The notes under the pieces were generated by a model. It was not told the origin of the DNA. It was given only the letters and a program-made list of their open reading frames with translations, and searched no databases. Shown here one piece after another: positions 1-64,000 of a stretch of DNA of 64,000 nt; positions within the stretch are counted from its first letter, which is position 1, and each line of letters opens with the position of its first letter. The stretch lies in NCBI RefSeq assembly GCF_041679265.1, contig NZ_JBGFSM010000008.1, positions 124,877 through 188,876 of the forward strand, written 5' to 3'. Origin of the DNA: Zunongwangia sp. H14 (lineage in GTDB: Bacteria; Bacteroidota; Bacteroidia; Flavobacteriales; Flavobacteriaceae). The position numbers and the translations under genes are program-made.

Positions 1-498
1 CATATGCAGATTGCGATTGCACAGGAGCTGGAGGAGGTGCCCAATTTTAGAAAATTTAGTTTTTATACCGCTTATGTGGAAGGTTGGGGGCTGTACAGTG
101 AATTATTACCTAAAGAAATAGGCTTTTATGAAGATCCTTATGCCGATTTCGGGCGGCTGGCCATGGAGCTTTGGCGAGCCTGCCGTTTAGTGGTAGATAC
201 CGGGATACATGCTAAAAAATGGACCCGGGAAGAAGGTATTGCCTATTATAAAGAAAATACTCCCAATGCTGAAAGCGATGCGGTAAAAATGGTAGAACGG
301 CATATTGTAATGCCGGGACAGGCTACTGCTTACAAGATAGGAATGAATAAAATTCTGCAATTAAGAGAAGATGCAGAAGCAGAATTAGGAGAGAATTTTA
401 ATCTGGGTGAATTTCATGATGTAGTTTTGCTGGACGGCGCTATACCGCTAAACGTCCTGGAAGAAAAAGTAGGGAAATGGATTACGTCTAAACAGTAA
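1..498 (+). CDS. DUF885 family protein, C-terminal fragment (gene begins upstream of the window)
   Basis: The ORF is open to the window edge. The C-terminal region carries motifs typical of DUF885 putative metallopeptidases (YTAYVEGWGLYSE, HIVMPGQATAYKIG). Confidence 0.5.
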   Translation, partial: HMQIAIAQELEEVPNFRKFSFYTAYVEGWGLYSELLPKEIGFYEDPYADFGRLAMELWRACRLVVDTGIHAKKWTREEGIAYYKENTPNAESDAVKMVERHIVMPGQATAYKIGMNKILQLREDAEAELGENFNLGEFHDVVLLDGAIPLNVLEEKVGKWITSKQ

Positions 499-509
499 AG
501 CCAAAGCTA

Positions 510-1508
510 TTGGATAAAATACAACAAAAAGACCTGAAGCTCGTCTGCCTTAAAAATGCAAATAAGACGGAGGTGAAAATTCTCAATTTTGGGGCCTCTC
601 TTTTTAGCATGAAAATTTTTGCTGCTTCAGGAAAAAAAGTTAATGTTATTGTTGCCCCAAAAATGCCGGAAGAAGTGCTAAGTGCCCGTTACAAAATTCA
701 AAATAAATGCTTTGGAGGAACAATAGGAAGATATGCCGGCCGTATAGCCGGTGGTAAATTTAGGCTGGACGGAGAAGATTTTTCACTTTTTCAGAGAAGC
801 GGAGTGCATCTAAATGGCGGCGAAAGTGGCTTCCAGTGTAAATTATGGAAGGTAGAAGAAGTAAAAGAAGGGAGCAATCCATCAGCCACGTTATCCTACT
901 TTAGTAGAGATGGGGAAGAAGGTTACCCCGGGAACCTTAAAGTTCTTGCAAACTTCACCCTTACTGAAGATGATGAGCTTAAAATACTTTATACGGCAGA
1001 AACAGATGTAAAAACCGTAGTAAATATTACCAATCACGCTTATTTCAATCTTAATGGTGAAGGCAGTGTAAGCGATCACTTTCTTTGTATTAATGCCGAT
1101 AAAATACTGGAAGTAGATGAAAAACAATTGCCCACAGGAAATCTGGTGAACCTTAGGGATAACCAGAAGAATTTTGAAAATAATAAGCTAATAGGTAACA
1201 GGCTGCTAGAAGATACCTTTGTTCTTAATAGTGATGAGGAAGAAATTTCTGCCCGTTTATTTGCGCCTTTAACAGGAATAAAGATGGAAATGAGGACCAA
1301 TCAGAGAGCAGTTGTTGCATATGTTCCAGAAGAACTTCCGGCAGATCTTGAGTATCAAACCAGGGTCGCCCCGGAATACCCTTCAATTTGCCTGAAAGCG
1401 CAAAATTTTCCGGATGCCCCAAATTTCCGGAACTTCCCATCCAGCATTCTTGAAGCCGGCGAGAAATACCAAAACCTTATTTCTTTTAAATTTTCTGTAA
1501 AAAGATAG
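510..1508 (+). CDS. galM: aldose 1-epimerase (galactose mutarotase)
   Basis: 332 aa ORF with mutarotase hallmarks (GVHLNGG, EGYPGNLKV, NITNHAYFNL). It starts 12 nt after the preceding gene and lies directly upstream of a sugar symporter in a gal locus. Confidence 0.7.
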   Translation: MDKIQQKDLKLVCLKNANKTEVKILNFGASLFSMKIFAASGKKVNVIVAPKMPEEVLSARYKIQNKCFGGTIGRYAGRIAGGKFRLDGEDFSLFQRSGVHLNGGESGFQCKLWKVEEVKEGSNPSATLSYFSRDGEEGYPGNLKVLANFTLTEDDELKILYTAETDVKTVVNITNHAYFNLNGEGSVSDHFLCINADKILEVDEKQLPTGNLVNLRDNQKNFENNKLIGNRLLEDTFVLNSDEEEISARLFAPLTGIKMEMRTNQRAVVAYVPEELPADLEYQTRVAPEYPSICLKAQNFPDAPNFRNFPSSILEAGEKYQNLISFKFSVKR

Positions 1509-1582
1509 ATATATATTATTTTAAACGTAAAAATTACGTTTTATAATTTTAAAGTTTATATTTAAAAAAATTTTACAATTAT

Positions 1583-3259
1583 ATGGAATTTGAATTACTC
1601 GACCAGATTGTTTTTGCGGCTTATGCTTTAATGATTATTGGAATAGGATGGTGGGTTTCGCGGGGAAAAGGGGAAACATCAGAAGATTATTTTCTTGCCA
1701 GTAAATCCTTGCCCTGGTGGGCTATTGGCGCATCGCTTATTGCTGCCAACATTTCGGCGGAACAATTTATAGGGATGTCCGGCTCCGGGTTTGCCATTGG
1801 GCTCGCTATTGCCTCTTATGAATGGATGGCGGCTGTAACGCTACTGGTAGTCGGGAAATTCTTCCTGCCCATTTTTATAGAAAAGAAACTCTATACTATT
1901 CCCGAATTTGTAGAAGTAAGGTATAGTAAGAACCTGAAGACCATACTTGCCGTCTTCTGGCTTTGCCTTTTTGTATTTGTGAACCTAACTTCTGTTCTTT
2001 ATTTAGGAGCTACAGCACTGGATACTATTATTGGTACCGGGGATGGTTCTATATTTATGGAATCTATTATTGGCCTGGCATTATTTGCAGCCGCGTATTC
2101 TCTTTACGGAGGGCTTTCTGCAGTGGCATGGACAGATGTGGTTCAGGTGGTACTGTTAATTGTTGGAGGGCTTATTACCACTTTTATTTCATTGTCCCAT
2201 GTTTCTGAAACAGGCGGAATAATTGATGGAATGGTAAGTGTTTATGAACAGGTGCCGGAGAAATTCTCCATGATTCTCGATAAAGGAGAAATAATTACTC
2301 CAAACGGAAAAGACGCCTGGTGGGATTTGCCGGGGCTTGCAGTACTTATTGGAGGAATGTGGGTGGCCAACTTATACTACTGGGGTTTTAACCAATATAT
2401 TATCCAACGTACGCTGGCGGCAAAAAGTTTAAAAGAATCTCAGAAAGGGATTGTACTGGCCGGATTTCTAAAGCTCCTGATTCCGCTTATTGTTGTAATT
2501 CCCGGGATTATTGCTTTTGTGATTAATACCGATGCCAGTGGCGAAATTGTAAGGGGGGTAACCGATGCCTCTTTCTTTAGCGGGACAGGAACGGTAATTA
2601 ACGATAATGCCTCCCCTTGGCTAATTAAGGAATTTGTACCTGTAGGCCTTAAAGGCCTGGTAGTGGCGGCACTCGCGGCAGCCATTGTCTCCTCCGTGGC
2701 CTCTATGTTAAATTCTACTGCCACCATTTTCACCATGGATATCTATAAACCGTTCTTTCAAAAGAATAAATCTGAGAAAGGTCTCGTTAATGTGGGAAGA
2801 ATTTCTGCCAGTTTAGCTTTAATCATTGCCATTGTTCTGGCGCCTCAGCTTAAAAGCCTTGGACAGGTATTCCAGTACATCCAGGAATATACCGGGGTGG
2901 TAAGTCCTGGAATTCTTGCAGTATTTATGCTTGGACTCTTTTGGAGAAAAACCACTAATAAAGCGGCTATTTGGGGAGTTTTAATTTCTATTCCTATCGC
3001 TCTTTACTTTAAGATTGGTCCTAATGGCTGGATAGAATCTCCTTTCTTTATTACCTGGCCTTTTATGCACCAGATGATGGCTACCTGGATTCTTACCATG
3101 CTGGTGATGGTTCTTATAAGTTATGCTGAAGCAAAAGGCAGGAATCATGAAAAATCTATTGTTTTCTCAAAAAATTTATTTAAAACAGAGCCTGTCTTTA
3201 ATATTTGCAGTTTTGCAATATTGCTCATTGTAGCCATGCTGTATGCAATGTTCTGGTAA
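1583..3259 (+). CDS. sodium:solute symporter family (SGLT-like) sugar transporter
   Basis: 558 aa polytopic membrane ORF with SSF-family signatures (WWAIGASLIAANISAEQFIGMSG, GGLSAVAWTDVVQ). It sits within the galactose locus. Confidence 0.8.
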   Translation: MEFELLDQIVFAAYALMIIGIGWWVSRGKGETSEDYFLASKSLPWWAIGASLIAANISAEQFIGMSGSGFAIGLAIASYEWMAAVTLLVVGKFFLPIFIEKKLYTIPEFVEVRYSKNLKTILAVFWLCLFVFVNLTSVLYLGATALDTIIGTGDGSIFMESIIGLALFAAAYSLYGGLSAVAWTDVVQVVLLIVGGLITTFISLSHVSETGGIIDGMVSVYEQVPEKFSMILDKGEIITPNGKDAWWDLPGLAVLIGGMWVANLYYWGFNQYIIQRTLAAKSLKESQKGIVLAGFLKLLIPLIVVIPGIIAFVINTDASGEIVRGVTDASFFSGTGTVINDNASPWLIKEFVPVGLKGLVVAALAAAIVSSVASMLNSTATIFTMDIYKPFFQKNKSEKGLVNVGRISASLALIIAIVLAPQLKSLGQVFQYIQEYTGVVSPGILAVFMLGLFWRKTTNKAAIWGVLISIPIALYFKIGPNGWIESPFFITWPFMHQMMATWILTMLVMVLISYAEAKGRNHEKSIVFSKNLFKTEPVFNICSFAILLIVAMLYAMFW

Positions 3260-3280
3260 GGGAAAAATTCTGATATAAAA

Positions 3281-3320
3281 AAAGCTGCCCACGGAAAGTC
3301 CATGGGCAGCTTTTTATTTC
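3281..3320. terminator. bidirectional rho-independent terminator between convergent genes
   Basis: aaaaaAGCTGCCCAcggaaagtccaTGGGCAGCTttttatttc: a GC-rich inverted repeat flanked by an A-run and a T-run. Confidence 0.6.
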
Positions 3321-3352
3321 TAAAGCTTCCGGAAATCCAAAAGCTTTCTATT

Positions 3353-4099
3353 CTATTGTTCCTGTTCGGTGGGCATAATGTAAACATCATTAATATTTGC
3401 CCTGGCAGGTTGTGATAATGCATAATAAATAGATTCTGCAATATCTTCGGCCTGTAAAGGAGTTAGATTCTCCAATTGGGAAACAAAACCTTCTTTAATC
3501 TCCTCGTCGGTGATGGTATCGGTTAATTCGGTTTCCACCGCTCCCGGTTCAATAGAGGTTGCTTTAATTCCAAAATTTGGCGCCAGTTCCATACGCAAAC
3601 CTTCAGTAAACATTTTTACAGCAGATTTGGTTGCACAATAAACTGCGCCTCCCGGATAATTTTTTCTTCCTGCACTGGAAGAAATATTTATAATATGACC
3701 AGATTTCTGTTCCATCATGGTTGGCAATACCGCAGCAACCCCATTCAGCACACCCTTAATATTCACATCTACCATGGTGTCCCATTCATCTGTATGCAGA
3801 TTCTTCACATAAGATAAAGGCATAAGTCCTGCATTATTAATAATGGCATCTATACTGCCAAATTCTTCTTTGGTACGGGATGCTATTTTTTTAAAATCAT
3901 CCTTTTTAGTAACATCTGCGGGTACCACTAAAGCATTACCGCCATTTTTTTCAATTTTTTCCTTTAGGGTCTTCAAACGATCTTCCCTTCTTGCGCTCAA
4001 TACTACATTTGCACCCGCTTTTGAAAGCCGCATTGCTGTCGCTTCCCCAATTCCGCTTGATGCTCCTGTAATAATTACTGTTTTTCCTTTCATTTCCAT
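3353..4099 (-). CDS. SDR-family short-chain dehydrogenase/reductase
   Basis: TGASSGIGEA Rossmann motif and a YxxxK region (AVYCATKSAVKMF). I chose the start at MEMKGKTVIITG (4099) rather than the longer ORF from 4213, which adds a non-SDR N-terminal extension. Confidence 0.8.
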   Translation of the reverse strand: MEMKGKTVIITGASSGIGEATAMRLSKAGANVVLSARREDRLKTLKEKIEKNGGNALVVPADVTKKDDFKKIASRTKEEFGSIDAIINNAGLMPLSYVKNLHTDEWDTMVDVNIKGVLNGVAAVLPTMMEQKSGHIINISSSAGRKNYPGGAVYCATKSAVKMFTEGLRMELAPNFGIKATSIEPGAVETELTDTITDEEIKEGFVSQLENLTPLQAEDIAESIYYALSQPARANINDVYIMPTEQEQ

Positions 4100-4256
4100 A
4101 AGTTTTTTTTGAAAAATAGCTTTAAGTAGTGCCGCTGCCAAATTAGAGCACACCTTTAGCGATGTTTTAACTGGACTTAAGCCTAAATTGTTAAAGAATT
4201 TGCGGATTGGCAAAAAAATGACCCCTGCAGACAGTAGTTAACCTAATAATCATTCT

Positions 4257-5315
4257 CTAGACTTTGCCGGAAAATTTTGGGACGGGAGGATGGGTGGATT
4301 CTCTGTGAATAATTACGGTTTCCAGCACATGGTGTACGGGCTCCAGATACTCTTCTAATGCTGTAGGACTATCCTGGTCTTTCTGCAACCTCGTTATTAA
4401 AGTTTCTACAGCCATCTTTCCCTGTTCTTCGGCATGTTGGTTTACGGTACTTAGGGAGGGTAAAAAATGTTCTCCCATAAAACCATTGGTAAATCCAATT
4501 ACAGAAATATCTTCCGGAATTTTATAACCTTTTTTTATAGCCGTGCGCATACTTAAAATAGCAGAGAGTTCATCTGCCGCCAGGATGCCATCTACAGATT
4601 TTTCAGCAAGAACGGGTAAGAGTTTTTCTTCAAAAGCCTCATTCTCGTTTATATGAAGAACATAGGGTTGTGCCCTGCATTTTGCCCGGGATAAGGCATA
4701 TCCGTTTTGCCTCTGTAAGTCTACGCTGGTATCAAAAATGGTAGAAAGATAAATAATGTTCCTGCAGCCACTTCTATGCATTTCATCGGTTGCTTTTTCT
4801 GCTATTTTTTTATCATCTATGGAAATGCTGTCGCAGGAAATTTTATGAGTAATCCTGTCAAATAGCACCAGGGGAATCCCATAATCAATGATACGATTTA
4901 AGTGTTCCAGTTGTTGTGTTTGCTGTGTTTCTTTTGCAAGGGAGAGAATAATACCATCTACCCTGCCATTAAGAAAAGTTCTCAGGCTTTCTGCCTCTTT
5001 CCTGGTAGATTCATTAGAAATACAGATAATAATTTTATAGCCCGCTTTTGCCGCGGTAGATTCAATGCCATAAAGCGCTTTCGTGAAAAAGGAGGGAAGT
5101 ATATTGGGAATAATTACGCCAATGGTTTTGGTTTTATTGGCTTTAAGGCTCTGGGCCATTCCATTGGGGACATAATTGTTTAAAATGGCAAACTGTTTTA
5201 CGCGACTTCTGGTTTGGGCACTTATTTCAGGACTGTCATTAAGGGATTTTGAAACCGTGGAAACGGATAAATTAAGCAGTCCGGCCAATTTCTTTAAAGT
5301 CACTTTTTGCTCCAT
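4257..5315 (-). CDS. LacI-family transcriptional regulator (GalR-like)
   Basis: N-terminal HTH (VTLKKLAGLLNLSVSTVSKSLN) plus a periplasmic-binding-protein-like sugar-binding core. It lies immediately upstream of galT-galK on the same strand. Confidence 0.8.
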   Translation of the reverse strand: MEQKVTLKKLAGLLNLSVSTVSKSLNDSPEISAQTRSRVKQFAILNNYVPNGMAQSLKANKTKTIGVIIPNILPSFFTKALYGIESTAAKAGYKIIICISNESTRKEAESLRTFLNGRVDGIILSLAKETQQTQQLEHLNRIIDYGIPLVLFDRITHKISCDSISIDDKKIAEKATDEMHRSGCRNIIYLSTIFDTSVDLQRQNGYALSRAKCRAQPYVLHINENEAFEEKLLPVLAEKSVDGILAADELSAILSMRTAIKKGYKIPEDISVIGFTNGFMGEHFLPSLSTVNQHAEEQGKMAVETLITRLQKDQDSPTALEEYLEPVHHVLETVIIHRESTHPPVPKFSGKV

Positions 5316-5318
5316 AGC

Positions 5319-6359
5319 TTATTGTTTTAAGTAATGTTGCCCCGGAAGTTGCTTTAGGGTTTCCGCAGCCATCTCTGCAGTAATATCCCTTTGGGGTCCT
5401 GCAAACATCTCGTAGCCTACCATAAATTTTTTCACTGTAGCCGATCGTAATAAAGGCGGGTAAAAAGACATGTGAAAATGCCATTCAGGATAATCTGTAC
5501 CATCTGTAGGGGCCTGATGGATTCCCGAAGAATAGGGGAAAGAAGTCTCAAAAAGATTATCATACATCACGGTTAGCCTTTTAATACTATCGGCAAAAGC
5601 TTCTTCTTCATCTTTGCTCAGCTCATTTATGTTCTGGTGCTGTTCCCTTGGAATAATCATGGCTTCATAAGGCCATACTGCCCAATAAGGAACCAACGTT
5701 ACAAAATACTCATTTTCAGATAGAATGCGCTTGTTTATTTCCAGTTCCTGTGTTAAATAATCGCTAAGAATGCTTCGCTTATTTTTCTGCCAATATTCTT
5801 TAAAATGATGTGACTTCTTTTTAATTTCAGTAGGGATAGAAGACTGGGACCAAATTTGCCCATGTGGATGGGGATTGCTGCAGCCCATGGCTTCACCCTT
5901 ATTTTCAAAAATCTGCACATAATTAATGTTGTCCCTGCTGCCCAGTTCCCGGAATTCTTTTTTCCACATTTTCACCACTTTAGCGATCTCCCCGCGCTCC
6001 ATAAGTGGCAGCGTGAGCGAGTGATTTGGCGAAAAGCAGACCACTTTGCAGATCCCTTTTTCAGCTTCAGCTTTTAATAAGCCGTTCCTTAGCTCTTCTC
6101 GAGGAGTATCAGGAAGTAAAGCCGAAAAATCGTTTACAAAAGAATAAGGCTCGGTGTACTGGGGATTGGTTTCCCCACTGGCACGGGTGTTACCGGGGCA
6201 GAGATAACAGGATGCATTATATGGAGGCCTGGCTTCCGGAAAATTTTTCTCGGTCTTTCCCTGCCATGGCCTTTTGGTGCGGTGTGGCGAGACCAGAATC
6301 CATTCGCCTGTAAGTATATTATATCTTCTATGCGGAATATTATTTAGTTTGTTGCTCAT
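5319..6359 (-). CDS. galT: galactose-1-phosphate uridylyltransferase
   Basis: CYLCPGN zinc motif and the HPHGQIW active-site histidine motif. 346 aa, adjacent to galK. Confidence 0.9.
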   Translation of the reverse strand: MSNKLNNIPHRRYNILTGEWILVSPHRTKRPWQGKTEKNFPEARPPYNASCYLCPGNTRASGETNPQYTEPYSFVNDFSALLPDTPREELRNGLLKAEAEKGICKVVCFSPNHSLTLPLMERGEIAKVVKMWKKEFRELGSRDNINYVQIFENKGEAMGCSNPHPHGQIWSQSSIPTEIKKKSHHFKEYWQKNKRSILSDYLTQELEINKRILSENEYFVTLVPYWAVWPYEAMIIPREQHQNINELSKDEEEAFADSIKRLTVMYDNLFETSFPYSSGIHQAPTDGTDYPEWHFHMSFYPPLLRSATVKKFMVGYEMFAGPQRDITAEMAAETLKQLPGQHYLKQ

Positions 6360-6378
6360 TTTCAGTATTTTTTCAGAA

Positions 6379-7548
6379 TTAATCTATTACCGTTCCTTCA
6401 CCTGGAGAAACGGAGATCATATCCATTTTAATGTCAAATTTCTTAAAGTAAGCTTCAGAAATTTCCTTAATATAATCCTCAATTTTATCTGCTTCAATTA
6501 AATTGATGGTACAGCCGCCAAAGCCGCCGCCCATCATACGGGAGCCATAAATAAAATCTTTGTCTTCAGAAAAATCCACCATAAAATCAAGTTCCGGGCA
6601 ACTTACTTCATAATGATGCTGAAGGCCCCGGTGAGATTGGTACATCAACTCCCCAAACTTTTTCAGTTCCCCTTTTTTCATTGCTTCGGAAGCTTTTTGA
6701 ACTCTTTCATTTTCATTTAGAACATACAGGCAACGTTGATAAGTTTTTTCAGAAAGCTCTTTTTTAAACTCTTGCAGCATCTCAAAACTTACTTCCCTAA
6801 GGGAAGAAACTTCAGCATATTTCTGCCGGATTTTCTCCACGGCATCCTCACATTCCGCCCGGCGGGTGTTGTACTCGCTATCGGCAAGGCTGTGGGAAAC
6901 ATTGGTGTTCAGCAGTAATAGTTTGCAATTTTTAAAGTCGGCAGGAATAAATTCTGTTTCCAGGGTTTTACAATCCAGCAGGATAATATGCTCCTTTTTG
7001 CTCATAACAGAAGCAAACTGGTCCATAATCCCGCAGTTCGAGCCCACAAAATTATTTTCAGCCCTTTGTGAAAGCTCCACAATCTCCTGTTTGGACAAAT
7101 TCAAATCAAACAGCTTATTTAAACCGGCAGCAAAACCACATTCAAGTGCAGCAGAAGAACTAATTCCCGCACCAATGGGCAGTTCGCTTTTAATAATACA
7201 GTCAAAACCCTGCAGTTTTTTATCCAGTTTTTGAATTTCATCAATGACGCCCAGTAGATAATTTTTCCAGGAATCTTCCTGTTTAGAAATTTCATTCAGT
7301 GAGAATTCATAGTAGCTATCAAATGTTTTGCTATAAATCCTGCAGTTTTCGGGAGATTCGTTCTTTTTGAAATCAAAAAATATCTTTTTGTCAATAGCAG
7401 TGGGCATCACAAAACCATTATTATAATCTGTATGTTCGCCAATAAGGTTAATCCGGCCGGGAGAAGAGACTTTTACTTCGGCCTGAAAATCTTTAAGTTT
7501 TTTGGAAAGGGTCATGTAATTTTTTTCAGGATGGATTATTAATTTCAA
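6379..7548 (-). CDS. galK: galactokinase
   Basis: Galactokinase signature PGRINLIGEHTDYNNG and the GHMP kinase motif (PIGAGISSSAA). Confidence 0.9.
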   Translation of the reverse strand: MKLIIHPEKNYMTLSKKLKDFQAEVKVSSPGRINLIGEHTDYNNGFVMPTAIDKKIFFDFKKNESPENCRIYSKTFDSYYEFSLNEISKQEDSWKNYLLGVIDEIQKLDKKLQGFDCIIKSELPIGAGISSSAALECGFAAGLNKLFDLNLSKQEIVELSQRAENNFVGSNCGIMDQFASVMSKKEHIILLDCKTLETEFIPADFKNCKLLLLNTNVSHSLADSEYNTRRAECEDAVEKIRQKYAEVSSLREVSFEMLQEFKKELSEKTYQRCLYVLNENERVQKASEAMKKGELKKFGELMYQSHRGLQHHYEVSCPELDFMVDFSEDKDFIYGSRMMGGGFGGCTINLIEADKIEDYIKEISEAYFKKFDIKMDMISVSPGEGTVID

Positions 7549-7631
7549 ATATAATAAATGTAAAAAATACGCTCATTCTAATTTTGAAATATTTCTATAT
7601 CTTTAGAAGATATCAGGATTAATTTTAATAA

Positions 7632-8336
7632 ATGACAGAAACTATAGCAGATCTTTACAGGATTAAGGATAAATTCTACGCGGCAGCAGACTGTATTATT
7701 TTTGGTTTTGAAGGCGGCAGGATTAAATTGCTGCTTTTTCGACGGAGAGTGGAACCTTTAAAAGGGGAGTGGTCCCTTATTGGAAGTTTTATAAGATTAG
7801 AGGAAGATGTTTCTGAAGCAGCAAAAAGGGTGCTTAAAGAGATTACCGGCCTGGAAAATGTGTTTATGGAACAACTGAAGGCTTATGGTAAAGCCAACAG
7901 GGATCCGGGTTTCAGGTGTTTGTCTATAGCCCAATATGCATTGATACGTATAAATGATTATGATGAGGAACTGGTTGAAAAGCATGGTGCCCACTGGTTT
8001 GATATAAATGAAGTGCCAGATTTGGTTTTAGATCATAACCAGATGGTGGCAGATGCTTTGGAGCGTTTAAAACAAAAAGCCAGGTACCAGCCAATTGGAT
8101 TTGAACTTTTGCCTGAGAAATTCACCATTCCGCAATTACAGCAACTTTATGAAGCAATTTACCGGCGGGAACTGGATTCCCGTAATTTCCGGAAAAAACT
8201 ACTTTCACTAAATGTTTTGATTAAGCTGGATGAGAAGGATAAAGCTGGTTCTAAAAGAGGTGCGTTTTTATACAAATTCGATCACGAAAATTATCAAAAA
8301 TTGTTGAAATCCGGCTATAACTTTGAAATTGCATAG
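7632..8336 (+). CDS. NUDIX-domain transcriptional regulator (NrtR-like: NUDIX fold plus C-terminal winged helix)
   Basis: The N-terminal NUDIX fold (GEWSLIGSFIRLEEDVSEAAKRVLKEITG) has a degenerate Nudix box. The C-terminal ~90 aa are helical and DNA-binding-like. It is divergent from galK and upstream of a sugar isomerase. Confidence 0.55.
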   Translation: MTETIADLYRIKDKFYAAADCIIFGFEGGRIKLLLFRRRVEPLKGEWSLIGSFIRLEEDVSEAAKRVLKEITGLENVFMEQLKAYGKANRDPGFRCLSIAQYALIRINDYDEELVEKHGAHWFDINEVPDLVLDHNQMVADALERLKQKARYQPIGFELLPEKFTIPQLQQLYEAIYRRELDSRNFRKKLLSLNVLIKLDEKDKAGSKRGAFLYKFDHENYQKLLKSGYNFEIA

Positions 8337-8380
8337 GCAGAGCTAACTTTACCACCTTTTGCATCATAATTAAGAATTCC

Positions 8381-9268
8381 ATGAAAAATAAATTAAACCG
8401 AAGACAGGCAATTAAGAATCTCGCCCTTGGATCTGGAGCATTGAGTCTTGGAGGTTTTTCCTTTGCCTCTGCACAGGATACAGAAAGTGAAAATTTAGAA
8501 AAATTAAAAGGGAATGTAAATCATTCTGCCTGCCGCTGGTGTTATAATGATATTCCTTTGGAACAGTTTGCGAGGGATTCGGCAGAACTGGGCTTAAAGG
8601 GAATCGATCTTTTAAAACCTTCAGAATGGGATACTGTTGAAAAATATGGCCTGGAATGCTCCATGGCTACAGATGATTTTGCCAATATTGAACATGGCTT
8701 TAATAATCCCGATAATCATAAAAAATTACAGTCGGCTTATAAACCTCTAATTGATAAAGCTTCGGAGCATGGGATTAAGAACGTGATATGTTTTTCAGGA
8801 AATAAAAGGCAGCTGAGCAAAGCCGAAGGTTTGGAAAATTGTGCTGTTGGCCTTACTCCTTTGTTAAAATACGCCAGCGATAAAAATGTAAACCTGGTGA
8901 TGGAACTGCTGAACAGTAAGGTGAACCATCCCGATTATCAATGTGACCACACCAAATGGGGGGCGGAACTTTGCGAAAAGATGGGGATGGACAATTTTAA
9001 GCTGCTTTATGATATTTATCACATGCAGATTATGGAAGGAGATGTGATAAGGACCATTACAGATAATCATCAATATATTAATCATTATCATACCGGCGGG
9101 GTGCCGGGCCGGCACGAAATAAATGATTCCCAGGAATTAAATTATCCTGCCATTGTTAAAGCCATTCTGGGAACAGGTTTTAATGGGTTTATAGCGCAAG
9201 AATTTGTGCCCACATATAATGATAAAATCGCTGCGCTTAAAGAAGGGGTGATGATTTGTGATGTATAA
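8381..9268 (+). CDS. Tat-signal sugar phosphate isomerase/epimerase (xylose-isomerase-like TIM barrel)
   Basis: Twin-arginine signal (NRRQAIKNLALGSGALSLGG) followed by a TIM-barrel AP-endonuclease-2/xylose-isomerase-like fold (HYHTGGVPGRHEIND). Confidence 0.6.
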   Translation: MKNKLNRRQAIKNLALGSGALSLGGFSFASAQDTESENLEKLKGNVNHSACRWCYNDIPLEQFARDSAELGLKGIDLLKPSEWDTVEKYGLECSMATDDFANIEHGFNNPDNHKKLQSAYKPLIDKASEHGIKNVICFSGNKRQLSKAEGLENCAVGLTPLLKYASDKNVNLVMELLNSKVNHPDYQCDHTKWGAELCEKMGMDNFKLLYDIYHMQIMEGDVIRTITDNHQYINHYHTGGVPGRHEINDSQELNYPAIVKAILGTGFNGFIAQEFVPTYNDKIAALKEGVMICDV

Positions 9269-9662
9269 TGTTAAATCCTGCAGTAGGCTATACTTTATAA
9301 TTCTTATGATGAAATTTTAAAAGTTGCCCTCCCTATAATTCGAATTCCTGCCGAGTGGTAGTTCATTTTCAATCCATTTTTTTACATTTTCTGCCTTAAA
9401 CATTGTTTTTACCCCAATTATATCTCCGTAGAAATAACAATAGAAGGTTAATAATCTATCTTTTTTCAATGTTCTGGTTTTTATCTAAAAACAGGTGATT
9501 TCCCCTATAGACCATTCGTTTTTCTTATGTTAAATTTAGGCTCCTCCTTTATGCAGTGTTGCAGGATAAATTATCTGCAATATTCCTAAAGCCATTTCTC
9601 CCCTTCATTTTCAATCATTTCACTTTGGTCGAATATTCTATGTTTCACCTAAATAAATATTT

Positions 9663-11687
9663 ATGAAAAAGATTAATTACAATTTTCTGGCATTTGCCTT
9701 TGTGGCTCTTCTTTTCTCTTCGTGTAGTAAAGAAGATGGAAATGAAAAAACCAGTGAGAACTTTGCCAGATTATCATTTAGTACCGCTTTAAACCAAATG
9801 TTGGATAAACAAAGCACTTTTAAAAATCATCTTGATGATGTTCCGGATTGTATTAATGGGGAACCCGCATATGTGCAGGTAGCATTGCAGGATTCCGATG
9901 GCAACTGGGTAGCCGGTGAAGATGGTGATGAAGACAATTTTATTGAAATTCCTGTTCTTTATGATGAAGAGGAAGATGCCTGGTTCACAGATTATTCTAT
10001 GGAGCTTGAGTTACCTGAAGGAATTTACACCCTCGAATATTTTGGGGTATTAACAGAAGATTATGAGGTATTATGGATTGCACCCCGGGAAAATGATGAA
10101 TATGGCCCCGTAAGCTTCCAGGATTATGTAGATGAACCTTTACCAATTTCAATAAATCTTGGGAATGGCGTTAAAAAATATGTGAATGTGGAAGTTATTT
10201 GTTACGATAATCGCCTTGTAAATCAATATGGATATCTGTTTTTTGATATTGAGAGCACACAAGTAATAAACTTTTGTGTTTTCGGTAATTATTGTGCTGA
10301 AAATGGTCGCCACTATCCCGCTAATTTTCGATTAGATGTGTGGACCTATAGTGGAGATCCTGATGCTCCAATGGGAACTCCATTATTTGACGAAAACAAC
10401 CCCTATATAAACGTGGTGGGAACAAATAACTATGGTGATGTTTATGCTGAACCATTATGTATAACCCTGCCCAATACAGCGGGTGAAGATTTATATTATG
10501 CGGAAATTTCTCTGATCGACTTTAATAGTGGAGAGACCGAAGGAGAAATCATTAGGAGCGGAGTATTTAGTGATGAGGATGTCATGGAATTATATAGTGA
10601 TGCAGAAAATACCGATTATTATCATTTTCAGCAGGGAGAATGCTTAGCCGGTGATACTCCGGCCTTACTGCAGGAAGGCAGCGGCCTGGGCCTGGAATTT
10701 GAGCCCGAAGGACCCGCTCCAGATTGGGGACCAACCATAACAGATCCTATGTTGGTTGTTATTGAGCAATTGCTCAGTTACAATGTGCCACCTCTTTATA
10801 CGCTAACAGCAGAAGAAGCCCGGCAGCAGCCAAGTTTTGCAACTGCATTAATGGATGTTATGGAAGAACATAACATCCCTGCTCAAAATACAAATGTAGA
10901 TACCACAGGTGTTTCTATTCCGGTTGAAGGAGGACAGATTCATGGCAGGATCTATACACCCGATTCCGGCAGGGATTCATATCCTGTTATTGTTTATTTT
11001 CACGGTGGTGGCTGGGTAATTGCAGGAATTGATACTTATGATGCTTCTATCCGTGCCCTGGCAAATAAGGCAGATGCTATAGTGGTGGCGGTGGCATACA
11101 GGCAGGCGCCGGAATATAAGTTTCCAACTGCCAATAATGATGCTTACGAGGCTTACTTGTGGACTTTGGATAATGCTGAATCCTTTAATGGAGATAGCGA
11201 TAATGTTGCAGTGGTAGGTGAAAGTGCAGGCGGTAACCTTGCTGCAGGGGTGAGTTTAATGGCCAGGAACAACGGAGTGCAACTTCCTGTTCATCAGACG
11301 CTTATTTATCCTATTGCAAATGATAATTTTAGTACAGCCTCTTATTTAGAGTATCAAAATGCGGTACCGTTAAACAGGCCTTTAATGATGTGGTTCTTTG
11401 ATAAATATCTTAATTCTCCTTCAGAAGGTGATAACCCGTTAATTTCTCTTGTGGAAGCAGATTTGAGCGGTTTACCATCAACCACAGTGATAAGTGCCGA
11501 GATTGACCCGCTGCAGAGCGAAGGTAGACAACTGGCGCAGGAACTACAGAGGGCAGGTGTGCAAACAACTTATGAACTTTTTACCGGGGTAACGCATGAA
11601 TTCTTTGGAATGGCAGCTGTGGTACCACAGGCAGAGGAAGCTCAAAATTTGGTAGCTTCAGAATTAAGGGAAGCATTTAATAATTAG
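9663..11687 (+). CDS. lipoprotein: unknown ~430 aa N-terminal domain fused to an esterase/lipase domain (alpha/beta-hydrolase fold-3)
   Basis: Lipobox LFSSCSK. The C-terminal region has the HGGGW oxyanion motif and the GESAGGNLAA nucleophile elbow, as in the HSL/Abhydrolase_3 family. The N-terminal acidic domain matches nothing I recognise. Confidence 0.65.
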   Translation: MKKINYNFLAFAFVALLFSSCSKEDGNEKTSENFARLSFSTALNQMLDKQSTFKNHLDDVPDCINGEPAYVQVALQDSDGNWVAGEDGDEDNFIEIPVLYDEEEDAWFTDYSMELELPEGIYTLEYFGVLTEDYEVLWIAPRENDEYGPVSFQDYVDEPLPISINLGNGVKKYVNVEVICYDNRLVNQYGYLFFDIESTQVINFCVFGNYCAENGRHYPANFRLDVWTYSGDPDAPMGTPLFDENNPYINVVGTNNYGDVYAEPLCITLPNTAGEDLYYAEISLIDFNSGETEGEIIRSGVFSDEDVMELYSDAENTDYYHFQQGECLAGDTPALLQEGSGLGLEFEPEGPAPDWGPTITDPMLVVIEQLLSYNVPPLYTLTAEEARQQPSFATALMDVMEEHNIPAQNTNVDTTGVSIPVEGGQIHGRIYTPDSGRDSYPVIVYFHGGGWVIAGIDTYDASIRALANKADAIVVAVAYRQAPEYKFPTANNDAYEAYLWTLDNAESFNGDSDNVAVVGESAGGNLAAGVSLMARNNGVQLPVHQTLIYPIANDNFSTASYLEYQNAVPLNRPLMMWFFDKYLNSPSEGDNPLISLVEADLSGLPSTTVISAEIDPLQSEGRQLAQELQRAGVQTTYELFTGVTHEFFGMAAVVPQAEEAQNLVASELREAFNN

Positions 11688-11713
11688 TATGAATAAATTC
11701 TAATTCCTTAAAC

Positions 11714-11751
11714 AAAAAAGAGGCTGCCCTTCCAAAGCAGCCTCTTTTTTT
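11714..11751. terminator. bidirectional rho-independent terminator
   Basis: aaaaaaGAGGCTGCccttccaaaGCAGCCTCttttttt lies between the convergent esterase and nrdJ genes. Confidence 0.7.
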
Positions 11752-11772
11752 GATTAACACTTAAAATTAAAA

Positions 11773-14328
11773 TTATCCGCATTTGGAAGACCCACAGTCT
11801 TTACAGGTAAGGCAACCTTCCTGATAAATTAAACTGGTGGAATTACAATTATTACATTTTTCTTTCCTGGCAACAGTACCATCGGCAATATAGCGTTTAA
11901 GAGCCCTTGCCACCCCGTTTTTCCAGGTATTGATAGACTCGGTATCAAGTTGAAGGCTGGCGATAAGGTCTACTACTTTTTCTATAGACATGCCGTGCCT
12001 GAGCGTACTGGAAATCAATTTCGCGTAGTTCCAAAATTCCGGGTTAAATTTATGCGAAAGCCCTTCAATAGTGGTTTTATATCCTCTTTTATTTTGATAC
12101 TGAAAATCATACCTGGACGTACCATCTTCGTTCCTGTTTTTGATAATAAGCCCTTCGTTCACCCAGCGAGGGATCAGGATTCCGTCTTCATCATCCGCAA
12201 AACCGGTAAAGATTTCGTAGGGGCGGTCATCAATAAGCCCTATAAAAGCTATCCATTTATCCTTATTATTCTGGAAACGCACTACGTCGGCTTTTAAAAC
12301 CTGGGGCCGTTTTGTAGGAAAAACGGAAGTGCCTTCTTCCTGCTCTTCTTCTTTCTTTTCCTCATTAGAAATTAACACCCCGGAGCGGGATCCATCGCGG
12401 TACACCGTAACTCCTTTACATCCTGCCTGCCATGCTTGAAGATATAAGCGACCCACTAACTCTTCAGTAGCGTCATTAGGTAAATTTATAGTGACACTTA
12501 TTGAATGATCTACCCATTTTTGAACGGCACCCTGCATTTTTACTTTGCTTAGCCAGTCTACATCATTAGAAGTTGCCTGATAATAAGGAGAGTTTTTTAC
12601 CAGTTTGTCTAGCTCTTCCTGGGAATAATTTTTTGTAGTATCGTGGCCTTTTGCCTTCATCCATTGTTTAAAACGATGATGGAAAACCACATATTCTTCC
12701 CAGGAATCTCCCACTTCATCCACAAAATCTACGCGTACATCCTTATCATTAGGATTTACTTTTCTTCTTCTCTTATAGACCGGAAGAAAAACCGGCTCAA
12801 TACCAGAAGAAGTTTGCGTCATTAGGCTGGTAGTTCCGGTGGGAGCAATGGTTAAAAGAGCAATATTCCGCCTCCCGTACTCCAGCATATCATAATACAG
12901 TTTTTCATCAGCCTCTTTAAGCCGCTGTATAAAGGGATTTTCTTTTTCCCTGTCGGAATCAAAAATGCTGAAAGCGCCTCGTTCTTTGGCAGTGTCTACA
13001 GAAGCCCGGTAAGCCGCCAGCGCCAGTTTTTTATGAATATCTACAGAAAAATCAACTCCTTCTTTACTGCCGTATTTAAGGCCAAGGCCAGCAAGCATAT
13101 CGCCTTCTGCAGTAATCCCTATTCCTGTTCTGCGGCCTTCCTGAGCTTTATTCCTAATGTTTAGCCAAAGATTTCTCTCCACCCCTTTTATATCAAGGTT
13201 CTCGGGATCGGCATCAATTTTAGCCAGGATACCATCTATCTTTTCCAGCTCCAGGTCAATAATGTCATCCATAATTCTTTGGGCGGCTTCAATATGTTTA
13301 CTGAAAAGCTCGTAGTTAAAAGAGGCATTTTCAGTAAAAGGTTCTTCTACATAAGAGAACAAATTAATGGCCAGCAGGCGGCAGGAATCGTAAGGACAAA
13401 GCGGAATCTCGCCACATGGGTTAGTAGAAACAGTCTTGTACCCAAGATCTGCATAACAATCCGGCACCGATTCGTTAATTACTGTATCCCAGAATAAAAT
13501 TCCAGGTTCAGCCGATTGCCATGCGTTATGAACAATCTTTTTCCAAAGCTTTTCAGCTTCAATATCTTTTACATTTACGGGATTTTCGCTGTGAATTGGA
13601 TACTTCTGGGTGTAGGAGCTGTTATTTTTGACGGCTTTCATAAATTCGTCATCAATCCTTACCGATACGTTGGCACCGGTCACTTTTCCCTGCTCCATTT
13701 TAGCATCAATAAAATCTTCAGCATCGGGATGATTAATGGAGACGGAAAGCATTAAAGCTCCTCTTCGTCCATCCTGGGCGACTTCGCGGGTAGAGTTGGA
13801 ATAGCGCTCCATAAACGGGACAATTCCCGTAGAGGTTAAAGCAGAATTTTTTACCGGGGAACCTTTGGGGCGAATATGGGAGAGGTCGTGGCCCACCCCG
13901 CCACGGCGTTTCATCAATTGCACCTGTTCCTGATCTATCTTCATGATACCTCCGTACGAGTCTGAGTCGCCTTCATTTCCAATTACAAAACAGTTGGACA
14001 GGGAGGCGATTTGGTAAGGATTGCCAATACCGGCCATTGGGCTCCCCTGAGGCACAATGTATTTAAAGTCCTTAATGAGCTCAAAAACTTCATCTTCGGT
14101 CATAGGATTGGGATAACGCTGCTCGATTCTCGCAATTTCTTTAGCGATTCGCCTGTGCATATCGTTGGGAGTAAGTTCATAAATATTGCCAAAAGAATCT
14201 TTAAGAGCATATTTATTGACCCAGACGCGGGCGGCAAGGTCATCTCCTTTAAAGTATTTTACAGAAGCTTTAAATGCCTCTTCCTGGGAATAGGTTTTAG
14301 GAGCCGTTGATTTTGCTTGTACTGGCAT
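11773..14328 (-). CDS. nrdJ: adenosylcobalamin-dependent ribonucleoside-diphosphate reductase (class II RNR)
   Basis: 851 aa. Class II RNR core with the active-site region (NPCGEIPLCPYDSCRL) and a C-terminal Cys-rich zinc ribbon (CNNCNSTSLIYQEGCLTCKDCGSSKC). Confidence 0.8.
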   Translation of the reverse strand: MPVQAKSTAPKTYSQEEAFKASVKYFKGDDLAARVWVNKYALKDSFGNIYELTPNDMHRRIAKEIARIEQRYPNPMTEDEVFELIKDFKYIVPQGSPMAGIGNPYQIASLSNCFVIGNEGDSDSYGGIMKIDQEQVQLMKRRGGVGHDLSHIRPKGSPVKNSALTSTGIVPFMERYSNSTREVAQDGRRGALMLSVSINHPDAEDFIDAKMEQGKVTGANVSVRIDDEFMKAVKNNSSYTQKYPIHSENPVNVKDIEAEKLWKKIVHNAWQSAEPGILFWDTVINESVPDCYADLGYKTVSTNPCGEIPLCPYDSCRLLAINLFSYVEEPFTENASFNYELFSKHIEAAQRIMDDIIDLELEKIDGILAKIDADPENLDIKGVERNLWLNIRNKAQEGRRTGIGITAEGDMLAGLGLKYGSKEGVDFSVDIHKKLALAAYRASVDTAKERGAFSIFDSDREKENPFIQRLKEADEKLYYDMLEYGRRNIALLTIAPTGTTSLMTQTSSGIEPVFLPVYKRRRKVNPNDKDVRVDFVDEVGDSWEEYVVFHHRFKQWMKAKGHDTTKNYSQEELDKLVKNSPYYQATSNDVDWLSKVKMQGAVQKWVDHSISVTINLPNDATEELVGRLYLQAWQAGCKGVTVYRDGSRSGVLISNEEKKEEEQEEGTSVFPTKRPQVLKADVVRFQNNKDKWIAFIGLIDDRPYEIFTGFADDEDGILIPRWVNEGLIIKNRNEDGTSRYDFQYQNKRGYKTTIEGLSHKFNPEFWNYAKLISSTLRHGMSIEKVVDLIASLQLDTESINTWKNGVARALKRYIADGTVARKEKCNNCNSTSLIYQEGCLTCKDCGSSKCG

Positions 14329-14550
14329 ACATTTTTAGATTTTTGGGATTAGTAATTCTGGTAAAAGACGAATGTAAATGTAGGTAAGAAATTAATATGT
14401 TCTCAAATATTTCTTTTTAAAGTTATCAAGAAAAAGTTGTTAATAAGCTTATTTTCAGCACAATAAAAATTTATTAACAACAAAAAGTTGACAAATAATT
14501 AAAATAAATAAGGAAGTAGAAAAAACTAAAGAAGTGTAGCAGAATTTCAG

Positions 14551-14595
14551 AAAATAAAAAAGAGGCTGATTGAAATTTCAATCAGCCTGCTTTGA
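14551..14595 (-). terminator. intrinsic-terminator-like hairpin inside the 559 bp nrdJ 5' leader
   Basis: Perfect 13-bp-arm inverted repeat AGGCTGATTGAAAtttCAATCAGCCT. On the minus (nrdJ-sense) strand it is followed by CUUUUUUAUUUU. Confidence 0.45.
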
Positions 14596-14887
14596 ATTAA
14601 CACCTATGAAAATTCAAAATAAAAACTTTATTCTGTTGTTAAATTAAAAGAGATAACTCCTCAAATTCATTGCCCCATTTTCATTGGAGGTAGGGTAATA
14701 TCTTTTAGAAAAGTAGATCAATATCTTTATTTCCTGAACATTTCAATTTAAAAAACCAATATAGGAACTTTTTTTCTGGTATCCATAAAAAATTACAAGT
14801 ATCATCTATAATTAATAACTTGGCGGCCAATCGAACATTTTTGCAGAAATATATTAAATATATTAAGGAGAATAAAGGAAGTACCTA

Positions 14888-15550
14888 ATGATGGAGCATC
14901 GCAGAGGAGTAATTTTTGATCTGGATGGAGTACTGGTGGATACCACAGGCTTACAATTCCTGGCATGGAGGAAAACAGCCAATGCTCTTGGAATTGATTT
15001 TTCAGAAGAACAAAATGAGGAATTAAAAGGTATTAGCAGGGAAGATTGCTTCCATAAAATCCTATCCTGGGGCAATGTAAAACTTTCAGATGAAGACTTC
15101 CGGGAGTATATAAAAGTCAAAAACCAATACTACCTTACTTATATTGAAAGTATGGATCAATCTGTGATTTTTCCAGGAGTTTTGGAATTGTTAGGGTTGC
15201 TTGAAGAAGAAGAGATTCCCTTTGCGCTGGGATCTGCGAGTAAGAGTGGTGCTATAATATTGAAGAAATTAGGTTTATTCTCAAAGTTTAAAGCGGTAGT
15301 GGATGGAAATGATGTTAAAAACGGTAAACCAGATCCGGAAATATTCCTTTTAGCAGCAAAAAAATTGAATTGTAAACCTTCTTCCTGTATGGTTTTTGAA
15401 GATTCCTTAGCAGGCATAAAGGCAGCAAACCTCGCAGGCATGTGGAGTATTGGAGTGGGGAATAGGGGGTTACTTTCAGTAGCCCACTTTACCTTTAATG
15501 ATCTTACGGAAGTTCACAGAAGATTTGTAATGGATTTTCCGGCCGTTTAA
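14888..15550 (+). CDS. HAD-superfamily hydrolase, beta-phosphoglucomutase family
   Basis: Motif I (VIFDLDGVLVDT) and C-terminal HAD motifs (KPDPEIF, FEDSLAGIKAA). Confidence 0.75.
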   Translation: MMEHRRGVIFDLDGVLVDTTGLQFLAWRKTANALGIDFSEEQNEELKGISREDCFHKILSWGNVKLSDEDFREYIKVKNQYYLTYIESMDQSVIFPGVLELLGLLEEEEIPFALGSASKSGAIILKKLGLFSKFKAVVDGNDVKNGKPDPEIFLLAAKKLNCKPSSCMVFEDSLAGIKAANLAGMWSIGVGNRGLLSVAHFTFNDLTEVHRRFVMDFPAV

Positions 15551-15767
15551 TTCCGGAGATAGGCTGGTTTTATCTAAATTTTCTGAAATAATAGAAGGAG
15601 TGGGTGAATTAACTTTTTCTGCGAATTCCTGATAATTCAGAACTAAAAATCATAAAACTTTAAAAAGCTATGGTTAAAATTGTTCAAATTTGTTAGTTAT
15701 TAACCGAAAACGATTTAGTTTTTTATTAAATTAGGTTATATTGAATAATTAAAATAGCTTTGGCTTA

Positions 15768-17770
<2,003 letters not shown>

Positions 17771-17780
17771 TTACTCACTA

Positions 17781-17841
17781 GGCCTGAAAATACGTTTAGC
17801 TGTAATTTATGTACAGGAACGTGATTTTCAGGCTTTTTTTA
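17781..17841 (+). terminator. probable rho-independent terminator after gap
   Basis: GGCCTGAAAAT ... ATTTTCAGGC stem followed by TTTTTTT. The loop is long, which lowers confidence. Confidence 0.45.
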
Positions 17842-17867
17842 TCTCTTATTATCTCAAATAAAAAGTT

Positions 17868-18737
17868 ATGATTTTAATTACCGACGGGGGATCTACCAAA
17901 TGTGACTGGATTCTTTTGGATCATCAGGGAGAACAGGTGTTTAAAACCCGTACAAAGGGATTAAATCCTGCGGTATTCCCAGAAATGGTACTGGAACAAC
18001 GTATAGAGGAAAATCCTGAACTCCGGTCTGTCAAAGACCAGATAGAAAAAGTTCATTTTTTTGGTGCGGGTTGCGGAACAGAAACACCACGTAAATTGCT
18101 TCAGGATATCATTGGGAATTTTTTCACTAATGCAGATGAAGTACTGGTAAGGGAAGATACTGTAGCCGCGGTCTATGCTACCGGAACCAATCCGGGAGTA
18201 GTATGTATCCTGGGAACGGGTTCCAATAGCAGTTATTTTGATGGAAAGGAGATTCACCAAACCATACCTTCGCTGGGCTATATTCTTATGGACGAGGCCA
18301 GCGGGAATTACTTCGGAAAAAGACTTATCCGGGATTATTATTATAAAAGGATGCCTCCGGAACTGGTGGCAAAATTTGAAGAGAAATTTAACCTGGATTC
18401 AGATGACATTAAAAAGAACCTTTACAGAAGGGAAAATCCTAATACTTATCTTGCTTCTTTTGCAGAATTCATCTTTACAAACGAAAGGAACGGTTACTTT
18501 TATAAACTGGTTTACGAAGGTATACATGATTTTGTGCAAACCCGCGTACTCTGTTACAAACAGGCGCAAAGTGTACCAATCCACTTTATTGGGAGCATAG
18601 CCTATTTTAGTGAAGACATCATTAGGGCAGTATTACAACCATACGGACTGGAAATAGGAAATATAGTTCGTCGTCCCATCGATGGATTAATAGAACATTA
18701 CAGGACCAATTTTTTCAATAAAACTACTCAGGATTAA
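17868..18737 (+). CDS. BadF/BadG/BcrA/BcrD-type ATPase (N-acetylglucosamine-kinase-like sugar kinase)
   Basis: N-terminal ILITDGGSTKCDW phosphate-1 motif of the ASKHA fold, plus GTGSNS. Confidence 0.65.
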   Translation: MILITDGGSTKCDWILLDHQGEQVFKTRTKGLNPAVFPEMVLEQRIEENPELRSVKDQIEKVHFFGAGCGTETPRKLLQDIIGNFFTNADEVLVREDTVAAVYATGTNPGVVCILGTGSNSSYFDGKEIHQTIPSLGYILMDEASGNYFGKRLIRDYYYKRMPPELVAKFEEKFNLDSDDIKKNLYRRENPNTYLASFAEFIFTNERNGYFYKLVYEGIHDFVQTRVLCYKQAQSVPIHFIGSIAYFSEDIIRAVLQPYGLEIGNIVRRPIDGLIEHYRTNFFNKTTQD

Positions 18738-18757
18738 AAAATTATCTGAGGAATTAT

Positions 18758-18791
18758 AGAAGCCGGTTTCATGTTGAAGCCGGCTTTTTTG
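18758..18791 (+). terminator. rho-independent terminator
   Basis: GAAGCCGGtttcatgttgaaGCCGGCTTttttgtt. Confidence 0.5.
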
Positions 18792-18872
18792 TTGAATTAT
18801 TTTCAGGAGAAGAAAAAATATCTCCCTTCAACATAAATTTTTTATTACTTTTAAAAGATTCAATTTTATTAA

Positions 18873-20411
18873 ATGCTGGTAAAAGTCTACGGTAGTGCCG
18901 TTTTTGGAGTAGAGGCCACAACTATAACCGTTGAGGTTAATGTTGCCACAGGAATAGGTTATCATCTGGTAGGTTTACCAGACAATGCGGTAAAAGAAAG
19001 CAGTTTCAGGATTGCTGCTGCTTTACAGAATAACACCTTTAAATTTCCTGGAAAGAAAATTATTGTAAATATGGCTCCGGCAGATCTTCGCAAAGAAGGC
19101 TCTGCCTACGATCTTACCTTCGCTCTGGGTATTCTTGCTGCTTCAGAGCAAATTAAAGCTGAAAAAATAGCAGATTACATTATAATGGGGGAGCTTTCTC
19201 TTGATGGTAGCCTTCAGCCTATAAGAGGTGCACTCCCTATTGCAATTAAAGCAAAAGAAGAAGGGTTTAAAGGATTTATCCTGCCCGTCCAAAATGCTAA
19301 AGAAGCCGCTATAGTTAAGGGGCTTGAAGTTTATGGTGTTAAAAATTTACTTGAGGTAATCCAATTTTTTAATGAAGGTGCCCCGTTAGAACCTACTCTT
19401 ATTAATACCAGGGAAGAATTCTATAAAAATCTGGATAATCCAGATCATGATTTTGCAGATGTAAAAGGACAGGAATCCATTAAGCGTTGTATGGAGATTG
19501 CTGCGGCCGGGGGACATAATATTATACTAATTGGTCCTCCCGGCGCGGGTAAAACTATGCTGGCCAAGCGATTACCCAGTATTTTACCGCCCATGACTTT
19601 ACATGAAGCACTGGAAACCACAAAAATACATAGTGTCGTTGGCCGGGTTAAAGAAAACGTGGGTTTAATGTCCCAGAGGCCGTTTAGGAGTCCGCACCAT
19701 ACCATTTCAGATGTTGCATTGGTAGGAGGTGGGGCTTATCCCCAGCCGGGAGAAATTTCCCTTTCTCATAACGGGGTTCTTTTTCTGGACGAATTACCGG
19801 AATTTAAAAGAAGTGTGCTGGAGGTAATGCGGCAGCCCCTGGAAGATCGGGAAGTCACTATTTCAAGAGCTAAATTTACCGTTACCTATCCTTCCAGTTT
19901 TATGCTGGTGGCCAGTATGAATCCCAGCCCCAGCGGATTTTTTAACGATCCCGGAGGGCCAGCTACTTCCTCTCCCGCAGAAATGCAACGGTACATGAGC
20001 AGGATTAGTGGCCCCTTACTGGACCGTATAGATATTCATATAGAAGTTACACCCGTACCCTTTGAAAAGTTAACCGAAGAGAGAAAAGGGGAAAGCAGCA
20101 GGGTGATCAGAGAACGGGTAACCCATGCAAGAAAAAAACAGACAGAGCGTTTTAAAGATTTTGAGAATGTACACTATAATGCGCAGATGAACGTAAAGCA
20201 TATACGGGAATTTTGTGGATTGGGAGATTCTTCCAAACAACTGCTCAAAACCGCAATGGAACGCCTTAATCTCTCAGCAAGGGCCTACGACCGTATCTTA
20301 AAGGTTTCACGAACAATAGCAGATTTGGAAGCTTCAGATGATATTAAAGATATACACATAAGCGAGGCCATTCAATATCGCAGCCTGGACCGTGAGGGCT
20401 GGTTGGGGTAA
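18873..20411 (+). CDS. YifB/ComM family Mg-chelatase-like AAA+ ATPase
   Basis: N-terminal Lon-protease-like domain (EVNVATGIGYHLVGLPD), Walker A (GPPGAGKTMLA), and the ChlI/MCM-type AAA core. Confidence 0.85.
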   Translation: MLVKVYGSAVFGVEATTITVEVNVATGIGYHLVGLPDNAVKESSFRIAAALQNNTFKFPGKKIIVNMAPADLRKEGSAYDLTFALGILAASEQIKAEKIADYIIMGELSLDGSLQPIRGALPIAIKAKEEGFKGFILPVQNAKEAAIVKGLEVYGVKNLLEVIQFFNEGAPLEPTLINTREEFYKNLDNPDHDFADVKGQESIKRCMEIAAAGGHNIILIGPPGAGKTMLAKRLPSILPPMTLHEALETTKIHSVVGRVKENVGLMSQRPFRSPHHTISDVALVGGGAYPQPGEISLSHNGVLFLDELPEFKRSVLEVMRQPLEDREVTISRAKFTVTYPSSFMLVASMNPSPSGFFNDPGGPATSSPAEMQRYMSRISGPLLDRIDIHIEVTPVPFEKLTEERKGESSRVIRERVTHARKKQTERFKDFENVHYNAQMNVKHIREFCGLGDSSKQLLKTAMERLNLSARAYDRILKVSRTIADLEASDDIKDIHISEAIQYRSLDREGWLG

Positions 20412-20485
20412 ATGGTAAGAATTCATCAAATTCTTAAAACTTAAAAGTAGAACTGTTATATTTACGGGCAACAAGACCTTAAACA

Positions 20486-21646
20486 ATGAAAAGAATTCTG
20501 ATACTGCTTATTTCCCTGGCCATTATTGGATGTAAAGGGGATCAATCTACAGATATGGAAAAATCCTCAGTACCTGAAACAGACAGTATAATTGATGAAA
20601 ATATTATCCCATCTTCCATCACAGGGGAGGAGAAAGTTGAATTTACTGTGGAAGAAGCTAATAAACTTGCCCAACTTCCTTTAAACTGTATAGCCACCGA
20701 GTATCCCAATAAGCTGGGGCAAACCCTCGAAAATGCCGAAGCTATTGGAGAACCTAAAGAATTACATCCTGCCTTTTATGGTTGTTTTGACTGGCATTCC
20801 TCAGTTCATGCGCACTGGTCCCTTGTAAGCCTTTTGAAACAGTTTCCGGATCTCGAAAATAAAGAGCAAATAAGGGAGACGCTTAAAAAATCCCTTTCTG
20901 CTGAAAATATTAATGCTGAAGTGGAATATTTTAAAAGGCCGCAAAGTGATTCCTATGAGCGAACTTATGGCTGGGCTTGGCTTCTTAAATTAGCTGAAGA
21001 ATTGAAAACCTGGGACGATCCTCTGGCAAAAGAGTTAACGCAAAACCTTCAGCCACTTACAGATTTAGTGGTAAACCGGTTTACAGAATTTCTCCCAAAA
21101 TTAAATTACCCTATTCGTGTTGGCGAACACGAGAATACAGCCTTTGCATTAAGTTTCGCCTATGATTATGCTGAAGCGGTGGATAATAGGGGTTTAATGG
21201 AACTTATTTCCAAACGCGCCAAAGATTTCTATTTAAAGGATGATAATTGCCCGGTTAGCTGGGAGCCTGGAGGATTCGATTTTCTCTCTCCCTGCCTTGA
21301 AGAGGTGGATATCATGCAAAAAGTACTGCCCAAGAATGCCTTTAATCTTTGGATAGAAGATTTTATGCCGGAGCTTAAAAGTGAAGATTTTGCCATGGAA
21401 GTAGGTGAGGTTTCCGATCGTACTGATGGAAAACTCGTGCATTTGGATGGCCTTAACTTTAGCAGGGCATGGGTGTTTTATCACCTGGCCAATAAATATC
21501 CTGATGATTTTAAACATCTTGAAACTCTTGCCAATGAGCACGTGGCCTATTCTTTCCCTAATCTTATGGAAGATAGTTACGAAGGAGGTCACTGGCTGGG
21601 CAGCTTTGCCATTTATGCTTTAAAACAAAGCAAAGCGGGGGAGTGA
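20486..21646 (+). CDS. DUF2891 family lipoprotein
   Basis: Lipobox LAIIGCKG. Conserved DUF2891 motifs (YGCFDWHSSVHAHWSL, GGHWLGSFA). Confidence 0.6.
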   Translation: MKRILILLISLAIIGCKGDQSTDMEKSSVPETDSIIDENIIPSSITGEEKVEFTVEEANKLAQLPLNCIATEYPNKLGQTLENAEAIGEPKELHPAFYGCFDWHSSVHAHWSLVSLLKQFPDLENKEQIRETLKKSLSAENINAEVEYFKRPQSDSYERTYGWAWLLKLAEELKTWDDPLAKELTQNLQPLTDLVVNRFTEFLPKLNYPIRVGEHENTAFALSFAYDYAEAVDNRGLMELISKRAKDFYLKDDNCPVSWEPGGFDFLSPCLEEVDIMQKVLPKNAFNLWIEDFMPELKSEDFAMEVGEVSDRTDGKLVHLDGLNFSRAWVFYHLANKYPDDFKHLETLANEHVAYSFPNLMEDSYEGGHWLGSFAIYALKQSKAGE

Positions 21647-22863
21647 GAAAATTTTTAAACCAGCTGGGTCCGGGTGTATTAGTCTCTGCGGCTTTTATAG
21701 GCCCGGGTACGGTTACTGTTTGTACGCTGGCTGGTGTAAATTTTCAATATGGTTTGCTCTGGGCCCTGTTGCTCTCTGTTATTTCCTGTATTGTACTTCA
21801 GGAAATGGCGGCAAGAGTGGGTTTAATCTCTCAAAAAGGCTTAAGCGACTGTATAAGGGACGAGATTAAACATCCCGGGCTTAGGCTTCTTTCCCTGGTG
21901 CTTATCTTCGCTGCCATAGCAGTGGGAAATGCGGCTTACGAGGCAGGAAATATTACCGGTGCAGTACTGGGAATGGAAGCTTTTTTTGGAAGCGGCAATT
22001 TTGCCGTTGGTGGATTACAATTAAACTTCTGGAGCCTTATTGTTGGAGCGGCTGCTTTTACGATGCTGGCTATTGGAAATTATAAAATTCTGGAAAGGAT
22101 CTTTATCGCTTTAGTAGTTTTGATGAGCTTTTCTTTTCTCATTACAGCGGCCATTACCAAACCAGATTTGTCAAAAATCATGCATGGCCTTATTCCCTCC
22201 GCAAATTCTGCTGAATTATTAACTGTAATCGCTCTTATTGGTACTACCGTAGTTCCTTATAATCTTTTTTTACATGCCTCCCTGGTGAGTGAAAAATGGA
22301 AAAATGCACGTGATCTGCCTGTTGCCCGTAAAGAACTCATTATTTCCATAATTCTTGGTGGGCTGGTTTCTATGGCTATAGTCATTTGCGGTGCATCTTC
22401 AAATCTTAATCAGGTTTCTTCAGCAGCAGATATGGCGGCAGGCCTGGAACCCTTATTTGGCAAAACGGCAACGTTTTTTATGGCCATTGGACTGCTGGCA
22501 GCGGGCATAACTTCTTCCATCACCGCGCCACTTGCAGCAGCTTACGTGGTTAAAGGCTGCCTTGGGTGGTCTGCCGGAATGAATTCCTTTAAGTTTAAAG
22601 CAGTCTGGGCGCTGGTCCTTTTGCTGGGTGTGCTATTCTCTTCTTTAGGTCTAAAGCCTATCCAGATTATCCGTTTCGCGCAAATTGCCAACGGAATATT
22701 ACTGCCTGTCATTGCAATTTTCTTATTTTGGGTGGTAAACCAAAAATCGGTGCTTGGGAGGTATCGCAATAATAGGCTGCAAAACAGTATTGCAGTAATT
22801 ATTATTGGCATTGCATTCTTCCTGGGCTTAAAATCGATTTATGTGGTGATCTCAAATTTTTAG
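21643..22863 (+). CDS. Nramp-family divalent metal cation transporter
   Basis: N-terminal GPG motif (LGPGVLVSAAFIGPGTV) and the 11-TM Nramp fold. It overlaps the preceding stop by 4 nt. Confidence 0.75.
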   Translation: MRKFLNQLGPGVLVSAAFIGPGTVTVCTLAGVNFQYGLLWALLLSVISCIVLQEMAARVGLISQKGLSDCIRDEIKHPGLRLLSLVLIFAAIAVGNAAYEAGNITGAVLGMEAFFGSGNFAVGGLQLNFWSLIVGAAAFTMLAIGNYKILERIFIALVVLMSFSFLITAAITKPDLSKIMHGLIPSANSAELLTVIALIGTTVVPYNLFLHASLVSEKWKNARDLPVARKELIISIILGGLVSMAIVICGASSNLNQVSSAADMAAGLEPLFGKTATFFMAIGLLAAGITSSITAPLAAAYVVKGCLGWSAGMNSFKFKAVWALVLLLGVLFSSLGLKPIQIIRFAQIANGILLPVIAIFLFWVVNQKSVLGRYRNNRLQNSIAVIIIGIAFFLGLKSIYVVISNF

Positions 22864-22866
22864 AAA

Positions 22867-23604
22867 ATGAAGAAAATCCATATTAACTGCGACCTTGGAG
22901 AAGGTGCAGCCTTTGATGCCCAACTAATGCCTTTCCTCTCTGCCTGTAACATTGCCTGTGGTGGGCATGCTGGGGACGAGGAGAGCATTAGAAGAACCAT
23001 AGCGCTTGCCATTGCCAATAATGTAGAAGTAGGGGCACATCCTTCTTATCCCGATAGAGAAAATTTTGGACGCAAATCCCTGGAGATATCTGCTGAAGAT
23101 CTTAAAGCGTCCATCAAGAGCCAGGTGAAACTGCTGCAAAAAATAGCCGGAGAAAGAGGGGTAAAGCTAACGCATGTAAAACCTCATGGCTCGCTTTATA
23201 ACGATGCGGCAAAAGAGGAAAAAATTGCTCAGCTGGTCCTGGATTCTCTAAGCGATATTGAAGGTGATTTTTCGCTTTACGCACCATTTGGATCTGTGAT
23301 ATCCCGGCTTGCAAAAGGGAAATTTAAAGTGGTTTTTGAAGCTTTCGCAGACAGAAATTATACGCAGGATCTGCAACTTGTTTCACGTGCAAATCCTGAA
23401 GCTGTTTTGCATGAAAAGGAAGCGGTTTTCAGGCATATTTTTAGCATGTATTCTGAAGGAAAAATAAAGGCCATAAATGATGAGGAAATCTATATAAAAG
23501 CCGACACTTTTTGTCTTCATAGCGACACTAAAAATTCAGTTGAAATCCTTAAGTTTTTAGATCTAAAATTGCAGGAAAATAATATTAAAATCGCAAAGTT
23601 ATGA
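22867..23604 (+). CDS. pxpA: 5-oxoprolinase subunit A (LamB/YcsF family)
   Basis: MKKIHINCDLGEG N-terminus and LamB/YcsF fold. It is followed by the B and C subunits with overlapping stops and starts. Confidence 0.8.
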   Translation: MKKIHINCDLGEGAAFDAQLMPFLSACNIACGGHAGDEESIRRTIALAIANNVEVGAHPSYPDRENFGRKSLEISAEDLKASIKSQVKLLQKIAGERGVKLTHVKPHGSLYNDAAKEEKIAQLVLDSLSDIEGDFSLYAPFGSVISRLAKGKFKVVFEAFADRNYTQDLQLVSRANPEAVLHEKEAVFRHIFSMYSEGKIKAINDEEIYIKADTFCLHSDTKNSVEILKFLDLKLQENNIKIAKL

Positions 23605-24335
23605 ACGGTAAATTTCCTAAAATTTCCCCAATGGGAGAGCGGGCAGTTCTGGTAGAATTTGAGCCGGAAATAAGCCAGGAAGTGCTGGAGAAAGTACTTT
23701 TTTATAAAGATAAAATCTCGCTTCTTTATCATGAAGTAAAACTTGAAGTAATTAACACATATAACTCGTTATTAATTAAGTACATTTCATCTATAGAAGA
23801 CCTCTATGGTGAAATATTAACAATTAAAACCCTGTTTCAGGAGGATGCAGTTTCCAGATATTCTAAGGCCAGGCTTTATCAACTACCCGTATGTTACAGT
23901 AAAAAATTTGGCCTGGATCTCCAATTGATTTCCGAAGAGAAAAAGATGGAAACACAGGAGATCATTCGGTTGCATTCCAATACCATTTTTACGGTCTACT
24001 TCATCGGTTTTTTACCCGGCTTTTTGTACCTTGGCGGCCTACCTGAAGAACTCTATATTCCGCGGAAAAATGAACCGAGACTGGCCATAGAAAAAGGTGC
24101 GGTTGGCATAGGTGAAAAACAAACGGGAATCTATCCGCAATCCAGCCCAGGCGGCTGGCAGATTATTGGTAATTGCCCGGTGCCATTCTTTGATAAAAAC
24201 AAGCTTCCGCCGTGTGAAATTTCTGCCGGGGATAAAGTGAAATTTTATCCTGTTTCTGAAGAGGAATTTGAGCAGATTTCCGAAGATATAAGTAATGGAA
24301 ATTTCAAATTAAAATCGGAAAAATATGATGGGTGA
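23601..24335 (+). CDS. pxpB: 5-oxoprolinase subunit B (KipI / allophanate hydrolase subunit 1 family)
   Basis: Carboxyltransferase domain (cyclophilin-like). Translationally coupled to pxpA and pxpC. Confidence 0.7.
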   Translation: MNGKFPKISPMGERAVLVEFEPEISQEVLEKVLFYKDKISLLYHEVKLEVINTYNSLLIKYISSIEDLYGEILTIKTLFQEDAVSRYSKARLYQLPVCYSKKFGLDLQLISEEKKMETQEIIRLHSNTIFTVYFIGFLPGFLYLGGLPEELYIPRKNEPRLAIEKGAVGIGEKQTGIYPQSSPGGWQIIGNCPVPFFDKNKLPPCEISAGDKVKFYPVSEEEFEQISEDISNGNFKLKSEKYDG

Positions 24336-25197
24336 AATTGAAGTTTTACAGCCGGGGTTATATTCCTCAATCCAGGACCTTGGAAGAGCAGGATTTCAGA
24401 AATATGGAATTCCGCAAGGGGGAGCAATGGATATTTATGCCGCTAAAACAGCAAACCTCGTCTTAAGAAATAAAGCTAAAGATGCTGTTCTTGAAATTAC
24501 CCAGATGGGCCCCAAGCTAAAATTTACTCAGGCTGCCAAAATTGCCATTTCGGGTGCAGACTTATCGCCAGTTGTAGGTGGGAAAACTGTAGCGCAAAAC
24601 ACAGTAGTAAAAATCAATAGTGGGGAGACCTTATCTTTTGGAAGAAGAAAATCGGGCTGCCGTGCTTATTTAGCTGTACAGGGAGGGTTTAAAACTGAAA
24701 AAATATTTGAAAGCAGGAGCTGGTATAACGGGATAAGCAGTTTCAGTAAACTTGAAAAAGGAATGAGGCTGAAATTTGAGGTTAATGATACAGAAAAGGC
24801 AGAAACCTTTGCCGGGGTAAAGCCCTTTTCAGGATATATTACTGCAAACCATATTGAAGTTTACCCGGGACCGGAGTATGATGCCTTAACTGATGCGCAG
24901 AAATTGCTTTTAGAAAAAACCGAATATGGCATTAGTAAGGACAATAACCGTATGGCCATACAGCTGCTGGAACCGCTGGTAAACGAACTGGATGCTATTA
25001 TTACCGGCCCGGTACTGCCGGGAACAGTCCAGCTTACCCCTTCAGGAAAAATGATTGTTCTTATGAAAGACGCTCAAACCACCGGGGGATATCCGCGAAT
25101 ACTTCAGCTAAGCGAAAATGGGATGAATACTATTGCTCAGAAGGTGATGGGGGAAAGGTTCAGCTTTAAAATATTACATTATAAAGAAGACAGATAA
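24325..25197 (+). CDS. pxpC: 5-oxoprolinase subunit C (KipA / allophanate hydrolase subunit 2 family)
   Basis: The MGEIEVLQPGLYSSIQDLGR N-terminus is typical of the family. The start overlaps the pxpB stop. Confidence 0.7.
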   Translation: MMGEIEVLQPGLYSSIQDLGRAGFQKYGIPQGGAMDIYAAKTANLVLRNKAKDAVLEITQMGPKLKFTQAAKIAISGADLSPVVGGKTVAQNTVVKINSGETLSFGRRKSGCRAYLAVQGGFKTEKIFESRSWYNGISSFSKLEKGMRLKFEVNDTEKAETFAGVKPFSGYITANHIEVYPGPEYDALTDAQKLLLEKTEYGISKDNNRMAIQLLEPLVNELDAIITGPVLPGTVQLTPSGKMIVLMKDAQTTGGYPRILQLSENGMNTIAQKVMGERFSFKILHYKEDR

Positions 25198-25442
25198 ATA
25201 AAAAGTGCCGCTTCAGCAATAGAAATAATAAAGACCCTACTCAACATTATTTCGTGCTTCTGCGACACCTTTTTTCCCCAAAACACTTTAGCTAACTAAA
25301 ATGACTATGTAAAAGTACTTTGGGAATATTCTCCCTACAAGGGGAAAAATCCCCTTATTTGATATTTAGGTTTGATGTTTTTAAAGAAAAAGCTAGTTTT
25401 ACGTTAACAAAATTTTAAGCATTATTAAAATAAAAACGGTAG

Positions 25443-25820
25443 GTGGCAAAACCATTACAAAGGATTAGCGTGCAAGCAGCTAAGGAGCTTCAGGAAAGAT
25501 GGAGGAAAACAAGAAGCGAAGTAATTACCAACGGAGAAAAACATAAAGATACCTGCGAGTTTCAATTTAATCTTGATGAACTACAGGAGTATCTTGATTA
25601 TGTAAGGCAAAAATCTGCTGAACAGGGTATACAAAATCCCGGAATTAGTATCTGGTTGGGAGCTTATGCGAAAACTGAAAAAAAACCGGGTTTAACAACC
25701 TTGTTCTTTTCTGCCACAAAAGAAATTGAAACCCAAGACGGCGGTTACGAAGAAAATGAAGATATAGAGCCGTGTAACGAAGTAACCGGCAAATGGCCGC
25801 CAGAACCCTACGGCGGATGA
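25443..25820 (+). CDS. hypothetical small acidic protein (GTG start in the ORF track)
   Basis: 125 aa ORF with no recognisable domain. It overlaps the next gene by 4-28 nt. Confidence 0.3.
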   Translation: MAKPLQRISVQAAKELQERWRKTRSEVITNGEKHKDTCEFQFNLDELQEYLDYVRQKSAEQGIQNPGISIWLGAYAKTEKKPGLTTLFFSATKEIETQDGGYEENEDIEPCNEVTGKWPPEPYGG

Positions 25821-26563
25821 AAGATTTACTTGATTATATTATTGCCCACAATTTCTATTATACCTTTTTGTGTGAAATAATAGCTGCTGCCTGCGGCAGT
25901 TATTACCTTATAAAAAATTCCTGCACATCCAGGGAACTGCGGTGGTTTGTCTATTACCTGTGGCTGGTTTTTATTGTAGATTTATCTGGCACCTATGCGA
26001 TTTGGGCCTATCTTGATAATTACGAAACTTTGCCTTCTTTAAAAGATTCTGTTTTTGCCCGTAATACCTGGTTGTTCAATATTTTAAAAATTATTTCTTT
26101 TTTAGCTTATTGTCAACTTTTTATCTTTCAGTTAAAAAATCCGACAACAAAAAAAATACTTAAAGTCTCTCTGGTTTTATACGTGATATTTGGCATTTAT
26201 CAATGTTTTGCTTCTGAAGTTTTCTTTACGGATTATATAGTGATAAACTCCTTTGTAGGAACATTTTTGCTACTAATATGTATAGGCGCGTATTTTTATG
26301 ATATGCTAACCAGTGACAAAATACTTTACTTCTCAAAAAATGCCGTTTTTTACATTTCACTGGGGGCATTGGTCTGGCATCTGGCTTATATGCCGCTCAA
26401 TATTTACAATGCCTATTTTAATGAGGGCAATTTATATTTTATAGAAGTATATGCCTCCGTCCTTAGTTATTCCAATATTTTCATGTATTCGTTATTTGGC
26501 TTCGGATTTCTTTTTAGTTCCCGGAAGAAAAATGAAAAAGTAGTGAAAAGCATGAGATTCTAA
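25817..26563 (+). CDS. polytopic membrane protein (~7 predicted TM segments), LiaF-position accessory of the downstream two-component system
   Basis: Hydrophobic segments throughout (YYTFLCEIIAAACGSYYLI, WFVYYLWLVFIVDL, and others). The start could be ATG at 25793 or 25817. Confidence 0.55.
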   Translation: MKDLLDYIIAHNFYYTFLCEIIAAACGSYYLIKNSCTSRELRWFVYYLWLVFIVDLSGTYAIWAYLDNYETLPSLKDSVFARNTWLFNILKIISFLAYCQLFIFQLKNPTTKKILKVSLVLYVIFGIYQCFASEVFFTDYIVINSFVGTFLLLICIGAYFYDMLTSDKILYFSKNAVFYISLGALVWHLAYMPLNIYNAYFNEGNLYFIEVYASVLSYSNIFMYSLFGFGFLFSSRKKNEKVVKSMRF

Positions 26564-26593
26564 ACTGCCCTATTAGGCGGGATAAACATTTGT

Positions 26594-27427
26594 TTGTATT
26601 TTTGGCAACAACCTGCCTTAATGCTTGAAAAAGAACAAATACTGCTTATAATTTATTTTATCCTGGTAATCTTGTTTCTGGCGGCTTTTACGGTGATTTT
26701 CTTCATTACTTATCAAAAGCGGAAAAATAAACTTTTACAGGAAAAGTTTGAAACTGAAAAGCGCTACGAAGAAGAAATTACTAAATCCCGAATAGAAATC
26801 CAGGAGCAGACTTTAATGAACGTAAGCCGGGAATTGCACGATAATATTGGCCAGTTACTGTCAGTTGCTAATCTGCAGCTGAATATCATGGCAAAAAGCA
26901 GGGAAAATCCTGAGAATGAAAATTTGCTGGAGATAAAGGAAATAGTGAGCACCTCTCTGCAGGAGGTGCGTGCCCTTTCAAAATCTTTGAATAATGAAGT
27001 GGTTGGTTATGCCGGGCTTAAAGAGTCGGTGAGAAATGAGTTACAGCGTTTTCAGCGCCTTAATATCTTAAAGACGCTCTTCAAGGTTTCAGGAGAAGAA
27101 TTTGAGATCAGGGAAAATGATGAAATTGTATTGTTTAGAATCCTTCAGGAATTTTTTACAAATGTCATTAAGCATGCGAATGCAACAAAACTGATGGTAA
27201 ACTTCAGATATTCCGCAGAAAATCTCCTTATTGAAATAGAAGATAACGGAGTGGGATTTAATCCAGAAGAAATTAAAAAAAGTTCCGGCCTGCTGAATAT
27301 GAAAAGCAGGGCAGCGTTAATAGGGGCAGCGTTTAACCTGAATTCCCTGCAGGAAAGTGGAACTTCTTTATCTTTACAATATCCAGCTAACCAATCACAA
27401 TATGAAGCAAAAGATCATAATCGTTGA
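26594..27427 (+). CDS. sensor histidine kinase, HisKA_3 family with a single N-terminal TM and no extracytoplasmic sensor domain (LiaS/DesK-like)
   Basis: H-box (SRELHDNIGQLLS) and HATPase_c N/G boxes (IEDNGVGF). There is only one TM helix (LLIIYFILVILFLAAFTVIFFI) before the DHp domain. Confidence 0.8.
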   Translation: MYFWQQPALMLEKEQILLIIYFILVILFLAAFTVIFFITYQKRKNKLLQEKFETEKRYEEEITKSRIEIQEQTLMNVSRELHDNIGQLLSVANLQLNIMAKSRENPENENLLEIKEIVSTSLQEVRALSKSLNNEVVGYAGLKESVRNELQRFQRLNILKTLFKVSGEEFEIRENDEIVLFRILQEFFTNVIKHANATKLMVNFRYSAENLLIEIEDNGVGFNPEEIKKSSGLLNMKSRAALIGAAFNLNSLQESGTSLSLQYPANQSQYEAKDHNR

Positions 27428-28031
27428 TGATCACACCCTTTTTGCGCAATCGCTACATGGGCTAATCAGGTCTTATCAAAATTTTGAAGTGCTTAAAGTG
27501 CTTAAAAACGGAGAGGAACTAATTAATTATCTTGAGGCGGGAAATCTTCAGCCGGATCTTATTCTTCTGGATATAATAATGCCCGTAAAGAATGGGGTGG
27601 AAACCATGAAGTGGTTAAAGGAAAATTTTCCCGATCAAAAAGTACTTGCCTTAAGTATGGAGCATGATGAAAAAACAATTATTACCATGCTCAAGATGGG
27701 CTGTCGGGGGTATTTGTTGAAAGATATTGATCCTGATGAATTTCTGCATGCCCTGAGTTCAGTAATGAATACCGGCTATTATTACAGCAAAGAGATTTCT
27801 GAACTGGTTTTAAACGACCCAAAAGAAAATGATTTTGATATTACCAGGCGTGAAAAGGAATTTCTTTCTTTAGCCTGTACTGAAATGACTTATAAAGAAG
27901 TTGCTGATAAAATGCAATTAAGCCCAAAGACCATTGATGGTTACCGGGAAAGCCTTTTTGGGAAACTGGATGTGAAGAGCAGGACAGGACTGGTTCTTTT
28001 CGCGATAAAGAACAATTTCTACCAGGTATAA
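27402..28031 (+). CDS. response regulator, NarL/LuxR family
   Basis: Receiver domain (KIIIVDDH, LILLDIIMP) and LuxR HTH (TRREKEFLSLACTEMTYKEVADKMQLSPKTID). The start overlaps the kinase stop. Confidence 0.85.
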   Translation: MKQKIIIVDDHTLFAQSLHGLIRSYQNFEVLKVLKNGEELINYLEAGNLQPDLILLDIIMPVKNGVETMKWLKENFPDQKVLALSMEHDEKTIITMLKMGCRGYLLKDIDPDEFLHALSSVMNTGYYYSKEISELVLNDPKENDFDITRREKEFLSLACTEMTYKEVADKMQLSPKTIDGYRESLFGKLDVKSRTGLVLFAIKNNFYQV

Positions 28032-28121
28032 AATTTCTGCGGCAGTTTTTTCATAAATGCTTTTTATTTCGCAATCACTCTTTTAGGCAGTATCTTTGCA
28101 ATTAATAAACGAAAAAGAAAA

Positions 28122-29645
28122 GTGATAGAATCAGCAAAAATAGAGTTAAGAAACCTGCGTGTTAAAGATTATGAAGAATTAAAGATATCCATGATAAAGA
28201 GTTATCATGCGATGCCTGATGAATACTGGTCTAAGGGAGAGATCAAAACCTTGATCAACAAATTTCCTGAAGGGCAGTTATGTATTGTTATAGATAACAA
28301 AATTGCCGGTTGCGCCCTTTCTATAATTGTAGATTATAATAAGTTTGATGATAATCACAGCTATGAAGAAATTCTTGGCGGCGAAAATTTCTCTACTCAT
28401 ACCAAAAATGGAAATGTCCTGTACGGAATAGATGTTTTTATACATCCCGAATTTCGTGGAATGCGCCTGGGAAGAAGGCTTTATGAGGCAAGGAAAGAAT
28501 TGTGCGAGCACCTTAATTTAAAGGCCATTGTATTTGGAGGACGTATCCCTAATTATTCCAAATATGCCAGCGAATTAACTCCTAAAAAATATATAGATAA
28601 GGTGAAATTACAGGAAATTCATGATCCTGTTCTTTCTTTTCAGCTTTCGAATGATTTTCATGTAAAAAAAGTGATTAAAGGCTATTTGCCTGGAGATCAT
28701 GAAAGTAAGGAGTATGCCACTTTAATGGAGTGGAATAATATTTACTATACCAAGCCGCAAAACCTTGTAAATACTACCAAAACTGTAGTAAGGCTGGGGT
28801 TGGTGCAGTGGCAGATGCGGTTGTTCAAAGATTATGATGCCCTGGTCTCCCAAATTGAATTTTTTGTAGATGCCGTGAGTAATTACCAGAGTGATTTTAT
28901 TCTTTTTCCTGAATTGTTTAATGCCCCGTTAATGGCGCAGTTCAACGATCTTTCTGAACCGGAGGCTATTCGTGGCCTATCAGGGTATACAGAGCGTTTG
29001 CTGGAAACTTTCAGGGAATTTGCCATAAATTATAACATCAATATTATCACCGGGAGCATGCCGCAGGTAATAGGGGAGCACATGTACAATGTAGGTTTTT
29101 TATGCAGAAGGGATGGCAGCTACGAGCGTTATGAAAAACTCCATATCACTCCCGCAGAAGAATCGGCTTGGGGTATGAAAGGCGGTAATAAACTGGAAAC
29201 CTTTGATACCGATTGTGGTAAAATTGGGGTTTTAATTTGCTATGATGTGGAATTTCCTGAAGTTTCCCGGATCCTGGCAGAGGAAGGCATGAATATTCTT
29301 TTTGTTCCTTTTATGACCGATACCCAAAATGGTTATTCCCGTGTTAAAATTTGTGCCCAGTCCCGTGCTGTGGAAAATGAGTGCTACGTAGCCATAGCAG
29401 GCTCTGTGGGGAATCTTCCCAAAGTGAATAATATGGATATCCAGTATGCCCAAAGTGCGGTGCTCACCCCTTCAGATTTCGCCTTTCCGGTTAACGGAAT
29501 TAAAGCGGAAGCCACCCCGAATACCGAAAGCACTTTACTGGTAGATGTAGATTTGGATTTGCTGAAAGAATTGCACAATTTTGGAAGTGTAAGGAATATG
29601 AAAGATCGCAGAAAAGACCTTTATTCCCTGAAAAAGAAAAAATAA
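28122..29645 (+). CDS. bifunctional GNAT N-acetyltransferase / carbon-nitrogen hydrolase (nitrilase superfamily) protein
   Basis: N-terminal GNAT motif A (IHPEFRGMRLGRRLYE). The C-terminal CN-hydrolase has the catalytic Cys in GVLICYDVEFPE and Glu in FPELF. Confidence 0.75.
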   Translation: MIESAKIELRNLRVKDYEELKISMIKSYHAMPDEYWSKGEIKTLINKFPEGQLCIVIDNKIAGCALSIIVDYNKFDDNHSYEEILGGENFSTHTKNGNVLYGIDVFIHPEFRGMRLGRRLYEARKELCEHLNLKAIVFGGRIPNYSKYASELTPKKYIDKVKLQEIHDPVLSFQLSNDFHVKKVIKGYLPGDHESKEYATLMEWNNIYYTKPQNLVNTTKTVVRLGLVQWQMRLFKDYDALVSQIEFFVDAVSNYQSDFILFPELFNAPLMAQFNDLSEPEAIRGLSGYTERLLETFREFAINYNINIITGSMPQVIGEHMYNVGFLCRRDGSYERYEKLHITPAEESAWGMKGGNKLETFDTDCGKIGVLICYDVEFPEVSRILAEEGMNILFVPFMTDTQNGYSRVKICAQSRAVENECYVAIAGSVGNLPKVNNMDIQYAQSAVLTPSDFAFPVNGIKAEATPNTESTLLVDVDLDLLKELHNFGSVRNMKDRRKDLYSLKKKK

Positions 29646-29665
29646 AGAAGTTTTTTATCGATCAC

Positions 29666-29710
29666 AAAAATGCCAGCTTTTTATCTGTTATAGAAAGCTG
29701 GCATTTTTTC
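29666..29710. terminator. bidirectional rho-independent terminator
   Basis: AAAATGCCAGCTTTttatctgttatagAAAGCTGGCATTTTTTC lies between convergent genes. Confidence 0.7.
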
Positions 29711-29728
29711 TATCGGGAATCAGTTCTG

Positions 29729-30583
29729 CTATTTCTTCAATTTCTTGATAATGGCAATCACATCTTCATCGCCTAAATCTGCTTCGGCATTTTTAAAAGT
29801 TTCATAAGCGGTATTTCCTAGAGGGAAATCCAGCCCGCTTTCTTTGGCAAGCCGTAGGTCTTTAGTAAGATGGGTAAGGGTAAAAGCGGCATCATAATCT
29901 TTATTTAAAATAGAATTTCCTTTTAGCTTAACAAAAGAACTGCCCAGGGCGCTGTTATTTATAATCTCGAAAAGGGCACTTTTTTCCACTCCCATTTGTT
30001 CAGAGAATTGGGCAACCTCGGCAAGGCCCTGAGTAACGATACCTAAAAAGGTATTTACAGCAAGTTTGGCGGCATTCCCATGGCCCGTATCTCCAATATA
30101 AATAACGGCCTTTCCTATTTGCTCCAAAAGGGGTTTAACCTCATCAATAACTTCTTTTTTACCTCCCGCGATAATTACGAGGCTGGCTTCTTCAGCCTGT
30201 TTTACACTACCTGAAACCGGGGCATCCACGTATTTTGCTTTCTTTTCCTCAAGCCCAGAAGCCATTTCTTTGCTTACTTCAGGAGAAACGGTGCTCATGT
30301 TTACGATGATCTTTCCTTGAACCTCGCCTGCTAAAATTCCTTCTTCTGAAGTAAAAATTTCCCGTACGGCATCATCGTCAGAAACCATCAAAAATACGAT
30401 ATCGCATTCTTCCACCAGTTGCCTGGGATTGGATGCTGTAGATGCGCCGTCTTTTTCTAATGGTGCTTCCTTTTTGGCGGTTCGGTTATACACGCTTAGC
30501 TTATGCCCGGCTTTTAAAAGTTTTTCTGACATTGGTTTGCCCATTTTTCCCAGGCCAATCCATCCAATTTTCTTCTTCATCAT
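29729..30583 (-). CDS. NAD(P)-dependent oxidoreductase, 3-hydroxyisobutyrate dehydrogenase family
   Basis: N-terminal GWIGLGKMGKPMSEKLLKAGH dinucleotide-binding motif and the 6PGDH-like fold. Confidence 0.8.
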   Translation of the reverse strand: MMKKKIGWIGLGKMGKPMSEKLLKAGHKLSVYNRTAKKEAPLEKDGASTASNPRQLVEECDIVFLMVSDDDAVREIFTSEEGILAGEVQGKIIVNMSTVSPEVSKEMASGLEEKKAKYVDAPVSGSVKQAEEASLVIIAGGKKEVIDEVKPLLEQIGKAVIYIGDTGHGNAAKLAVNTFLGIVTQGLAEVAQFSEQMGVEKSALFEIINNSALGSSFVKLKGNSILNKDYDAAFTLTHLTKDLRLAKESGLDFPLGNTAYETFKNAEADLGDEDVIAIIKKLKK

Positions 30584-30752
30584 ATTAATTATTATATTAT
30601 TTTTTATTCATTCTTTAATAAGTTGGAGAAAAGGGGAATTTAAATATGCTATTATGCCATCAAGCATGCCTCAATTGGTAGGGTTTAAGCAATAAACAAG
30701 ATAGCATGATACCTGCTGTAACCGGTATATATTTTAATGCTTCCGCGGAAGA

Positions 30753-32486
30753 TTAAATTATAAGCCGCACTTCCCCAAGTTCCTGGACGCGGTAAGGGAA
30801 ATGATCTCCCGGCGACCCTATAAACATGAAATTGGTGGGGATATTCCAGCGTTTAGATAATTCTTCAATTTTTTCCGGCCCAAATTCACCTTCTTCAACT
30901 ATAAATTCAATGTGAATTTCAGGATAAGCGCGATCCAGGACCTCCAGGTCTTTTTCCAGATTTTCAGGTATTTTGTCTCCCTCTTTTACCACCATTACAA
31001 TTTTTAATTTTCGGGTAGGTTCATTCTTTTTAATATAAAGCATCACCTTATTGAGAGTTTCCACATTGTCCCCACCGGTGAAAAAGACGAATTCTTTCCC
31101 GCTTATTTCAGCCAGTTTGTATTTGGTACTTCGGTTTAAACTTTTAAAAACGTGACTGCCTTTGGGAAGTAACCTGCGAATTGCGATAAGAAAACCTCGC
31201 AGGATATAGTGCCTGTAGAGCATAAAATAAATGACTAACAGGGTGGGAATTAGATATTCTATAAAAATGAGCAGGTAGGGGGGATTAAGGATGATATTTC
31301 CCACTATAGCGGTTATCACCGCTGCAATGGCAATAAATAAGGCAATCCATGAGGCCTTCTCTGGCCGTGGTAGTCTTCCCCGGTTAAGTTTAAGCAGAAT
31401 ATTTCCCACCCCAAACAGGGCCATTACGGACAGGAAGGCGATGGTATAAACGCCGGCAAGCTTAGCAAGGTTACCACTGGTAACCAGTAGAATGGAAACG
31501 GCCAGTACAAAAAAGAGCAGGTAAATAATGTAAGAACTGCCTTTAGCATTTTTCTTCATTAGTAAACGTGGCAAAATTCTGTCCAGCGCCATCCTTTCCA
31601 TCAGGCCGCCAACCCCCACATAGCTGGTGAGTACTGCACCGCTTAACACTAATGCCGCATCCAGGCTAACCAGGAAAGAGAGCCAGCTTCCACCGGAAAT
31701 CCCCCCTAAAAAAGAAAGCAAAGCTTCCTGGTGTTCTCCCGCGACATCAATGGGCAAAATTGCCAAAGCGAGAAATGCCAGCAACGGATTGAAGATGCTT
31801 ACTACAATCCACATATTGCGCAGCGTTTTTGGAAACACTCCTTCTTTTTGCTCTTCAACATAATTTGCTGAACTCTCAAAACCGCTAATCCCCAGCATTG
31901 CTGCGGAAAAACCAAAGATAAGTGCCATGGTCACGCTGCCTTCTACGGGCATTTCAAAATTCCGCAGTAAAACATCGAAGCCGTGCGTAAAGAAAAAATA
32001 AATACAGAAACCCGAAAGCAACGTGAGAGAACAAAGGTGGAACAGAAAAATGGCAATAGCCACTTTAGAAGATTCCCCAATTCCTAAAATTACCAATCCC
32101 ATAAATACGAGCAATAGCCCTATGGTTACCGGAAGAATAGGGATAACATGCCAGATACTATGGGCATAATGTATGGCTTCTGTGGCAGATATTACTGCTG
32201 TGGCCATATAAGATAATACCGTAAGAGCTGCCGCCAGAGCCGCTGTGGATTTTTTAGTAGTATTGAGCAATGCGTTATACGCGCCTCCGTTTAAAGGCAA
32301 TGCGCCTACAACTTCTCCATATATTCTACGAAAAAGGAACAGGACGCCCGCAACCATTAAAAGTGAAATCCAGGCATATTGCCCGGCGTAAAAAATTGAA
32401 AGTGCTGAAACATAGAGGCAGGAAGAGCTAATATCATTACCGCAAATTGCGGTTGCCTCCAGTTGGTTTAATTTCTTTTTGGCCAT
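30753..32486 (-). CDS. APC-superfamily amino acid/polyamine permease with ~150 aa cytoplasmic C-terminal domain
   Basis: 12-TM core (ICGNDISSSCLYVS, GALPLNGGAYNALL) plus a soluble C-terminal extension. Confidence 0.7.
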   Translation of the reverse strand: MAKKKLNQLEATAICGNDISSSCLYVSALSIFYAGQYAWISLLMVAGVLFLFRRIYGEVVGALPLNGGAYNALLNTTKKSTAALAAALTVLSYMATAVISATEAIHYAHSIWHVIPILPVTIGLLLVFMGLVILGIGESSKVAIAIFLFHLCSLTLLSGFCIYFFFTHGFDVLLRNFEMPVEGSVTMALIFGFSAAMLGISGFESSANYVEEQKEGVFPKTLRNMWIVVSIFNPLLAFLALAILPIDVAGEHQEALLSFLGGISGGSWLSFLVSLDAALVLSGAVLTSYVGVGGLMERMALDRILPRLLMKKNAKGSSYIIYLLFFVLAVSILLVTSGNLAKLAGVYTIAFLSVMALFGVGNILLKLNRGRLPRPEKASWIALFIAIAAVITAIVGNIILNPPYLLIFIEYLIPTLLVIYFMLYRHYILRGFLIAIRRLLPKGSHVFKSLNRSTKYKLAEISGKEFVFFTGGDNVETLNKVMLYIKKNEPTRKLKIVMVVKEGDKIPENLEKDLEVLDRAYPEIHIEFIVEEGEFGPEKIEELSKRWNIPTNFMFIGSPGDHFPYRVQELGEVRLII

Positions 32487-32730
32487 ATTGTATAAACTTC
32501 AATATAAAATTACGCAAGATTTCCTTGTTTCGCCTAAACAAGCTGTTAAAGCTGCTGCTGCTCTTTTAACAAAATTCAGGATCATCTCAAAAATACATTA
32601 GCCCAAGCTTTGGCTTTCCACGTCTTTTCCCATGATAAGGCAAAGAAATTTCATTTCTGGCTTAATACCGGTTTGATAGAAGCCAATTACTTTTACAGTT
32701 TTCTTCTAAAACAGGCCGTTTCAGTAAAAA

Positions 32731-33618
32731 TTATTGATTATTTTCTGCCTGCAGGCTGTCGTAAAAAGTAGCCCTTATTTTAGGCCCGCTAATAAAACTA
32801 TCTTTTACTTCAGCATCGGTATAATAAGAACTGGTGAGGCTTTCATCTTCTATTATTTGTTCGCGGGAAGCACCATTTGAGATCGCGCTAAGAACATTTT
32901 CACGAATCCCTTTAAGCATTTCCAGGTACTGCCGGTAATCTTCATAACCGGCAGGCGCCCCGTGACCCGGAATAATTCTAGTGTTTTTATTAATAATAGC
33001 CAAGCCCTGCTGTGCTGCTTCAATATCTCCTGCCACACTGCCGCCGCTATCCAGATCTATGTAAGGGAAAGCTCCATTAAAAAAAGTATCCCCGGTGTGC
33101 AGCACATTTCCCTGAGGCAGGTATATAATAGCATCGCCATCTGTATGGGCATTATGCACATGCAGGGCCATAACGTCATTCCCGTTAAGATGCAGGCTTA
33201 TTTCTTCATTAAAAGTAATTACCGGCAGTTTATCTTCAGCAGGATGCTCATTATTTTCTTTCAATCTCTGGCGCACATTTTCCTGGGCGAGCAGTACTGC
33301 ACCGCTTTCTTTAAAATTGGCGTTTCCGCCGGTATGGTCTCCATGGAAATGGGTATTTAGCAGAAACTTTACCGGTTGACCCGATAAAGAATCTAAAACC
33401 GCTTTTATTTTCGGAGAAAGTTCAGCAAACTGGTCATCGATCATAAAAACACCATCATTACCCGTAAGAACGCCAATATTCCCACCGCGGCCAGTAAGCA
33501 TATAGATGTTTTCACTCATGGGAATCACCTTTATTTTTACATTATCCATATCCTGAAAAGCCCACAATGGAATGGCAGAAAGTAGCAGCAATACGCTTAA
33601 AATGTAATTCTTTTTCAT
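32731..33618 (-). CDS. secreted MBL-fold metallo-hydrolase
   Basis: Signal peptide, then the HFHGDHTGG metal-binding motif. Confidence 0.8.
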   Translation of the reverse strand: MKKNYILSVLLLLSAIPLWAFQDMDNVKIKVIPMSENIYMLTGRGGNIGVLTGNDGVFMIDDQFAELSPKIKAVLDSLSGQPVKFLLNTHFHGDHTGGNANFKESGAVLLAQENVRQRLKENNEHPAEDKLPVITFNEEISLHLNGNDVMALHVHNAHTDGDAIIYLPQGNVLHTGDTFFNGAFPYIDLDSGGSVAGDIEAAQQGLAIINKNTRIIPGHGAPAGYEDYRQYLEMLKGIRENVLSAISNGASREQIIEDESLTSSYYTDAEVKDSFISGPKIRATFYDSLQAENNQ

Positions 33619-33738
33619 AAAATTCTTTTTGAGACCCTAAGTCCTGTTTGGGAAAGTTAATAATATTATCAGTAAATAACAGAAAGATAAAGGTTAAGCT
33701 TCAGCAGCAGTAGCGTTTTTCTCTAACCTGTATTATGA

Positions 33739-34743
33739 TCATTTCTTTTTTCTCAATGGTATTTCCAGTTTGTTCTGCAGAAAATCAAGAATTTCCCTTA
33801 GCACCACCTGTGTATCGTTAGACCTGATTGCACTTCCTAAGAAATGTGTTCCCGGGGTTGCTAAAGGCTGTAGCTTCACCAGGCTGTCTGGGGTGGAAAA
33901 CTTCTTATGCACTTCAGAATATATTTCAATTTCTACATGTTCATCTTCCTTCCAGAAATTTTCATGATAATAGAGTGTTAAGACGGGGCAGGTAACTTTC
34001 CTGAAGGTTTCCGGCACCATGGTAGAGCCCACCAGCACTTGCAAATTTACAAGGGCTTCAGCGGGATAAATAGTATCAAAATATTGTGCTGCCTGTGGCT
34101 CTTCATATTCAATTTTCTTCTCTCCCATGGTTACGAGATTGGCAATTTCATACCCCCAGCGGGTGTTGAGCATAAAAGCTCCCATTTGATCATCTTTTAA
34201 ATTTGGAGACATGTTTATAATTGCAAAAACACTTTCGGGAAACTCGGCAGCAAGTTTAATAGCTAAGGTGCCTCCGGTGGAAGTACTCAGGATAATCACC
34301 TTTTTCCCTATTTTCTTTCCTATGGCCAGTGCTTCCCGGGCAGAATTCCAGGCTGCTTCCGCAGAAAAAGTTTTCATAGCGGCAGGAGGTTTAAGCCCAT
34401 GGCCCGCCCATCTGGCCAGGTACAAGTTTGCGCCAAGGCTATCTGCCAATTGCATGTTAACCGGGTATCCATCCCGGTAACTTCCGGAGAAGCCATGGAG
34501 GTAAACAATGCTGTATTCTGTAATCTGCGGTGGCTCCTGTTGGAAAATAATGCGTGCTTCATTATCTCTCCGCACCGGCATACTATCTTCTTTTCGGGCT
34601 ATATTTTCCTGAAGTTCTTCAAAATTATTGGGGAGTTGAGGTAATGTATTTCCATATAACGGATTTGGTGAAGAAGGTCCTACAAAGTAGGTGATGGTTA
34701 TACAAATTAGAAAAATGAGGAGAATCCAGTATCTTTTTTTCAT
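33739..34743 (-). CDS. secreted alpha/beta-hydrolase
   Basis: Signal/TM N-terminus and a GxSxG-type nucleophile elbow (LSTSTGG), with alpha/beta-hydrolase topology. Confidence 0.6.
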   Translation of the reverse strand: MKKRYWILLIFLICITITYFVGPSSPNPLYGNTLPQLPNNFEELQENIARKEDSMPVRRDNEARIIFQQEPPQITEYSIVYLHGFSGSYRDGYPVNMQLADSLGANLYLARWAGHGLKPPAAMKTFSAEAAWNSAREALAIGKKIGKKVIILSTSTGGTLAIKLAAEFPESVFAIINMSPNLKDDQMGAFMLNTRWGYEIANLVTMGEKKIEYEEPQAAQYFDTIYPAEALVNLQVLVGSTMVPETFRKVTCPVLTLYYHENFWKEDEHVEIEIYSEVHKKFSTPDSLVKLQPLATPGTHFLGSAIRSNDTQVVLREILDFLQNKLEIPLRKKK

Positions 34744-34891
34744 CTAGCTGCAAAATGGAAGGAACAAAGGTATAATATCCTTTAGAAATGCTCTATTAAA
34801 GCGGCCTTCCTATATCTTAAAAGCCGTTAAAGTTTCGATTTTTTCCTTTTCTTCATTTAATTTTAAATAACAGAAAATTTAAAAATAAGGA

Positions 34892-35866
34892 ATGAACGAA
34901 GAATTATACCTGATTATTGGCGCTGTACTATTGATTCTTGTTGTTTATGATTTTTTCTTCACCACCCTTTCCGGAAGTGGTGCCGGGCTTATTACCAAAC
35001 CGGTTTCTAAATTTACTTATAAAATCTCACGATTAATTGCCGGGATATTTGGCAGAAAGGTCTATAACTTTAGCGGCCTCGCGGTAAATCTGGTAGTGTT
35101 GGTAGTTTGGGTATTAATGGTATGGCTGGGATTGTTCCTGTTGTATTCTTCTAACCCCTCGGGAATAGTAGATAGTAAAGGAGTGGTTGCGACAGACTGG
35201 GAGCGGCTTTATTTTACCGGATACACCATTTCCACCCTGGGAATGGGGAATTTTAAACCAGTAACCGTACTTTTTGAAATTTTCACCAGTTGCTTTTCCT
35301 TTTTCGGTTTTATTTTCTTTACAAGTTCCATGACTTACCTGCTGTCAGTATCCTCAGCTCTCATCAATAAAAGGTCTTTAGCCTTAAGCGTTCAAAACTT
35401 AGGAAAGGACCCTCAGGATATTGCTGAAAAGATCCTGAAAATGAACACGGCTTATAGTTACCAGCAATTTCTTACCCTTCAGGAAAAAATAGATCGGCAT
35501 GCGGTGAATCACCAGGCATACCCTGTTTTGCATTTTTACAGCCATAAAGATTCTGAAGTTTGCCTAAGTATAAATCTTACCAGGTTGGATGAGGCTTTAA
35601 ATATATTATTAAGTTCTCCCGAAGCGGGAGATTTAAGAAGAGAGCTTCAACCTTTGAGGATTGCCATTACCAGGTTTTTAAAACATATTAATGAGAACTA
35701 TCTTCATGTATCTTCTTCTGAAGAAAAAACGGTAAAATCTTATCCATTTCCTTACCAGACCACGGGAGTGGAGGAGGAGTCACTGGACAAACGAAGGAAT
35801 ATTCTTTTAGCACTGCTAAAAAGCGAAAGTTTTACCTGGGATGATGTAACCGGACAAAATAAATAA
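34892..35866 (+). CDS. two-TM ion-channel-like membrane protein (Ion_trans_2/KcsA-like pore) with cytoplasmic C-terminal domain
   Basis: TM1 LAVNLVVLVVWVLMVWLGLFLL, pore-helix-plus-filter WERLYFTGYTISTLGMGNF, TM2 VTVLFEIFTSCFSFFGFIFF. The filter reads TxxTxGMG rather than GYG. Confidence 0.5.
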   Translation: MNEELYLIIGAVLLILVVYDFFFTTLSGSGAGLITKPVSKFTYKISRLIAGIFGRKVYNFSGLAVNLVVLVVWVLMVWLGLFLLYSSNPSGIVDSKGVVATDWERLYFTGYTISTLGMGNFKPVTVLFEIFTSCFSFFGFIFFTSSMTYLLSVSSALINKRSLALSVQNLGKDPQDIAEKILKMNTAYSYQQFLTLQEKIDRHAVNHQAYPVLHFYSHKDSEVCLSINLTRLDEALNILLSSPEAGDLRRELQPLRIAITRFLKHINENYLHVSSSEEKTVKSYPFPYQTTGVEEESLDKRRNILLALLKSESFTWDDVTGQNK

Positions 35867-38425
35867 TTAGCGTACTTCTTTACGCAGAATAACAAGCGGT
35901 GGGCTTTTAATTACACTAACGCTGTTGCTTAAGCCAATAACCAGGACTAAAATTATAATTCCCGGCAATAAGAGCAGGAAAGGAGCGGCAGATGGAATAA
36001 AGGAAGATTCAAATACCTGCCATGCCAGGATCTGGCTGCTTAGCAAGGATAAAAGGATTCCTGATAAAGCTCCTAGAAGCCCCAGGTAAAAATATTCCAA
36101 TGCCAGGATTTTAAAAATCTGTTTGCTGCGTGCCCCCAGTGTCCTTAGAAGCACACTTTCTTTAATCCGCTGATATTTACTGGTCCTCACTGCGCCCAAT
36201 AACACGATAATCCCCGTAAAGATGCTGAAAAAAGCCATAAAATTGATAAGCCAGGAAATTTTGCCAAGGATACCTTCTATTACCGTAAGCACCTGCCTGA
36301 GGTCGATAATAGAAATATTAGGAAATTTTTGTACCAGGTCTTTTTGTAATGCTGCGGAAGATCGCTCATTGGGGACTTTGGTAGTAAAAACGCGAAACTG
36401 TGGGGCATCTTCAAGCACTCCTGTTGGAAATACTATCGAAAAATTTAGCTGCATTCGGCTCCAGTCTACCATCCTTATGCTTCCAATTACAGTATTTAGT
36501 AAAACTCCCTGAACATTAAAGCTTACCTCATCTCCTACAGAAACACCGGCATCTTCAGCAAAATTATTGCTAACCGAGATGGGGATAGTATTCATACCAC
36601 TGGCAGTAGGAGTCCAGGTCCCGCTTTGCAGGGTTTCAGAATTAATTAAACTATCGCGGTAAGTAGTGCGGAATTCATGGTGAAGAATCCATCCATTTAT
36701 CCTGGATGTGGTATCTTTTCTAATTTCATCTACACTTTTGCCTTTTATACGCTGCACATTCATGGTGACAATAGGAATATTCTCAAGTACTTCCAGGTTA
36801 TTATTTTTGATCGCCCGGCTTACTTCTTCCTGTTGCGGACTCTGTACGTCCAGAAGGATCATATTGGGGCTGTTGGCCTGGGATTCTATAGAAGCCTGGG
36901 CCAACAGCATATCTTTGGTAAAATAAAGGGTGCTTATGAGAAAAGTGCCAACGCCAATAGCCAGGACCAGGATCAAAGTTTGATTTTGAGGCCGGAAGAG
37001 GTTAAGCAGGCTTTGCCTTGCCACGAAGCCCCAGGAGGTAGGGAAGAATTTTTTGATGGCCTTCATGAACAAGTGAGCCACTCCAGCCAGGATAGAAAAG
37101 GTGATAATAATGCCGGCCACAAACGAAAAGGAATAGCTCCAGTCCTTTAATATCCAGTAGGAAAATAGCAGGATAAAAAGAAAGATCCCTCCAAGAACCA
37201 GGGTCCCTGCTTTCCCAGATCGCGATCTGCCTTTTGCCTCTGCTCTTAGCGCCTGCAATGGAGAAACGTAGAGTGTGCTCATTAACGGGTAAAGAGCAAA
37301 AAGAACAGACATACTAATTCCCAGGGCTAAACCCATTGCAATTGCCTGCGGGGCTAGCGAGATCTCTACATTTACAGGTAGAAATTCTCCAAGAAGCAAA
37401 GGGAATACCTGTTGCAGCAGCAATCCTCCAATAGTTCCAATTACCCCCCCTAAAAAACCTATTGCTGCAATCTGGATAAGGTAGATTAAAAATGTTTGTT
37501 TTTTACTGGCTCCCAAACATTTTAAAACAGCTACAGCCCGCAATTTTTCCTTAATGTAGATATGAATGGCACTAGCGATGCCCACACATCCCAGAAGTAA
37601 AGCTATAAAAGCGACAAGGTTTAAGAATTTTCCAAAATTCTCATACCTGCGTCCCATCCTGCGGCTGGTAGAAAGATGGGTATCGAGATCGGCGTCTTCC
37701 TGGTCCAACCTGGAATCTAATTGCTCATCCAGCTTTTCCATGTCCATCCCGGCAGGCGCTACAAAATAATACTTATAATCTATCCGGCTACCTGTTTGTA
37801 TCAACCCTGTTTCTTCTATAAACCTATATGGAATAAGCACGGGAGGAGCAACAGAACTGAAAATGGCAGTACTCCCGGGAACAGATTTAAGAGCGCCGGC
37901 CACCGGGAGGCTAATACTACCTATTTTTATACTGTCACCGGGCTGAATTCCCATTTGCAGCATCACCGTGGCATCTACCAGGGCGCCACCGGTTTCCTGA
38001 TATACATTAGCGGCTTCAGGGGGATTGGTTTCTAAAGCTCCGTAAAATGGAAAATTTCCTTCAATACCTCGTACCTGGACCAGTTTGGCGGCATCATTTT
38101 TACTAAAAGCGGCCATAGAGGCAAAATTAATTTCCTGTGCGTTTGCCCCTCCAAGGGAATCCATAATTTTTTCCACTTCTTCATTGGCGGGATGATCGCT
38201 GTCTATAATATAATCTGCTCCCATCAGCGATTTGGACTGCAGGGAGATATTCTTTTTTAAATTATCGCCAAAAGATTGAATAGAAACCACGGCGGCAATT
38301 CCCAGAATAATAGATGCCATAAAAAGGCTGAGTTTTTTGCCGCTCGCCCGGCCATCCCTCCAGGCCATCTTAAATATCCAGCCTAGTGCCGTTTTAGGAC
38401 TATAATTGTTACTATTCTCTACCAT
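35867..38425 (-). CDS. ABC transporter permease, FtsX/MacB-like with two FtsX domains (YbbP-like)
   Basis: 852 aa with duplicated 4-TM FtsX modules and large periplasmic loops. It overlaps the upstream ATPase gene by 7 nt. Confidence 0.8.
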   Translation of the reverse strand: MVENSNNYSPKTALGWIFKMAWRDGRASGKKLSLFMASIILGIAAVVSIQSFGDNLKKNISLQSKSLMGADYIIDSDHPANEEVEKIMDSLGGANAQEINFASMAAFSKNDAAKLVQVRGIEGNFPFYGALETNPPEAANVYQETGGALVDATVMLQMGIQPGDSIKIGSISLPVAGALKSVPGSTAIFSSVAPPVLIPYRFIEETGLIQTGSRIDYKYYFVAPAGMDMEKLDEQLDSRLDQEDADLDTHLSTSRRMGRRYENFGKFLNLVAFIALLLGCVGIASAIHIYIKEKLRAVAVLKCLGASKKQTFLIYLIQIAAIGFLGGVIGTIGGLLLQQVFPLLLGEFLPVNVEISLAPQAIAMGLALGISMSVLFALYPLMSTLYVSPLQALRAEAKGRSRSGKAGTLVLGGIFLFILLFSYWILKDWSYSFSFVAGIIITFSILAGVAHLFMKAIKKFFPTSWGFVARQSLLNLFRPQNQTLILVLAIGVGTFLISTLYFTKDMLLAQASIESQANSPNMILLDVQSPQQEEVSRAIKNNNLEVLENIPIVTMNVQRIKGKSVDEIRKDTTSRINGWILHHEFRTTYRDSLINSETLQSGTWTPTASGMNTIPISVSNNFAEDAGVSVGDEVSFNVQGVLLNTVIGSIRMVDWSRMQLNFSIVFPTGVLEDAPQFRVFTTKVPNERSSAALQKDLVQKFPNISIIDLRQVLTVIEGILGKISWLINFMAFFSIFTGIIVLLGAVRTSKYQRIKESVLLRTLGARSKQIFKILALEYFYLGLLGALSGILLSLLSSQILAWQVFESSFIPSAAPFLLLLPGIIILVLVIGLSNSVSVIKSPPLVILRKEVR

Positions 38426-39108
38426 TTATGAGCGCTGGTGTTAGAGATGATTCTTCCTCCCTTGAGCTTTAAAATGCGGCCGGTTTTTTGGGCAAGTTCA
38501 ATATCATGGGTTACTATAATAAGCGTGGTGCCAAGATCTTTGTTGAGATCAAATAGTAGTTGTTCTACTTTCTCACCGGTTTCAGCATCCAGGTTTCCGG
38601 TGGGTTCATCAGCAAAAAGAACTTCGGGCTTATTGGAAAAAGCCCGTGCCAGGGCCACCCGTTGTTGTTCTCCTCCGGAAAGTTGTGATGGGTAGTGATG
38701 AAATCTATCGGCAAGGCCTACTTTTTCCAATAATTCCATTCCGTATTTTGAAGCATTCTTAACCGATTGCAATTCTAATGGAACGGCTACATTCTCTAGC
38801 GCAGTTAAGGTTGGCAACAATTGAAAATCCTGAAATACAAATCCAACATTCCTGTTTCTAAGCAATGCCCTGCCATCTTCATTAAGTTTTTCCAGATTTT
38901 GGCCGCATAAGTTAATGCTTCCTGAATCTGCACGGTCCAAACCCGCACAAAGTCCCAGTAAAGTGGTCTTACCACTTCCAGAAGGACCAACAATGGCAAA
39001 ACTTTCTCCTTTCTCTACCTTAAAGCTAATGTTATCCAGTACCTTTAAAGTTTTATTTCCGCTGGAATAGGTTTTTCCCAGGTTGTTTACCTCTAAAATT
39101 TTTGCCAT
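38419..39108 (-). CDS. ABC transporter ATP-binding protein (YbbA/LolD-like)
   Basis: Walker A (GPSGSGKTTLL), signature (LSGGEQQRVALARA) and Walker B (LFADEPTGNLD). Confidence 0.9.
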   Translation of the reverse strand: MAKILEVNNLGKTYSSGNKTLKVLDNISFKVEKGESFAIVGPSGSGKTTLLGLCAGLDRADSGSINLCGQNLEKLNEDGRALLRNRNVGFVFQDFQLLPTLTALENVAVPLELQSVKNASKYGMELLEKVGLADRFHHYPSQLSGGEQQRVALARAFSNKPEVLFADEPTGNLDAETGEKVEQLLFDLNKDLGTTLIIVTHDIELAQKTGRILKLKGGRIISNTSAHKW

Positions 39109-39172
39109 CTTACCTGTTGTTTCGTGCTGAAGCAGACAAAATAAAAAAAGATTTCTATTTAAAGGAACTGTT

Positions 39173-39871
39173 ATGAAGAACTTAGGATTATGTTGTGCTT
39201 TGTTGATGCTTTTAACCTTTTCTTGTGGAAAGAATAAAGAGAAGAAGGAAGAACAAATTGAAAATCAGGAAGAGATTATCTCTGGTGGAAACAAGCGGGA
39301 AGAAAATGCTAAAACCATCCTGTTCTTTGGGAACAGTCTTACCGCAGGTCTTGGTTTGGAGAGTGATGAAACATTTCCTGCCATTATTCACCGGAAGGTT
39401 GACTCGCTGGACCTTAATTATAAAGTAATAAATGCCGGTTTAAGCGGGGAAACCACCGCCGCGGGAAAAAACAGGATCAATTGGGTGCTAAAACAAAACG
39501 TGGATGTTTTTGTACTGGAGCTTGGTGCTAATGACGGCCTTAGGGGAATTCCGCTTGAAGAGACCAGGCAAAACCTTCAGTCTATTATTAATATTGTGAA
39601 AAATAAAAATCCTGACACCAAAATTATCCTGGCCGGAATGCAGATTCCTCCAAATATGGGGCGGGAATATACTTCAGAATTTAAAAGTATTTTTCCGGAT
39701 CTTGCTGAAAAAAATAATGTGCATCTAATTCCGTTTTTACTTGAAGATGTAGCCGGGAAGCCCGAACTTAATCAACAGGATGGAATCCATCCCACGGCTG
39801 AAGGGCAGCAAATAGTGGCAGAAAATGTATGGGAAGTACTTGGCCCCATTTTAAAGGACAGCAAATCCTGA
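39173..39871 (+). CDS. SGNH/GDSL-family arylesterase-thioesterase (TesA-like) lipoprotein
   Basis: Lipobox LLTFSCGKN. Block I is ILFFGNSLTAG, i.e. the usual GDSL reads GNSL. Block V (DGIHPTAEGQQ) carries the Asp-x-x-His. It is divergent from ybbA-ybbP-like genes, as in E. coli. Confidence 0.7.
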   Translation: MKNLGLCCALLMLLTFSCGKNKEKKEEQIENQEEIISGGNKREENAKTILFFGNSLTAGLGLESDETFPAIIHRKVDSLDLNYKVINAGLSGETTAAGKNRINWVLKQNVDVFVLELGANDGLRGIPLEETRQNLQSIINIVKNKNPDTKIILAGMQIPPNMGREYTSEFKSIFPDLAEKNNVHLIPFLLEDVAGKPELNQQDGIHPTAEGQQIVAENVWEVLGPILKDSKS

Positions 39872-40031
39872 AAAAGCATCCTGTAAAGCTGCTCAACCTA
39901 GGAAAAGACAACAATATCCACTCATTATTGAAAACTAAGGAAATTTTAAGGATATATTTTCCTATAAATTAATATCTTCGGGAGTAATACAGGTAATTCT
40001 TACCTGGAAACGTAAAATCTAAAATTCAGAG

Positions 40032-40841
40032 ATGTTTTCAAAAAAAAATTTAAAGGCGGGGTGGTTAACTGTTGTTCTTTTAATACTCGCCATCCAGGCT
40101 AATGCCCAAAAACAATTTAATGTACTTTTAATTACAGAAACCGATGGCTGGCACCATGAATCTATAGAAGATGGGATAGACGCTGTTGAAGATTTGGCGG
40201 CAAGGCACAATTTTGGCCTCGAGCGGCAACAGGAAGCTCAAAAGATCACGGCGGAAAGGTTGAATGCATTTGATGCCGTAATTTTTCTGAATACCACGGC
40301 AGACATTTTTGATGAACAGGAGCAGGAAGCTTTTGAGAATTTTATTGAGGCAGGAAATGGATATGTTGGCGTACATGCCGCTTCAGACACTGAATATGAT
40401 TGGGAATGGTACACTAAACTGGTAGGAAGGATGTTCCATATTCACCCGGTTCAACAAACAGCAAGGCTGGATATTTTAGAGCATAACTTTCCAGGCCTGG
40501 AGCATTTCCCCGAGAAACTTTTATGGACAGACGAATGGTACGAGTTTGGAGAAGAAAAAACCAGTGGCCTGAATTACCTGGTCGCAGTAGATGAAAATTC
40601 TTATGATCCCGAAGTCACCTGGAAGAATCGCGATAAAGCCGAAAATGGCCAGATGCAGGACAGGGTTGGAAAGGGAATGGGAGATTTTCACCCTATTTCC
40701 TGGTACCATGAATACGATGGGGGAAGGGCTTTCTATACCGCTTTGGGGCATATTCCTGAAATTTATAAAAATCAGTGGTTTTTAGATCACCTTTATGGCG
40801 GTATTTATTATGCTGCTACTGGAAAAGGGATAGAGGAATAG
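40032..40841 (+). CDS. ThuA-domain protein (class-I glutamine-amidotransferase-like fold), secreted
   Basis: Signal peptide, then ThuA-like motifs (FNVLLITETDGWHH, FDAVIFLNTT, VGVHAASDT). Confidence 0.6.
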   Translation: MFSKKNLKAGWLTVVLLILAIQANAQKQFNVLLITETDGWHHESIEDGIDAVEDLAARHNFGLERQQEAQKITAERLNAFDAVIFLNTTADIFDEQEQEAFENFIEAGNGYVGVHAASDTEYDWEWYTKLVGRMFHIHPVQQTARLDILEHNFPGLEHFPEKLLWTDEWYEFGEEKTSGLNYLVAVDENSYDPEVTWKNRDKAENGQMQDRVGKGMGDFHPISWYHEYDGGRAFYTALGHIPEIYKNQWFLDHLYGGIYYAATGKGIEE

Positions 40842-40890
40842 ATTGCTTACTTTAGAAAGTTCAGAAATGAATTTTTAATAATTAATATTG

Positions 40891-41772
40891 TCAGTCATTT
40901 TCCTTTAGCACCAAAACAGGAATATTGGGGTTAAAATCTATTTCCTCTATAAAAGGCTGTGCAAACAATTTTGAGAAAAACCCCTGTTTCCGCTTATAGA
41001 TGGCGAGCAAATCACTCTGCCTGCTTTCAATAAAAAGACGGGTACCGGTGCTTATGGTAGTTTTGGTAAGGGTATGGAAACTACAATCAAATTTTATAAA
41101 GTAATCTTTAAGAACCTTCTTATTGGATTCCTGTTCTTTGTTCAGTTTTTTATTATCGGTATCAATATAAAGCACCCTTATGCCGGCTCTAAAACTGGAA
41201 GCAATATCCATAAGGGCAGTGAGCTCTTTAAGTTTAAAAGCCATTCTAAAGCTGGTTGGGAATACAATTTCCCTTACCAGATCTGTGGTTGGTGAACATT
41301 CTTCTGGAATTACCAGGATTGGGCATTTTTCTATTTTATCTGAAACTAAAGTTACCGTATTGTCGTAAGCTGAATTTATAGAAACATTTTCCCCTTTAGA
41401 CCCCATAAGGATGAGGTCTATATTATGCTTATCCACAGCATCCTGAATAGCTTCCGGCAGTGGCTGGTTAGAAGACAGAGTTTCAAACTGATGTCGCGGA
41501 TTTTCCTTGCGGAAAGATAAGCCCTGCAAAACTTTTTCAAGACCTTCCAGGGAATCTTCCCTGGCTCTTTCAGTGGCGTTTTTTCCGGAAGATTTAGATA
41601 AAGAAAGTTTTTCCGGTAAAGTGCTTCCGCTTTGATAGGCATTCAAGACATAAAATGTGCAGGGAATGTTTTTATATAAACCAAAACCATACACCAGGGC
41701 GTTCCATGCATGCTTTGAAAAATTTGTAGGAACAAGAATTCTTTTCTCCATACTTATGTTTTTAAGTTTCAA
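40891..41772 (-). CDS. tandem universal stress protein (two UspA domains)
   Basis: Two UspA-like modules (KRILVPTNFSKHAWNAL, DLILMGSKG). Confidence 0.65.
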   Translation of the reverse strand: MKLKNISMEKRILVPTNFSKHAWNALVYGFGLYKNIPCTFYVLNAYQSGSTLPEKLSLSKSSGKNATERAREDSLEGLEKVLQGLSFRKENPRHQFETLSSNQPLPEAIQDAVDKHNIDLILMGSKGENVSINSAYDNTVTLVSDKIEKCPILVIPEECSPTTDLVREIVFPTSFRMAFKLKELTALMDIASSFRAGIRVLYIDTDNKKLNKEQESNKKVLKDYFIKFDCSFHTLTKTTISTGTRLFIESRQSDLLAIYKRKQGFFSKLFAQPFIEEIDFNPNIPVLVLKEND

Positions 41773-41898
41773 AAAGGAAACCGCTTGTAAATATAGTATT
41801 TCATAACTACAATACTCACGGAGCTCCAGGTATAAAGAAAATTTTTTTAGAGGTTTTTTCTGCGGAAGAATTATAGAAAGCGCAAACTCCTAAATACT

Positions 41899-42651
41899 TT
41901 ACAACTGTTCCCGGAGTTTTTTAAATTCCTGCTCGAGGTAATCCAGTTTATTTGCCAAAGCAGATGCATTGTCCGGCAGCCTTTGGAGAAAAGTATATTT
42001 TATGAGCCATAATTCTTTTACTTCTGCCAAAGGTATCACAGTATCTTTAATATTATTATTGGTGGCCTTCAGGGTTATTTTGTCTCCAAACAAATAAAAC
42101 TTACGCAGGTACAAACCTTCCTTTACAAGCGTAAGGATAAGGCTGCCATTTTCTGTTTTTAAAAAATTCTCGGCTTGAACCCTTTCACCAATAACAACAT
42201 CTTTAGGCCTTAAGCCACGTTCATTCTCTACGTTGTCTTCATTAGAAATCACAAAACCCCGGAACGTACCATTAGGATCTACCGGGAGGCAAAGGCAGGG
42301 AAGGTCTTCTATAAAGTGCGGCTTATCGTAATACCGAATATAATCCTGTTCACTGGCTGGTACAATGCAGGGAACCTTGGGAAAATCATCTTTTTCAAAA
42401 GTTCCCTGCAGAGGCAGGTCCTCTTTAAATTTTAAAAGTTTGTTCACCGTAAGTTCTTTGGTGAGCAGATCGTCTATAGTAATGCTAAAATAATTAGCTA
42501 TTTTTATAATAGTTTCAATACGCGGCTCACTTCTCTCTTCTTCATAAGCCCCTAAAGTCCCGCGTTTTAACTCGAACATCTCTGCAAAAGCCTGCTGGCT
42601 CAGCTTCTTGACGTTTCTGATCTTCCGGATATTCTTTCCAAAGTAAGACAT
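41899..42651 (-). CDS. XRE-family HTH transcriptional regulator with C-terminal S24 (LexA/CI)-like domain
   Basis: HTH_3 (IRKIRNVKKLSQQAFAEMFELKRGTLGAYE). The C-terminal beta-rich region has S24-like organisation (FVISNEDNV, KDVVIGERV, GSLILTLVKEGLYLRKF). The catalytic Ser/Lys assignment is uncertain. Confidence 0.6.
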   Translation of the reverse strand: MSYFGKNIRKIRNVKKLSQQAFAEMFELKRGTLGAYEEERSEPRIETIIKIANYFSITIDDLLTKELTVNKLLKFKEDLPLQGTFEKDDFPKVPCIVPASEQDYIRYYDKPHFIEDLPCLCLPVDPNGTFRGFVISNEDNVENERGLRPKDVVIGERVQAENFLKTENGSLILTLVKEGLYLRKFYLFGDKITLKATNNNIKDTVIPLAEVKELWLIKYTFLQRLPDNASALANKLDYLEQEFKKLREQL

Positions 42652-42706
42652 ATTTTTGCTAAAATTATTTGCAATAAATAAAAATTGTTTTATCTTTATC
42701 TAACAA

Positions 42707-42800
42707 TATTAGCTAATAGTGTAGATAATTGCTAATCTTTTTGGTTTTATTTTATTCAGAGAGAATGATATCCTGAAGTACTAAGATAATTAGCGTAATT
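42707..42800. promoter_or_regulatory. divergent promoter/operator region with a perfect 12-bp palindrome and related boxes
   Basis: TATTAGCTAATA (42707-42718) is its own reverse complement. There are related TTGCTAATC (42729-42737) and TTAGCGTAATT (42789-42799) boxes. The region lies between the divergent XRE/S24 regulator and the pspA cluster. Confidence 0.4.
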
Positions 42801-42883
42801 TTTTTAACCTTAAAAAAGATAAATCATGGGAGCGATAATAATTGCGGTCATTTTGTTAATAATACCTTAAAACCTTCAGATTT

Positions 42884-43324
42884 TTGTATTATTACGCCTT
42901 AAACCATCAGCAATCAAAAAACCAATCGATGAAAAACCATTTTCAGATTACAAAAAACTTTTTGCTGGAACTTAATTTTAATATCACCTTCGAAAATGAA
43001 GAAGAAGGAATTATAATGGTTCAAAAGGAAAGTTTTGGAATTAAGAACCTAATTCTTGGAGTAGCGCCGCCTATATTAATTATGGAGCAATATATCTTCA
43101 GGATTAACAATCAGTCAGAAAAAATTTTCAGAAGCCTGCTTCAAAAGAACAGGGACATAATTCATGGAGCTTTTGTTCTGGACGATTCGGGAGAAAAAGT
43201 GATTTTCAGGGATACACTTCAAATACAAAACCTGGACATAAACGAGTTGGAAGGTTCTTTAAATTCCCTCAGCTTATTGATGAGTGAATATTCAGACCGG
43301 ATTATAGAATTTTCAAAATACTAA
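42884..43324 (+). CDS. YbjN-like small protein (type III secretion chaperone-like fold); the start may be the internal ATG at 42929
   Basis: 146 aa. Its hydrophobic periodicity and motif blocks (FENEEEGIIMVQKE, GAFVLDDSGEKVIFRDTLQIQNLDINEL) resemble the YbjN/DUF2596 family. Assignment by eye only. Confidence 0.4.
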   Translation: MYYYALNHQQSKNQSMKNHFQITKNFLLELNFNITFENEEEGIIMVQKESFGIKNLILGVAPPILIMEQYIFRINNQSEKIFRSLLQKNRDIIHGAFVLDDSGEKVIFRDTLQIQNLDINELEGSLNSLSLLMSEYSDRIIEFSKY

Positions 43325-43334
43325 ACCTAATGTT

Positions 43335-44051
43335 ATGAACATTTTTAGACGATTATTTAAAATAGGGGAAGCCGAAGCAAATTCAGCCATAGATAAAATG
43401 GAAGATCCCATTAAACTAACCGAGCAGGGAATAAGGGATTTAAAGCAGGACCTTGATAAAAATATGGAAGCCCTGGCACAGGTAAAGGCCCTGGCTATTC
43501 GTGCCCGCAACGACCAGGAAGAATACCTGGAGAAAAAAGAAGATTATCACAATAAAGCCATTCTTATCCTCAAAAAAGGAGAGCGTGGTGAAATGGATAA
43601 AACCGAGGCTGATCGCCTGGCCAGGGAAGCGCTTATCAAGAAAGAGGAATCTCAGAAACATGTGGAAAGGGCAGAGGAGGAAGCGCGTAAATTCAATGAA
43701 AATGTAAGCCAGTTGGAACGCAATATTCAAACGATAAAAGCCAGCATCAGCAATTGGGAAAATGAGCTTAAGACCTTAAAGGCAAGGGTAAAAGTTAGCA
43801 ATGCCACCAAAATCCTCAACAAGCAAATGGCTGAAATTGACAGTAGCAGTACCGTGTCTATGTTGGAGAGGATGAAAGAAAAAGTTGCCCAGGAAGAAGC
43901 CCTGGCCGAAGCTTACGGAGATATTGCCGGGGCCACAAAAACCATAGATGACGAGCTGGAGAAAGCCGCGAATTCTACAGAGACCAAGGCTGAAGATGAT
44001 TTAAGCAAACTCAAAGACCAGCTGGGAATTAACAAAGATAAAAATTCCTGA
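43335..44051 (+). CDS. pspA: PspA/IM30 family protein (phage-shock protein A / Vipp1; ESCRT-III superfamily)
   Basis: MNIFRRLFKIGEAEANSAIDKMEDPIKLTEQGIRDLKQDL is the canonical PspA N-terminus. The rest is an all-helical coiled coil. 238 aa. Confidence 0.85.
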   Translation: MNIFRRLFKIGEAEANSAIDKMEDPIKLTEQGIRDLKQDLDKNMEALAQVKALAIRARNDQEEYLEKKEDYHNKAILILKKGERGEMDKTEADRLAREALIKKEESQKHVERAEEEARKFNENVSQLERNIQTIKASISNWENELKTLKARVKVSNATKILNKQMAEIDSSSTVSMLERMKEKVAQEEALAEAYGDIAGATKTIDDELEKAANSTETKAEDDLSKLKDQLGINKDKNS

Positions 44052-44053
44052 AA

Positions 44054-44752
44054 GTGGACAGTTTAACGCACATATTGTTTTCCCAGGTTAATCTCACTTT
44101 AAGCATCCTGCTCATTTTACTCCTGGTCTACTGGTTATTAACCATGGTTAGCGGGATAGATTTTGATTATGATGTAGATATTGATGTAGATGTGGATGCA
44201 GATGTTGGGATGGAAGGCGGGAATATGGAATTCCAGGAGGTTTCCAATGCCGAGTTAAACCGGGAAGATGTTGTGGGAAAGCGTATCCAGCCTTTAAAAT
44301 GGTGGCAGGTCTTTCTTATTTATTTCAATTTCGTGGGGCTGCCGTTTATGTTCACCTTTACCTGTTTTGTTTTTATCTGGTGGTTTAGTACCGTGTTAAT
44401 AACAGCGCTAACCGTTACCTACGACAATGTGCTGGGATTTGCCATCTTAATAATTGCATTTTTTGCCTCTCTTTTTATAAACAAGATCTTTACCAGTCCC
44501 TTTAAAGGCTTTTTTAAAAACCTGAATAAAGATGGGGATAAAGCAGTGGATTATATTGGCAGGCAGGGCGTGCTTTTATCCAGCATATCCGGTGACAGGA
44601 TGGGAAATGCTGAAATTAGTGTAAACGGGGATTCCATGTCTGTTTACGTAAAATCCCTTCACGGCGAGGCTTTGAATTATCATGATAAAATATTGATAAT
44701 AAAGCAATCTGCCGATAAAAATTACTTCTTAGTACAATCTTATAACGACTAA
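44054..44752 (+). CDS. NfeD/YqiJ-like membrane protein with C-terminal OB-fold
   Basis: N-terminal TM, an acidic DFDYDVDIDVDVDADV linker, further TM helices and a C-terminal beta-rich segment (GRQGVLLSSISGDRMGNAEISVNGDSMSVYVKS). It lies 15 nt upstream of the flotillin gene, as in yqiJ-yqiK. Confidence 0.55.
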   Translation: MDSLTHILFSQVNLTLSILLILLLVYWLLTMVSGIDFDYDVDIDVDVDADVGMEGGNMEFQEVSNAELNREDVVGKRIQPLKWWQVFLIYFNFVGLPFMFTFTCFVFIWWFSTVLITALTVTYDNVLGFAILIIAFFASLFINKIFTSPFKGFFKNLNKDGDKAVDYIGRQGVLLSSISGDRMGNAEISVNGDSMSVYVKSLHGEALNYHDKILIIKQSADKNYFLVQSYND

Positions 44753-44767
44753 TCAATCTATCTTAAA

Positions 44768-46846
44768 ATGAATCAAATTTTACCAATCATCGGAATTGGA
44801 TTAGGGGGAATATTGTTCCTAATCATAGTGTATTTCGCGATTATCGCGATGTTTTATAAGAAAGTGCCCCAGGGCCGTGCCATTGTGCGTACAGGTTTTG
44901 GCGGGACCAAAGTAGCCACAGATAAAGGCCTTTACGTGGTGCCTGTTTTTCACCGGGTGGAAGTCATGGATATTTCTGTAAAGAAAATCCAGATTGAGCG
45001 CCAGGCACATGAAGGCCTTATTTGCCGGGACAATATGCGGGCAGATATAAAAGTGGCTTTTTTTGTGAGGGTCAACAACGATATTTCCTTTATAAAGCGT
45101 GTTGCCCAAACCATTGGGGTGGACCGTGCTTCCAGAATTGAAACTTTGGAGGACCTTTTTGAAGCCAAATTTTCAGAAGCTCTTAAAACCGTTGGAAAGA
45201 AATTCGACTTTATTGAGCTTTATGAAGCACGCCGGGAATTCCGGGATGAAATTGTGAATATTATTGGGACAGATCTTAACGGCTATACCCTGGAAGATTG
45301 TGCTATAGACTTTCTTGAGCAAACGCCAATCACCCATCTTAAACCCGATAATATTTTAGATGCTGAAGGAATTAAGAAAATTACCGAGCTTACCGCTGTT
45401 CAGAATATGAAGGCGAATCTTATTAAAAGGGATGAAGAAAAAACCATTCGCAAGCAGGATGTGGAAGCCCGGGAAGCTATTCTGGAGCTTGATAAACAAT
45501 TAGCTGAAAAAGAAGAGCAGCAAAAACGCGAAGTGGCCAATATTAAAGCCAGGGAAGCAGCAGAAATAAGCAAGGTGGCTGAAGAAGAGCGACTTAAATC
45601 TGAAACCGCCAGGATTGCCACGGAAGAAAAAGTTAAGGTGGCTGAAGAAAATATGAACCGGCAGATTATTGTGGCCGCCAAGAATAAGGAACGCACAGAT
45701 GCTGTGGAAAGCGAAAGAGTTGAAAAAGACCGATTACTGGAAGCTACCGAGAGAGAACGTATTGTGACCTTAGCTCAAATTGAAAAAGAAAAAGTGGTTG
45801 AGGTTGAGAAAAAGAATATCCAGGATGTGATTCGGGACCGGGTAATGCTGGAAAAAGGAGTGGTGGAAGAGCGTGAGAATATGAAAGATATTGAAGCTTT
45901 TAAAACCGCCGACCGTGAGAAGAAAGTAAAAATAACGGTTGCTGAAGCCAATGCCCAGGAAGACCTGATTAAAATAATAAAAGCTGCCGAGGCCAAAAAA
46001 GAAGCGGCTAAACAAAGAGCCGAAGAAATTAATATTGAAGCCCTGGCACAGAAAGAGGCCAGCGAAAAAGAAGCCAAAGCCAGAAAGACCATTGCTGAGG
46101 CCAAAGCCAAAGAAGAAGCCACCATTGGATTATCTGAAGCTGAAGTGATGCATGCCAAGGCAGATGCCAGCGAAAGGCAGGGAATAATGGAAGCTCTTAT
46201 TATCGAGAAAAAAGCCAAAGCCGAAGCTGCCGGAATGGAAGCCAAAGCTGAAGCCAGCCTTAAGGAAGGAAAAGCAGCTGCCGAGGTCATTAAGGAAAAA
46301 GCCCTTGCCGATGCTGCTGGAATTGAGGAAAAAGCGGCCGCAATGAAGAAACTGGACGGAGTTGGAAAAGAGCATGAAGAATTTAAATTGAAGTTAGATA
46401 AAGAACTTCAGGTAGATTTGGCCCATATCAATATTCAGAAAGATATAGCAGATGCCCAGGCGCACGTGATAAGCGATGCCCTTAAAGCCGCCAAAATAGA
46501 TATTGTTGGTGGGGAAACTATGTTCTTCGATCAGATTATCGGGCAGATTACCAGGGGTAAAGGGATAGACAGGCTGGTGCAAAACAGCAGCAATGTTCAG
46601 GATTTAAAGGATTCTATATTGGGAAGTGAAGATATTAAGGGAAACCTGCTTACAAAAGTCCGCGAGTTTTCCCATAAATACGGGATCTCTTCAGAAGATA
46701 TCAAGAACTTTACCATCGCCAGTCTTTTGATGGAGCTCAAACAAAAATCTAATGATCCTAATGAGCAAACCATGCTGGGCAACCTTTTCAACCTGGCGAA
46801 AGGGCTGGGGCTTTCAGATAAAAAGGTAGCTGCTTTAAAAGCCTAA
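44768..46846 (+). CDS. flotillin (SPFH/band-7 domain, YqiK/FloT-like) with long EA-rich coiled coil
   Basis: N-terminal TM plus SPFH domain (AIVRTGFGGTKVATDKGLYVVPVFHRVEVMDIS), then ~350 aa of Glu/Ala/Lys-rich heptads. 692 aa. Confidence 0.85.
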   Translation: MNQILPIIGIGLGGILFLIIVYFAIIAMFYKKVPQGRAIVRTGFGGTKVATDKGLYVVPVFHRVEVMDISVKKIQIERQAHEGLICRDNMRADIKVAFFVRVNNDISFIKRVAQTIGVDRASRIETLEDLFEAKFSEALKTVGKKFDFIELYEARREFRDEIVNIIGTDLNGYTLEDCAIDFLEQTPITHLKPDNILDAEGIKKITELTAVQNMKANLIKRDEEKTIRKQDVEAREAILELDKQLAEKEEQQKREVANIKAREAAEISKVAEEERLKSETARIATEEKVKVAEENMNRQIIVAAKNKERTDAVESERVEKDRLLEATERERIVTLAQIEKEKVVEVEKKNIQDVIRDRVMLEKGVVEERENMKDIEAFKTADREKKVKITVAEANAQEDLIKIIKAAEAKKEAAKQRAEEINIEALAQKEASEKEAKARKTIAEAKAKEEATIGLSEAEVMHAKADASERQGIMEALIIEKKAKAEAAGMEAKAEASLKEGKAAAEVIKEKALADAAGIEEKAAAMKKLDGVGKEHEEFKLKLDKELQVDLAHINIQKDIADAQAHVISDALKAAKIDIVGGETMFFDQIIGQITRGKGIDRLVQNSSNVQDLKDSILGSEDIKGNLLTKVREFSHKYGISSEDIKNFTIASLLMELKQKSNDPNEQTMLGNLFNLAKGLGLSDKKVAALKA

Positions 46847-47031
46847 TAATGGTTCAGGAAAATGTTTTAAGATCATTTTTCCGCTGAAGTGTAGTGAAAT
46901 GACCCATAAAGGAAAGCCTGTCTGCATGGGCAGGCTTATCCTGTTATGGAAATCTATTTCAGCTTTACCTCCAATTTCGGGTCTGCAAGGCTGGAAACGG
47001 GAATGTTTATCCAAATTATGATTAGCAATAA

Positions 47032-50000
47032 ATGAAACAAGAAGATAACAAAACTGTAAAAAATGATGCCCTGGATGGCGGCACTTACGAAATTATCCGC
47101 AACCGGCTGGCCGTTCATAAATCAAATTTGCAGGAGCGTTTACAGCAGTTAAATGAAAGCCGCAAAACGGTCTTTGGTTCTCTGGAAACGCAGCTTATCG
47201 CCAGTAACCGCATTAGTACTGAAAATAATTGCGTGGCCAGGGATATTATTTCCCTTGGGAATACCTGCATTTTTGGCTATAATGTGCATTTTGGTTTGCG
47301 TACCGAGATCAAACTTTCTGATGTTTTCAGCGTATACCAATTTGCAGAAAACCGGTTTGTGCAGGTGGCGCATTCTATTCTTGAAGATGAAACCTTCAAA
47401 AGCGATTTTACCAATCTCTATAAATATTACCGCAATACCATTTTCTCGAAATTTGCCAGAATCGGCAATTACCTGCACATGGTTTTTCAGCTAAGTGACA
47501 GCGTTACTGATATCAAGACTTTTAAGTGGCTTATCGCTGATGACAAACTGGAATATATAGACAATCGCAGCGAGCATGAATTTAAATATCCGCAGCAGCA
47601 CCAGTTTAAGTGGCAGGAAGCAAACCGCGATATGCAGCGTTACGGGGAGCACCCGCATGTGGCTATTTTGGATAAGGTATTTGTGGAAACCATTGGTGGG
47701 GATCTCACCATCAAAATTGAAGACAATACCAATGATGGTAAAGGAATTTATTCTGAAGCCGTAAGCTATAAAGACCAGACGCTGGATGACGGCCAGATTC
47801 GCTTTGCCGATTTGGGAAACCTCATTATCCTGGAAATAAAACCATTCCAGGAGGAGCCAAGGTATTTTGTGTACAATCACAAGGTGCAGGAGGTACAGAA
47901 AATAGATTCTGTTAAGGAAGCGGTGGTATTGCTGCCCGATGAGCAGGGCATTATTTTTCCCAATGGGTATTATTTGCAAACCGGCGAATTTCATCTGTTT
48001 AGTACAGAGGTCCAGCAGCTTAAGTTCCAGGGAACTATTGCTTCTACAAACGGTGAGGATTTTCTGTATATTTTTTACTCTCCCGTGGAGGGCACTTACA
48101 AGCTCATGGATTACAATATGATAGCCCAGGAAATTAAAACTCCCATTGTTTGCGGCGGCTTTACGGTATTGCCAGATGGTGAACTTTGCTGTTTTAAAGC
48201 TGAAGCGGAGCAAACAAAGCACCATATGATCCAGATTTGGCAAACGCCTTACCTGGAAGGCGATTTTATGCCTTCGGAACACCAGGATTCCATGCTGTAT
48301 AAAATTGGCAATAAAGATATTGTGAAGGCCATGGCCGAGGCGCGGGAACTTATTACTTTGCTGAATAAAGAAGATAATTATGACGGCCTGTACACCGATA
48401 TTGCTAAAATTTCCAAAGACATTCTTGATGCTTATTACTGGCTTGGCGAAGCCGAAACTTCAAATTTAAAAGAACCGCTTAAAGAGATCAACCAGGCGGC
48501 AAATTCAGCTATAGATGAATTTCAGAAGGTCGTTCAGCTAAAGAAAAATGCAGCGGCAGAAACAAAGGCAATTCAGCATAAAGCAGACGATCTTTTCAGC
48601 AAAATTAAAAGCACTTCTTTTAAAAGTATAGATGAGTTTGTGGCATTGCTCTCGCAGTTAAGAAGCCTGCGCGGGGAGCTAATTGGCTTATATGAACTCC
48701 GTTATGTAGACGAAGAACTGATTAAAAACCTGGAAAATGAATTAGCGGAACATACATCTAAAATTTCCCGCAGGTGTGTGGAATTTTTGCTGGATGAGAA
48801 GGCTTTGCAGCCTTACCATGAAAAAGTTTCCGAAAAAGGGCAAAAACTGGAGCAGATCCAAAAAGTGGTTGAAGCAAAACAGCTGGAAGATGAGGTGAAC
48901 CAGATTGCGGCAGATTTGGAAATGCTTATCGATATTGTTACCAACCTGGAGATTGAAGACACTTCGCATTCTACAAAAATCATTGACAATATTTCGCTAA
49001 TTTTCGCGACCATTAACCAGCTGAAGGCGGCCTTAAAGAATAAAAGGAAGCGCCTGGGCGGCAAGGAAGCCAAAGCCGATTTTGCCGCGCAGCTCAAGCT
49101 AATAGACCAGAGCATTATTAATTACCTGGACCTCGCTAAAACTCCGGAGAAGTGCGATGAATTTCAGAATAAAATCAGTATTCAGCTGGAAGAGCTGGAA
49201 GGCAAATTTGCCGATTTTGAAGAGTTTATTGCTGAAATTATTGAAAAAAGGGAAGAGATTTATAACGCTTTTGAAAGCAAAAAAGCAGCGATCACTGAAA
49301 AGCGGAACAAAAAAGCGATGGCTTTGCAAAGCGCGGCCGATCGTATCCTGAAAAGCATCGGCAAAAAAGCGGAAAGCCTGAAATCTGTTGCTGAAATCAA
49401 CGGTTACTTCGCGGCCGATCTTATGGTAAATAAGCTGCGGGATATTGTGAACCAGCTAAACGAATTGGAAGATAGCGGCAATGCCGAAGAAATTGAAACT
49501 GCCCTTAAAACCAGCCGGGAAGATGCCATTAGAAAATTAAAAGATAAGCAGGACCTTTATGAAGACGGCGAGAATATTATAAAGCTGGGAAATCATAAAT
49601 TCGGCGTGAACCGGCAGGAACTGGATCTTAGCTTCGTGATGAAAAATGGCAGTTTGTGCTATCACCTTAGCGGAACAGATTTTTACCAGGAACTGGAAAA
49701 CGAAGTGCTGCTTAACAGCAGGAAATACTGGAACAGGGAATTTATTTCAGAAAATGAAGAGGTTTACCGTGCGGAATATCTCGCTTTTAGAATTTATCAA
49801 AAGCAAGAAATTATAAAGCTGGCAAAAATGGATAAGCAGGAATTACTTCATCTTGTCCGGGAGGAAAGCAGCAGCAATTATTCTGAAGGTTATATTAAAG
49901 GTGTGCATGATGAGGATGCCGCCGGGATATTGGAGGTTTTGGTACAAAAACGTTTGGAGTTGGGAATTTTGTCTTTTTCTTCCAGGGTGCGGGCGCATGG

Positions 50001-51897
50001 GCAATATTTCTGGAACTCTCTGGAAGAGAATGTAAAATCAGGTTATAACAATTCGATAAAAGCTTCAGGACAGGTACTTAAATATTTTCCAAATACCCGG
50101 GAATACGAGTTTTTAATAGAAGAACTTAAGAGCGGAATTACTGATTTTGCAGAAGCCACAGGCCTTTTTTCTTCGGAAGAAAGCCAGGAAACGGCGGAGT
50201 ATTTATTTGAAGAACTTCAGGGGGACAATAATTTTGCTGTTAGCAGCCTGGCTTCAGAATTAACTGAAGAATTCCGCGGTATGCTGAAAAAGGAAAAGGC
50301 ACGGGATCAATTTGATAACAGCCTGGAGAGCCTGGGTTCTTATGCGGCTAAAATAAGGTTGATAAAACAATGGCTGCAGGCGTATGTAAAAGCTACGGGA
50401 AAGGAGCAGCAGTTAAAATATATTGAGGAAGCAGTGTGTGGAATGATGTTTCCAAAGCAGGAGTATTACAAAATTGAAGCTTCTCCCAACGCCGTGATCA
50501 CAGGATTGAAAGGTGAGCATACGGGCATAGAAAATTCTGAATTGCAATTTGATTTTCATGAATTTACCAATCGCTTACAAAAATTCATCAATCATGAAGT
50601 CCCCGCTTTTAATGCTTTTAGAAAAGCACGGCATGAGGTTACTGAAAAGCTGAAGGAGCAGTTAAAACTGGAAGAATTTAAGCCGCGGGTGCTTACTTCT
50701 TTTGTGCGCAATAAGCTGATAGACCAGGTATATTTCCCTTTGTTTGGGGAAAACCTGGCCAAGCAGCTGGGAAGTGTGGGGGACAACCGGCGTACGGACA
50801 GAATGGGAATGCTCCTGCTTATTTCGCCGCCGGGATATGGAAAAACCACTTTAATGGAGTATGTGGCTAACCGCCTGGGTTTGGTATTTATGAAAATAAA
50901 CGGTCCGGCGATTGGGCACGAGGTCACCTCGGTAGATCCTGAAGCCGCTAAAAATTCCGCCGCCAGGGAAGAATTGAAAAAACTGAACCTTGCTTTTGAA
51001 ATGGGGAATAACGTAATGCTGTACCTGGACGATATCCAGCATTGCAATCCTGAATTTCTTCAGAAGTTTATTTCTTTATCTGACGGCACTCGAAAAATTG
51101 AAGGGATCTATAACGGGAAACCGAAGACCTACGATTTGCGCGGGAAAAAGTTTTGCGTGGTCATGGCCGGGAATCCTTATACGGAGAGCGGGGAGAAATT
51201 CCGTATTCCCGATATGCTGTCCAACCGGGCCGATATTTATAATCTTGGGGACATTATTGGAGATACCGCAAATTTGTTCAAATTAAGCCTGATGGAAAAC
51301 TCGCTTACTTCAAATCCTGTTTTGCATCAACTTAGTTCAGGAAATTTTGAAGATGTATATACTTTGATTCAACAGGTAGAGAATAAATCGGAAACCGGGG
51401 AATTAAAGAGCAATCATACCCACCAGGAAATCCAGGATTACAAGGCGGTTATACAAAAAGTGTTGAAGATAAGGGACGCGGTTTTAAAAGTAAATGAGGC
51501 TTACATAAAGTCTGCGGGCATGGAAGATGAATACAGGACAGAGCCGGCTTTTAAACTACAGGGCTCTTACCGGGATATGAATAAGCTGGTGAGCAAGGTT
51601 GTTCCCATTATGAATGATAAAGAACTTGACAGCCTCCTTCTTTCTCATTATGAAAATGAATCCCAAACATTAACCGCTGCTGCTGAAGCTAATTTATTAA
51701 AGTATAAAGAATTAACTCAGAAGCTTTCTTCTGAAGAGAAAGAGCGTTGGGAGCAGATCAAAGCAACTTTTGTAAAGAATAACAAATTAAAAGGGCTGGG
51801 CGGGAAAAATGAAATTGCACAGGTAATCTCACAAATGATGGCTTTTACAGAAAATCTTGAAGGAATTAAAATTGTGCTTCAAAACGGATTGAAATAG
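47032..51897 (+). CDS. 1621-aa multidomain protein with C-terminal AAA_5 (MoxR/dynein/McrB-like) ATPase domain; function unknown
   Basis: One uninterrupted ORF. Walker A LISPPGYGKTTL (~aa 1268), Walker B VMLYLDDIQ (~aa 1333), sensor VVMAGNP and Arg motif MLSNRAD. The upstream ~800 aa are K/E-rich helical or coiled-coil. The N-terminal ~420 aa are globular and aromatic-rich. No TM segments. Confidence 0.8.
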   Translation: MKQEDNKTVKNDALDGGTYEIIRNRLAVHKSNLQERLQQLNESRKTVFGSLETQLIASNRISTENNCVARDIISLGNTCIFGYNVHFGLRTEIKLSDVFSVYQFAENRFVQVAHSILEDETFKSDFTNLYKYYRNTIFSKFARIGNYLHMVFQLSDSVTDIKTFKWLIADDKLEYIDNRSEHEFKYPQQHQFKWQEANRDMQRYGEHPHVAILDKVFVETIGGDLTIKIEDNTNDGKGIYSEAVSYKDQTLDDGQIRFADLGNLIILEIKPFQEEPRYFVYNHKVQEVQKIDSVKEAVVLLPDEQGIIFPNGYYLQTGEFHLFSTEVQQLKFQGTIASTNGEDFLYIFYSPVEGTYKLMDYNMIAQEIKTPIVCGGFTVLPDGELCCFKAEAEQTKHHMIQIWQTPYLEGDFMPSEHQDSMLYKIGNKDIVKAMAEARELITLLNKEDNYDGLYTDIAKISKDILDAYYWLGEAETSNLKEPLKEINQAANSAIDEFQKVVQLKKNAAAETKAIQHKADDLFSKIKSTSFKSIDEFVALLSQLRSLRGELIGLYELRYVDEELIKNLENELAEHTSKISRRCVEFLLDEKALQPYHEKVSEKGQKLEQIQKVVEAKQLEDEVNQIAADLEMLIDIVTNLEIEDTSHSTKIIDNISLIFATINQLKAALKNKRKRLGGKEAKADFAAQLKLIDQSIINYLDLAKTPEKCDEFQNKISIQLEELEGKFADFEEFIAEIIEKREEIYNAFESKKAAITEKRNKKAMALQSAADRILKSIGKKAESLKSVAEINGYFAADLMVNKLRDIVNQLNELEDSGNAEEIETALKTSREDAIRKLKDKQDLYEDGENIIKLGNHKFGVNRQELDLSFVMKNGSLCYHLSGTDFYQELENEVLLNSRKYWNREFISENEEVYRAEYLAFRIYQKQEIIKLAKMDKQELLHLVREESSSNYSEGYIKGVHDEDAAGILEVLVQKRLELGILSFSSRVRAHGQYFWNSLEENVKSGYNNSIKASGQVLKYFPNTREYEFLIEELKSGITDFAEATGLFSSEESQETAEYLFEELQGDNNFAVSSLASELTEEFRGMLKKEKARDQFDNSLESLGSYAAKIRLIKQWLQAYVKATGKEQQLKYIEEAVCGMMFPKQEYYKIEASPNAVITGLKGEHTGIENSELQFDFHEFTNRLQKFINHEVPAFNAFRKARHEVTEKLKEQLKLEEFKPRVLTSFVRNKLIDQVYFPLFGENLAKQLGSVGDNRRTDRMGMLLLISPPGYGKTTLMEYVANRLGLVFMKINGPAIGHEVTSVDPEAAKNSAAREELKKLNLAFEMGNNVMLYLDDIQHCNPEFLQKFISLSDGTRKIEGIYNGKPKTYDLRGKKFCVVMAGNPYTESGEKFRIPDMLSNRADIYNLGDIIGDTANLFKLSLMENSLTSNPVLHQLSSGNFEDVYTLIQQVENKSETGELKSNHTHQEIQDYKAVIQKVLKIRDAVLKVNEAYIKSAGMEDEYRTEPAFKLQGSYRDMNKLVSKVVPIMNDKELDSLLLSHYENESQTLTAAAEANLLKYKELTQKLSSEEKERWEQIKATFVKNNKLKGLGGKNEIAQVISQMMAFTENLEGIKIVLQNGLK

Positions 51898-52033
51898 GCA
51901 CCTTTTTGAAAAAATACTGAGAATCAATACGTTTCAGTAATTTAAGAAAATCCTAAATTTTGTTTAACACTATTTTGACATAGGTGTCTATAGATTATTT
52001 TAATTTTAATATCGAACCTAATCAAAAATAGTT

Positions 52034-54166
52034 ATGAAAGAAAAGAAAGATAAGCCTTCAAAAAAAATAGAAGACTTAAACGCGAATACCTCTAATCCTA
52101 AAGGGAAAACAATGACTACCAATCAGGGATTAAAGGTAAACGACACCAACAATTCCCTTAAAGCCGGAGCGCGTGGAGCCACTCTTTTGGAAGATTTTAT
52201 CCTAAGAGAAAAAATAACCCATTTTGACCATGAGCGTATCCCGGAAAGAATTGTTCATGCCCGCGGAAGTGGTGCCCATGGTTATTTTGAGTTATACGAA
52301 AGCCAGGAAGAGATTACCAAAGCAGGAATTTTTACCGATACTTCAAGAAAAACACCTGTATTTGTTAGATTTTCTACCGTGGCGGGATCAAAAGGATCAC
52401 CGGATCTTGCAAGGGATGTTCGTGGATTTGCCACAAAATTCTATACAGATGAAGGCGTTTTTGACCTGGTAGGGAATAACATGCCCATCTTTTTTATTCA
52501 GGATGCCATGAAGTTTCCGGATCTTATCCATTCTGTAAAACCAGAACCGGACAGGGAGATACCGCAGGCAGCTTCAGCCCACGATACTTTTTATGATTTT
52601 GTCTCACATACCACAGAAACCCTTCATAACCAGATCTGGCTGATGAGCGACCGCGCGATCCCTAGAAGTTTCAGGATGATGGAAGGCTTTGGGATACATA
52701 CTTTCAGGTTAGTGAATGAAGAAGGGAAATCCCATTTCGTGAAATTTCACTGGAAACCTTTGCTGGGAGTAAAATCGGTTACCTGGGACGAAGCAGTTAA
52801 AATTCATGGTGCCGATGCAGATTTCCACCGCAGGGACCTTTGGGATGCCATAGAAGCCGGCCAGTATCCGGAATGGGAATTAGGATTCCAGGTGGTGCCG
52901 CAGGAAGACGAGCATAAATTCGATTTTGACCTGCTGGACCCTACAAAACTTATTCCGGAAGAAATGGTGCCGGTAAAACGTATAGGTAAAATGACGCTTA
53001 ACCGTAATCCAGATAATTTCTTTGCCGAAACAGAACAGGTGGCATTTCACCCCGGGCACGTGGTTCCTGGAATAGATTTCACCAATGATCCTTTACTGCA
53101 GGGAAGGTTATTTTCTTATACCGATACGCAATTATCTCGATTGGGAAGCCCAAATTTCCATGAGATTCCAATCAATCGCCCGGTAAATGAAGTACATAAC
53201 AATCAGCGGGACGCGCATATGAGAATGACGGTGAATAAAGGCAAAACAGCTTATTTTCCAAATTCCATCGGGGGAGGATGCCCACATCTTGCCAAAATAG
53301 CCGAAGGCGGTTTTAGCAGTTATGAAGAGCGTATAGACGCCAAGAAGATAAGGGAGCGCAGTGAAAGCTTTAACGATCATTTTTCGCAACCTGCTTTATT
53401 TTATAGAAGTTTGACTGCACATGAGCAGGAACATGTGGTACAGGCGTATTCCTTTGAATTGGGGAAATGTACTTATGATCATATCAAGCAGCGAATGCTG
53501 TATATCCTTAGCCAGATAGACGAAGATCTTGCCGCCAAGGTTTCTGTAAATCTCGGAATGGAGATTCCTGAGGAAGTTGACGGGCCGGTAAATCAAGCGA
53601 TTGGAGCCGATGCCGATGTTGAAAAACATCAGCCGGGACCTAAAAAAATGTACCTTGATAAATCCAAGGCATTAAGCCAGGAATTTCTTCCTTCAGAAGG
53701 TATTGCGACCAGGAAAATTGCCGTACTGGCCGGGGATGGCTTCAGCGAAAGCGATTACAATAAAATGAAAAATTCTTTAGAAGATGAAGGAGCCATGGTT
53801 CAGATTGTAGGAGTACACGGAGGTACAATTAAATGCAATAAAGGCGATAAACACCAGGTAGCGCATGCGTTAATGACTACAGAAAGCGTTGTTTTTGATG
53901 CGCTGTATATTCCCGGCGGAAAAGAAAGCATTGATGCCTTAATGAAACAGGCAAAGGCTAAAAAGTTTATTAATGAAGCTTTGAAACATTGTAAAGCCAT
54001 TGCTTTAGACAATGAAGCTGAAGAACTCTTTGATGCCACCTACGGTAAAGATTTTAAAGAGGACGAAGCGGTTTGTATAAATGAGAAACCGGAAAAATTT
54101 ATTAAGGCAATTAGCAAGCATCGTAACTGGAAAAGGGAAAAAGCGGCTATGGAGATCCCCGCCTAA
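52034..54166 (+). CDS. katE: catalase HPII (large-subunit clade, with C-terminal DJ-1/PfpI-like domain)
   Basis: Catalase core ([20 protein letters not shown], proximal RLFSYTDTQ). At 710 aa it is the large-subunit type. Confidence 0.9.
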   Translation: [710 protein letters not shown]

Positions 54167-54184
54167 TAATGTTTACTTTTATAA

Positions 54185-54218
54185 AAGGAGCCATCACATT
54201 AATGTGATGGCTTTTTTA
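54185..54218 (+). terminator. rho-independent terminator after katE
   Basis: AGCCATCACATTAATGTGATGGCTTTTTT is a perfect palindromic stem with a T-run. Confidence 0.75.
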
Positions 54219-54455
54219 TGAGCCAAAAGAAATGAAGATGATCTTGCCGTTTAACGGTAATGGAATTATTTTTAACGAAACAAATATTAACAAAAGTTAA
54301 CATTTGTTAATATTTCTTATATTCCTAACTTTAGAAAAAATTCCAAATCTTCCCCAATTTTGCAAGGAGAGAACTGGATAACACTCTAAGTTATAAACAG
54401 ATCGTTAAAAATTTCGGTTCTTTCCGTTGCAGTTCTTTTAGTAGCACTTGCCACA

Positions 54456-56384
54456 TTGTTTGGATGGATGCTTAAGATACCTTTTCTTCTAAGCATATTT
54501 TCCGGCGCCCCTACAATGAAGGTGAATACAGCAATCCTTTTTGTATTATCTGCCGTAGGAGTACTTTGCCAGCAAACCCGGAGAAGGGAATTTAAATTTA
54601 TAAAATTTTTACTGGGGAGTATAATTCTTGTAACAGGCGGCCTTAGTCTATTACAGTATCTATTTGATGTAAACCTGGGAATTGATAATTTTCTAATTCC
54701 AGATCCTTTTTCGCCCAGGTTTCCGGGAAGAATGGCAAGAACAACAGCCTTATGTTTCGCTCTTTTTGGATTGGGTTTAATGACATCAAATGCTTCAAAA
54801 AAGCTTTTTAAAAAGACGGTAAAGTATTCTTTTGGGCTGCTCACCCTTATTTCTATATTGGCCATCCTTACATATTTTTTGCAGGCCATTACAGCTACAC
54901 AGGTTCTGGTATTCAATACTATGGCATTTCATACAGCGGGAAGTTTTTTAATATTATCTCTCTGCTTATCTTTAACAAATCCCCGCCATACCTATATAGA
55001 CTTTATCTCTGGGGTAAAAGTGGGAAGTAAACTGGCCCGTAACCTCTTGCCATTTCTAGTAATACTTCCTTTGCTGCTCAGTCTTTTGCTTATTTTTATT
55101 ATTAGTACACAACAAATTAATACAGAGTTGGGAATAACTCTATATACCATTAGTTATGCTTTTTTTGGACTTGTTTATACTTCCTGGGTATCGGCAAAAT
55201 TAAATAAAGAGGATTTAAGAAGGCTAAAGCTGGAACATTCTCTTTACAATACCAACAGGCAACTTTCTAAAAATGTTCTTTTTAACGAACAACTGGTAAA
55301 AACCACTCCGGCCTCCATTTTAATCGTCAACCTTGGAAATATGAATGTGCGCTATATTAATAAAGGTATTTATGACAATGGGGGATTAACCAAAGAAAGA
55401 ATAGAAGGAATGCCGCTGGAGGAAATTTTACCTTTTATTCATCCCCAGGACCGAAAAAGGATGATTGAGTTACACCAGATGATTCTAAAATCTTCTGATG
55501 AAGAAATTTTTGAGATCGAGGTGCGTCTTAAGCTGAAGACGGTGGGCTGGGAATGGTTCAATGTGCGCGCAACTGTTTTTGAGCGAAGGGACGAATCCTG
55601 GGTAAACGAATACGTTCTTTTAGTGAGGAATGTTACTAATGTAAAGCAAATCCAGAAGGAATTAGTAGATGCAAGGCAGTTCTCAATTTTTGGAGATGTA
55701 GCCAGGACTCTCGCACATGAGCTGCGCAATCCTATTGCCAGTATAGGCATGGCCACAGAGATCTTGGAGCATACTATTGATAATGAGGAAGTGAAAGAAG
55801 TGAAGCCTTATCTGGAAATTCTTAACAGGAGCAATAAAAATTTAAATGAATTAGTCTCTAACCTTCTAAATGCTTCCAAATATCAAAAGGCCGAGCTGCA
55901 AAGAGAGGAGCTAACGCAAATTGTGGAAGAGACATTGCGCAAAGCAGCAGACCGTATATACCTTTCCGGGATTGAACTGGTGAAAAAATATGAAGGAACC
56001 TATTTTATCATGGCAGATTGGGAGAAACTGGAAATTGCCTTGCTTAACCTTATAATAAACGCCGGAGAGGCTACCACGCCAGGCCGGGGAAAAATTATTA
56101 TTGATATTGTAAAAGAAGTTAGTGCAATAAAGTTAAGCATTACAGATAATGGCCATGGTATGGAGAAAGAACAGGAAAATAAATTATTTGATGCTTTTTA
56201 TACCAGTAAGGTAAATGGCATTGGAGTGGGTTTAAATGCTGTAAAGAACATCCTTGAAGATCATGGTGCTTATATTAAAGTTAAAAGCAAACTTACAAAA
56301 GGTACTACTTTTTCTATTTATTTCCCATTGCAGGAATTTGAGAATAATAATTACGAGGAATCTTTAGACCGGCAAGGCGATTGA
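54456..56384 (+). CDS. sensor histidine kinase with N-terminal multi-TM domain and PAS domain
   Basis: ~7 N-terminal TM helices, a PAS-like region (ILIVNLGNMNVRYINKG), HisKA H-box (ARTLAHELRNPIASI) and HATPase_c (ITDNGHGM, GIGVGL). No cognate response regulator is adjacent (orphan). Confidence 0.8.
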   Translation: MFGWMLKIPFLLSIFSGAPTMKVNTAILFVLSAVGVLCQQTRRREFKFIKFLLGSIILVTGGLSLLQYLFDVNLGIDNFLIPDPFSPRFPGRMARTTALCFALFGLGLMTSNASKKLFKKTVKYSFGLLTLISILAILTYFLQAITATQVLVFNTMAFHTAGSFLILSLCLSLTNPRHTYIDFISGVKVGSKLARNLLPFLVILPLLLSLLLIFIISTQQINTELGITLYTISYAFFGLVYTSWVSAKLNKEDLRRLKLEHSLYNTNRQLSKNVLFNEQLVKTTPASILIVNLGNMNVRYINKGIYDNGGLTKERIEGMPLEEILPFIHPQDRKRMIELHQMILKSSDEEIFEIEVRLKLKTVGWEWFNVRATVFERRDESWVNEYVLLVRNVTNVKQIQKELVDARQFSIFGDVARTLAHELRNPIASIGMATEILEHTIDNEEVKEVKPYLEILNRSNKNLNELVSNLLNASKYQKAELQREELTQIVEETLRKAADRIYLSGIELVKKYEGTYFIMADWEKLEIALLNLIINAGEATTPGRGKIIIDIVKEVSAIKLSITDNGHGMEKEQENKLFDAFYTSKVNGIGVGLNAVKNILEDHGAYIKVKSKLTKGTTFSIYFPLQEFENNNYEESLDRQGD

Positions 56385-56412
56385 TATTTTGACCTGTTAA
56401 TGCGATATTTGG

Positions 56413-56754
56413 CTAAATTAGCCCGGCACCAATGGCTTTAGCCGCAATTTTCACAAAGGCCTTTACAATGTTTGAAGCTTTTTCTATGGCTTTGGCCACT
56501 CCCGCAAGTTTTTCAGCGGAACGGTTTATTTCATCAGCTAATTTATCCAGAGCCTGGGCATCGTGTGTTAATTTTTCTACCAGCTCATTCGTTTTTATGC
56601 GGATGATAGACCTTTCAACATTTCTCAAGCTTACAGATGCTTTTTCCAGCTGTACCCTGTCTTCAGGAGATAAGCCTTCTATGGAACGGGCATTTTCAAC
56701 TATTTCAATCGAATCCAGTAACTTTTCCAGTGTTTTTATTTTTTCTGTATTCAT
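56413..56754 (-). CDS. hypothetical small coiled-coil protein
   Basis: 113 aa, all-helical. It lies 7 nt downstream of the lipoprotein gene on the same strand. Confidence 0.35.
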   Translation of the reverse strand: MNTEKIKTLEKLLDSIEIVENARSIEGLSPEDRVQLEKASVSLRNVERSIIRIKTNELVEKLTHDAQALDKLADEINRSAEKLAGVAKAIEKASNIVKAFVKIAAKAIGAGLI

Positions 56755-56760
56755 AGTTTC

Positions 56761-57666
56761 TTATTTATCCTTCTTCAATGCATTCAGCGTTTCCCTAATT
56801 TCAGCCACCTGCTGATAAAAAACCCGAAGTTCTTTAATAGTGCTGTGTAACTTTTGTTTTTTCTGAACAACCTGCACGAGTTCCTTATGCGCTGCTTGCA
56901 GGTCTTTCGTAGACTGGATGGTTAGTGCCTTCAGGTCTTTTGCTGCATCTAAATTACTTTTTAGATCAAGATATTCTCTTTGCGATTCGAAGGTACCGGT
57001 ATCTGTCAACTGCAAATAGGTAAGGTAATTTCTTCTAATCATTTTTTCCTCATAAGAAATCAATTCCTCAAGATTTGATGATTCCAGATACTCCAGAAGG
57101 TTGGAAGTCATTATTAAAACTAAGGTATCTGCTTTAGTGACATATTCTTTAATTTTTTCAGACTGTTTTACTTTTATATAACGGTCGCCACTAAAGCCGA
57201 CAATTTTTCCCAGTGCCTCCCCAATCCCGGCGGGTAATTTTTCAGCATTACTCTTTACATTATAAAGGTTAACCAGGGAATCCATGCCCACACCAAACTC
57301 AGCAGCATTATTTTGCAGATTGGCAGTATAATCTCCAGAAGATAAAAGTACGAGTGACTGGGCATATTTATCAAGCACCCTGAACGTAACATCAATTTTT
57401 TCAGAAACCTTATAATCGTATTTTTTCTGGCTGTAAATACTATCCAGCTCGTCCAGATGCCTCATGGGATCTGTTAAAGTGCTGGCATAATACAGTCCTC
57501 TTTTTAACCTGATCTCAGCCAGTTCTTCCATTATTGCAGAAGGATATGCGGAGAAGTTGCTGGTTACCTCCCCAAACTGCTGAACGGTTTCAATTTGGGA
57601 TTTGGAAAGGCTGGAACAACCAGAAATAAAAGCACTTAAGAGTAAAAGAAGAATAATTTTTCTCAT
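56761..57666 (-). CDS. hypothetical lipoprotein
   Basis: Lipobox LSAFISGCSS. No recognisable domain. Confidence 0.5.
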   Translation of the reverse strand: MRKIILLLLLSAFISGCSSLSKSQIETVQQFGEVTSNFSAYPSAIMEELAEIRLKRGLYYASTLTDPMRHLDELDSIYSQKKYDYKVSEKIDVTFRVLDKYAQSLVLLSSGDYTANLQNNAAEFGVGMDSLVNLYNVKSNAEKLPAGIGEALGKIVGFSGDRYIKVKQSEKIKEYVTKADTLVLIMTSNLLEYLESSNLEELISYEEKMIRRNYLTYLQLTDTGTFESQREYLDLKSNLDAAKDLKALTIQSTKDLQAAHKELVQVVQKKQKLHSTIKELRVFYQQVAEIRETLNALKKDK

Positions 57667-57824
57667 TCGATTTGAATTTGCTGGAGCGAAAATTAGTGTA
57701 AATAAAAATAAGCATTGATTCTCAATTATTTATACTTTTAAGATGATGTTTTACCAGGATTGCTGCTAATGTAGGATTTTTTCCTAATATTGGAAATAAT
57801 CCAAATTTAGTTATATTTGTAGGG

Positions 57825-59228
57825 ATGAAAGAGAAAACATACGCAATAATAGACGTGGAGACTACGGGAGGAGGGATAACAGGTAACCGCCTAACCGAAA
57901 TATGCATCGTTCTGCTTAAAGGTGGCGAAATTGTAGATAAATATATCACCCTTCTTAATCCTGAAAAAATTATACCTCCGCAAATTACCTCCTTAACAGG
58001 AATTGATAATGAAATGGTAGCAGATGCTCCTAAATTTCATGAGGTGGCAGATGCTATTGAGGAGTTTACACAGGGAGCTGTTTTTGTTGCCCATAATGTA
58101 AATTTTGATTACAATGTTTTACGAAATGAATTTAAAGCGCTGGGCAAGGATTTTAAGCGTAAAAAACTTTGTACGGTGCGGCTTTCGCGTAAACTTATCC
58201 CGGGATTATTTTCTTACAGCCTGGGAAAATTATGTAGTTCCATTAACATTCCTCTTGAAAATCGGCACAGGGCTGAGGGGGATACTGATGCCACGGTAAT
58301 TCTTTTCCAAAGATTGCTGAAATTAGATGAAGGGGGAGAGGTGATGTCTTCTTTTTTGCATCCGCGTTCTAAAAATGCCACTTTACCGCCTCACATTCCT
58401 GCAGAACAAATAGATGAACTGCCGGAAGAACCGGGAATTTATCTTTTTAAAGACAGGCAGCATAAAATTATCTATGCAGGAAAGGCCAAAAATATTCAAA
58501 AGCGAGTGTTGTCCCATTTTTATGATAAAAAATCCAAAGAATATCACCTGGGACAGGAAACCAGCTTTATAGATTTTGAAACTACAGGGAGTGAATTGCT
58601 TGCGCTACTTCTGGAAGCAGATTATATCCGGAAGCATTACCCCAAATATAACCGGGCACAAAAGAAGCCTGCCCGGACCTATCAAATTATTAGTTATGTA
58701 AATCAAAGAGGGATCATTCAGCTGGCTGTAGGACAAACAAAGCAGGTGCGTGATTCTGTTCAGACTTTTTACAACAGGGCTCAGGCGCAGGAAATGCTTG
58801 AAACACTGTGTGAAAAATTCTGCCTTTGCCCAAAATATTGCACTTTACAATCTAATGTAAAAATCTGCTCCCACTACCGCATTAAAAATTGCGAAGGCAT
58901 ATGTACCGGTTCTGAAAGCGTAAAGGATTATAATGATAAAGTAAAGATGGCTATTGCATCTTTAAACCCCGCCAAACAAACCTACATTATTAAAGAAAAG
59001 GGGAGAGAACCCGGTGAGCAGGCTTTTATTGCGATTAAAGAAGGCCGTTATCAGGGTTATGGCTTTGTAGGAGCTGATGTCCAAATTTGCAGTTTTGAAG
59101 AATACGAACCTTTTCTAAAGCTCCAGGAATCTACCTTCCATACTCATCAAATTATTAACAGTTACCTTAGGAAAAATGGAGAAAGCAATGTTCTCCGCAA
59201 GCAGGAAGAAGCGGCTATTAGTCAGTAA
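57825..59228 (+). CDS. DnaQ-like 3'-5' exonuclease domain fused to GIY-YIG nuclease domain
   Basis: Exo I (YAIIDVETTG), Exo II (VAHNVNFDYNVL), Exo III (HRAEGDTDAT). GIY-YIG follows (PGIYLFKDRQHKIIYAGKAKNIQKRVLSHF). Confidence 0.75.
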   Translation: MKEKTYAIIDVETTGGGITGNRLTEICIVLLKGGEIVDKYITLLNPEKIIPPQITSLTGIDNEMVADAPKFHEVADAIEEFTQGAVFVAHNVNFDYNVLRNEFKALGKDFKRKKLCTVRLSRKLIPGLFSYSLGKLCSSINIPLENRHRAEGDTDATVILFQRLLKLDEGGEVMSSFLHPRSKNATLPPHIPAEQIDELPEEPGIYLFKDRQHKIIYAGKAKNIQKRVLSHFYDKKSKEYHLGQETSFIDFETTGSELLALLLEADYIRKHYPKYNRAQKKPARTYQIISYVNQRGIIQLAVGQTKQVRDSVQTFYNRAQAQEMLETLCEKFCLCPKYCTLQSNVKICSHYRIKNCEGICTGSESVKDYNDKVKMAIASLNPAKQTYIIKEKGREPGEQAFIAIKEGRYQGYGFVGADVQICSFEEYEPFLKLQESTFHTHQIINSYLRKNGESNVLRKQEEAAISQ

Positions 59229-59284
59229 ATAATATCTTGCTAAAGATAATTGCCTGCTATTCCGTATAACTATATAAAATGGGA

Positions 59285-60181
59285 TTACCTTCTGGGGTGA
59301 AATTCTTCCATTACCCTGCGAAGGTGGCTGCGGTCTACGTGCATGTAAACTTCTGTGGTAGTTATGCTTTCATGTCCCAGCATTTGCTGAATTGCCCTTA
59401 AATCGGCTCCATTTTCAAGCAGGTGGGTGGCAAATGAATGCCGGAAAGTATGCGGACTTATTTTTTTGCGGATACCGGCCTTCTGCGCCAGTTGTTTTAC
59501 AATAGTGAAGATCATTGCCCGGGTAAGTTTTTTCCCGCGTCGGTTAAGAAAGAGGGTATCTGAAGATTCTTTCTCCACCTCCTGGTGCACCCTTACCTGC
59601 TGCACATAAATCTCTATAAACTTTTGGGTATAAGCTGAAACAGGTACGAAGCGTTGTTTATTTCCCTTGCCGGTCACCTGTAGAAAACCTTCGTCAAAAT
59701 AAAGATCGGATAATTTTAATTCTGTAAGTTCAGATACCCGCAGCCCGCAGCCATAGAGGGTTTCAATAATCGCACGGTTACGCTCTCCTTCAGCTTTGCC
59801 AAGATCAATAGCGGCTATAATCTTATCAATTTCATCAACGGCAATAGTATCGGGAAGTTTTCTTCCAATCTTTGGAGATTCTATGAGGTCCAGGGGATTA
59901 TCCTGCCGGTAATCTTCAAAAATTAAGTAATTAAAAAATCCGCGCAGTCCGGAGATAATCCTGGACTGGGAACGTGCGCTATGGGTTTTTGCAACCTCAT
60001 AAATAAAGATCTGGATATTTTCTTCAGTAATAGAAAGAGGAGAGACCTTGCGGTTGTTAACATTTAAAAATTGAATGAGTTTAAGTATATCCAGCCGGTA
60101 ATTCTGAATGGAATTCTCTGATAATCCTCTTTCTATCTTTAAAAAACTGCAGTAATCCTGAAGTGCGTTCTCCCATTTCAT
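59285..60181 (-). CDS. xerD: tyrosine site-specific recombinase XerD/XerC family
   Basis: N-terminal SAM-like domain (LQDYCSFLKIERGLSENSIQNYRLDI). Catalytic motifs are HTFRHSFATHLLENG and HESITTTEVYMH (Tyr). It sits in the conserved position near aroQ. Confidence 0.75.
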   Translation of the reverse strand: MKWENALQDYCSFLKIERGLSENSIQNYRLDILKLIQFLNVNNRKVSPLSITEENIQIFIYEVAKTHSARSQSRIISGLRGFFNYLIFEDYRQDNPLDLIESPKIGRKLPDTIAVDEIDKIIAAIDLGKAEGERNRAIIETLYGCGLRVSELTELKLSDLYFDEGFLQVTGKGNKQRFVPVSAYTQKFIEIYVQQVRVHQEVEKESSDTLFLNRRGKKLTRAMIFTIVKQLAQKAGIRKKISPHTFRHSFATHLLENGADLRAIQQMLGHESITTTEVYMHVDRSHLRRVMEEFHPRR

Positions 60182-60294
60182 GTGTTAAATATAGGGACAA
60201 AGCAGCAGATAAACTTAGTAATACTTTAATTCTGACTAACATTTTATTAACGGGAATGAAGCCTACATTTGTCGTCAAATAAAATATAAAAATT

Positions 60295-60915
60295 ATGAAA
60301 AAGTCAGTTTTAATTATTGCTTTGGCCGTATTTGGAATCACCGGGATGAACGCCCAGGAATTTGTACAGTTTGGGATAAAGGGAGGCCTTAATTTTTCCA
60401 CATTTACCGGAGATGGTATCCAGGGTTTTGAAGATCCCGATATGCGGACTGGTTTTAATGTAGGATTATTAGCAGAAATTCCACTTATTGAGGATAAATT
60501 CTCTATTCAACCAGAAGTGCTTTACTCTGCACATGGATTTGATATTTCTGATGACCAGCAGGATAACATTTTTGATATAGATGACAACGTGGAGTACCAG
60601 TTGGATTATATAAGCGTGCCTGTGCTTGCAAAAATATATCTATTAGACGGGCTGAGTGTACAGGCAGGGCCTGCTTTTAATTTTAAGGTAAACGAAGAAA
60701 TAGATAATGCCCCGCTTCAGGATGGTGGAGATACAGATGTTTCTGATGTTAGTGCCGTAAAAGATTTTGAAATCGCCGGAGCCGCAGGATTGGAGTATAA
60801 ATTTAACAATGGATTTTTTATCCAGGGAAGATATACCTATGGATTTTCTGATGTGGTTGAAGATTATGATGTACATAATTCTGTAATCCAGGCAGGAGTT
60901 GGATTTTTCTTTTAG
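60295..60915 (+). CDS. small outer-membrane beta-barrel protein (OmpW/porin-family-like), paralog 1 of 3
   Basis: Signal peptide, alternating beta-strand pattern and a C-terminal aromatic residue (GVGFFF). Confidence 0.6.
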   Translation: MKKSVLIIALAVFGITGMNAQEFVQFGIKGGLNFSTFTGDGIQGFEDPDMRTGFNVGLLAEIPLIEDKFSIQPEVLYSAHGFDISDDQQDNIFDIDDNVEYQLDYISVPVLAKIYLLDGLSVQAGPAFNFKVNEEIDNAPLQDGGDTDVSDVSAVKDFEIAGAAGLEYKFNNGFFIQGRYTYGFSDVVEDYDVHNSVIQAGVGFFF

Positions 60916-61061
60916 AACTTAACACCTATTGAAAATTGAAAAGGGCAGGAACTGTGGTTTCTGTCCTTTTTTATTACTGAAAATTGTAAAATGTTAATAT
61001 TTAGAAAGATATATGTTTATTTCATAATTTTAGATTGTTAACCGACTAAATATTTAGAAAA

Positions 61062-61559
61062 ATGAAAAAAGCAATTTTACTTTTGGTGTTTATCCTGTTT
61101 GGAATTAATTCTTCCTTTAGCCAGGAAGGAGATTTTATTTTAGGAGTCAACGTTGGGCTTCCTGTTGGAGATGTAAAAGACATTTCCAACTTTGATGTTG
61201 GAGCAGATATAGGTTACCTTTTTGGGCTGGCCGATATTGTAAAAGTGGGACCCACAGCGGGATACATGCATTTCTTCGGAGCAGACGGAAACGATGGAGA
61301 TGTGGAATGGGAAGTTGATGACTTCCAGTTTATACCTGTTGGCGCTGCCGGCCGTGTAGATCTTGCCTTTTTGGAAGTAGGACTGGATCTAGGCTATGCC
61401 ATAGGCGTAAACGATGGAAATGACGGCGGTTTCTTCTTTAGGCCGAAAGCCGGTTTTTCCCTGGGTGTTCTCAATATTATAGCCTCATATACCAACATTA
61501 ACATTGAAGAAAATTTTAATGTCTCAACTTTGAATATTGGTCTTGAGTTTGGACTATAA
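61062..61559 (+). CDS. small outer-membrane beta-barrel protein, paralog 2 of 3
   Basis: Signal peptide, Gly/aromatic-rich beta-strand periodicity and a terminal LEFGL. Confidence 0.55.
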   Translation: MKKAILLLVFILFGINSSFSQEGDFILGVNVGLPVGDVKDISNFDVGADIGYLFGLADIVKVGPTAGYMHFFGADGNDGDVEWEVDDFQFIPVGAAGRVDLAFLEVGLDLGYAIGVNDGNDGGFFFRPKAGFSLGVLNIIASYTNINIEENFNVSTLNIGLEFGL

Positions 61560-61609
61560 TTAAAAGGTTTTAGGATTTGAATGCGGGGAGATCCGCTTTA
61601 TTTCAGTAA

Positions 61610-61640
61610 CGAAAAGGGGGGAATTTCCCCCTTTTTTATT
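61610..61640 (+). terminator. rho-independent terminator
   Basis: AAAAGGGGGGAATTTCCCCCTTTTTT. Confidence 0.75.
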
Positions 61641-61704
61641 TCAGCTTCTTCATCATATTGAAATTTTATTATTTTCGCAGCCTAAACAACCTAATTTTAT
61701 TAAA

Positions 61705-62253
61705 ATGAAAAATTTAGTTTTGGCAGCAATGCTGCTTTTTGCAAGTGTAAGTTTTATGCAGGCTCAGGAAGTCAATTTTGGTGTTACAGCTGGTTATACC
61801 AATATGACTGGTCGTTCTGGGGAATCAAATTCTTCTGTTGAATCATCTTCAAGTGCTTCAGGTTTTTATATCGGCGTTTTAACTGATTTTTCTTTATCTG
61901 AAAATTTTCATCTCCAACCGGAAGTGAATCTTGCAATAGCAGATGATTCCAATTTCTTAATAATACCTGTTTTTGCGCAATATTATATAGGAGATTCTTC
62001 ATTTTATTTGCAGGCTGGTCCTCAGGTTACTGCTATTTTAGAAGAAACCAACGGACTTTTAAATACTTTTGGTTTGGATTTGGCTTTTGGTGCCGGCTAT
62101 CATATTAACGAAAACTTTTTCCTTCAGGCAAAATACTCCTTTGAGGTTACTAACCGTCTTTCAAATTCTACTCGTGATTTTTATGATAGTGAAGGCTTAG
62201 ATGTTAACTCAGGATTTGATGCTTTCACTGTTGGAGTGGGATATAAATTTTAA
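61705..62253 (+). CDS. small outer-membrane beta-barrel protein, paralog 3 of 3
   Basis: Signal peptide, beta-strand periodicity and a terminal GVGYKF. Confidence 0.6.
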   Translation: MKNLVLAAMLLFASVSFMQAQEVNFGVTAGYTNMTGRSGESNSSVESSSSASGFYIGVLTDFSLSENFHLQPEVNLAIADDSNFLIIPVFAQYYIGDSSFYLQAGPQVTAILEETNGLLNTFGLDLAFGAGYHINENFFLQAKYSFEVTNRLSNSTRDFYDSEGLDVNSGFDAFTVGVGYKF

Positions 62254-62273
62254 ACATTCTTAAAATAAATTCA

Positions 62274-62304
62274 GAAAAGCGGGCAGTTTGTCCGCTTTTT
62301 TTAT
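62274..62304 (+). terminator. rho-independent terminator
   Basis: AAAAGCGGGCAGTTTGTCCGCTTTTTTT. Confidence 0.6.
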
Positions 62305-62330
62305 GGCTTAAAATTAATATCTTTATAACT

Positions 62331-62756
62331 ATGAAAATACTTATTATCAACGGGCCCAATCTCAATTTACTGGGCACCAGGGAACCTGAAATTTACGGAG
62401 GCAAAACTTTTGAAGAATATTTTTCCCATCTTCAGTTTAAATTCAGACAACTTGAACTTTCCTATGTACAAAGCAATGTAGAAGGAGAAATAATAAATGA
62501 AATTCATAAGGCCGCTAAAGATTTTGACGGAATTGTATTGAATGCAGCCGCATATACTCATACTTCTGTTGCCATTGCCGATGCCGTAAAAGCCATAGAA
62601 GCCCCGGTGGTTGAAGTTCATATTTCCAATATTCATGCCCGCGAGGAATTTCGCCATAAATCCTATATCTCTCCTCATGCCAAAGGAGTGATTTTCGGAT
62701 TCGGGCTAAAGGGTTATGATCTTGCCGTAAGCAGCTTTATAGAAGAGGAGGCATGA
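62331..62756 (+). CDS. aroQ: type II 3-dehydroquinate dehydratase
   Basis: MKILIINGPNLNLLGTREPEIYG is the canonical AroQ N-terminus. 141 aa. Confidence 0.9.
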   Translation: MKILIINGPNLNLLGTREPEIYGGKTFEEYFSHLQFKFRQLELSYVQSNVEGEIINEIHKAAKDFDGIVLNAAAYTHTSVAIADAVKAIEAPVVEVHISNIHAREEFRHKSYISPHAKGVIFGFGLKGYDLAVSSFIEEEA

Positions 62757-63478
62757 AAAATGCTTATTTAAACTGGAGCAGCGGTAAAGACTCGGCACTG
62801 GCCCTTTATAAATTGAATCAGAACAAAGAGTTTAAAGTGAAAAAACTCGTCACTACTGTTAATACTGAAGTAGACCGAATTTCCATGCACGGGCTCCGTA
62901 AAGAATTATTGTTGCAACAGGCTGTAAATATAGGTTTGCCACTGCAGGTAATTCCTTTGCACGGTGCAGTTTCTATGAAGGAATATAATGAGGAAATGAG
63001 AAATGCCACAGCTGTTCTTAAAGCTGAAGGTTTTACTCATGCTATTTTTGGGGATATTTTTCTGGAAGACCTTAAGACCTATCGGGATGAACAATTGAAA
63101 CTTGCAGGAATAGAAGGGGTTTATCCACTCTGGAAGCAGAATACCGGAGAATTGATGGATAATTTTCTAAAGCTTGGTTTTAAGGCTATTACAGTTTGTA
63201 CCAATTCCAGGTTACTGAATAATTCCTTCTGCGGAAGAATTATTGATGAAGATTTTATAAAAGATTTGCCTGAAGGAGTAGACCCGTGCGGAGAAAACGG
63301 GGAATTTCATACTTTCGTCTTTGACGGGCCAATTTTTGATGAGCCGGTTAAATTCCAGAAAGGGGAGAAGGTGGAGCGAACTTATACTCCAAACTCTTCA
63401 AAAGATGATAGTTGTTTTAAGGATGAAGAGGAAAGCTGGGACACGGGATTTTGCTATTGTGACCTGCTTCCGAAGTAA
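62753..63478 (+). CDS. PP-loop ATP pyrophosphatase, diphthine-ammonia-ligase-like (MJ0570/COG2102 family)
   Basis: PP-loop NWSSGKDSALAL. Its start overlaps the aroQ stop. Confidence 0.6.
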   Translation: MKNAYLNWSSGKDSALALYKLNQNKEFKVKKLVTTVNTEVDRISMHGLRKELLLQQAVNIGLPLQVIPLHGAVSMKEYNEEMRNATAVLKAEGFTHAIFGDIFLEDLKTYRDEQLKLAGIEGVYPLWKQNTGELMDNFLKLGFKAITVCTNSRLLNNSFCGRIIDEDFIKDLPEGVDPCGENGEFHTFVFDGPIFDEPVKFQKGEKVERTYTPNSSKDDSCFKDEEESWDTGFCYCDLLPK

Positions 63479-63567
63479 AGGCGGATTAGGCTTTTGGCTT
63501 TAAGCTTAAGTAATACATTAAAGGATCGCCCTATATTTCTAAAAACCATTTCGTTATGCAATTATAA

Positions 63568-64000
63568 ATGTTGAATTTTAAATGCTGAATGTTGTATTCG
63601 TCGTCCTTGATCAACTTTTAACATTTCAATTCTAAACTTGAAACTCTGAACTGAGAAATAACCACCCCGACCTCGGCCACCCCCGCCCAACGGAGTCATT
63701 CTTAGAAAGTATGGGAGCGCGTTTTGATTGTTTCAAATGTTGAATTTTAAATGTTGCTGTTAGTTTCGTTCAGTGATCTTTTCAATTTTGAGCATTACGC
63801 ACCTTACCTCAATCCTTACATAAAATCCGAACTGGAAATAACCACCCCGCCTTCGGCCACCCCCGCCCAACGGAGTCATTCTTAGAAAGTATGGGAGCGC
63901 GTTTTGATTGTTTCAGTTGTTGAAATTTTAAATGTTGCTGTTAGTTTCGTTCAGTGATCTTTTCAATTTTGAGCATTACGCACCTTACCTCAATCCTTAC
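63568..64000. repeat. tandem repeat with 180 bp period (at least 2.4 copies, truncated by window end)
   Basis: AAATAACCACCCCGCCTTCGGCCACCCCCGCCCAACGGAGTCATTCTTAGAAAGTATGGGAGCGCGTTTTGATTG recurs at 63658 and 63838 with 2 substitutions. A degenerate partial copy starts near 63568. Each unit has a GC-rich core in AT-rich context. Confidence 0.8.

Follow-up and report, generated by a model that had tools for sequence, protein, structure and literature searches.

Gene content and order of the cluster

The window, that is the whole stretch of 64,000 nucleotides that was analysed, contains a putative six-gene membrane-stress cluster of the marine Flavobacterium Zunongwangia sp. H14, with all genes located at the coordinates given below. 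A divergent XRE regulator gene (41899..42651, minus strand) is followed on the plus strand by the genes for a CesT/Tir-like chaperone, PspA, a 3-TM NfeD/YqiJ-like protein, a flotillin and a 1621-aa AAA+ protein. The initial annotation had described five co-directional genes lying 2-185 nt apart, and this was confirmed, the gaps being 10 nt (43324 to 43335), 2 nt (44051 to 44054), 15 nt (44752 to 44768) and 185 nt (46846 to 47032). PspF (the sigma-54 activator), PspB and PspC of the classical Psp system were not found in the cluster or its flanks. The flanks encode an ABC transporter, a GDSL lipase, ThuA, Usp, a catalase and a histidine kinase, and no mobile elements were found there.

The catalase gene katE (52034-54166) starts 136 nt downstream of the ATPase gene. 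No strong hairpin was detected in the ATPase-katE spacer (z -1.35), while beyond katE there is a strong terminator (54189-54217), in agreement with the earlier remark that no terminator is seen until after katE. The suggestion that katE belongs to the unit had to be given up, as the gene was found in 0/80 related loci and not in the congener Z. profunda. We concluded that katE, like the rest of the flanking genes, has no relation to the cluster.

The chaperone and the membrane-associated proteins

The chaperone (42929..43324, plus strand) matched CesT_Tir_1 (PF22550) over its full length with an E-value of 1.9e-56, and more weakly CesT (E 0.0065) and YbjN (E 0.046). The previous description as a YbjN-like small protein was thus correct for the chaperone-like superfamily, but not for the YbjN family. 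The longest ORF begins at TTG 42884; the start is most likely ATG 42929, because the Pfam match does not begin before residue 16 and the ortholog in Z. profunda has a called length of 131 aa. With this start the region between the regulator and the chaperone gene measures 277 nt; the 232 nt given earlier apply to the TTG start.

PspA/IM30, the bacterial member of the ESCRT-III superfamily, is encoded at 43335..44051 (plus strand). Its identity was verified by a full-length PspA_IM30 match (E 1.1e-42; 146.6 bits, curated cut-off 33.9), and the conservation profile revealed a conserved N-terminal amphipathic helix.

The next gene (44054..44752, plus strand) codes for a protein that was modelled by AlphaFold (pLDDT 67) with three TM segments, an acidic loop and a C-terminal OB-like beta-barrel. 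In Foldseek the best PDB matches of this model were NfeD domains: YuaF (2k14, E 3.9e-5), QmcA-YbbJ (8z5g, E 3.5e-4) and P. horikoshii 1510-C. The H14 protein was not hit by any Pfam HMM, and the Pfam profiles NfeD and YqiJ (DUF1449) did not match any of 29 YqiJ-like members, even at E <= 10; some homologs are named 'DUF1449/OB-fold-containing' by the source databases. A multi-TM N-terminal part, a C-terminal barrel and a neighbouring SPFH gene place the protein with NfeD/YqiJ-YuaF, so the annotation as an NfeD/YqiJ-like OB-fold membrane protein stands on the model and Foldseek, not on Pfam.

The flotillin-type SPFH protein (44768..46846, plus strand) was likewise recognised as annotated. It contains a single TM segment at residues 1-34, a Band_7 domain (E 1.1e-11; 45.5 bits, cut-off 23.6), a long E/A/K-rich coiled coil at about residues 200-600 and a conserved C-terminal region, and it is strongly conserved among 64 homologs from several phyla. 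No TM segment was found in the CesT-like protein, PspA or the ATPase.

The giant ATPase and the hairpin preceding its gene

The last gene (47032..51897, plus strand) encodes a soluble protein of 1621 aa ending, as noted before, in an AAA/AAA_5 domain. Pfam assigned DUF3686 to residues 33-469 (E 5e-180) and DUF7902 to residues 590-673, after which follow a long helical region, a MoxR/dynein-like AAA+ domain at about residues 1240-1420 and a helical C-terminal extension. The N-terminal 1200 residues did not match any solved structure by sequence; a beta-propeller was assigned to the N-terminal part in PMC11237479. Residues 1180-1621 were modelled by AlphaFold with a pLDDT of 86.8, and the AAA+ fold, of AAA_5 type, most resembled those of CbbQ, NorQ, midasin and dynein. 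Members that are 30-80% identical retain without exception Walker A (G1268-T1272), Walker B (D1333-D1334), N1381 and R1399. Walker B reads DD instead of DE in all 25 aligned members, and hydrolysis could therefore be slow, or the domain could be a nucleotide switch. No VWA/MIDAS domain was found in the ATPase or its conserved neighbours, an MIT domain gave no Pfam match in the ATPase, and the family alignment contained no aromatic pore-loop residue. In the model a beta-hairpin precedes sensor 1, a feature that the classical-clade AAA ATPases, e.g. Vps4, are not known to have.

In the flotillin-ATPase spacer a stable RNA hairpin is predicted at 46904..46949 (plus strand; -30 kcal/mol, z -4.8), a candidate internal attenuator or mRNA-stabilising element. 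It is unique within the window, and a strong hairpin was detected in 26/38 related spacers, in three of which (L012, L013, L015) a T-run follows.

Predicted promoter, operator-like sites and leader ORF

Bacteroidetes promoters follow the published consensus TTTG-N19-21-TAnnTTTG. By this consensus the promoter- and operator-like region at 42653..42737 (plus strand) includes a predicted promoter. It contains a TTGCTAA half-site (42656-42662), a -33-like TTTG (42668-42671), a -7-like TATCTTTA (42691-42698) at a spacing of 19 nt from the TTTG, the perfect 12-bp palindrome TATTAGCTAATA (42707-42718) that the initial annotation had reported, and a third TTGCTAA (42729-42735). These blocks are kept across 15 Flavobacteriaceae loci. 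Palindromes of 12 bp are not improbable alone (27 in the window; a match with at most one mismatch in 32/100 shuffles), but this one was found identical and in the same place in 7/31 related loci. TTGCTAA occurred in 37 copies in 22 of 31 intergenic regions, a density of 4.0 per kb where the loci as a whole have 0.27 per kb (approx. 15-fold enrichment). We regard the palindrome as operator-like; it is conserved and lies at the predicted promoter.

Further downstream, the 5' leader contains a hydrophobic ORF of 14 aa, MGAIIIAVILLIIP (42826..42870, plus strand), that recurs in relatives. Of the genome loci, 10/31 had an equivalent hydrophobic ORF of 12-23 aa, compared to 1.2 +/- 1.0 in shuffles; of the distinct metagenome leaders 38/61 had one, where shuffles gave 3.6 +/- 2.0 and at most 10. 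The ORF carries a coding signature, with 91/34/130 nucleotide differences at the three codon positions and 40% of codon changes being synonymous in frame, compared to 14% and 9% in the other frames.

The regulator

The regulator consists of an XRE/Cro-type HTH domain (HTH_3, E 5e-11), a C-terminal S24-like domain and a short C-terminal helix. Of the earlier description as a divergent XRE-HTH regulator with a LexA/CI-like S24 fold, the first part was confirmed, and the S24 match was weak, staying below the cut-off with both Peptidase_S24 (Pfam, E 0.0086) and LexA TIGR00498 (E 0.0075). By hhalign the C-terminal domain aligned with LexA/cI/UmuD over 71 columns with a probability of 70% (E 4e-5).

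To be a self-cleaving repressor, as had been proposed, a LexA-like protein uses a Ser/Lys dyad, and this dyad is missing. MAFFT and hhalign placed, in the same register, an Asp at LexA Ser119 and an Arg at Lys156 in the H14 protein. Among the 31 aligned family members the Ser119 column contains Glu in 17, Asp in 2 and Ser in 1, and the Lys156 column Arg in 20 and Gly in 7; no invariant Ser or Lys was found within the S24-like domain of the family alignment. An Ala-Gly (or Cys-Gly) cleavage site was not found in the linker, where the aligned columns are variable. Self-cleavage is thus unsupported.

Conservation of the locus in other genomes

Around the ATPase gene the neighbourhood proved to be conserved. 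The flotillin gene lies upstream in 61/64 loci and the YqiJ-like gene, adjoining the SPFH gene, is likewise upstream in 58/63, while the PspA gene is found upstream in 31/62 and is hence missing from about half. The initial annotation had named the lack of a conserved neighbourhood as the observation that would speak against it; this test does not refute it, and the genes do form a membrane-associated module, co-oriented and conserved in related loci, that has a divergent regulator. Loci in which the ATPase is accompanied by flotillin and the YqiJ-like protein were present in Bacteroidota, Planctomycetota, Verrucomicrobiota, Desulfobacterota and Clostridia, and loci with only the YqiJ–flotillin–ATPase triad in several phyla.

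The regulator/CesT–PspA genes were located next to the triad in 30 loci, all of them in Bacteroidota. Surveyed from the CesT side in metagenome loci, PspA followed in 63/64, the regulator was present in 57/57, flotillin in 36/42 and the ATPase in 29/35, and six loci had the regulator/CesT–PspA genes without the triad. The regulator was divergent and upstream of CesT in 30/30 genome loci as well as in all 57 metagenome loci. No further neighbour was common to more than 8/80 loci. The gap between the PspA and YqiJ-like genes, 2 nt here, has a median of about 60 nt, and the fusion is kept in Flavobacteriia, Sphingobacteriia, Cytophagia and Bacteroidia. Two loci had a different arrangement: in L084, with an ATPase only 26% identical, a convergent PspA gene abuts the ATPase gene, and in L020 PspA is linked on the opposite strand.

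We concluded that the cluster is made of two separable modules. YqiJ–flotillin–ATPase is an ancient unit, near-universal for the ATPase family; the regulator/CesT–PspA module, to which we also count the leader ORF, is an addition confined to Bacteroidota and can be found without the other.

Discussion

The operon type to which the H14 cluster belongs, CesT/Tir–PspA–YqiJ/YuaF–flotillin–giant-AAA+, has been published for Bacteroidota. The initial annotation had regarded this fusion as not yet characterised, but Ravi, Aravind et al. (mSystems 2024, bioRxiv 2020; PMC11237479) give the exact architecture, together with the '<-cHTH+Protease' regulator, for Dokdonia donghaensis (ANH61663.1) in their text and Table S3, and the cluster is therefore already known. 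Compared to the description in that paper, gene order, domain architectures, divergent cHTH+protease-like regulator and bacterial family are the same, with no architectural difference. The paper also reports the abbreviated YqiJ–flotillin–AAA+ version from other phyla, which our survey reproduced. For a related 6-gene operon no experimental data are available according to PMC10948618. New in this study are the two-module structure, the dyad-less regulator, the conserved operator-like site, the position of katE outside the module, the leader ORF and the hairpin preceding the ATPase gene. In the passages of PMC11237479 considered here we found no regulator dyad loss, operator motif, leader ORF or internal hairpin, nor the MoxR/midasin-like AAA+ placement and the DD Walker B.

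The best explanation, to which we give a probability of about 50%, is that the two fused modules act on the cytoplasmic side of the inner membrane. There, flotillin together with the NfeD-like protein would form a membrane-bound SPFH scaffold or cage. The soluble ATPase would probably form a ring via its MoxR/midasin-like AAA+ domain, and its long helical arm and N-terminal DUF3686 may assemble, remodel or dismantle the scaffold or the clients held by it. The XRE regulator may bind the TTAGC/GCTAA sites, which overlap with the predicted promoter, and repress the operon, the S24-like domain, probably incapable of self-cleavage, serving in dimerisation or signal sensing. Membrane stress would then lead to derepression. 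A CesT-like dimer could keep PspA assembly-competent and bring it to the flotillin platform, similar to B. subtilis, where the SPFH protein YdjI connects PspA with the membrane (PMC8581546; Popp et al.), and PspA would polymerise and thereby seal or reshape the damaged membrane. The hairpin preceding the ATPase gene may hold the ATPase level below that of the scaffold proteins. To judge from its gene neighbours, the ATPase seems to work with the flotillin scaffold and not on PspA in the manner of Vps4; contact with either protein is something that we infer from gene order only.

A functional Vps4 analogue that disassembles PspA polymers, induced upon stress through a LexA-like self-cleaving repressor, had been suggested by the echo of ESCRT-III/Vps4 in the gene content. 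We consider this unlikely. The constant partners of the ATPase are flotillin and YqiJ, present in almost all loci, while half of the loci have no nearby PspA; the MIT domain and the aromatic pore-loop residue were not found, the beta-hairpin before sensor 1 speaks against a classical AAA ATPase, and the regulator has neither the Ser/Lys dyad nor the Ala-Gly site. On the other hand PspA and ATPase are co-oriented in one cluster in the 30 Bacteroidota loci, and PspA was linked anew in another arrangement in L084 and L020. The authors of PMC11237479 propose an ESCRT-like, ATP-dependent membrane remodelling for such PspA–AAA+ associations, including this operon, and according to a 2025 review a Vps4-like ATPase appears absent from bacteria, leaving the role unfilled.

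Equally doubtful is that two independent systems merely lie side by side, regulator–CesT–PspA as a stress module and YqiJ–flotillin–ATPase with a separate function. The six regulator/CesT–PspA-only loci and the triad-only loci fit such an arrangement, and together with the strong hairpin and the 185-nt gap ahead of the ATPase gene they mean that the ATPase could be expressed and act independently. However, the fusion is kept, with the PspA–YqiJ gap of about 60 nt in the median, across Flavobacteriia, Sphingobacteriia, Cytophagia and Bacteroidia, PspA was recruited beside the triad independently in L084 and L020, and SPFH–PspA coupling has an experimental precedent in B. subtilis (PMC8581546).

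Anti-phage defence or abortive infection, with membrane proteins and a large ATPase as the components, seems very improbable: the XRE regulator weakly resembles HTH regulators of defence systems and IetA gave a very weak match (E 0.0014), but the PADLOC models matched no further than generic HTH or P-loop similarity, the flanks are ordinary, and the ATPase, 66-80% identical over many Flavobacteriaceae genera, behaves as a vertically kept core gene, not as a patchy island. The least credible reading, a DNA-repair ATPase, stems from database names (NCBI 'DNA repair ATPase'; Pfam DUF3686 'ATPase involved in DNA repair') and from weak RuvB_N/RuvB matches around Walker A, which span just ~45 residues at the P-loop, whereas neither a DNA-binding nor a nuclease domain could be detected, membrane proteins make up the conserved neighbourhood in 61/64 loci, and the literature searched contained no mention of DUF3686.

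Among known systems, pspA–ydjGHI (samGHI) of B. subtilis, where YdjI recruits PspA to the membrane (PMC8581546), is also a membrane-stress system in which PspA is encoded with SPFH and membrane partners. It comprises no CesT-like chaperone, NfeD/YqiJ or giant ATPase and is regulated differently. Its SPFH protein YdjI is described as cytosolic, its recruitment depending on the membrane proteins YdjG/H (SamG/H), whereas the H14 flotillin has its own TM segment. With E. coli yqiJK, B. subtilis yuaF–floT and QmcA–YbbJ (8z5g) the cluster shares a 3-TM NfeD-type protein with an OB-like barrel directly upstream of SPFH; these pairs come without the giant ATPase and PspA, and the H14 protein reaches no Pfam NfeD/YqiJ model. 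The likeness to ESCRT-III/Vps4 (CdvB/CdvC, Snf7/Vps4) lies in the clustering of an ESCRT-III-fold polymer gene with an AAA+ gene, and a recycling role of the ATPase is conceivable. Compared to MoxR-type proteins (CbbQ, NorQ, RavA) and the AAA_5 proteins midasin and dynein, the H14 protein has a single AAA+ domain at the C-terminus of a 1621-aa chain, with a DD Walker B. In HflK/C–FtsH, too, there is a genetic link between an SPFH assembly, here a cage around an AAA+ protease, and an AAA+ machine, but FtsH is a membrane protease and its enclosure is periplasmic, while the soluble H14 ATPase lacks a protease domain and accompanies an SPFH domain predicted to be cytoplasmic. Finally, in E. coli yjfIJ and the P. 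aeruginosa bac operon a CesT/Tir-superfamily gene directly precedes a PspA homolog, as in H14; the chaperone there is DUF2170 instead of PF22550, and the partners are polyamine-related, with no flotillin, NfeD or giant ATPase (PMC10948618). Mutants of bac have biofilm and rhamnolipid phenotypes, and BacB is increased upon osmotic shock (PMC10948618).

Genes of the cluster

All ORFs of the cluster were recovered at exactly the coordinates given in the initial annotation. An XRE-type HTH protein is encoded on the reverse strand (41899-42651; HTH_3, E 5e-11), and its match to Peptidase_S24 was sub-threshold (E 0.0086). Five co-directional genes on the forward strand are separated by spacers of 10, 2, 15 and 185 nt. 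The first encodes a CesT_Tir_1 protein (42884/42929-43324; E 2e-56, against just 0.046 for YbjN), and its start is most likely the ATG at 42929, because the first 15 residues of the long ORF lie outside the Pfam match, which starts at residue 16, and the ortholog in Z. profunda is annotated with 131 aa. It is followed by a PspA_IM30 protein (43335-44051; E 1e-42), a YqiJ-like protein of 232 aa (44054-44752) without Pfam or NCBIfam match, a Band_7 protein, the flotillin (44768-46846), with an N-terminal TM segment and an E/A/K-rich stretch of ~400 aa, and a giant ATPase of 1621 aa (47032-51897) that has no TM segment and contains DUF3686, DUF7902 and AAA/AAA_5. Neither the YqiJ-like protein nor the flotillin nor the ATPase fell into a specific NCBIfam family. 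The ATPase is 100% identical to a protein from Zunongwangia sp. H14 (Flavobacteriaceae).

The YqiJ-like protein reached neither a Pfam NfeD nor a YqiJ profile, and PDB sequence searches, run with the protein and with its profile, yielded no informative match. Its AlphaFold model has three TM helices, with a beta-barrel at the C-terminus, and the best PDB matches of the model were NfeD domains, namely YuaF (2k14), YbbJ in the QmcA-YbbJ complex and P. horikoshii 1510-C. The NfeD/YqiJ call of the initial annotation is thus correct by fold. The TM1-TM2 loop (residues 35-60, DFDYDVDIDVDVDADVGMEGG) is very acidic and of low confidence in the model; its alternating D-x-D pattern is kept in relatives and might bind cations.

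Gene neighbourhoods

The ATPase gene was found in at least 586 species genomes. Of these matches, obtained by searching with an alignment of 25 ATPase family sequences, 80 genome loci were retrieved and annotated by profiles made from the window proteins. The conserved neighbourhood expected for the ATPase was found for the flotillin (upstream in 61 of the 64 loci with enough upstream DNA) and for the YqiJ-like gene (58/63), but PspA was present in just 31 of 62 such loci. The triad of YqiJ-like protein, flotillin and ATPase was distributed over Bacteroidota, Planctomycetota, Verrucomicrobiota, Desulfobacterota and Clostridia, and was kept in two members with ATPases ~26% identical to the query. 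The regulator|CesT–PspA arrangement occurred in 30 loci, Bacteroidota without exception. In L084, the locus of one of the two ~26%-identical members, the PspA gene is convergent with the ATPase gene and abuts it, and in the locus L020 it lies downstream on the opposite strand; because of these arrangements, the linkage of PspA to the triad has more than one origin.

A metagenome search from the CesT side gave PspA in 63/64, the regulator in 57/57, the flotillin in 36/42 and the ATPase in 29/35 loci. Six metagenome loci carried regulator|CesT–PspA alone. These six, and the triad without PspA in half of the loci, speak for two independent systems that are simply neighbours, a reading that we nevertheless regard as improbable.

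When 2004 flanking ORFs were clustered for further conserved neighbours, no cluster was common to more than 8 of the 80 loci. Across the 80 loci, a search for homologs of katE, Usp and ThuA detected none beside the module, and the flanks of the cluster in the congener Z. profunda are both unlike those of the window. The suggestion that katE belongs to the unit was therefore abandoned. Judged by the neighbourhood counts in genome and metagenome loci, two modules that can occur separately are fused in this cluster, to which katE is unrelated despite its proximity. Downstream (3') of katE, a perfect hairpin at 54189-54217 (AGCCATCACAT TA ATGTGATGGCT) with T-runs on either side is likely a bidirectional terminator, common to katE and the convergent downstream ORF.

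Extra gene(s) between flotillin and ATPase were seen in several related loci (L004, L019, L030, L074 and others, with gaps of 0.9-2.7 kb, and likewise L017, L045 and L047). A family of small proteins (~140-185 aa) lies within this gap in 5 loci and has no equivalent in the window.

The giant ATPase

The ATPase family comprised 1397 clusters (50% identity) at E <= 1e-3 and ~418 at E <= 1e-30. Residues 1-1200 served as query in the representative-sequence search. Conservation was strong, with 66-80% identity among Flavobacteriaceae genera. Two ATPases from Echinicola (P0004 and P0005), a genus that we take to belong to the order Cytophagales, share 76-77% identity with the window protein, compared with 66-75% for most Flavobacteriaceae genera, and because of this closeness they hint at spread of the module by lateral transfer.

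Walker A G1268-T1272, N1381 and R1399 are among the positions that do not vary in the family. In Walker B (D1333-D1334) an Asp replaces the usual catalytic Glu in 25/25 aligned members (30-80% identity), which points to slow hydrolysis of ATP or to its use as a switch. A PDB sequence search with the N-terminal 1200 residues found nothing, and with the C-terminal part just ~40-70 residues around Walker A were matched, in classical AAA proteins. The assignment to the classical clade hinted at by these short matches was overturned by fold comparison.

The model of residues 1180-1621 (pLDDT 86.8) has a beta-hairpin ahead of sensor 1, and the protein lacks MIT and VWA domains as well as a conserved aromatic residue in the pore loop. 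On these features we class the ATPase as a MoxR/midasin-like AAA+ module with a helical arm of great length, and not as a relative of Vps4. The initial annotation had seen an echo of Vps4 in the adjacent PspA and ATPase genes. A PspA-specific Vps4 analogue is hard to reconcile with this fold, with the missing MIT domain and aromatic pore loop, and with PspA in 31/62 loci as against flotillin in 61/64, and we consider it doubtful. That the protein is a DNA-repair enzyme is unlikely, as the name 'DNA repair ATPase' has as its sole basis the Pfam description of DUF3686 and a RuvB similarity at the level of the P-loop; a literature search on 'DUF3686' found no papers. The cluster is also unlikely to be a phage defence system, a reading that was dropped because a PADLOC scan of the six proteins gave nothing beyond generic HTH or P-loop similarity.

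Regulator and promoter region

The C-terminal domain of the regulator was aligned by MAFFT with LexA, lambda cI and UmuD, and independently by hhalign (probability 70%, E 4e-5), whose register agrees with MAFFT. At the position of LexA Ser119 the window regulator has Asp and 17/31 relatives have Glu; the Lys156 position is Arg (20/31) or Gly in the family. The Ala-Gly position is variable, and the domain alignment contains no invariant Ser or Lys. The domain would be an S24-like pseudo-protease at best, so that the self-cleaving, LexA-like repressor proposed earlier is unsupported.

The 12-bp palindrome TATTAGCTAATA was confirmed at 42707-42718 and recurs unchanged at the equivalent place in 7/31 loci from ~five genera. 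Its half-site TTGCTAA occurs in 37 copies in 22 of 31 intergenic regions, ~15-fold over the rate across loci. When 15 Flavobacteriaceae intergenic regions were aligned, these sites were seen to flank a conserved TTTG-N19-TAnnTTT(G/A) element, which we take to agree with the published Bacteroidetes promoter consensus. Because that consensus differs from the sigma-70 type, a sigma-70 promoter scan was set aside. The palindrome would lie at about +2 to +14 of the predicted promoter. Both the identity of this promoter and the repressor role of the regulator are what we infer from sequence.

Leader ORF and RNA hairpins

A hydrophobic leader ORF of 14 codons (42826-42870, forward strand; MGAIIIAVILLIIP) follows the operator-like region and precedes the CesT gene. 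Equivalent hydrophobic ORFs (12-23 codons) were present in 10/31 genome loci against 1.2 in shuffles, and in 38 of 61 distinct metagenome leaders against 3.6; the loci with equivalents lie in the ranges L001-L015 and L087-L166. Differences among relatives fall on codon positions 1/2/3 as 91/34/130, codon changes are 40% synonymous in frame versus 14% and 9% in the other frames, and replacements are in most cases hydrophobic for hydrophobic; the substitutions thus follow a coding-type pattern. The leader ORF is probably translated and, more speculatively, the conserved hydrophobic peptide could be an added translational sensor of membrane state. The passages retrieved from the published operon description (PMC11237479) make no mention of it.

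Most Flavobacteriaceae loci keep a block TTTTTGTA(A/T)TATTA (42882-42895, forward strand) ~35 nt 5' of the CesT start; where the leader ORF has 23 codons, its stop codon falls within this block. In the window, GTATTATTA (42886-42894) of the block can pair with the last codons of the leader ORF (TAATAATAC, 42857-42865) to form a hairpin. Single-sequence folds of 42 leaders gave no consistent structure across loci, and we make no claim of an attenuator from this pairing.

The 185-nt spacer between flotillin and ATPase contains an RNA hairpin (46904-46949, forward strand; -30 kcal/mol, z -4.8), of which no second copy as a repeated element was found in the window. A strong hairpin is present in 26/38 related spacers from several phyla, followed by a T-run in some; in some related loci it is a canonical terminator. 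As an internal attenuator, the hairpin at 46904-46949 may reduce ATPase expression below that of the scaffold proteins.

Discussion

We know of no mechanism for the assembly and dismantling of bacterial flotillin scaffolds. On the module composition, protein topologies and folds, conserved DNA motifs and conserved hairpin established here, we propose, with a probability of about 0.5, an ATPase-remodelled flotillin–NfeD scaffold that is fed PspA by a repressor-controlled CesT–PspA module under membrane stress. The flotillin and its NfeD partner would form an SPFH scaffold on the cytoplasmic side of the membrane, this scaffold or its clients would be remodelled by the giant ATPase and, in Bacteroidota, the repressor-controlled module would supply PspA to the flotillin platform on membrane stress. 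More tentatively, the triad may be an ATP-driven machine whose MoxR/midasin-like motor builds or strips a flotillin (SPFH) cage by mechanical action, and which in Bacteroidota is wired to PspA (ESCRT-III) and its chaperone. If true, this would be the first dedicated nucleotide-driven partner of a bacterial flotillin/ESCRT-III membrane-repair system.

Of the earlier interpretation, the conserved membrane-associated module with a divergent regulator is supported, and the Vps4 role, self-cleavage, katE as part of the unit and novelty are not. The hypothesis is redirected: the partner of the ATPase would be flotillin/YqiJ ahead of PspA, cleavage of the LexA type is not expected, and katE is outside. 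According to a 2025 review, a Vps4-like ATPase is apparently absent from bacteria, and the control of PspA polymers is therefore an open question. The operon bears on the control of bacterial ESCRT-III and flotillin assemblies, and its family is an obvious experimental entry point because it is widespread and encodes flotillin, NfeD partner and giant ATPase together, often with PspA. A literature search found no experimental work on this CesT–PspA–YqiJ–flotillin–ATPase operon type.

The type of system itself is already published. Ravi, Aravind and colleagues (mSystems 2024, PMC11237479; bioRxiv 2020) describe an operon class built on a CesT/Tir–PspA dyad, with abbreviated flotillin–YqiJ–AAA+ operons as the more widespread form. 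The operon that they list for Dokdonia donghaensis (ANH61663.1), likewise one of the Flavobacteriaceae, has the architecture of the present cluster down to the regulator, so that the fusion which the initial annotation had not seen characterised is already described. Popp et al. (2022) reported PspA with band-7/FloT, NfeD and HTH regulators in another phylum. In B. subtilis, the SPFH protein YdjI is reported to link PspA to the membrane, and it serves as the model for the flotillin role proposed here.

Follow-up and report, generated by a model that had tools for sequence, protein, structure and literature searches.

The 1621-aa protein annotated as a DNA repair ATPase in Zunongwangia sp. H14 is a member of a catalogued and published bacterial family, which is nearly always encoded directly after a flotillin gene. 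It carries a single AAA+ module of the MoxR/dynein/midasin type, preceded by a long N-terminal arm. We consider the chances about even that this protein uses ATP to remodel flotillin and PspA membrane assemblies or to act as their chaperone. The gene was studied within a stretch of 64,000 nucleotides, hereafter the window. The positions of the protein domains and of the neighbouring genes are collected in Table 1.

Table 1. Domains of the ATPase and genes of its operon, with nucleotide positions in the window
Feature	Position (nt)	Strand	Evidence and remarks
1621-aa ATPase (database name 'DNA repair ATPase')	47032..51897 incl. stop	+	ORF call, Pfam, homologue search
DUF3686 domain, aa 33-469	47128..48438	+	one helix, then ~27 beta strands in ~seven groups of four, propeller-like
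All-helical arm, aa 421-842	48292..49557	+	ten helices, resembles tandem spectrin-type bundles; includes DUF7902
DUF7902, aa 590-673	48799..49050	+	inside the helical arm
Orphan middle domain, aa 849-1225	49576..50706	+	mixed alpha/beta: small beta unit, alpha-helical domain, beta strands and a long helix
AAA+ alpha/beta core, aa 1226-1410	50707..51261	+	K1271 Walker A, D1333-D1334 Walker B, N1381 sensor-1, R1399 arginine
Lid and C-terminal helical extension, aa 1411-1621	51262..51894	+	conserved motif RTEPxFKLQGSYR, aa 1502-1514; DSSP of model
XRE-type HTH regulator, C-terminal S24-like domain	41899..42651	-	HTH_3 E = 4.7e-11; Peptidase_S24 weak, E = 0.0086 (Pfam); divergently transcribed
CesT/Tir-like chaperone	42884..43324	+	CesT_Tir_1 E = 2.8e-56, aa 16-145 (Pfam)
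PspA/IM30 (ESCRT-III superfamily)	43335..44051	+	PspA_IM30 E = 1.1e-42 (Pfam)
3-TM membrane protein, C-terminal beta-rich soluble domain	44054..44752	+	hydrophobic segments aa 4-38, 86-123, 114-150
Long flotillin, 692 aa: N-terminal membrane anchor, SPFH/Band-7, long C-terminal region	44768..46846	+	Band_7 E = 1.1e-11, aa 32-176 (Pfam)

The ATPase and its family

As an earlier sequence-only reading had stated, the gene is one uninterrupted frame of 4866 nt, running from an ATG to a stop codon. Its product has a mass of ~186 kDa and is identical to the NCBI entry "DNA repair ATPase [Zunongwangia sp. H14]". A homologue search with a threshold of E <= 1e-5 yielded over 5250 related proteins. Given the identical database protein and this number of homologues, the frame is not a chance ORF. 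Full-length representatives of the family range from 1541 to 2036 aa, and Pfam matches together with motif conservation show the architecture of the family, a chain of ~1550-2000 aa with one AAA+ module at its C-terminus.

The highest Kyte-Doolittle mean over 19 residues is 1.19, in agreement with the earlier statement that no transmembrane segment is present. Judged from hydrophobic segments, the ATPase is a soluble, cytoplasmic protein, and the flotillin and the 3-TM protein are membrane-anchored. A search of the literature under DUF3686/PF12458, 'DNA repair ATPase', MoxR, SPFH, NfeD and combined flotillin and AAA+ themes returned no experiment on any member of the family. 'DNA repair ATPase' is probably a misnomer, and spreads via automatic annotation.

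The AAA+ module

The sequence-only reading had placed four AAA motifs at nt ~50790-51300. All four were found, at nt ~50824-51234: PPGYGKTT (aa 1266-1273), VMLYLDDIQH (aa 1328-1337), MAGNP (aa 1378-1382) and MLSNRAD (aa 1395-1401). These motifs are not degenerate in homologues, Walker A, Walker B, sensor-1 and R1399 being kept in no fewer than 67 of the 68 divergent members compared. Mean identity over the AAA core reaches 69% (67 divergent members), as compared to 24-40% for the remainder of the protein. Walker B reads DD, not DE, in 67 of the 68 members, and the protein might accordingly hydrolyse ATP slowly or serve as a switch instead of a motor.

The proposal that the module belongs with AAA_5 (MoxR/dynein/McrB-type) rather than with classical AAA proteins was borne out. 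The AAA_5 profile matches at 24.8 bits (gathering cut-off 22) over positions 2-126 of 139. PF00004 is also above threshold, at 30.9 bits, but it covers only positions 1-73 of 131. In fold searches, the structures closest to the AAA core are those of MoxR proteins (CbbQ, NorQ), dynein and midasin. Sequence searches of the PDB, with the whole protein or with a profile of the AAA core, had first hinted at the classical clade. Their matches, to p97 (D1), Rix7 and Cdc48, are limited to a stretch of 40 aa from the P-loop to strand 2, and the assignment was overruled by both fold searches, classical AAA structures ranking below MoxR, dynein and Clp D2. No MIT domain was detected in the ATPase with Pfam.

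In the predicted model, a pre-sensor-1 beta hairpin is visible at aa 1355-1368, between helix 3 and strand 4 (strands 1355-1360 and 1363-1368). The helix-2 beta-hairpin insert is absent from this model, where aa 1291-1308 form a 4-residue helix and coil without strands. An aromatic pore-loop residue is likewise missing from KINGPAIGHxVTSLDP, the loop that links strand 2 to helix 2. Because both this residue and the modelled helix-2 hairpin are lacking, substrate threading is not indicated. Residues R652, P655, F657 and Q660-R664 (segment numbering) are invariant in the lid and C-terminal region, and R1514 is the probable sensor-2 arginine.

The N-terminal arm

Held to be unassignable from the letters alone, the N-terminal ~420 aa are in fact covered by DUF3686 (PF12458; E = 4.6e-180) over the whole profile (positions 2-448 of 448), with DUF7902 (PF25472; E = 1.4e-27; profile positions 1-84 of 85) next. 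The coiled-coil and beta-like strings quoted in the sequence-only reading are all present in the protein. From these strings, a coiled-coil stalk of ~800 residues had been proposed. A helical region with a heptad signal does exist; however, it spans only ~420 aa and is built of spectrin-like bundles. Indeed, a confident AlphaFold model is all-helical over aa 421-842 only, the longest of its ten helices measuring 48-58 aa, and a crude heptad score marks 48% of this segment as compared to 0% of aa 843-1225.

In the model, aa 851-1225 make up a middle domain distinct from the helical arm, with pLDDT > 90; it contains an invariant YxKGVHDxDA motif. A profile of its ~375 aa found no credible relative in the PDB or in Pfam. 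Overall, no known enzyme fold was found in the N-terminal and central regions. Neither this result nor the kept AAA motifs refutes the sequence-only reading, which had named the opposite outcomes as grounds for its rejection.

Conservation of the gene neighbourhood

Sixty-three loci with enough flanking sequence were obtained from the 600 matches listed. They come from Bacteroidota, Planctomycetota, Verrucomicrobiota, Kiritimatiellota and Desulfobacterales. Among these listed matches, flotillin lies directly upstream of the ATPase gene, on the same strand, in 61/63 loci, and two loci have no flotillin nearby. A Pseudomonas megaplasmid and a Streptomyces plasmid show the same arrangement, with flotillin directly upstream on the strand of the ATPase gene. 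The functional link to the adjacent PspA and flotillin genes, suggested earlier from the window, is supported by this arrangement. The full XRE / CesT / PspA / 3-TM / flotillin / ATPase operon occurs at 36 loci, and 20 others have 3-TM / flotillin / ATPase only. About a third of the loci lack PspA but hardly any lack flotillin, the one partner that is conserved nearly throughout.

An orthologue of the 3-TM protein is located upstream of flotillin at 60/63 loci. This protein has about three hydrophobic segments followed by a soluble C-terminal domain; no Pfam or NCBIfam model matches it even at E <= 10. YqiJ/YuaF is the name given to this type of protein in PMC11237479, and the topology would fit it. 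The flotillin itself has a single hydrophobic segment, at aa 1-34.

The CesT/Tir gene was found at 36/63 loci. In the window this gene may actually begin further downstream than the TTG at 42884, and PspA starts 10 bp past the CesT/Tir stop. The XRE-type regulator occupies the same divergent position at 37/63 loci, and its HTH resembles those of phage repressors (RstR family). In the C-terminal part of 38 orthologous regulators, P94 and P123 are the only positions conserved at 90% or more. Since a conserved Ser/Lys dyad is lacking, an S24 protease activity of the regulator is unsupported and was rejected.

Downstream of the ATPase gene and in the gap between flotillin and ATPase, no conserved gene was observed, only a polyamine module specific to a subset of loci. 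A catalase gene present in the window is not conserved at other loci. A scan for promoters and terminators gave counts near shuffled expectation (38 promoter-like sites vs 28.1, 17 terminator-like sites vs 13.5), the sigma-70 consensus being unsuited to Bacteroidota.

A possible function at the membrane and its alternatives

In the reading to which we give even chances, the ATPase would be the dedicated partner of a scaffold encoded upstream and made of flotillin and the 3-TM protein, to which Bacteroidota would add the CesT/Tir chaperone and PspA, under the XRE-type regulator. The DUF3686 beta domain, the ~420 aa of spectrin-like bundles and the orphan 375-aa domain together make up the arm, with the single MoxR/dynein/midasin-type motor module at its end. 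We infer that the subunits form a ring via the AAA module, with the conserved arginine acting in trans, and that the arms dock on flotillin and/or PspA assemblies from the cytoplasmic side. Binding and hydrolysis of ATP would then power the assembly or disassembly of these sub-membrane polymers, or the handling of their clients, in envelope stress. Vps4 with ESCRT-III, FtsH with HflK/C and MoxR ATPases with their partners would be functional analogues. The reading is favoured by the linkage to flotillin, the conserved ATPase motifs, the AAA clade, the soluble ATPase beside membrane-anchored partners and the same published prediction for this type of operon. It is also favoured by B. subtilis, where the localisation of PspA requires an SPFH protein, according to work cited in PMC10936438. 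Against it count the DD Walker B, the features that speak against threading, the two loci without flotillin nearby and the lack of a VWA partner, with which MoxR ATPases usually act.

Alternatively, the flotillin platform may be a workbench on which the ATPase inserts, folds or extracts other membrane-associated clients or cofactors, as a maturation chaperone in the style of CbbQ, NorQ and RavA. This is rather unlikely in our view. The nearest structures are indeed MoxR chaperones, flotillins are described in PMC11222466 as scaffolds stabilising client proteins, and the large beta domain might bind clients, as might the orphan middle domain. However, the VWA domain of a MoxR partner was sought and is absent from every operon or flanking protein scanned, the operon contains neither a VWA/MIDAS partner nor a conserved gene for a client, and flotillin is the sole partner kept across nearly all loci.

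We regard as unlikely a role as nucleotide-regulated tether or switch, in which ATP binding and slow hydrolysis would control the cross-linking or capping of flotillin and PspA assemblies by the arm, without a mechanical cycle. The DD Walker B, the lack of an aromatic pore loop and of a helix-2 insert, and the spectrin-like repeats, typical of linkers and tethers, are compatible with such a protein. On the other hand, N1381 and R1399 do not vary and no part of the protein is better conserved than the AAA core, a pattern expected if hydrolysis in an oligomer matters.

The sequence-only reading had also offered a likeness to giant-ATPase conflict systems. A role of this kind, as an anti-phage effector or sensor at the membrane, appears very improbable. 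The phage repressor-like HTH of the regulator, a copy of the ATPase gene on the pQBR103 megaplasmid and the historical name of PspA, 'phage shock' protein, might be taken in its favour. Against this, matches in PADLOC-DB 2.0 are only marginal, IetA at 16.1 bits through the P-loop and LmuB at 14.3 bits through the PspA coiled coil. None of 50,697 phage records has the ATPase, and among 72,556 plasmid records only 13 do, for the most part those of megaplasmids or chromids. The GC content of the locus is like that of the surrounding genome. Finally, ATPase identity falls off with taxonomy while synteny is kept across phyla, unlike what is seen in patchy, fast-evolving defence islands.

Hardly any credence can be given to DNA repair, which is favoured only by the name inherited from Pfam and NCBI and by Foldseek matches to the DNA motors MCM and RuvB, themselves explained by the shared AAA+ fold, whereas Pfam and NCBIfam detect no DNA-binding, nuclease or SMC/RecN/SbcC-type domain, NCBIfam matches to RuvB and CDC48 are sub-threshold and restricted to the P-loop, the conserved neighbours are all membrane-stress proteins and no paper in the searched literature ties DUF3686 to DNA repair. 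Overall, neither a defence nor a DNA-repair role for the ATPase has support.

Remodelling of flotillin and PspA assemblies has a wider bearing. According to a review from 2025, bacteria appear to have no ATPase like Vps4, so that PspA polymerisation must be regulated otherwise (PMC7619361). A family that is widespread, conserved across many phyla and nearly always encoded after flotillin is therefore an obvious candidate regulator of flotillin cages and PspA polymers. A more tentative reading, which we find less likely than not, takes the family for the bacterial equivalent of Vps4 or NSF that has so far been missing. It would be a homo-oligomer of the dynein/MoxR motor type, equipped with spectrin-like arms and spending ATP to dismantle or reshape flotillin cages and, at loci that have them, PspA/ESCRT-III polymers. 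If so, it would explain how bacterial membrane-repair scaffolds are recycled without Vps4, and SPFH and ESCRT-III assemblies would be recognised by modules of a new kind, the DUF3686 and middle domains.

Comparison with known systems

The same type of operon, with the same functional prediction, has already been published by comparative genomics (PMC11237479), so the novelty implied by the sequence-only reading does not hold for the operon or for the protein architecture. With the family in Pfam, the protein in NCBI and the operon and its predicted role in print, the present finding adds little. The published example, the neighbourhood of ANH61663.1 in Dokdonia donghaensis DSW-1, has an identical gene order and orientation, including the divergent cHTH+protease regulator. 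Its last gene is described as 'Betapropeller+Coiled-coil+AAA-ATPase', as here, and Table S3 of that paper gives the same domain string. Dokdonia orthologues of the ATPase are ~69% identical, and the Zunongwangia operon is the orthologue of the Dokdonia operon, with no essential difference. The AAA clade was left unassigned in PMC11237479 and flotillin was not singled out as the invariant partner; both points are added here.

Compared with the MoxR proteins CbbQ, NorQ and RavA, which are AAA_5 ATPases of ~300 aa working with a VWA/MIDAS partner, the ATPase has a 1250-aa N-terminal arm, a DD Walker B and, in the model, no helix-2 hairpin. Dynein and midasin/Rea1 concatenate six AAA modules per chain, whereas the ATPase has one, so that any ring must be a homo-oligomer.

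Vps4 belongs to the classical clade and has an MIT domain; the ATPase does not, its model shows a pre-sensor-1 hairpin, and its PspA partner is missing at about one third of the loci. However, one operon encodes both an AAA+ ATPase and a protein of the ESCRT-III superfamily, and by analogy with Vps4 and ESCRT-III a role in the turnover of PspA polymers is plausible. FtsH differs in having a protease domain and a transmembrane anchor and in belonging to another AAA clade. Its association with the HflK/C cage nevertheless offers the same pairing as the operon described here, that of an SPFH scaffold with an AAA+ machine at the cytoplasmic membrane.

The ATPase and its operon

The 1621-codon frame of the ATPase runs uninterrupted from an ATG at 47032 to the stop at 51897 on the forward strand, as the sequence-only reading had claimed, and every peptide string quoted in that reading was found in the protein. 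NCBI lists a protein with 100% identity to the ATPase under the name 'DNA repair ATPase [Zunongwangia sp. H14]'. Over 5250 homologues were detected at E <= 1e-5; the best 120 all come from flavobacteria, measure about 1615-1650 aa and share its Pfam domains.

The gene closes a run of five genes read in one direction, which starts with that of a CesT/Tir-like chaperone and has gaps of 10, 2, 15 and 185 bp. The true start codon of the chaperone probably lies further downstream than the listed TTG, the Pfam match beginning at residue 16. The same gene string, including a divergent cHTH+protease regulator, is given for Dokdonia donghaensis in Table S3 of PMC11237479. In the window, no Ser/Lys dyad is conserved in the S24-like C-terminal region of the XRE-type regulator, so that the 'protease' label is doubtful. 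The 185-bp flotillin-ATPase spacer holds a 9-bp stem-loop without T-run (AAGCCTGTC-TGCATG-GGCAGGCTT), which could be an attenuator or an RNA-processing site. The catalase gene directly downstream of the ATPase is not a conserved neighbour among 80 related loci.

Coordinates of the operon, of ATPase elements and of flanking genes (window positions unless an accession or locus is named)
Feature	Position	Strand	Remark
Universal stress protein	40891-41772	-	upstream of operon
XRE-type regulator	41899-42651	-	divergent, upstream of operon
CesT/Tir-like chaperone	42884-43324	+	listed start TTG
PspA	43335-44051	+	
Membrane protein	44054-44752	+	about 3 TM segments (3-TM protein)
Flotillin	44768-46846	+	692 aa
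Stem-loop	46914-46937		
ATPase	47032-51897	+	1621 aa
ATPase middle domain	49582-50706	+	aa 851-1225; confidently modelled (AlphaFold) as small beta unit, all-alpha part, more strands, long helix
ATPase Walker B DD	51028-51033		aa 1333-1334
Catalase	52034-54166	+	large-subunit, DJ-1/PfpI-type C-terminal domain
PAS-histidine kinase	54456-56384	+	downstream of operon
pQBR103 cluster (L081)	NC_009444.1 85395-104236		P. fluorescens SBW25; co-directional
Genes following the ATPase in L011	L011 12316-16193		Bacteroidota

Domain anatomy

The N-terminal domain, previously considered unassignable, gives a full-profile match to Pfam DUF3686 (PF12458, aa 33-469, E = 4.6e-180); DUF7902 is matched at aa 590-673 (E = 1.4e-27). 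Two AlphaFold models were obtained from a 63-sequence alignment, one of aa 1-860 (pLDDT 87.3), the other of aa 851-1621 (pLDDT 91.1). The first shows a helix at aa 18-48 and, at aa 54-404, about 27 beta strands that fall into roughly seven sets of four. This modelled pattern fits a seven-bladed propeller, and the published description (PMC11237479) names the N-terminal part of this type of ATPase 'beta-propeller repeats'. No sequence repeat was detectable among the putative blades, and the family profile search retrieved no solved structure for the domain. An 800-residue coiled-coil stalk had been proposed next; the helical stretch is shorter and more structured in the model, with ten helices over aa 421-842 (the longest of 48, 58 and 52 residues) making a spectrin-like arm. 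A crude, self-made heptad score covers 48% of aa 421-842 and 0 of aa 843-1225. As had been noted, there is no TM segment, the maximum 19-residue Kyte-Doolittle mean being 1.19 with no hydrophobic segment.

The middle domain carries an invariant YxKGVHDxDA motif. None of 20 orthologues yielded a credible Pfam family for it, and a PDB profile search returned a single weak match, probably due to chance, and no sequence relative. Judged by these searches, it is the truly orphan, unassigned portion of the protein.

The AAA+ module

Downstream of the middle domain, the model shows an AAA+ core followed by a lid and a helical C-terminal extension. The motifs PPGYGKTT (aa 1266-1273), VMLYLDDIQH (1328-1337), MAGNP (1378-1382) and MLSNRAD (1395-1401) fall within the nucleotide range given by the sequence-only reading. 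Sequence searches gave an ambiguous clade: PF00004 scored 30.9 bits over the first half of its profile only, AAA_5 reached 24.8 bits with a match spanning almost the full profile, and in the PDB p97, Rix7 or Cdc48 were matched only over a 40-residue stretch between the P-loop and strand 2. Structure comparison was clearer. The Foldseek neighbours of the model were MCM, two MoxR proteins (CbbQ and NorQ), RuvB and Lon; the top 50 contained nothing from the classical clade. A pre-sensor-1 beta hairpin is modelled at aa 1355-1368. The earlier assignment to AAA_5 rather than to the classical clade is therefore supported. No helix-2 hairpin is present in the model.

Conservation was evaluated on 68 aligned sequences, the query and 67 full-length representatives, drawn from 1.84 billion cluster representatives searched with the first 500 aa (754 matches at E <= 1e-3) and reaching down to 27% N-terminal identity. 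The Walker A lysine, the Walker B DD and the sensor-1 asparagine are each kept in 67/68 sequences, R1399 in all 68. Mean identity to the query is 69% in the AAA core versus 24-40% in the remaining regions; across phyla, mean column identity of the core is 66%. Walker B is consistently DD(IQH) instead of the usual DE, which may point to slow or regulated hydrolysis. Almost no variation is seen in the loop between strand 2 and helix 2 (KINGPAIGHxVTSLDP), which contains no aromatic residue. Sensor 2 is probably supplied by the conserved RTEPxFKLQGSYR motif (aa 1502-1514).

Genomic context

A one-genome-per-species scan gave at least 585 ATPase loci, 80 of which were retained, spanning Bacteroidota, Planctomycetota, Verrucomicrobiota, Kiritimatiellota and Desulfobacterales. 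Counts rest on the 63 loci whose upstream sequence extends over 5.5 kb or more. Flotillin lies directly upstream of the ATPase on the same strand in 61/63, preceded by the 3-TM protein in 60/63. The complete operon, as in the window, is found in 36 loci and the 3-TM, flotillin and ATPase genes only in 20, such abbreviated operons (flotillin and TM protein with or without ATPase) having already been noted in PMC11237479. The divergent regulator is kept with the CesT-PspA module in 37/63. Plasmids carry the flotillin-ATPase pair as well: one from Streptomyces, and the megaplasmid pQBR103 of Pseudomonas fluorescens, where the pair follows a set of PspA and polyamine-metabolism genes (order: PspA, rhomboid, DUF2491, DUF350, DUF1190, glutathionylspermidine synthase, hypothetical gene, SPFH gene, ATPase). 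The near-universal partner is therefore flotillin rather than PspA.

Two loci, L034 and L050, have no flotillin, 3-TM or PspA gene near the ATPase orthologue; their neighbours encode a 7TMR-DISM/SpoIIE protein, DUF2147, Uma2 and a TonB_C protein. In six Bacteroidota loci (L011, L013, L022, L042, L052, L062), DUF4178, lipoprotein, DUF350 and spermine-synthase-like genes directly follow the ATPase. This set corresponds to the second module that PMC11237479 associates with PspA, so the two modules are fused in these loci; it is absent from the window.

Proposed function

The protein is real, large and uncharacterised, as the sequence-only reading correctly described, and that reading also got the AAA type right. 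Pfam and NCBI already contained the family, and the operon had been published with a predicted role in sub-membrane assembly dynamics (PMC11237479); our literature searches turned up no experimental work on family members. The present work adds the placement of the motor, the near-universal flotillin linkage, the DD Walker B, the spectrin-like arm and the orphan middle domain.

The best-supported reading is that the ATPase remodels flotillin/PspA assemblies, or handles their clients, by nucleotide turnover. A cytoplasmic MoxR/dynein-type ATPase, probably ring-forming, would use its long arms to contact flotillin (and PspA, in operons that have it) on the cytoplasmic side of the membrane, and turnover would then drive remodelling or client handling. 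Gene linkage, domain anatomy, AAA clade and motif conservation are shown here, and the ring, the binding and the activity are inferred. One rival reading is a MoxR-like chaperone that acts on clients. Another is a tether gated by nucleotide, to which the DD Walker B and the absence of pore-loop features point. A defence system is disfavoured by the lack of any real PADLOC match or phage match, by the rarity of plasmid matches, by native GC content (0.41-0.42 in the operon, similar to the remaining window) and by sequence identity that tracks taxonomy. The inherited 'DNA repair' label, also in the Pfam title of PF12458 ('ATPase involved in DNA repair'), has neither domain nor context evidence in Pfam, NCBIfam or the neighbouring genes.

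The proposed remodelling of flotillin/PspA assemblies is straightforward to test by experiment. According to a 2025 review (PMC7619361), bacteria still appear to lack a Vps4-like ATPase. The ATPase differs from MoxR in that it lacks the helix-2 insert and is not accompanied by a VWA partner gene; on model comparison, the present work places its motor structurally beside MoxR, dynein and midasin.
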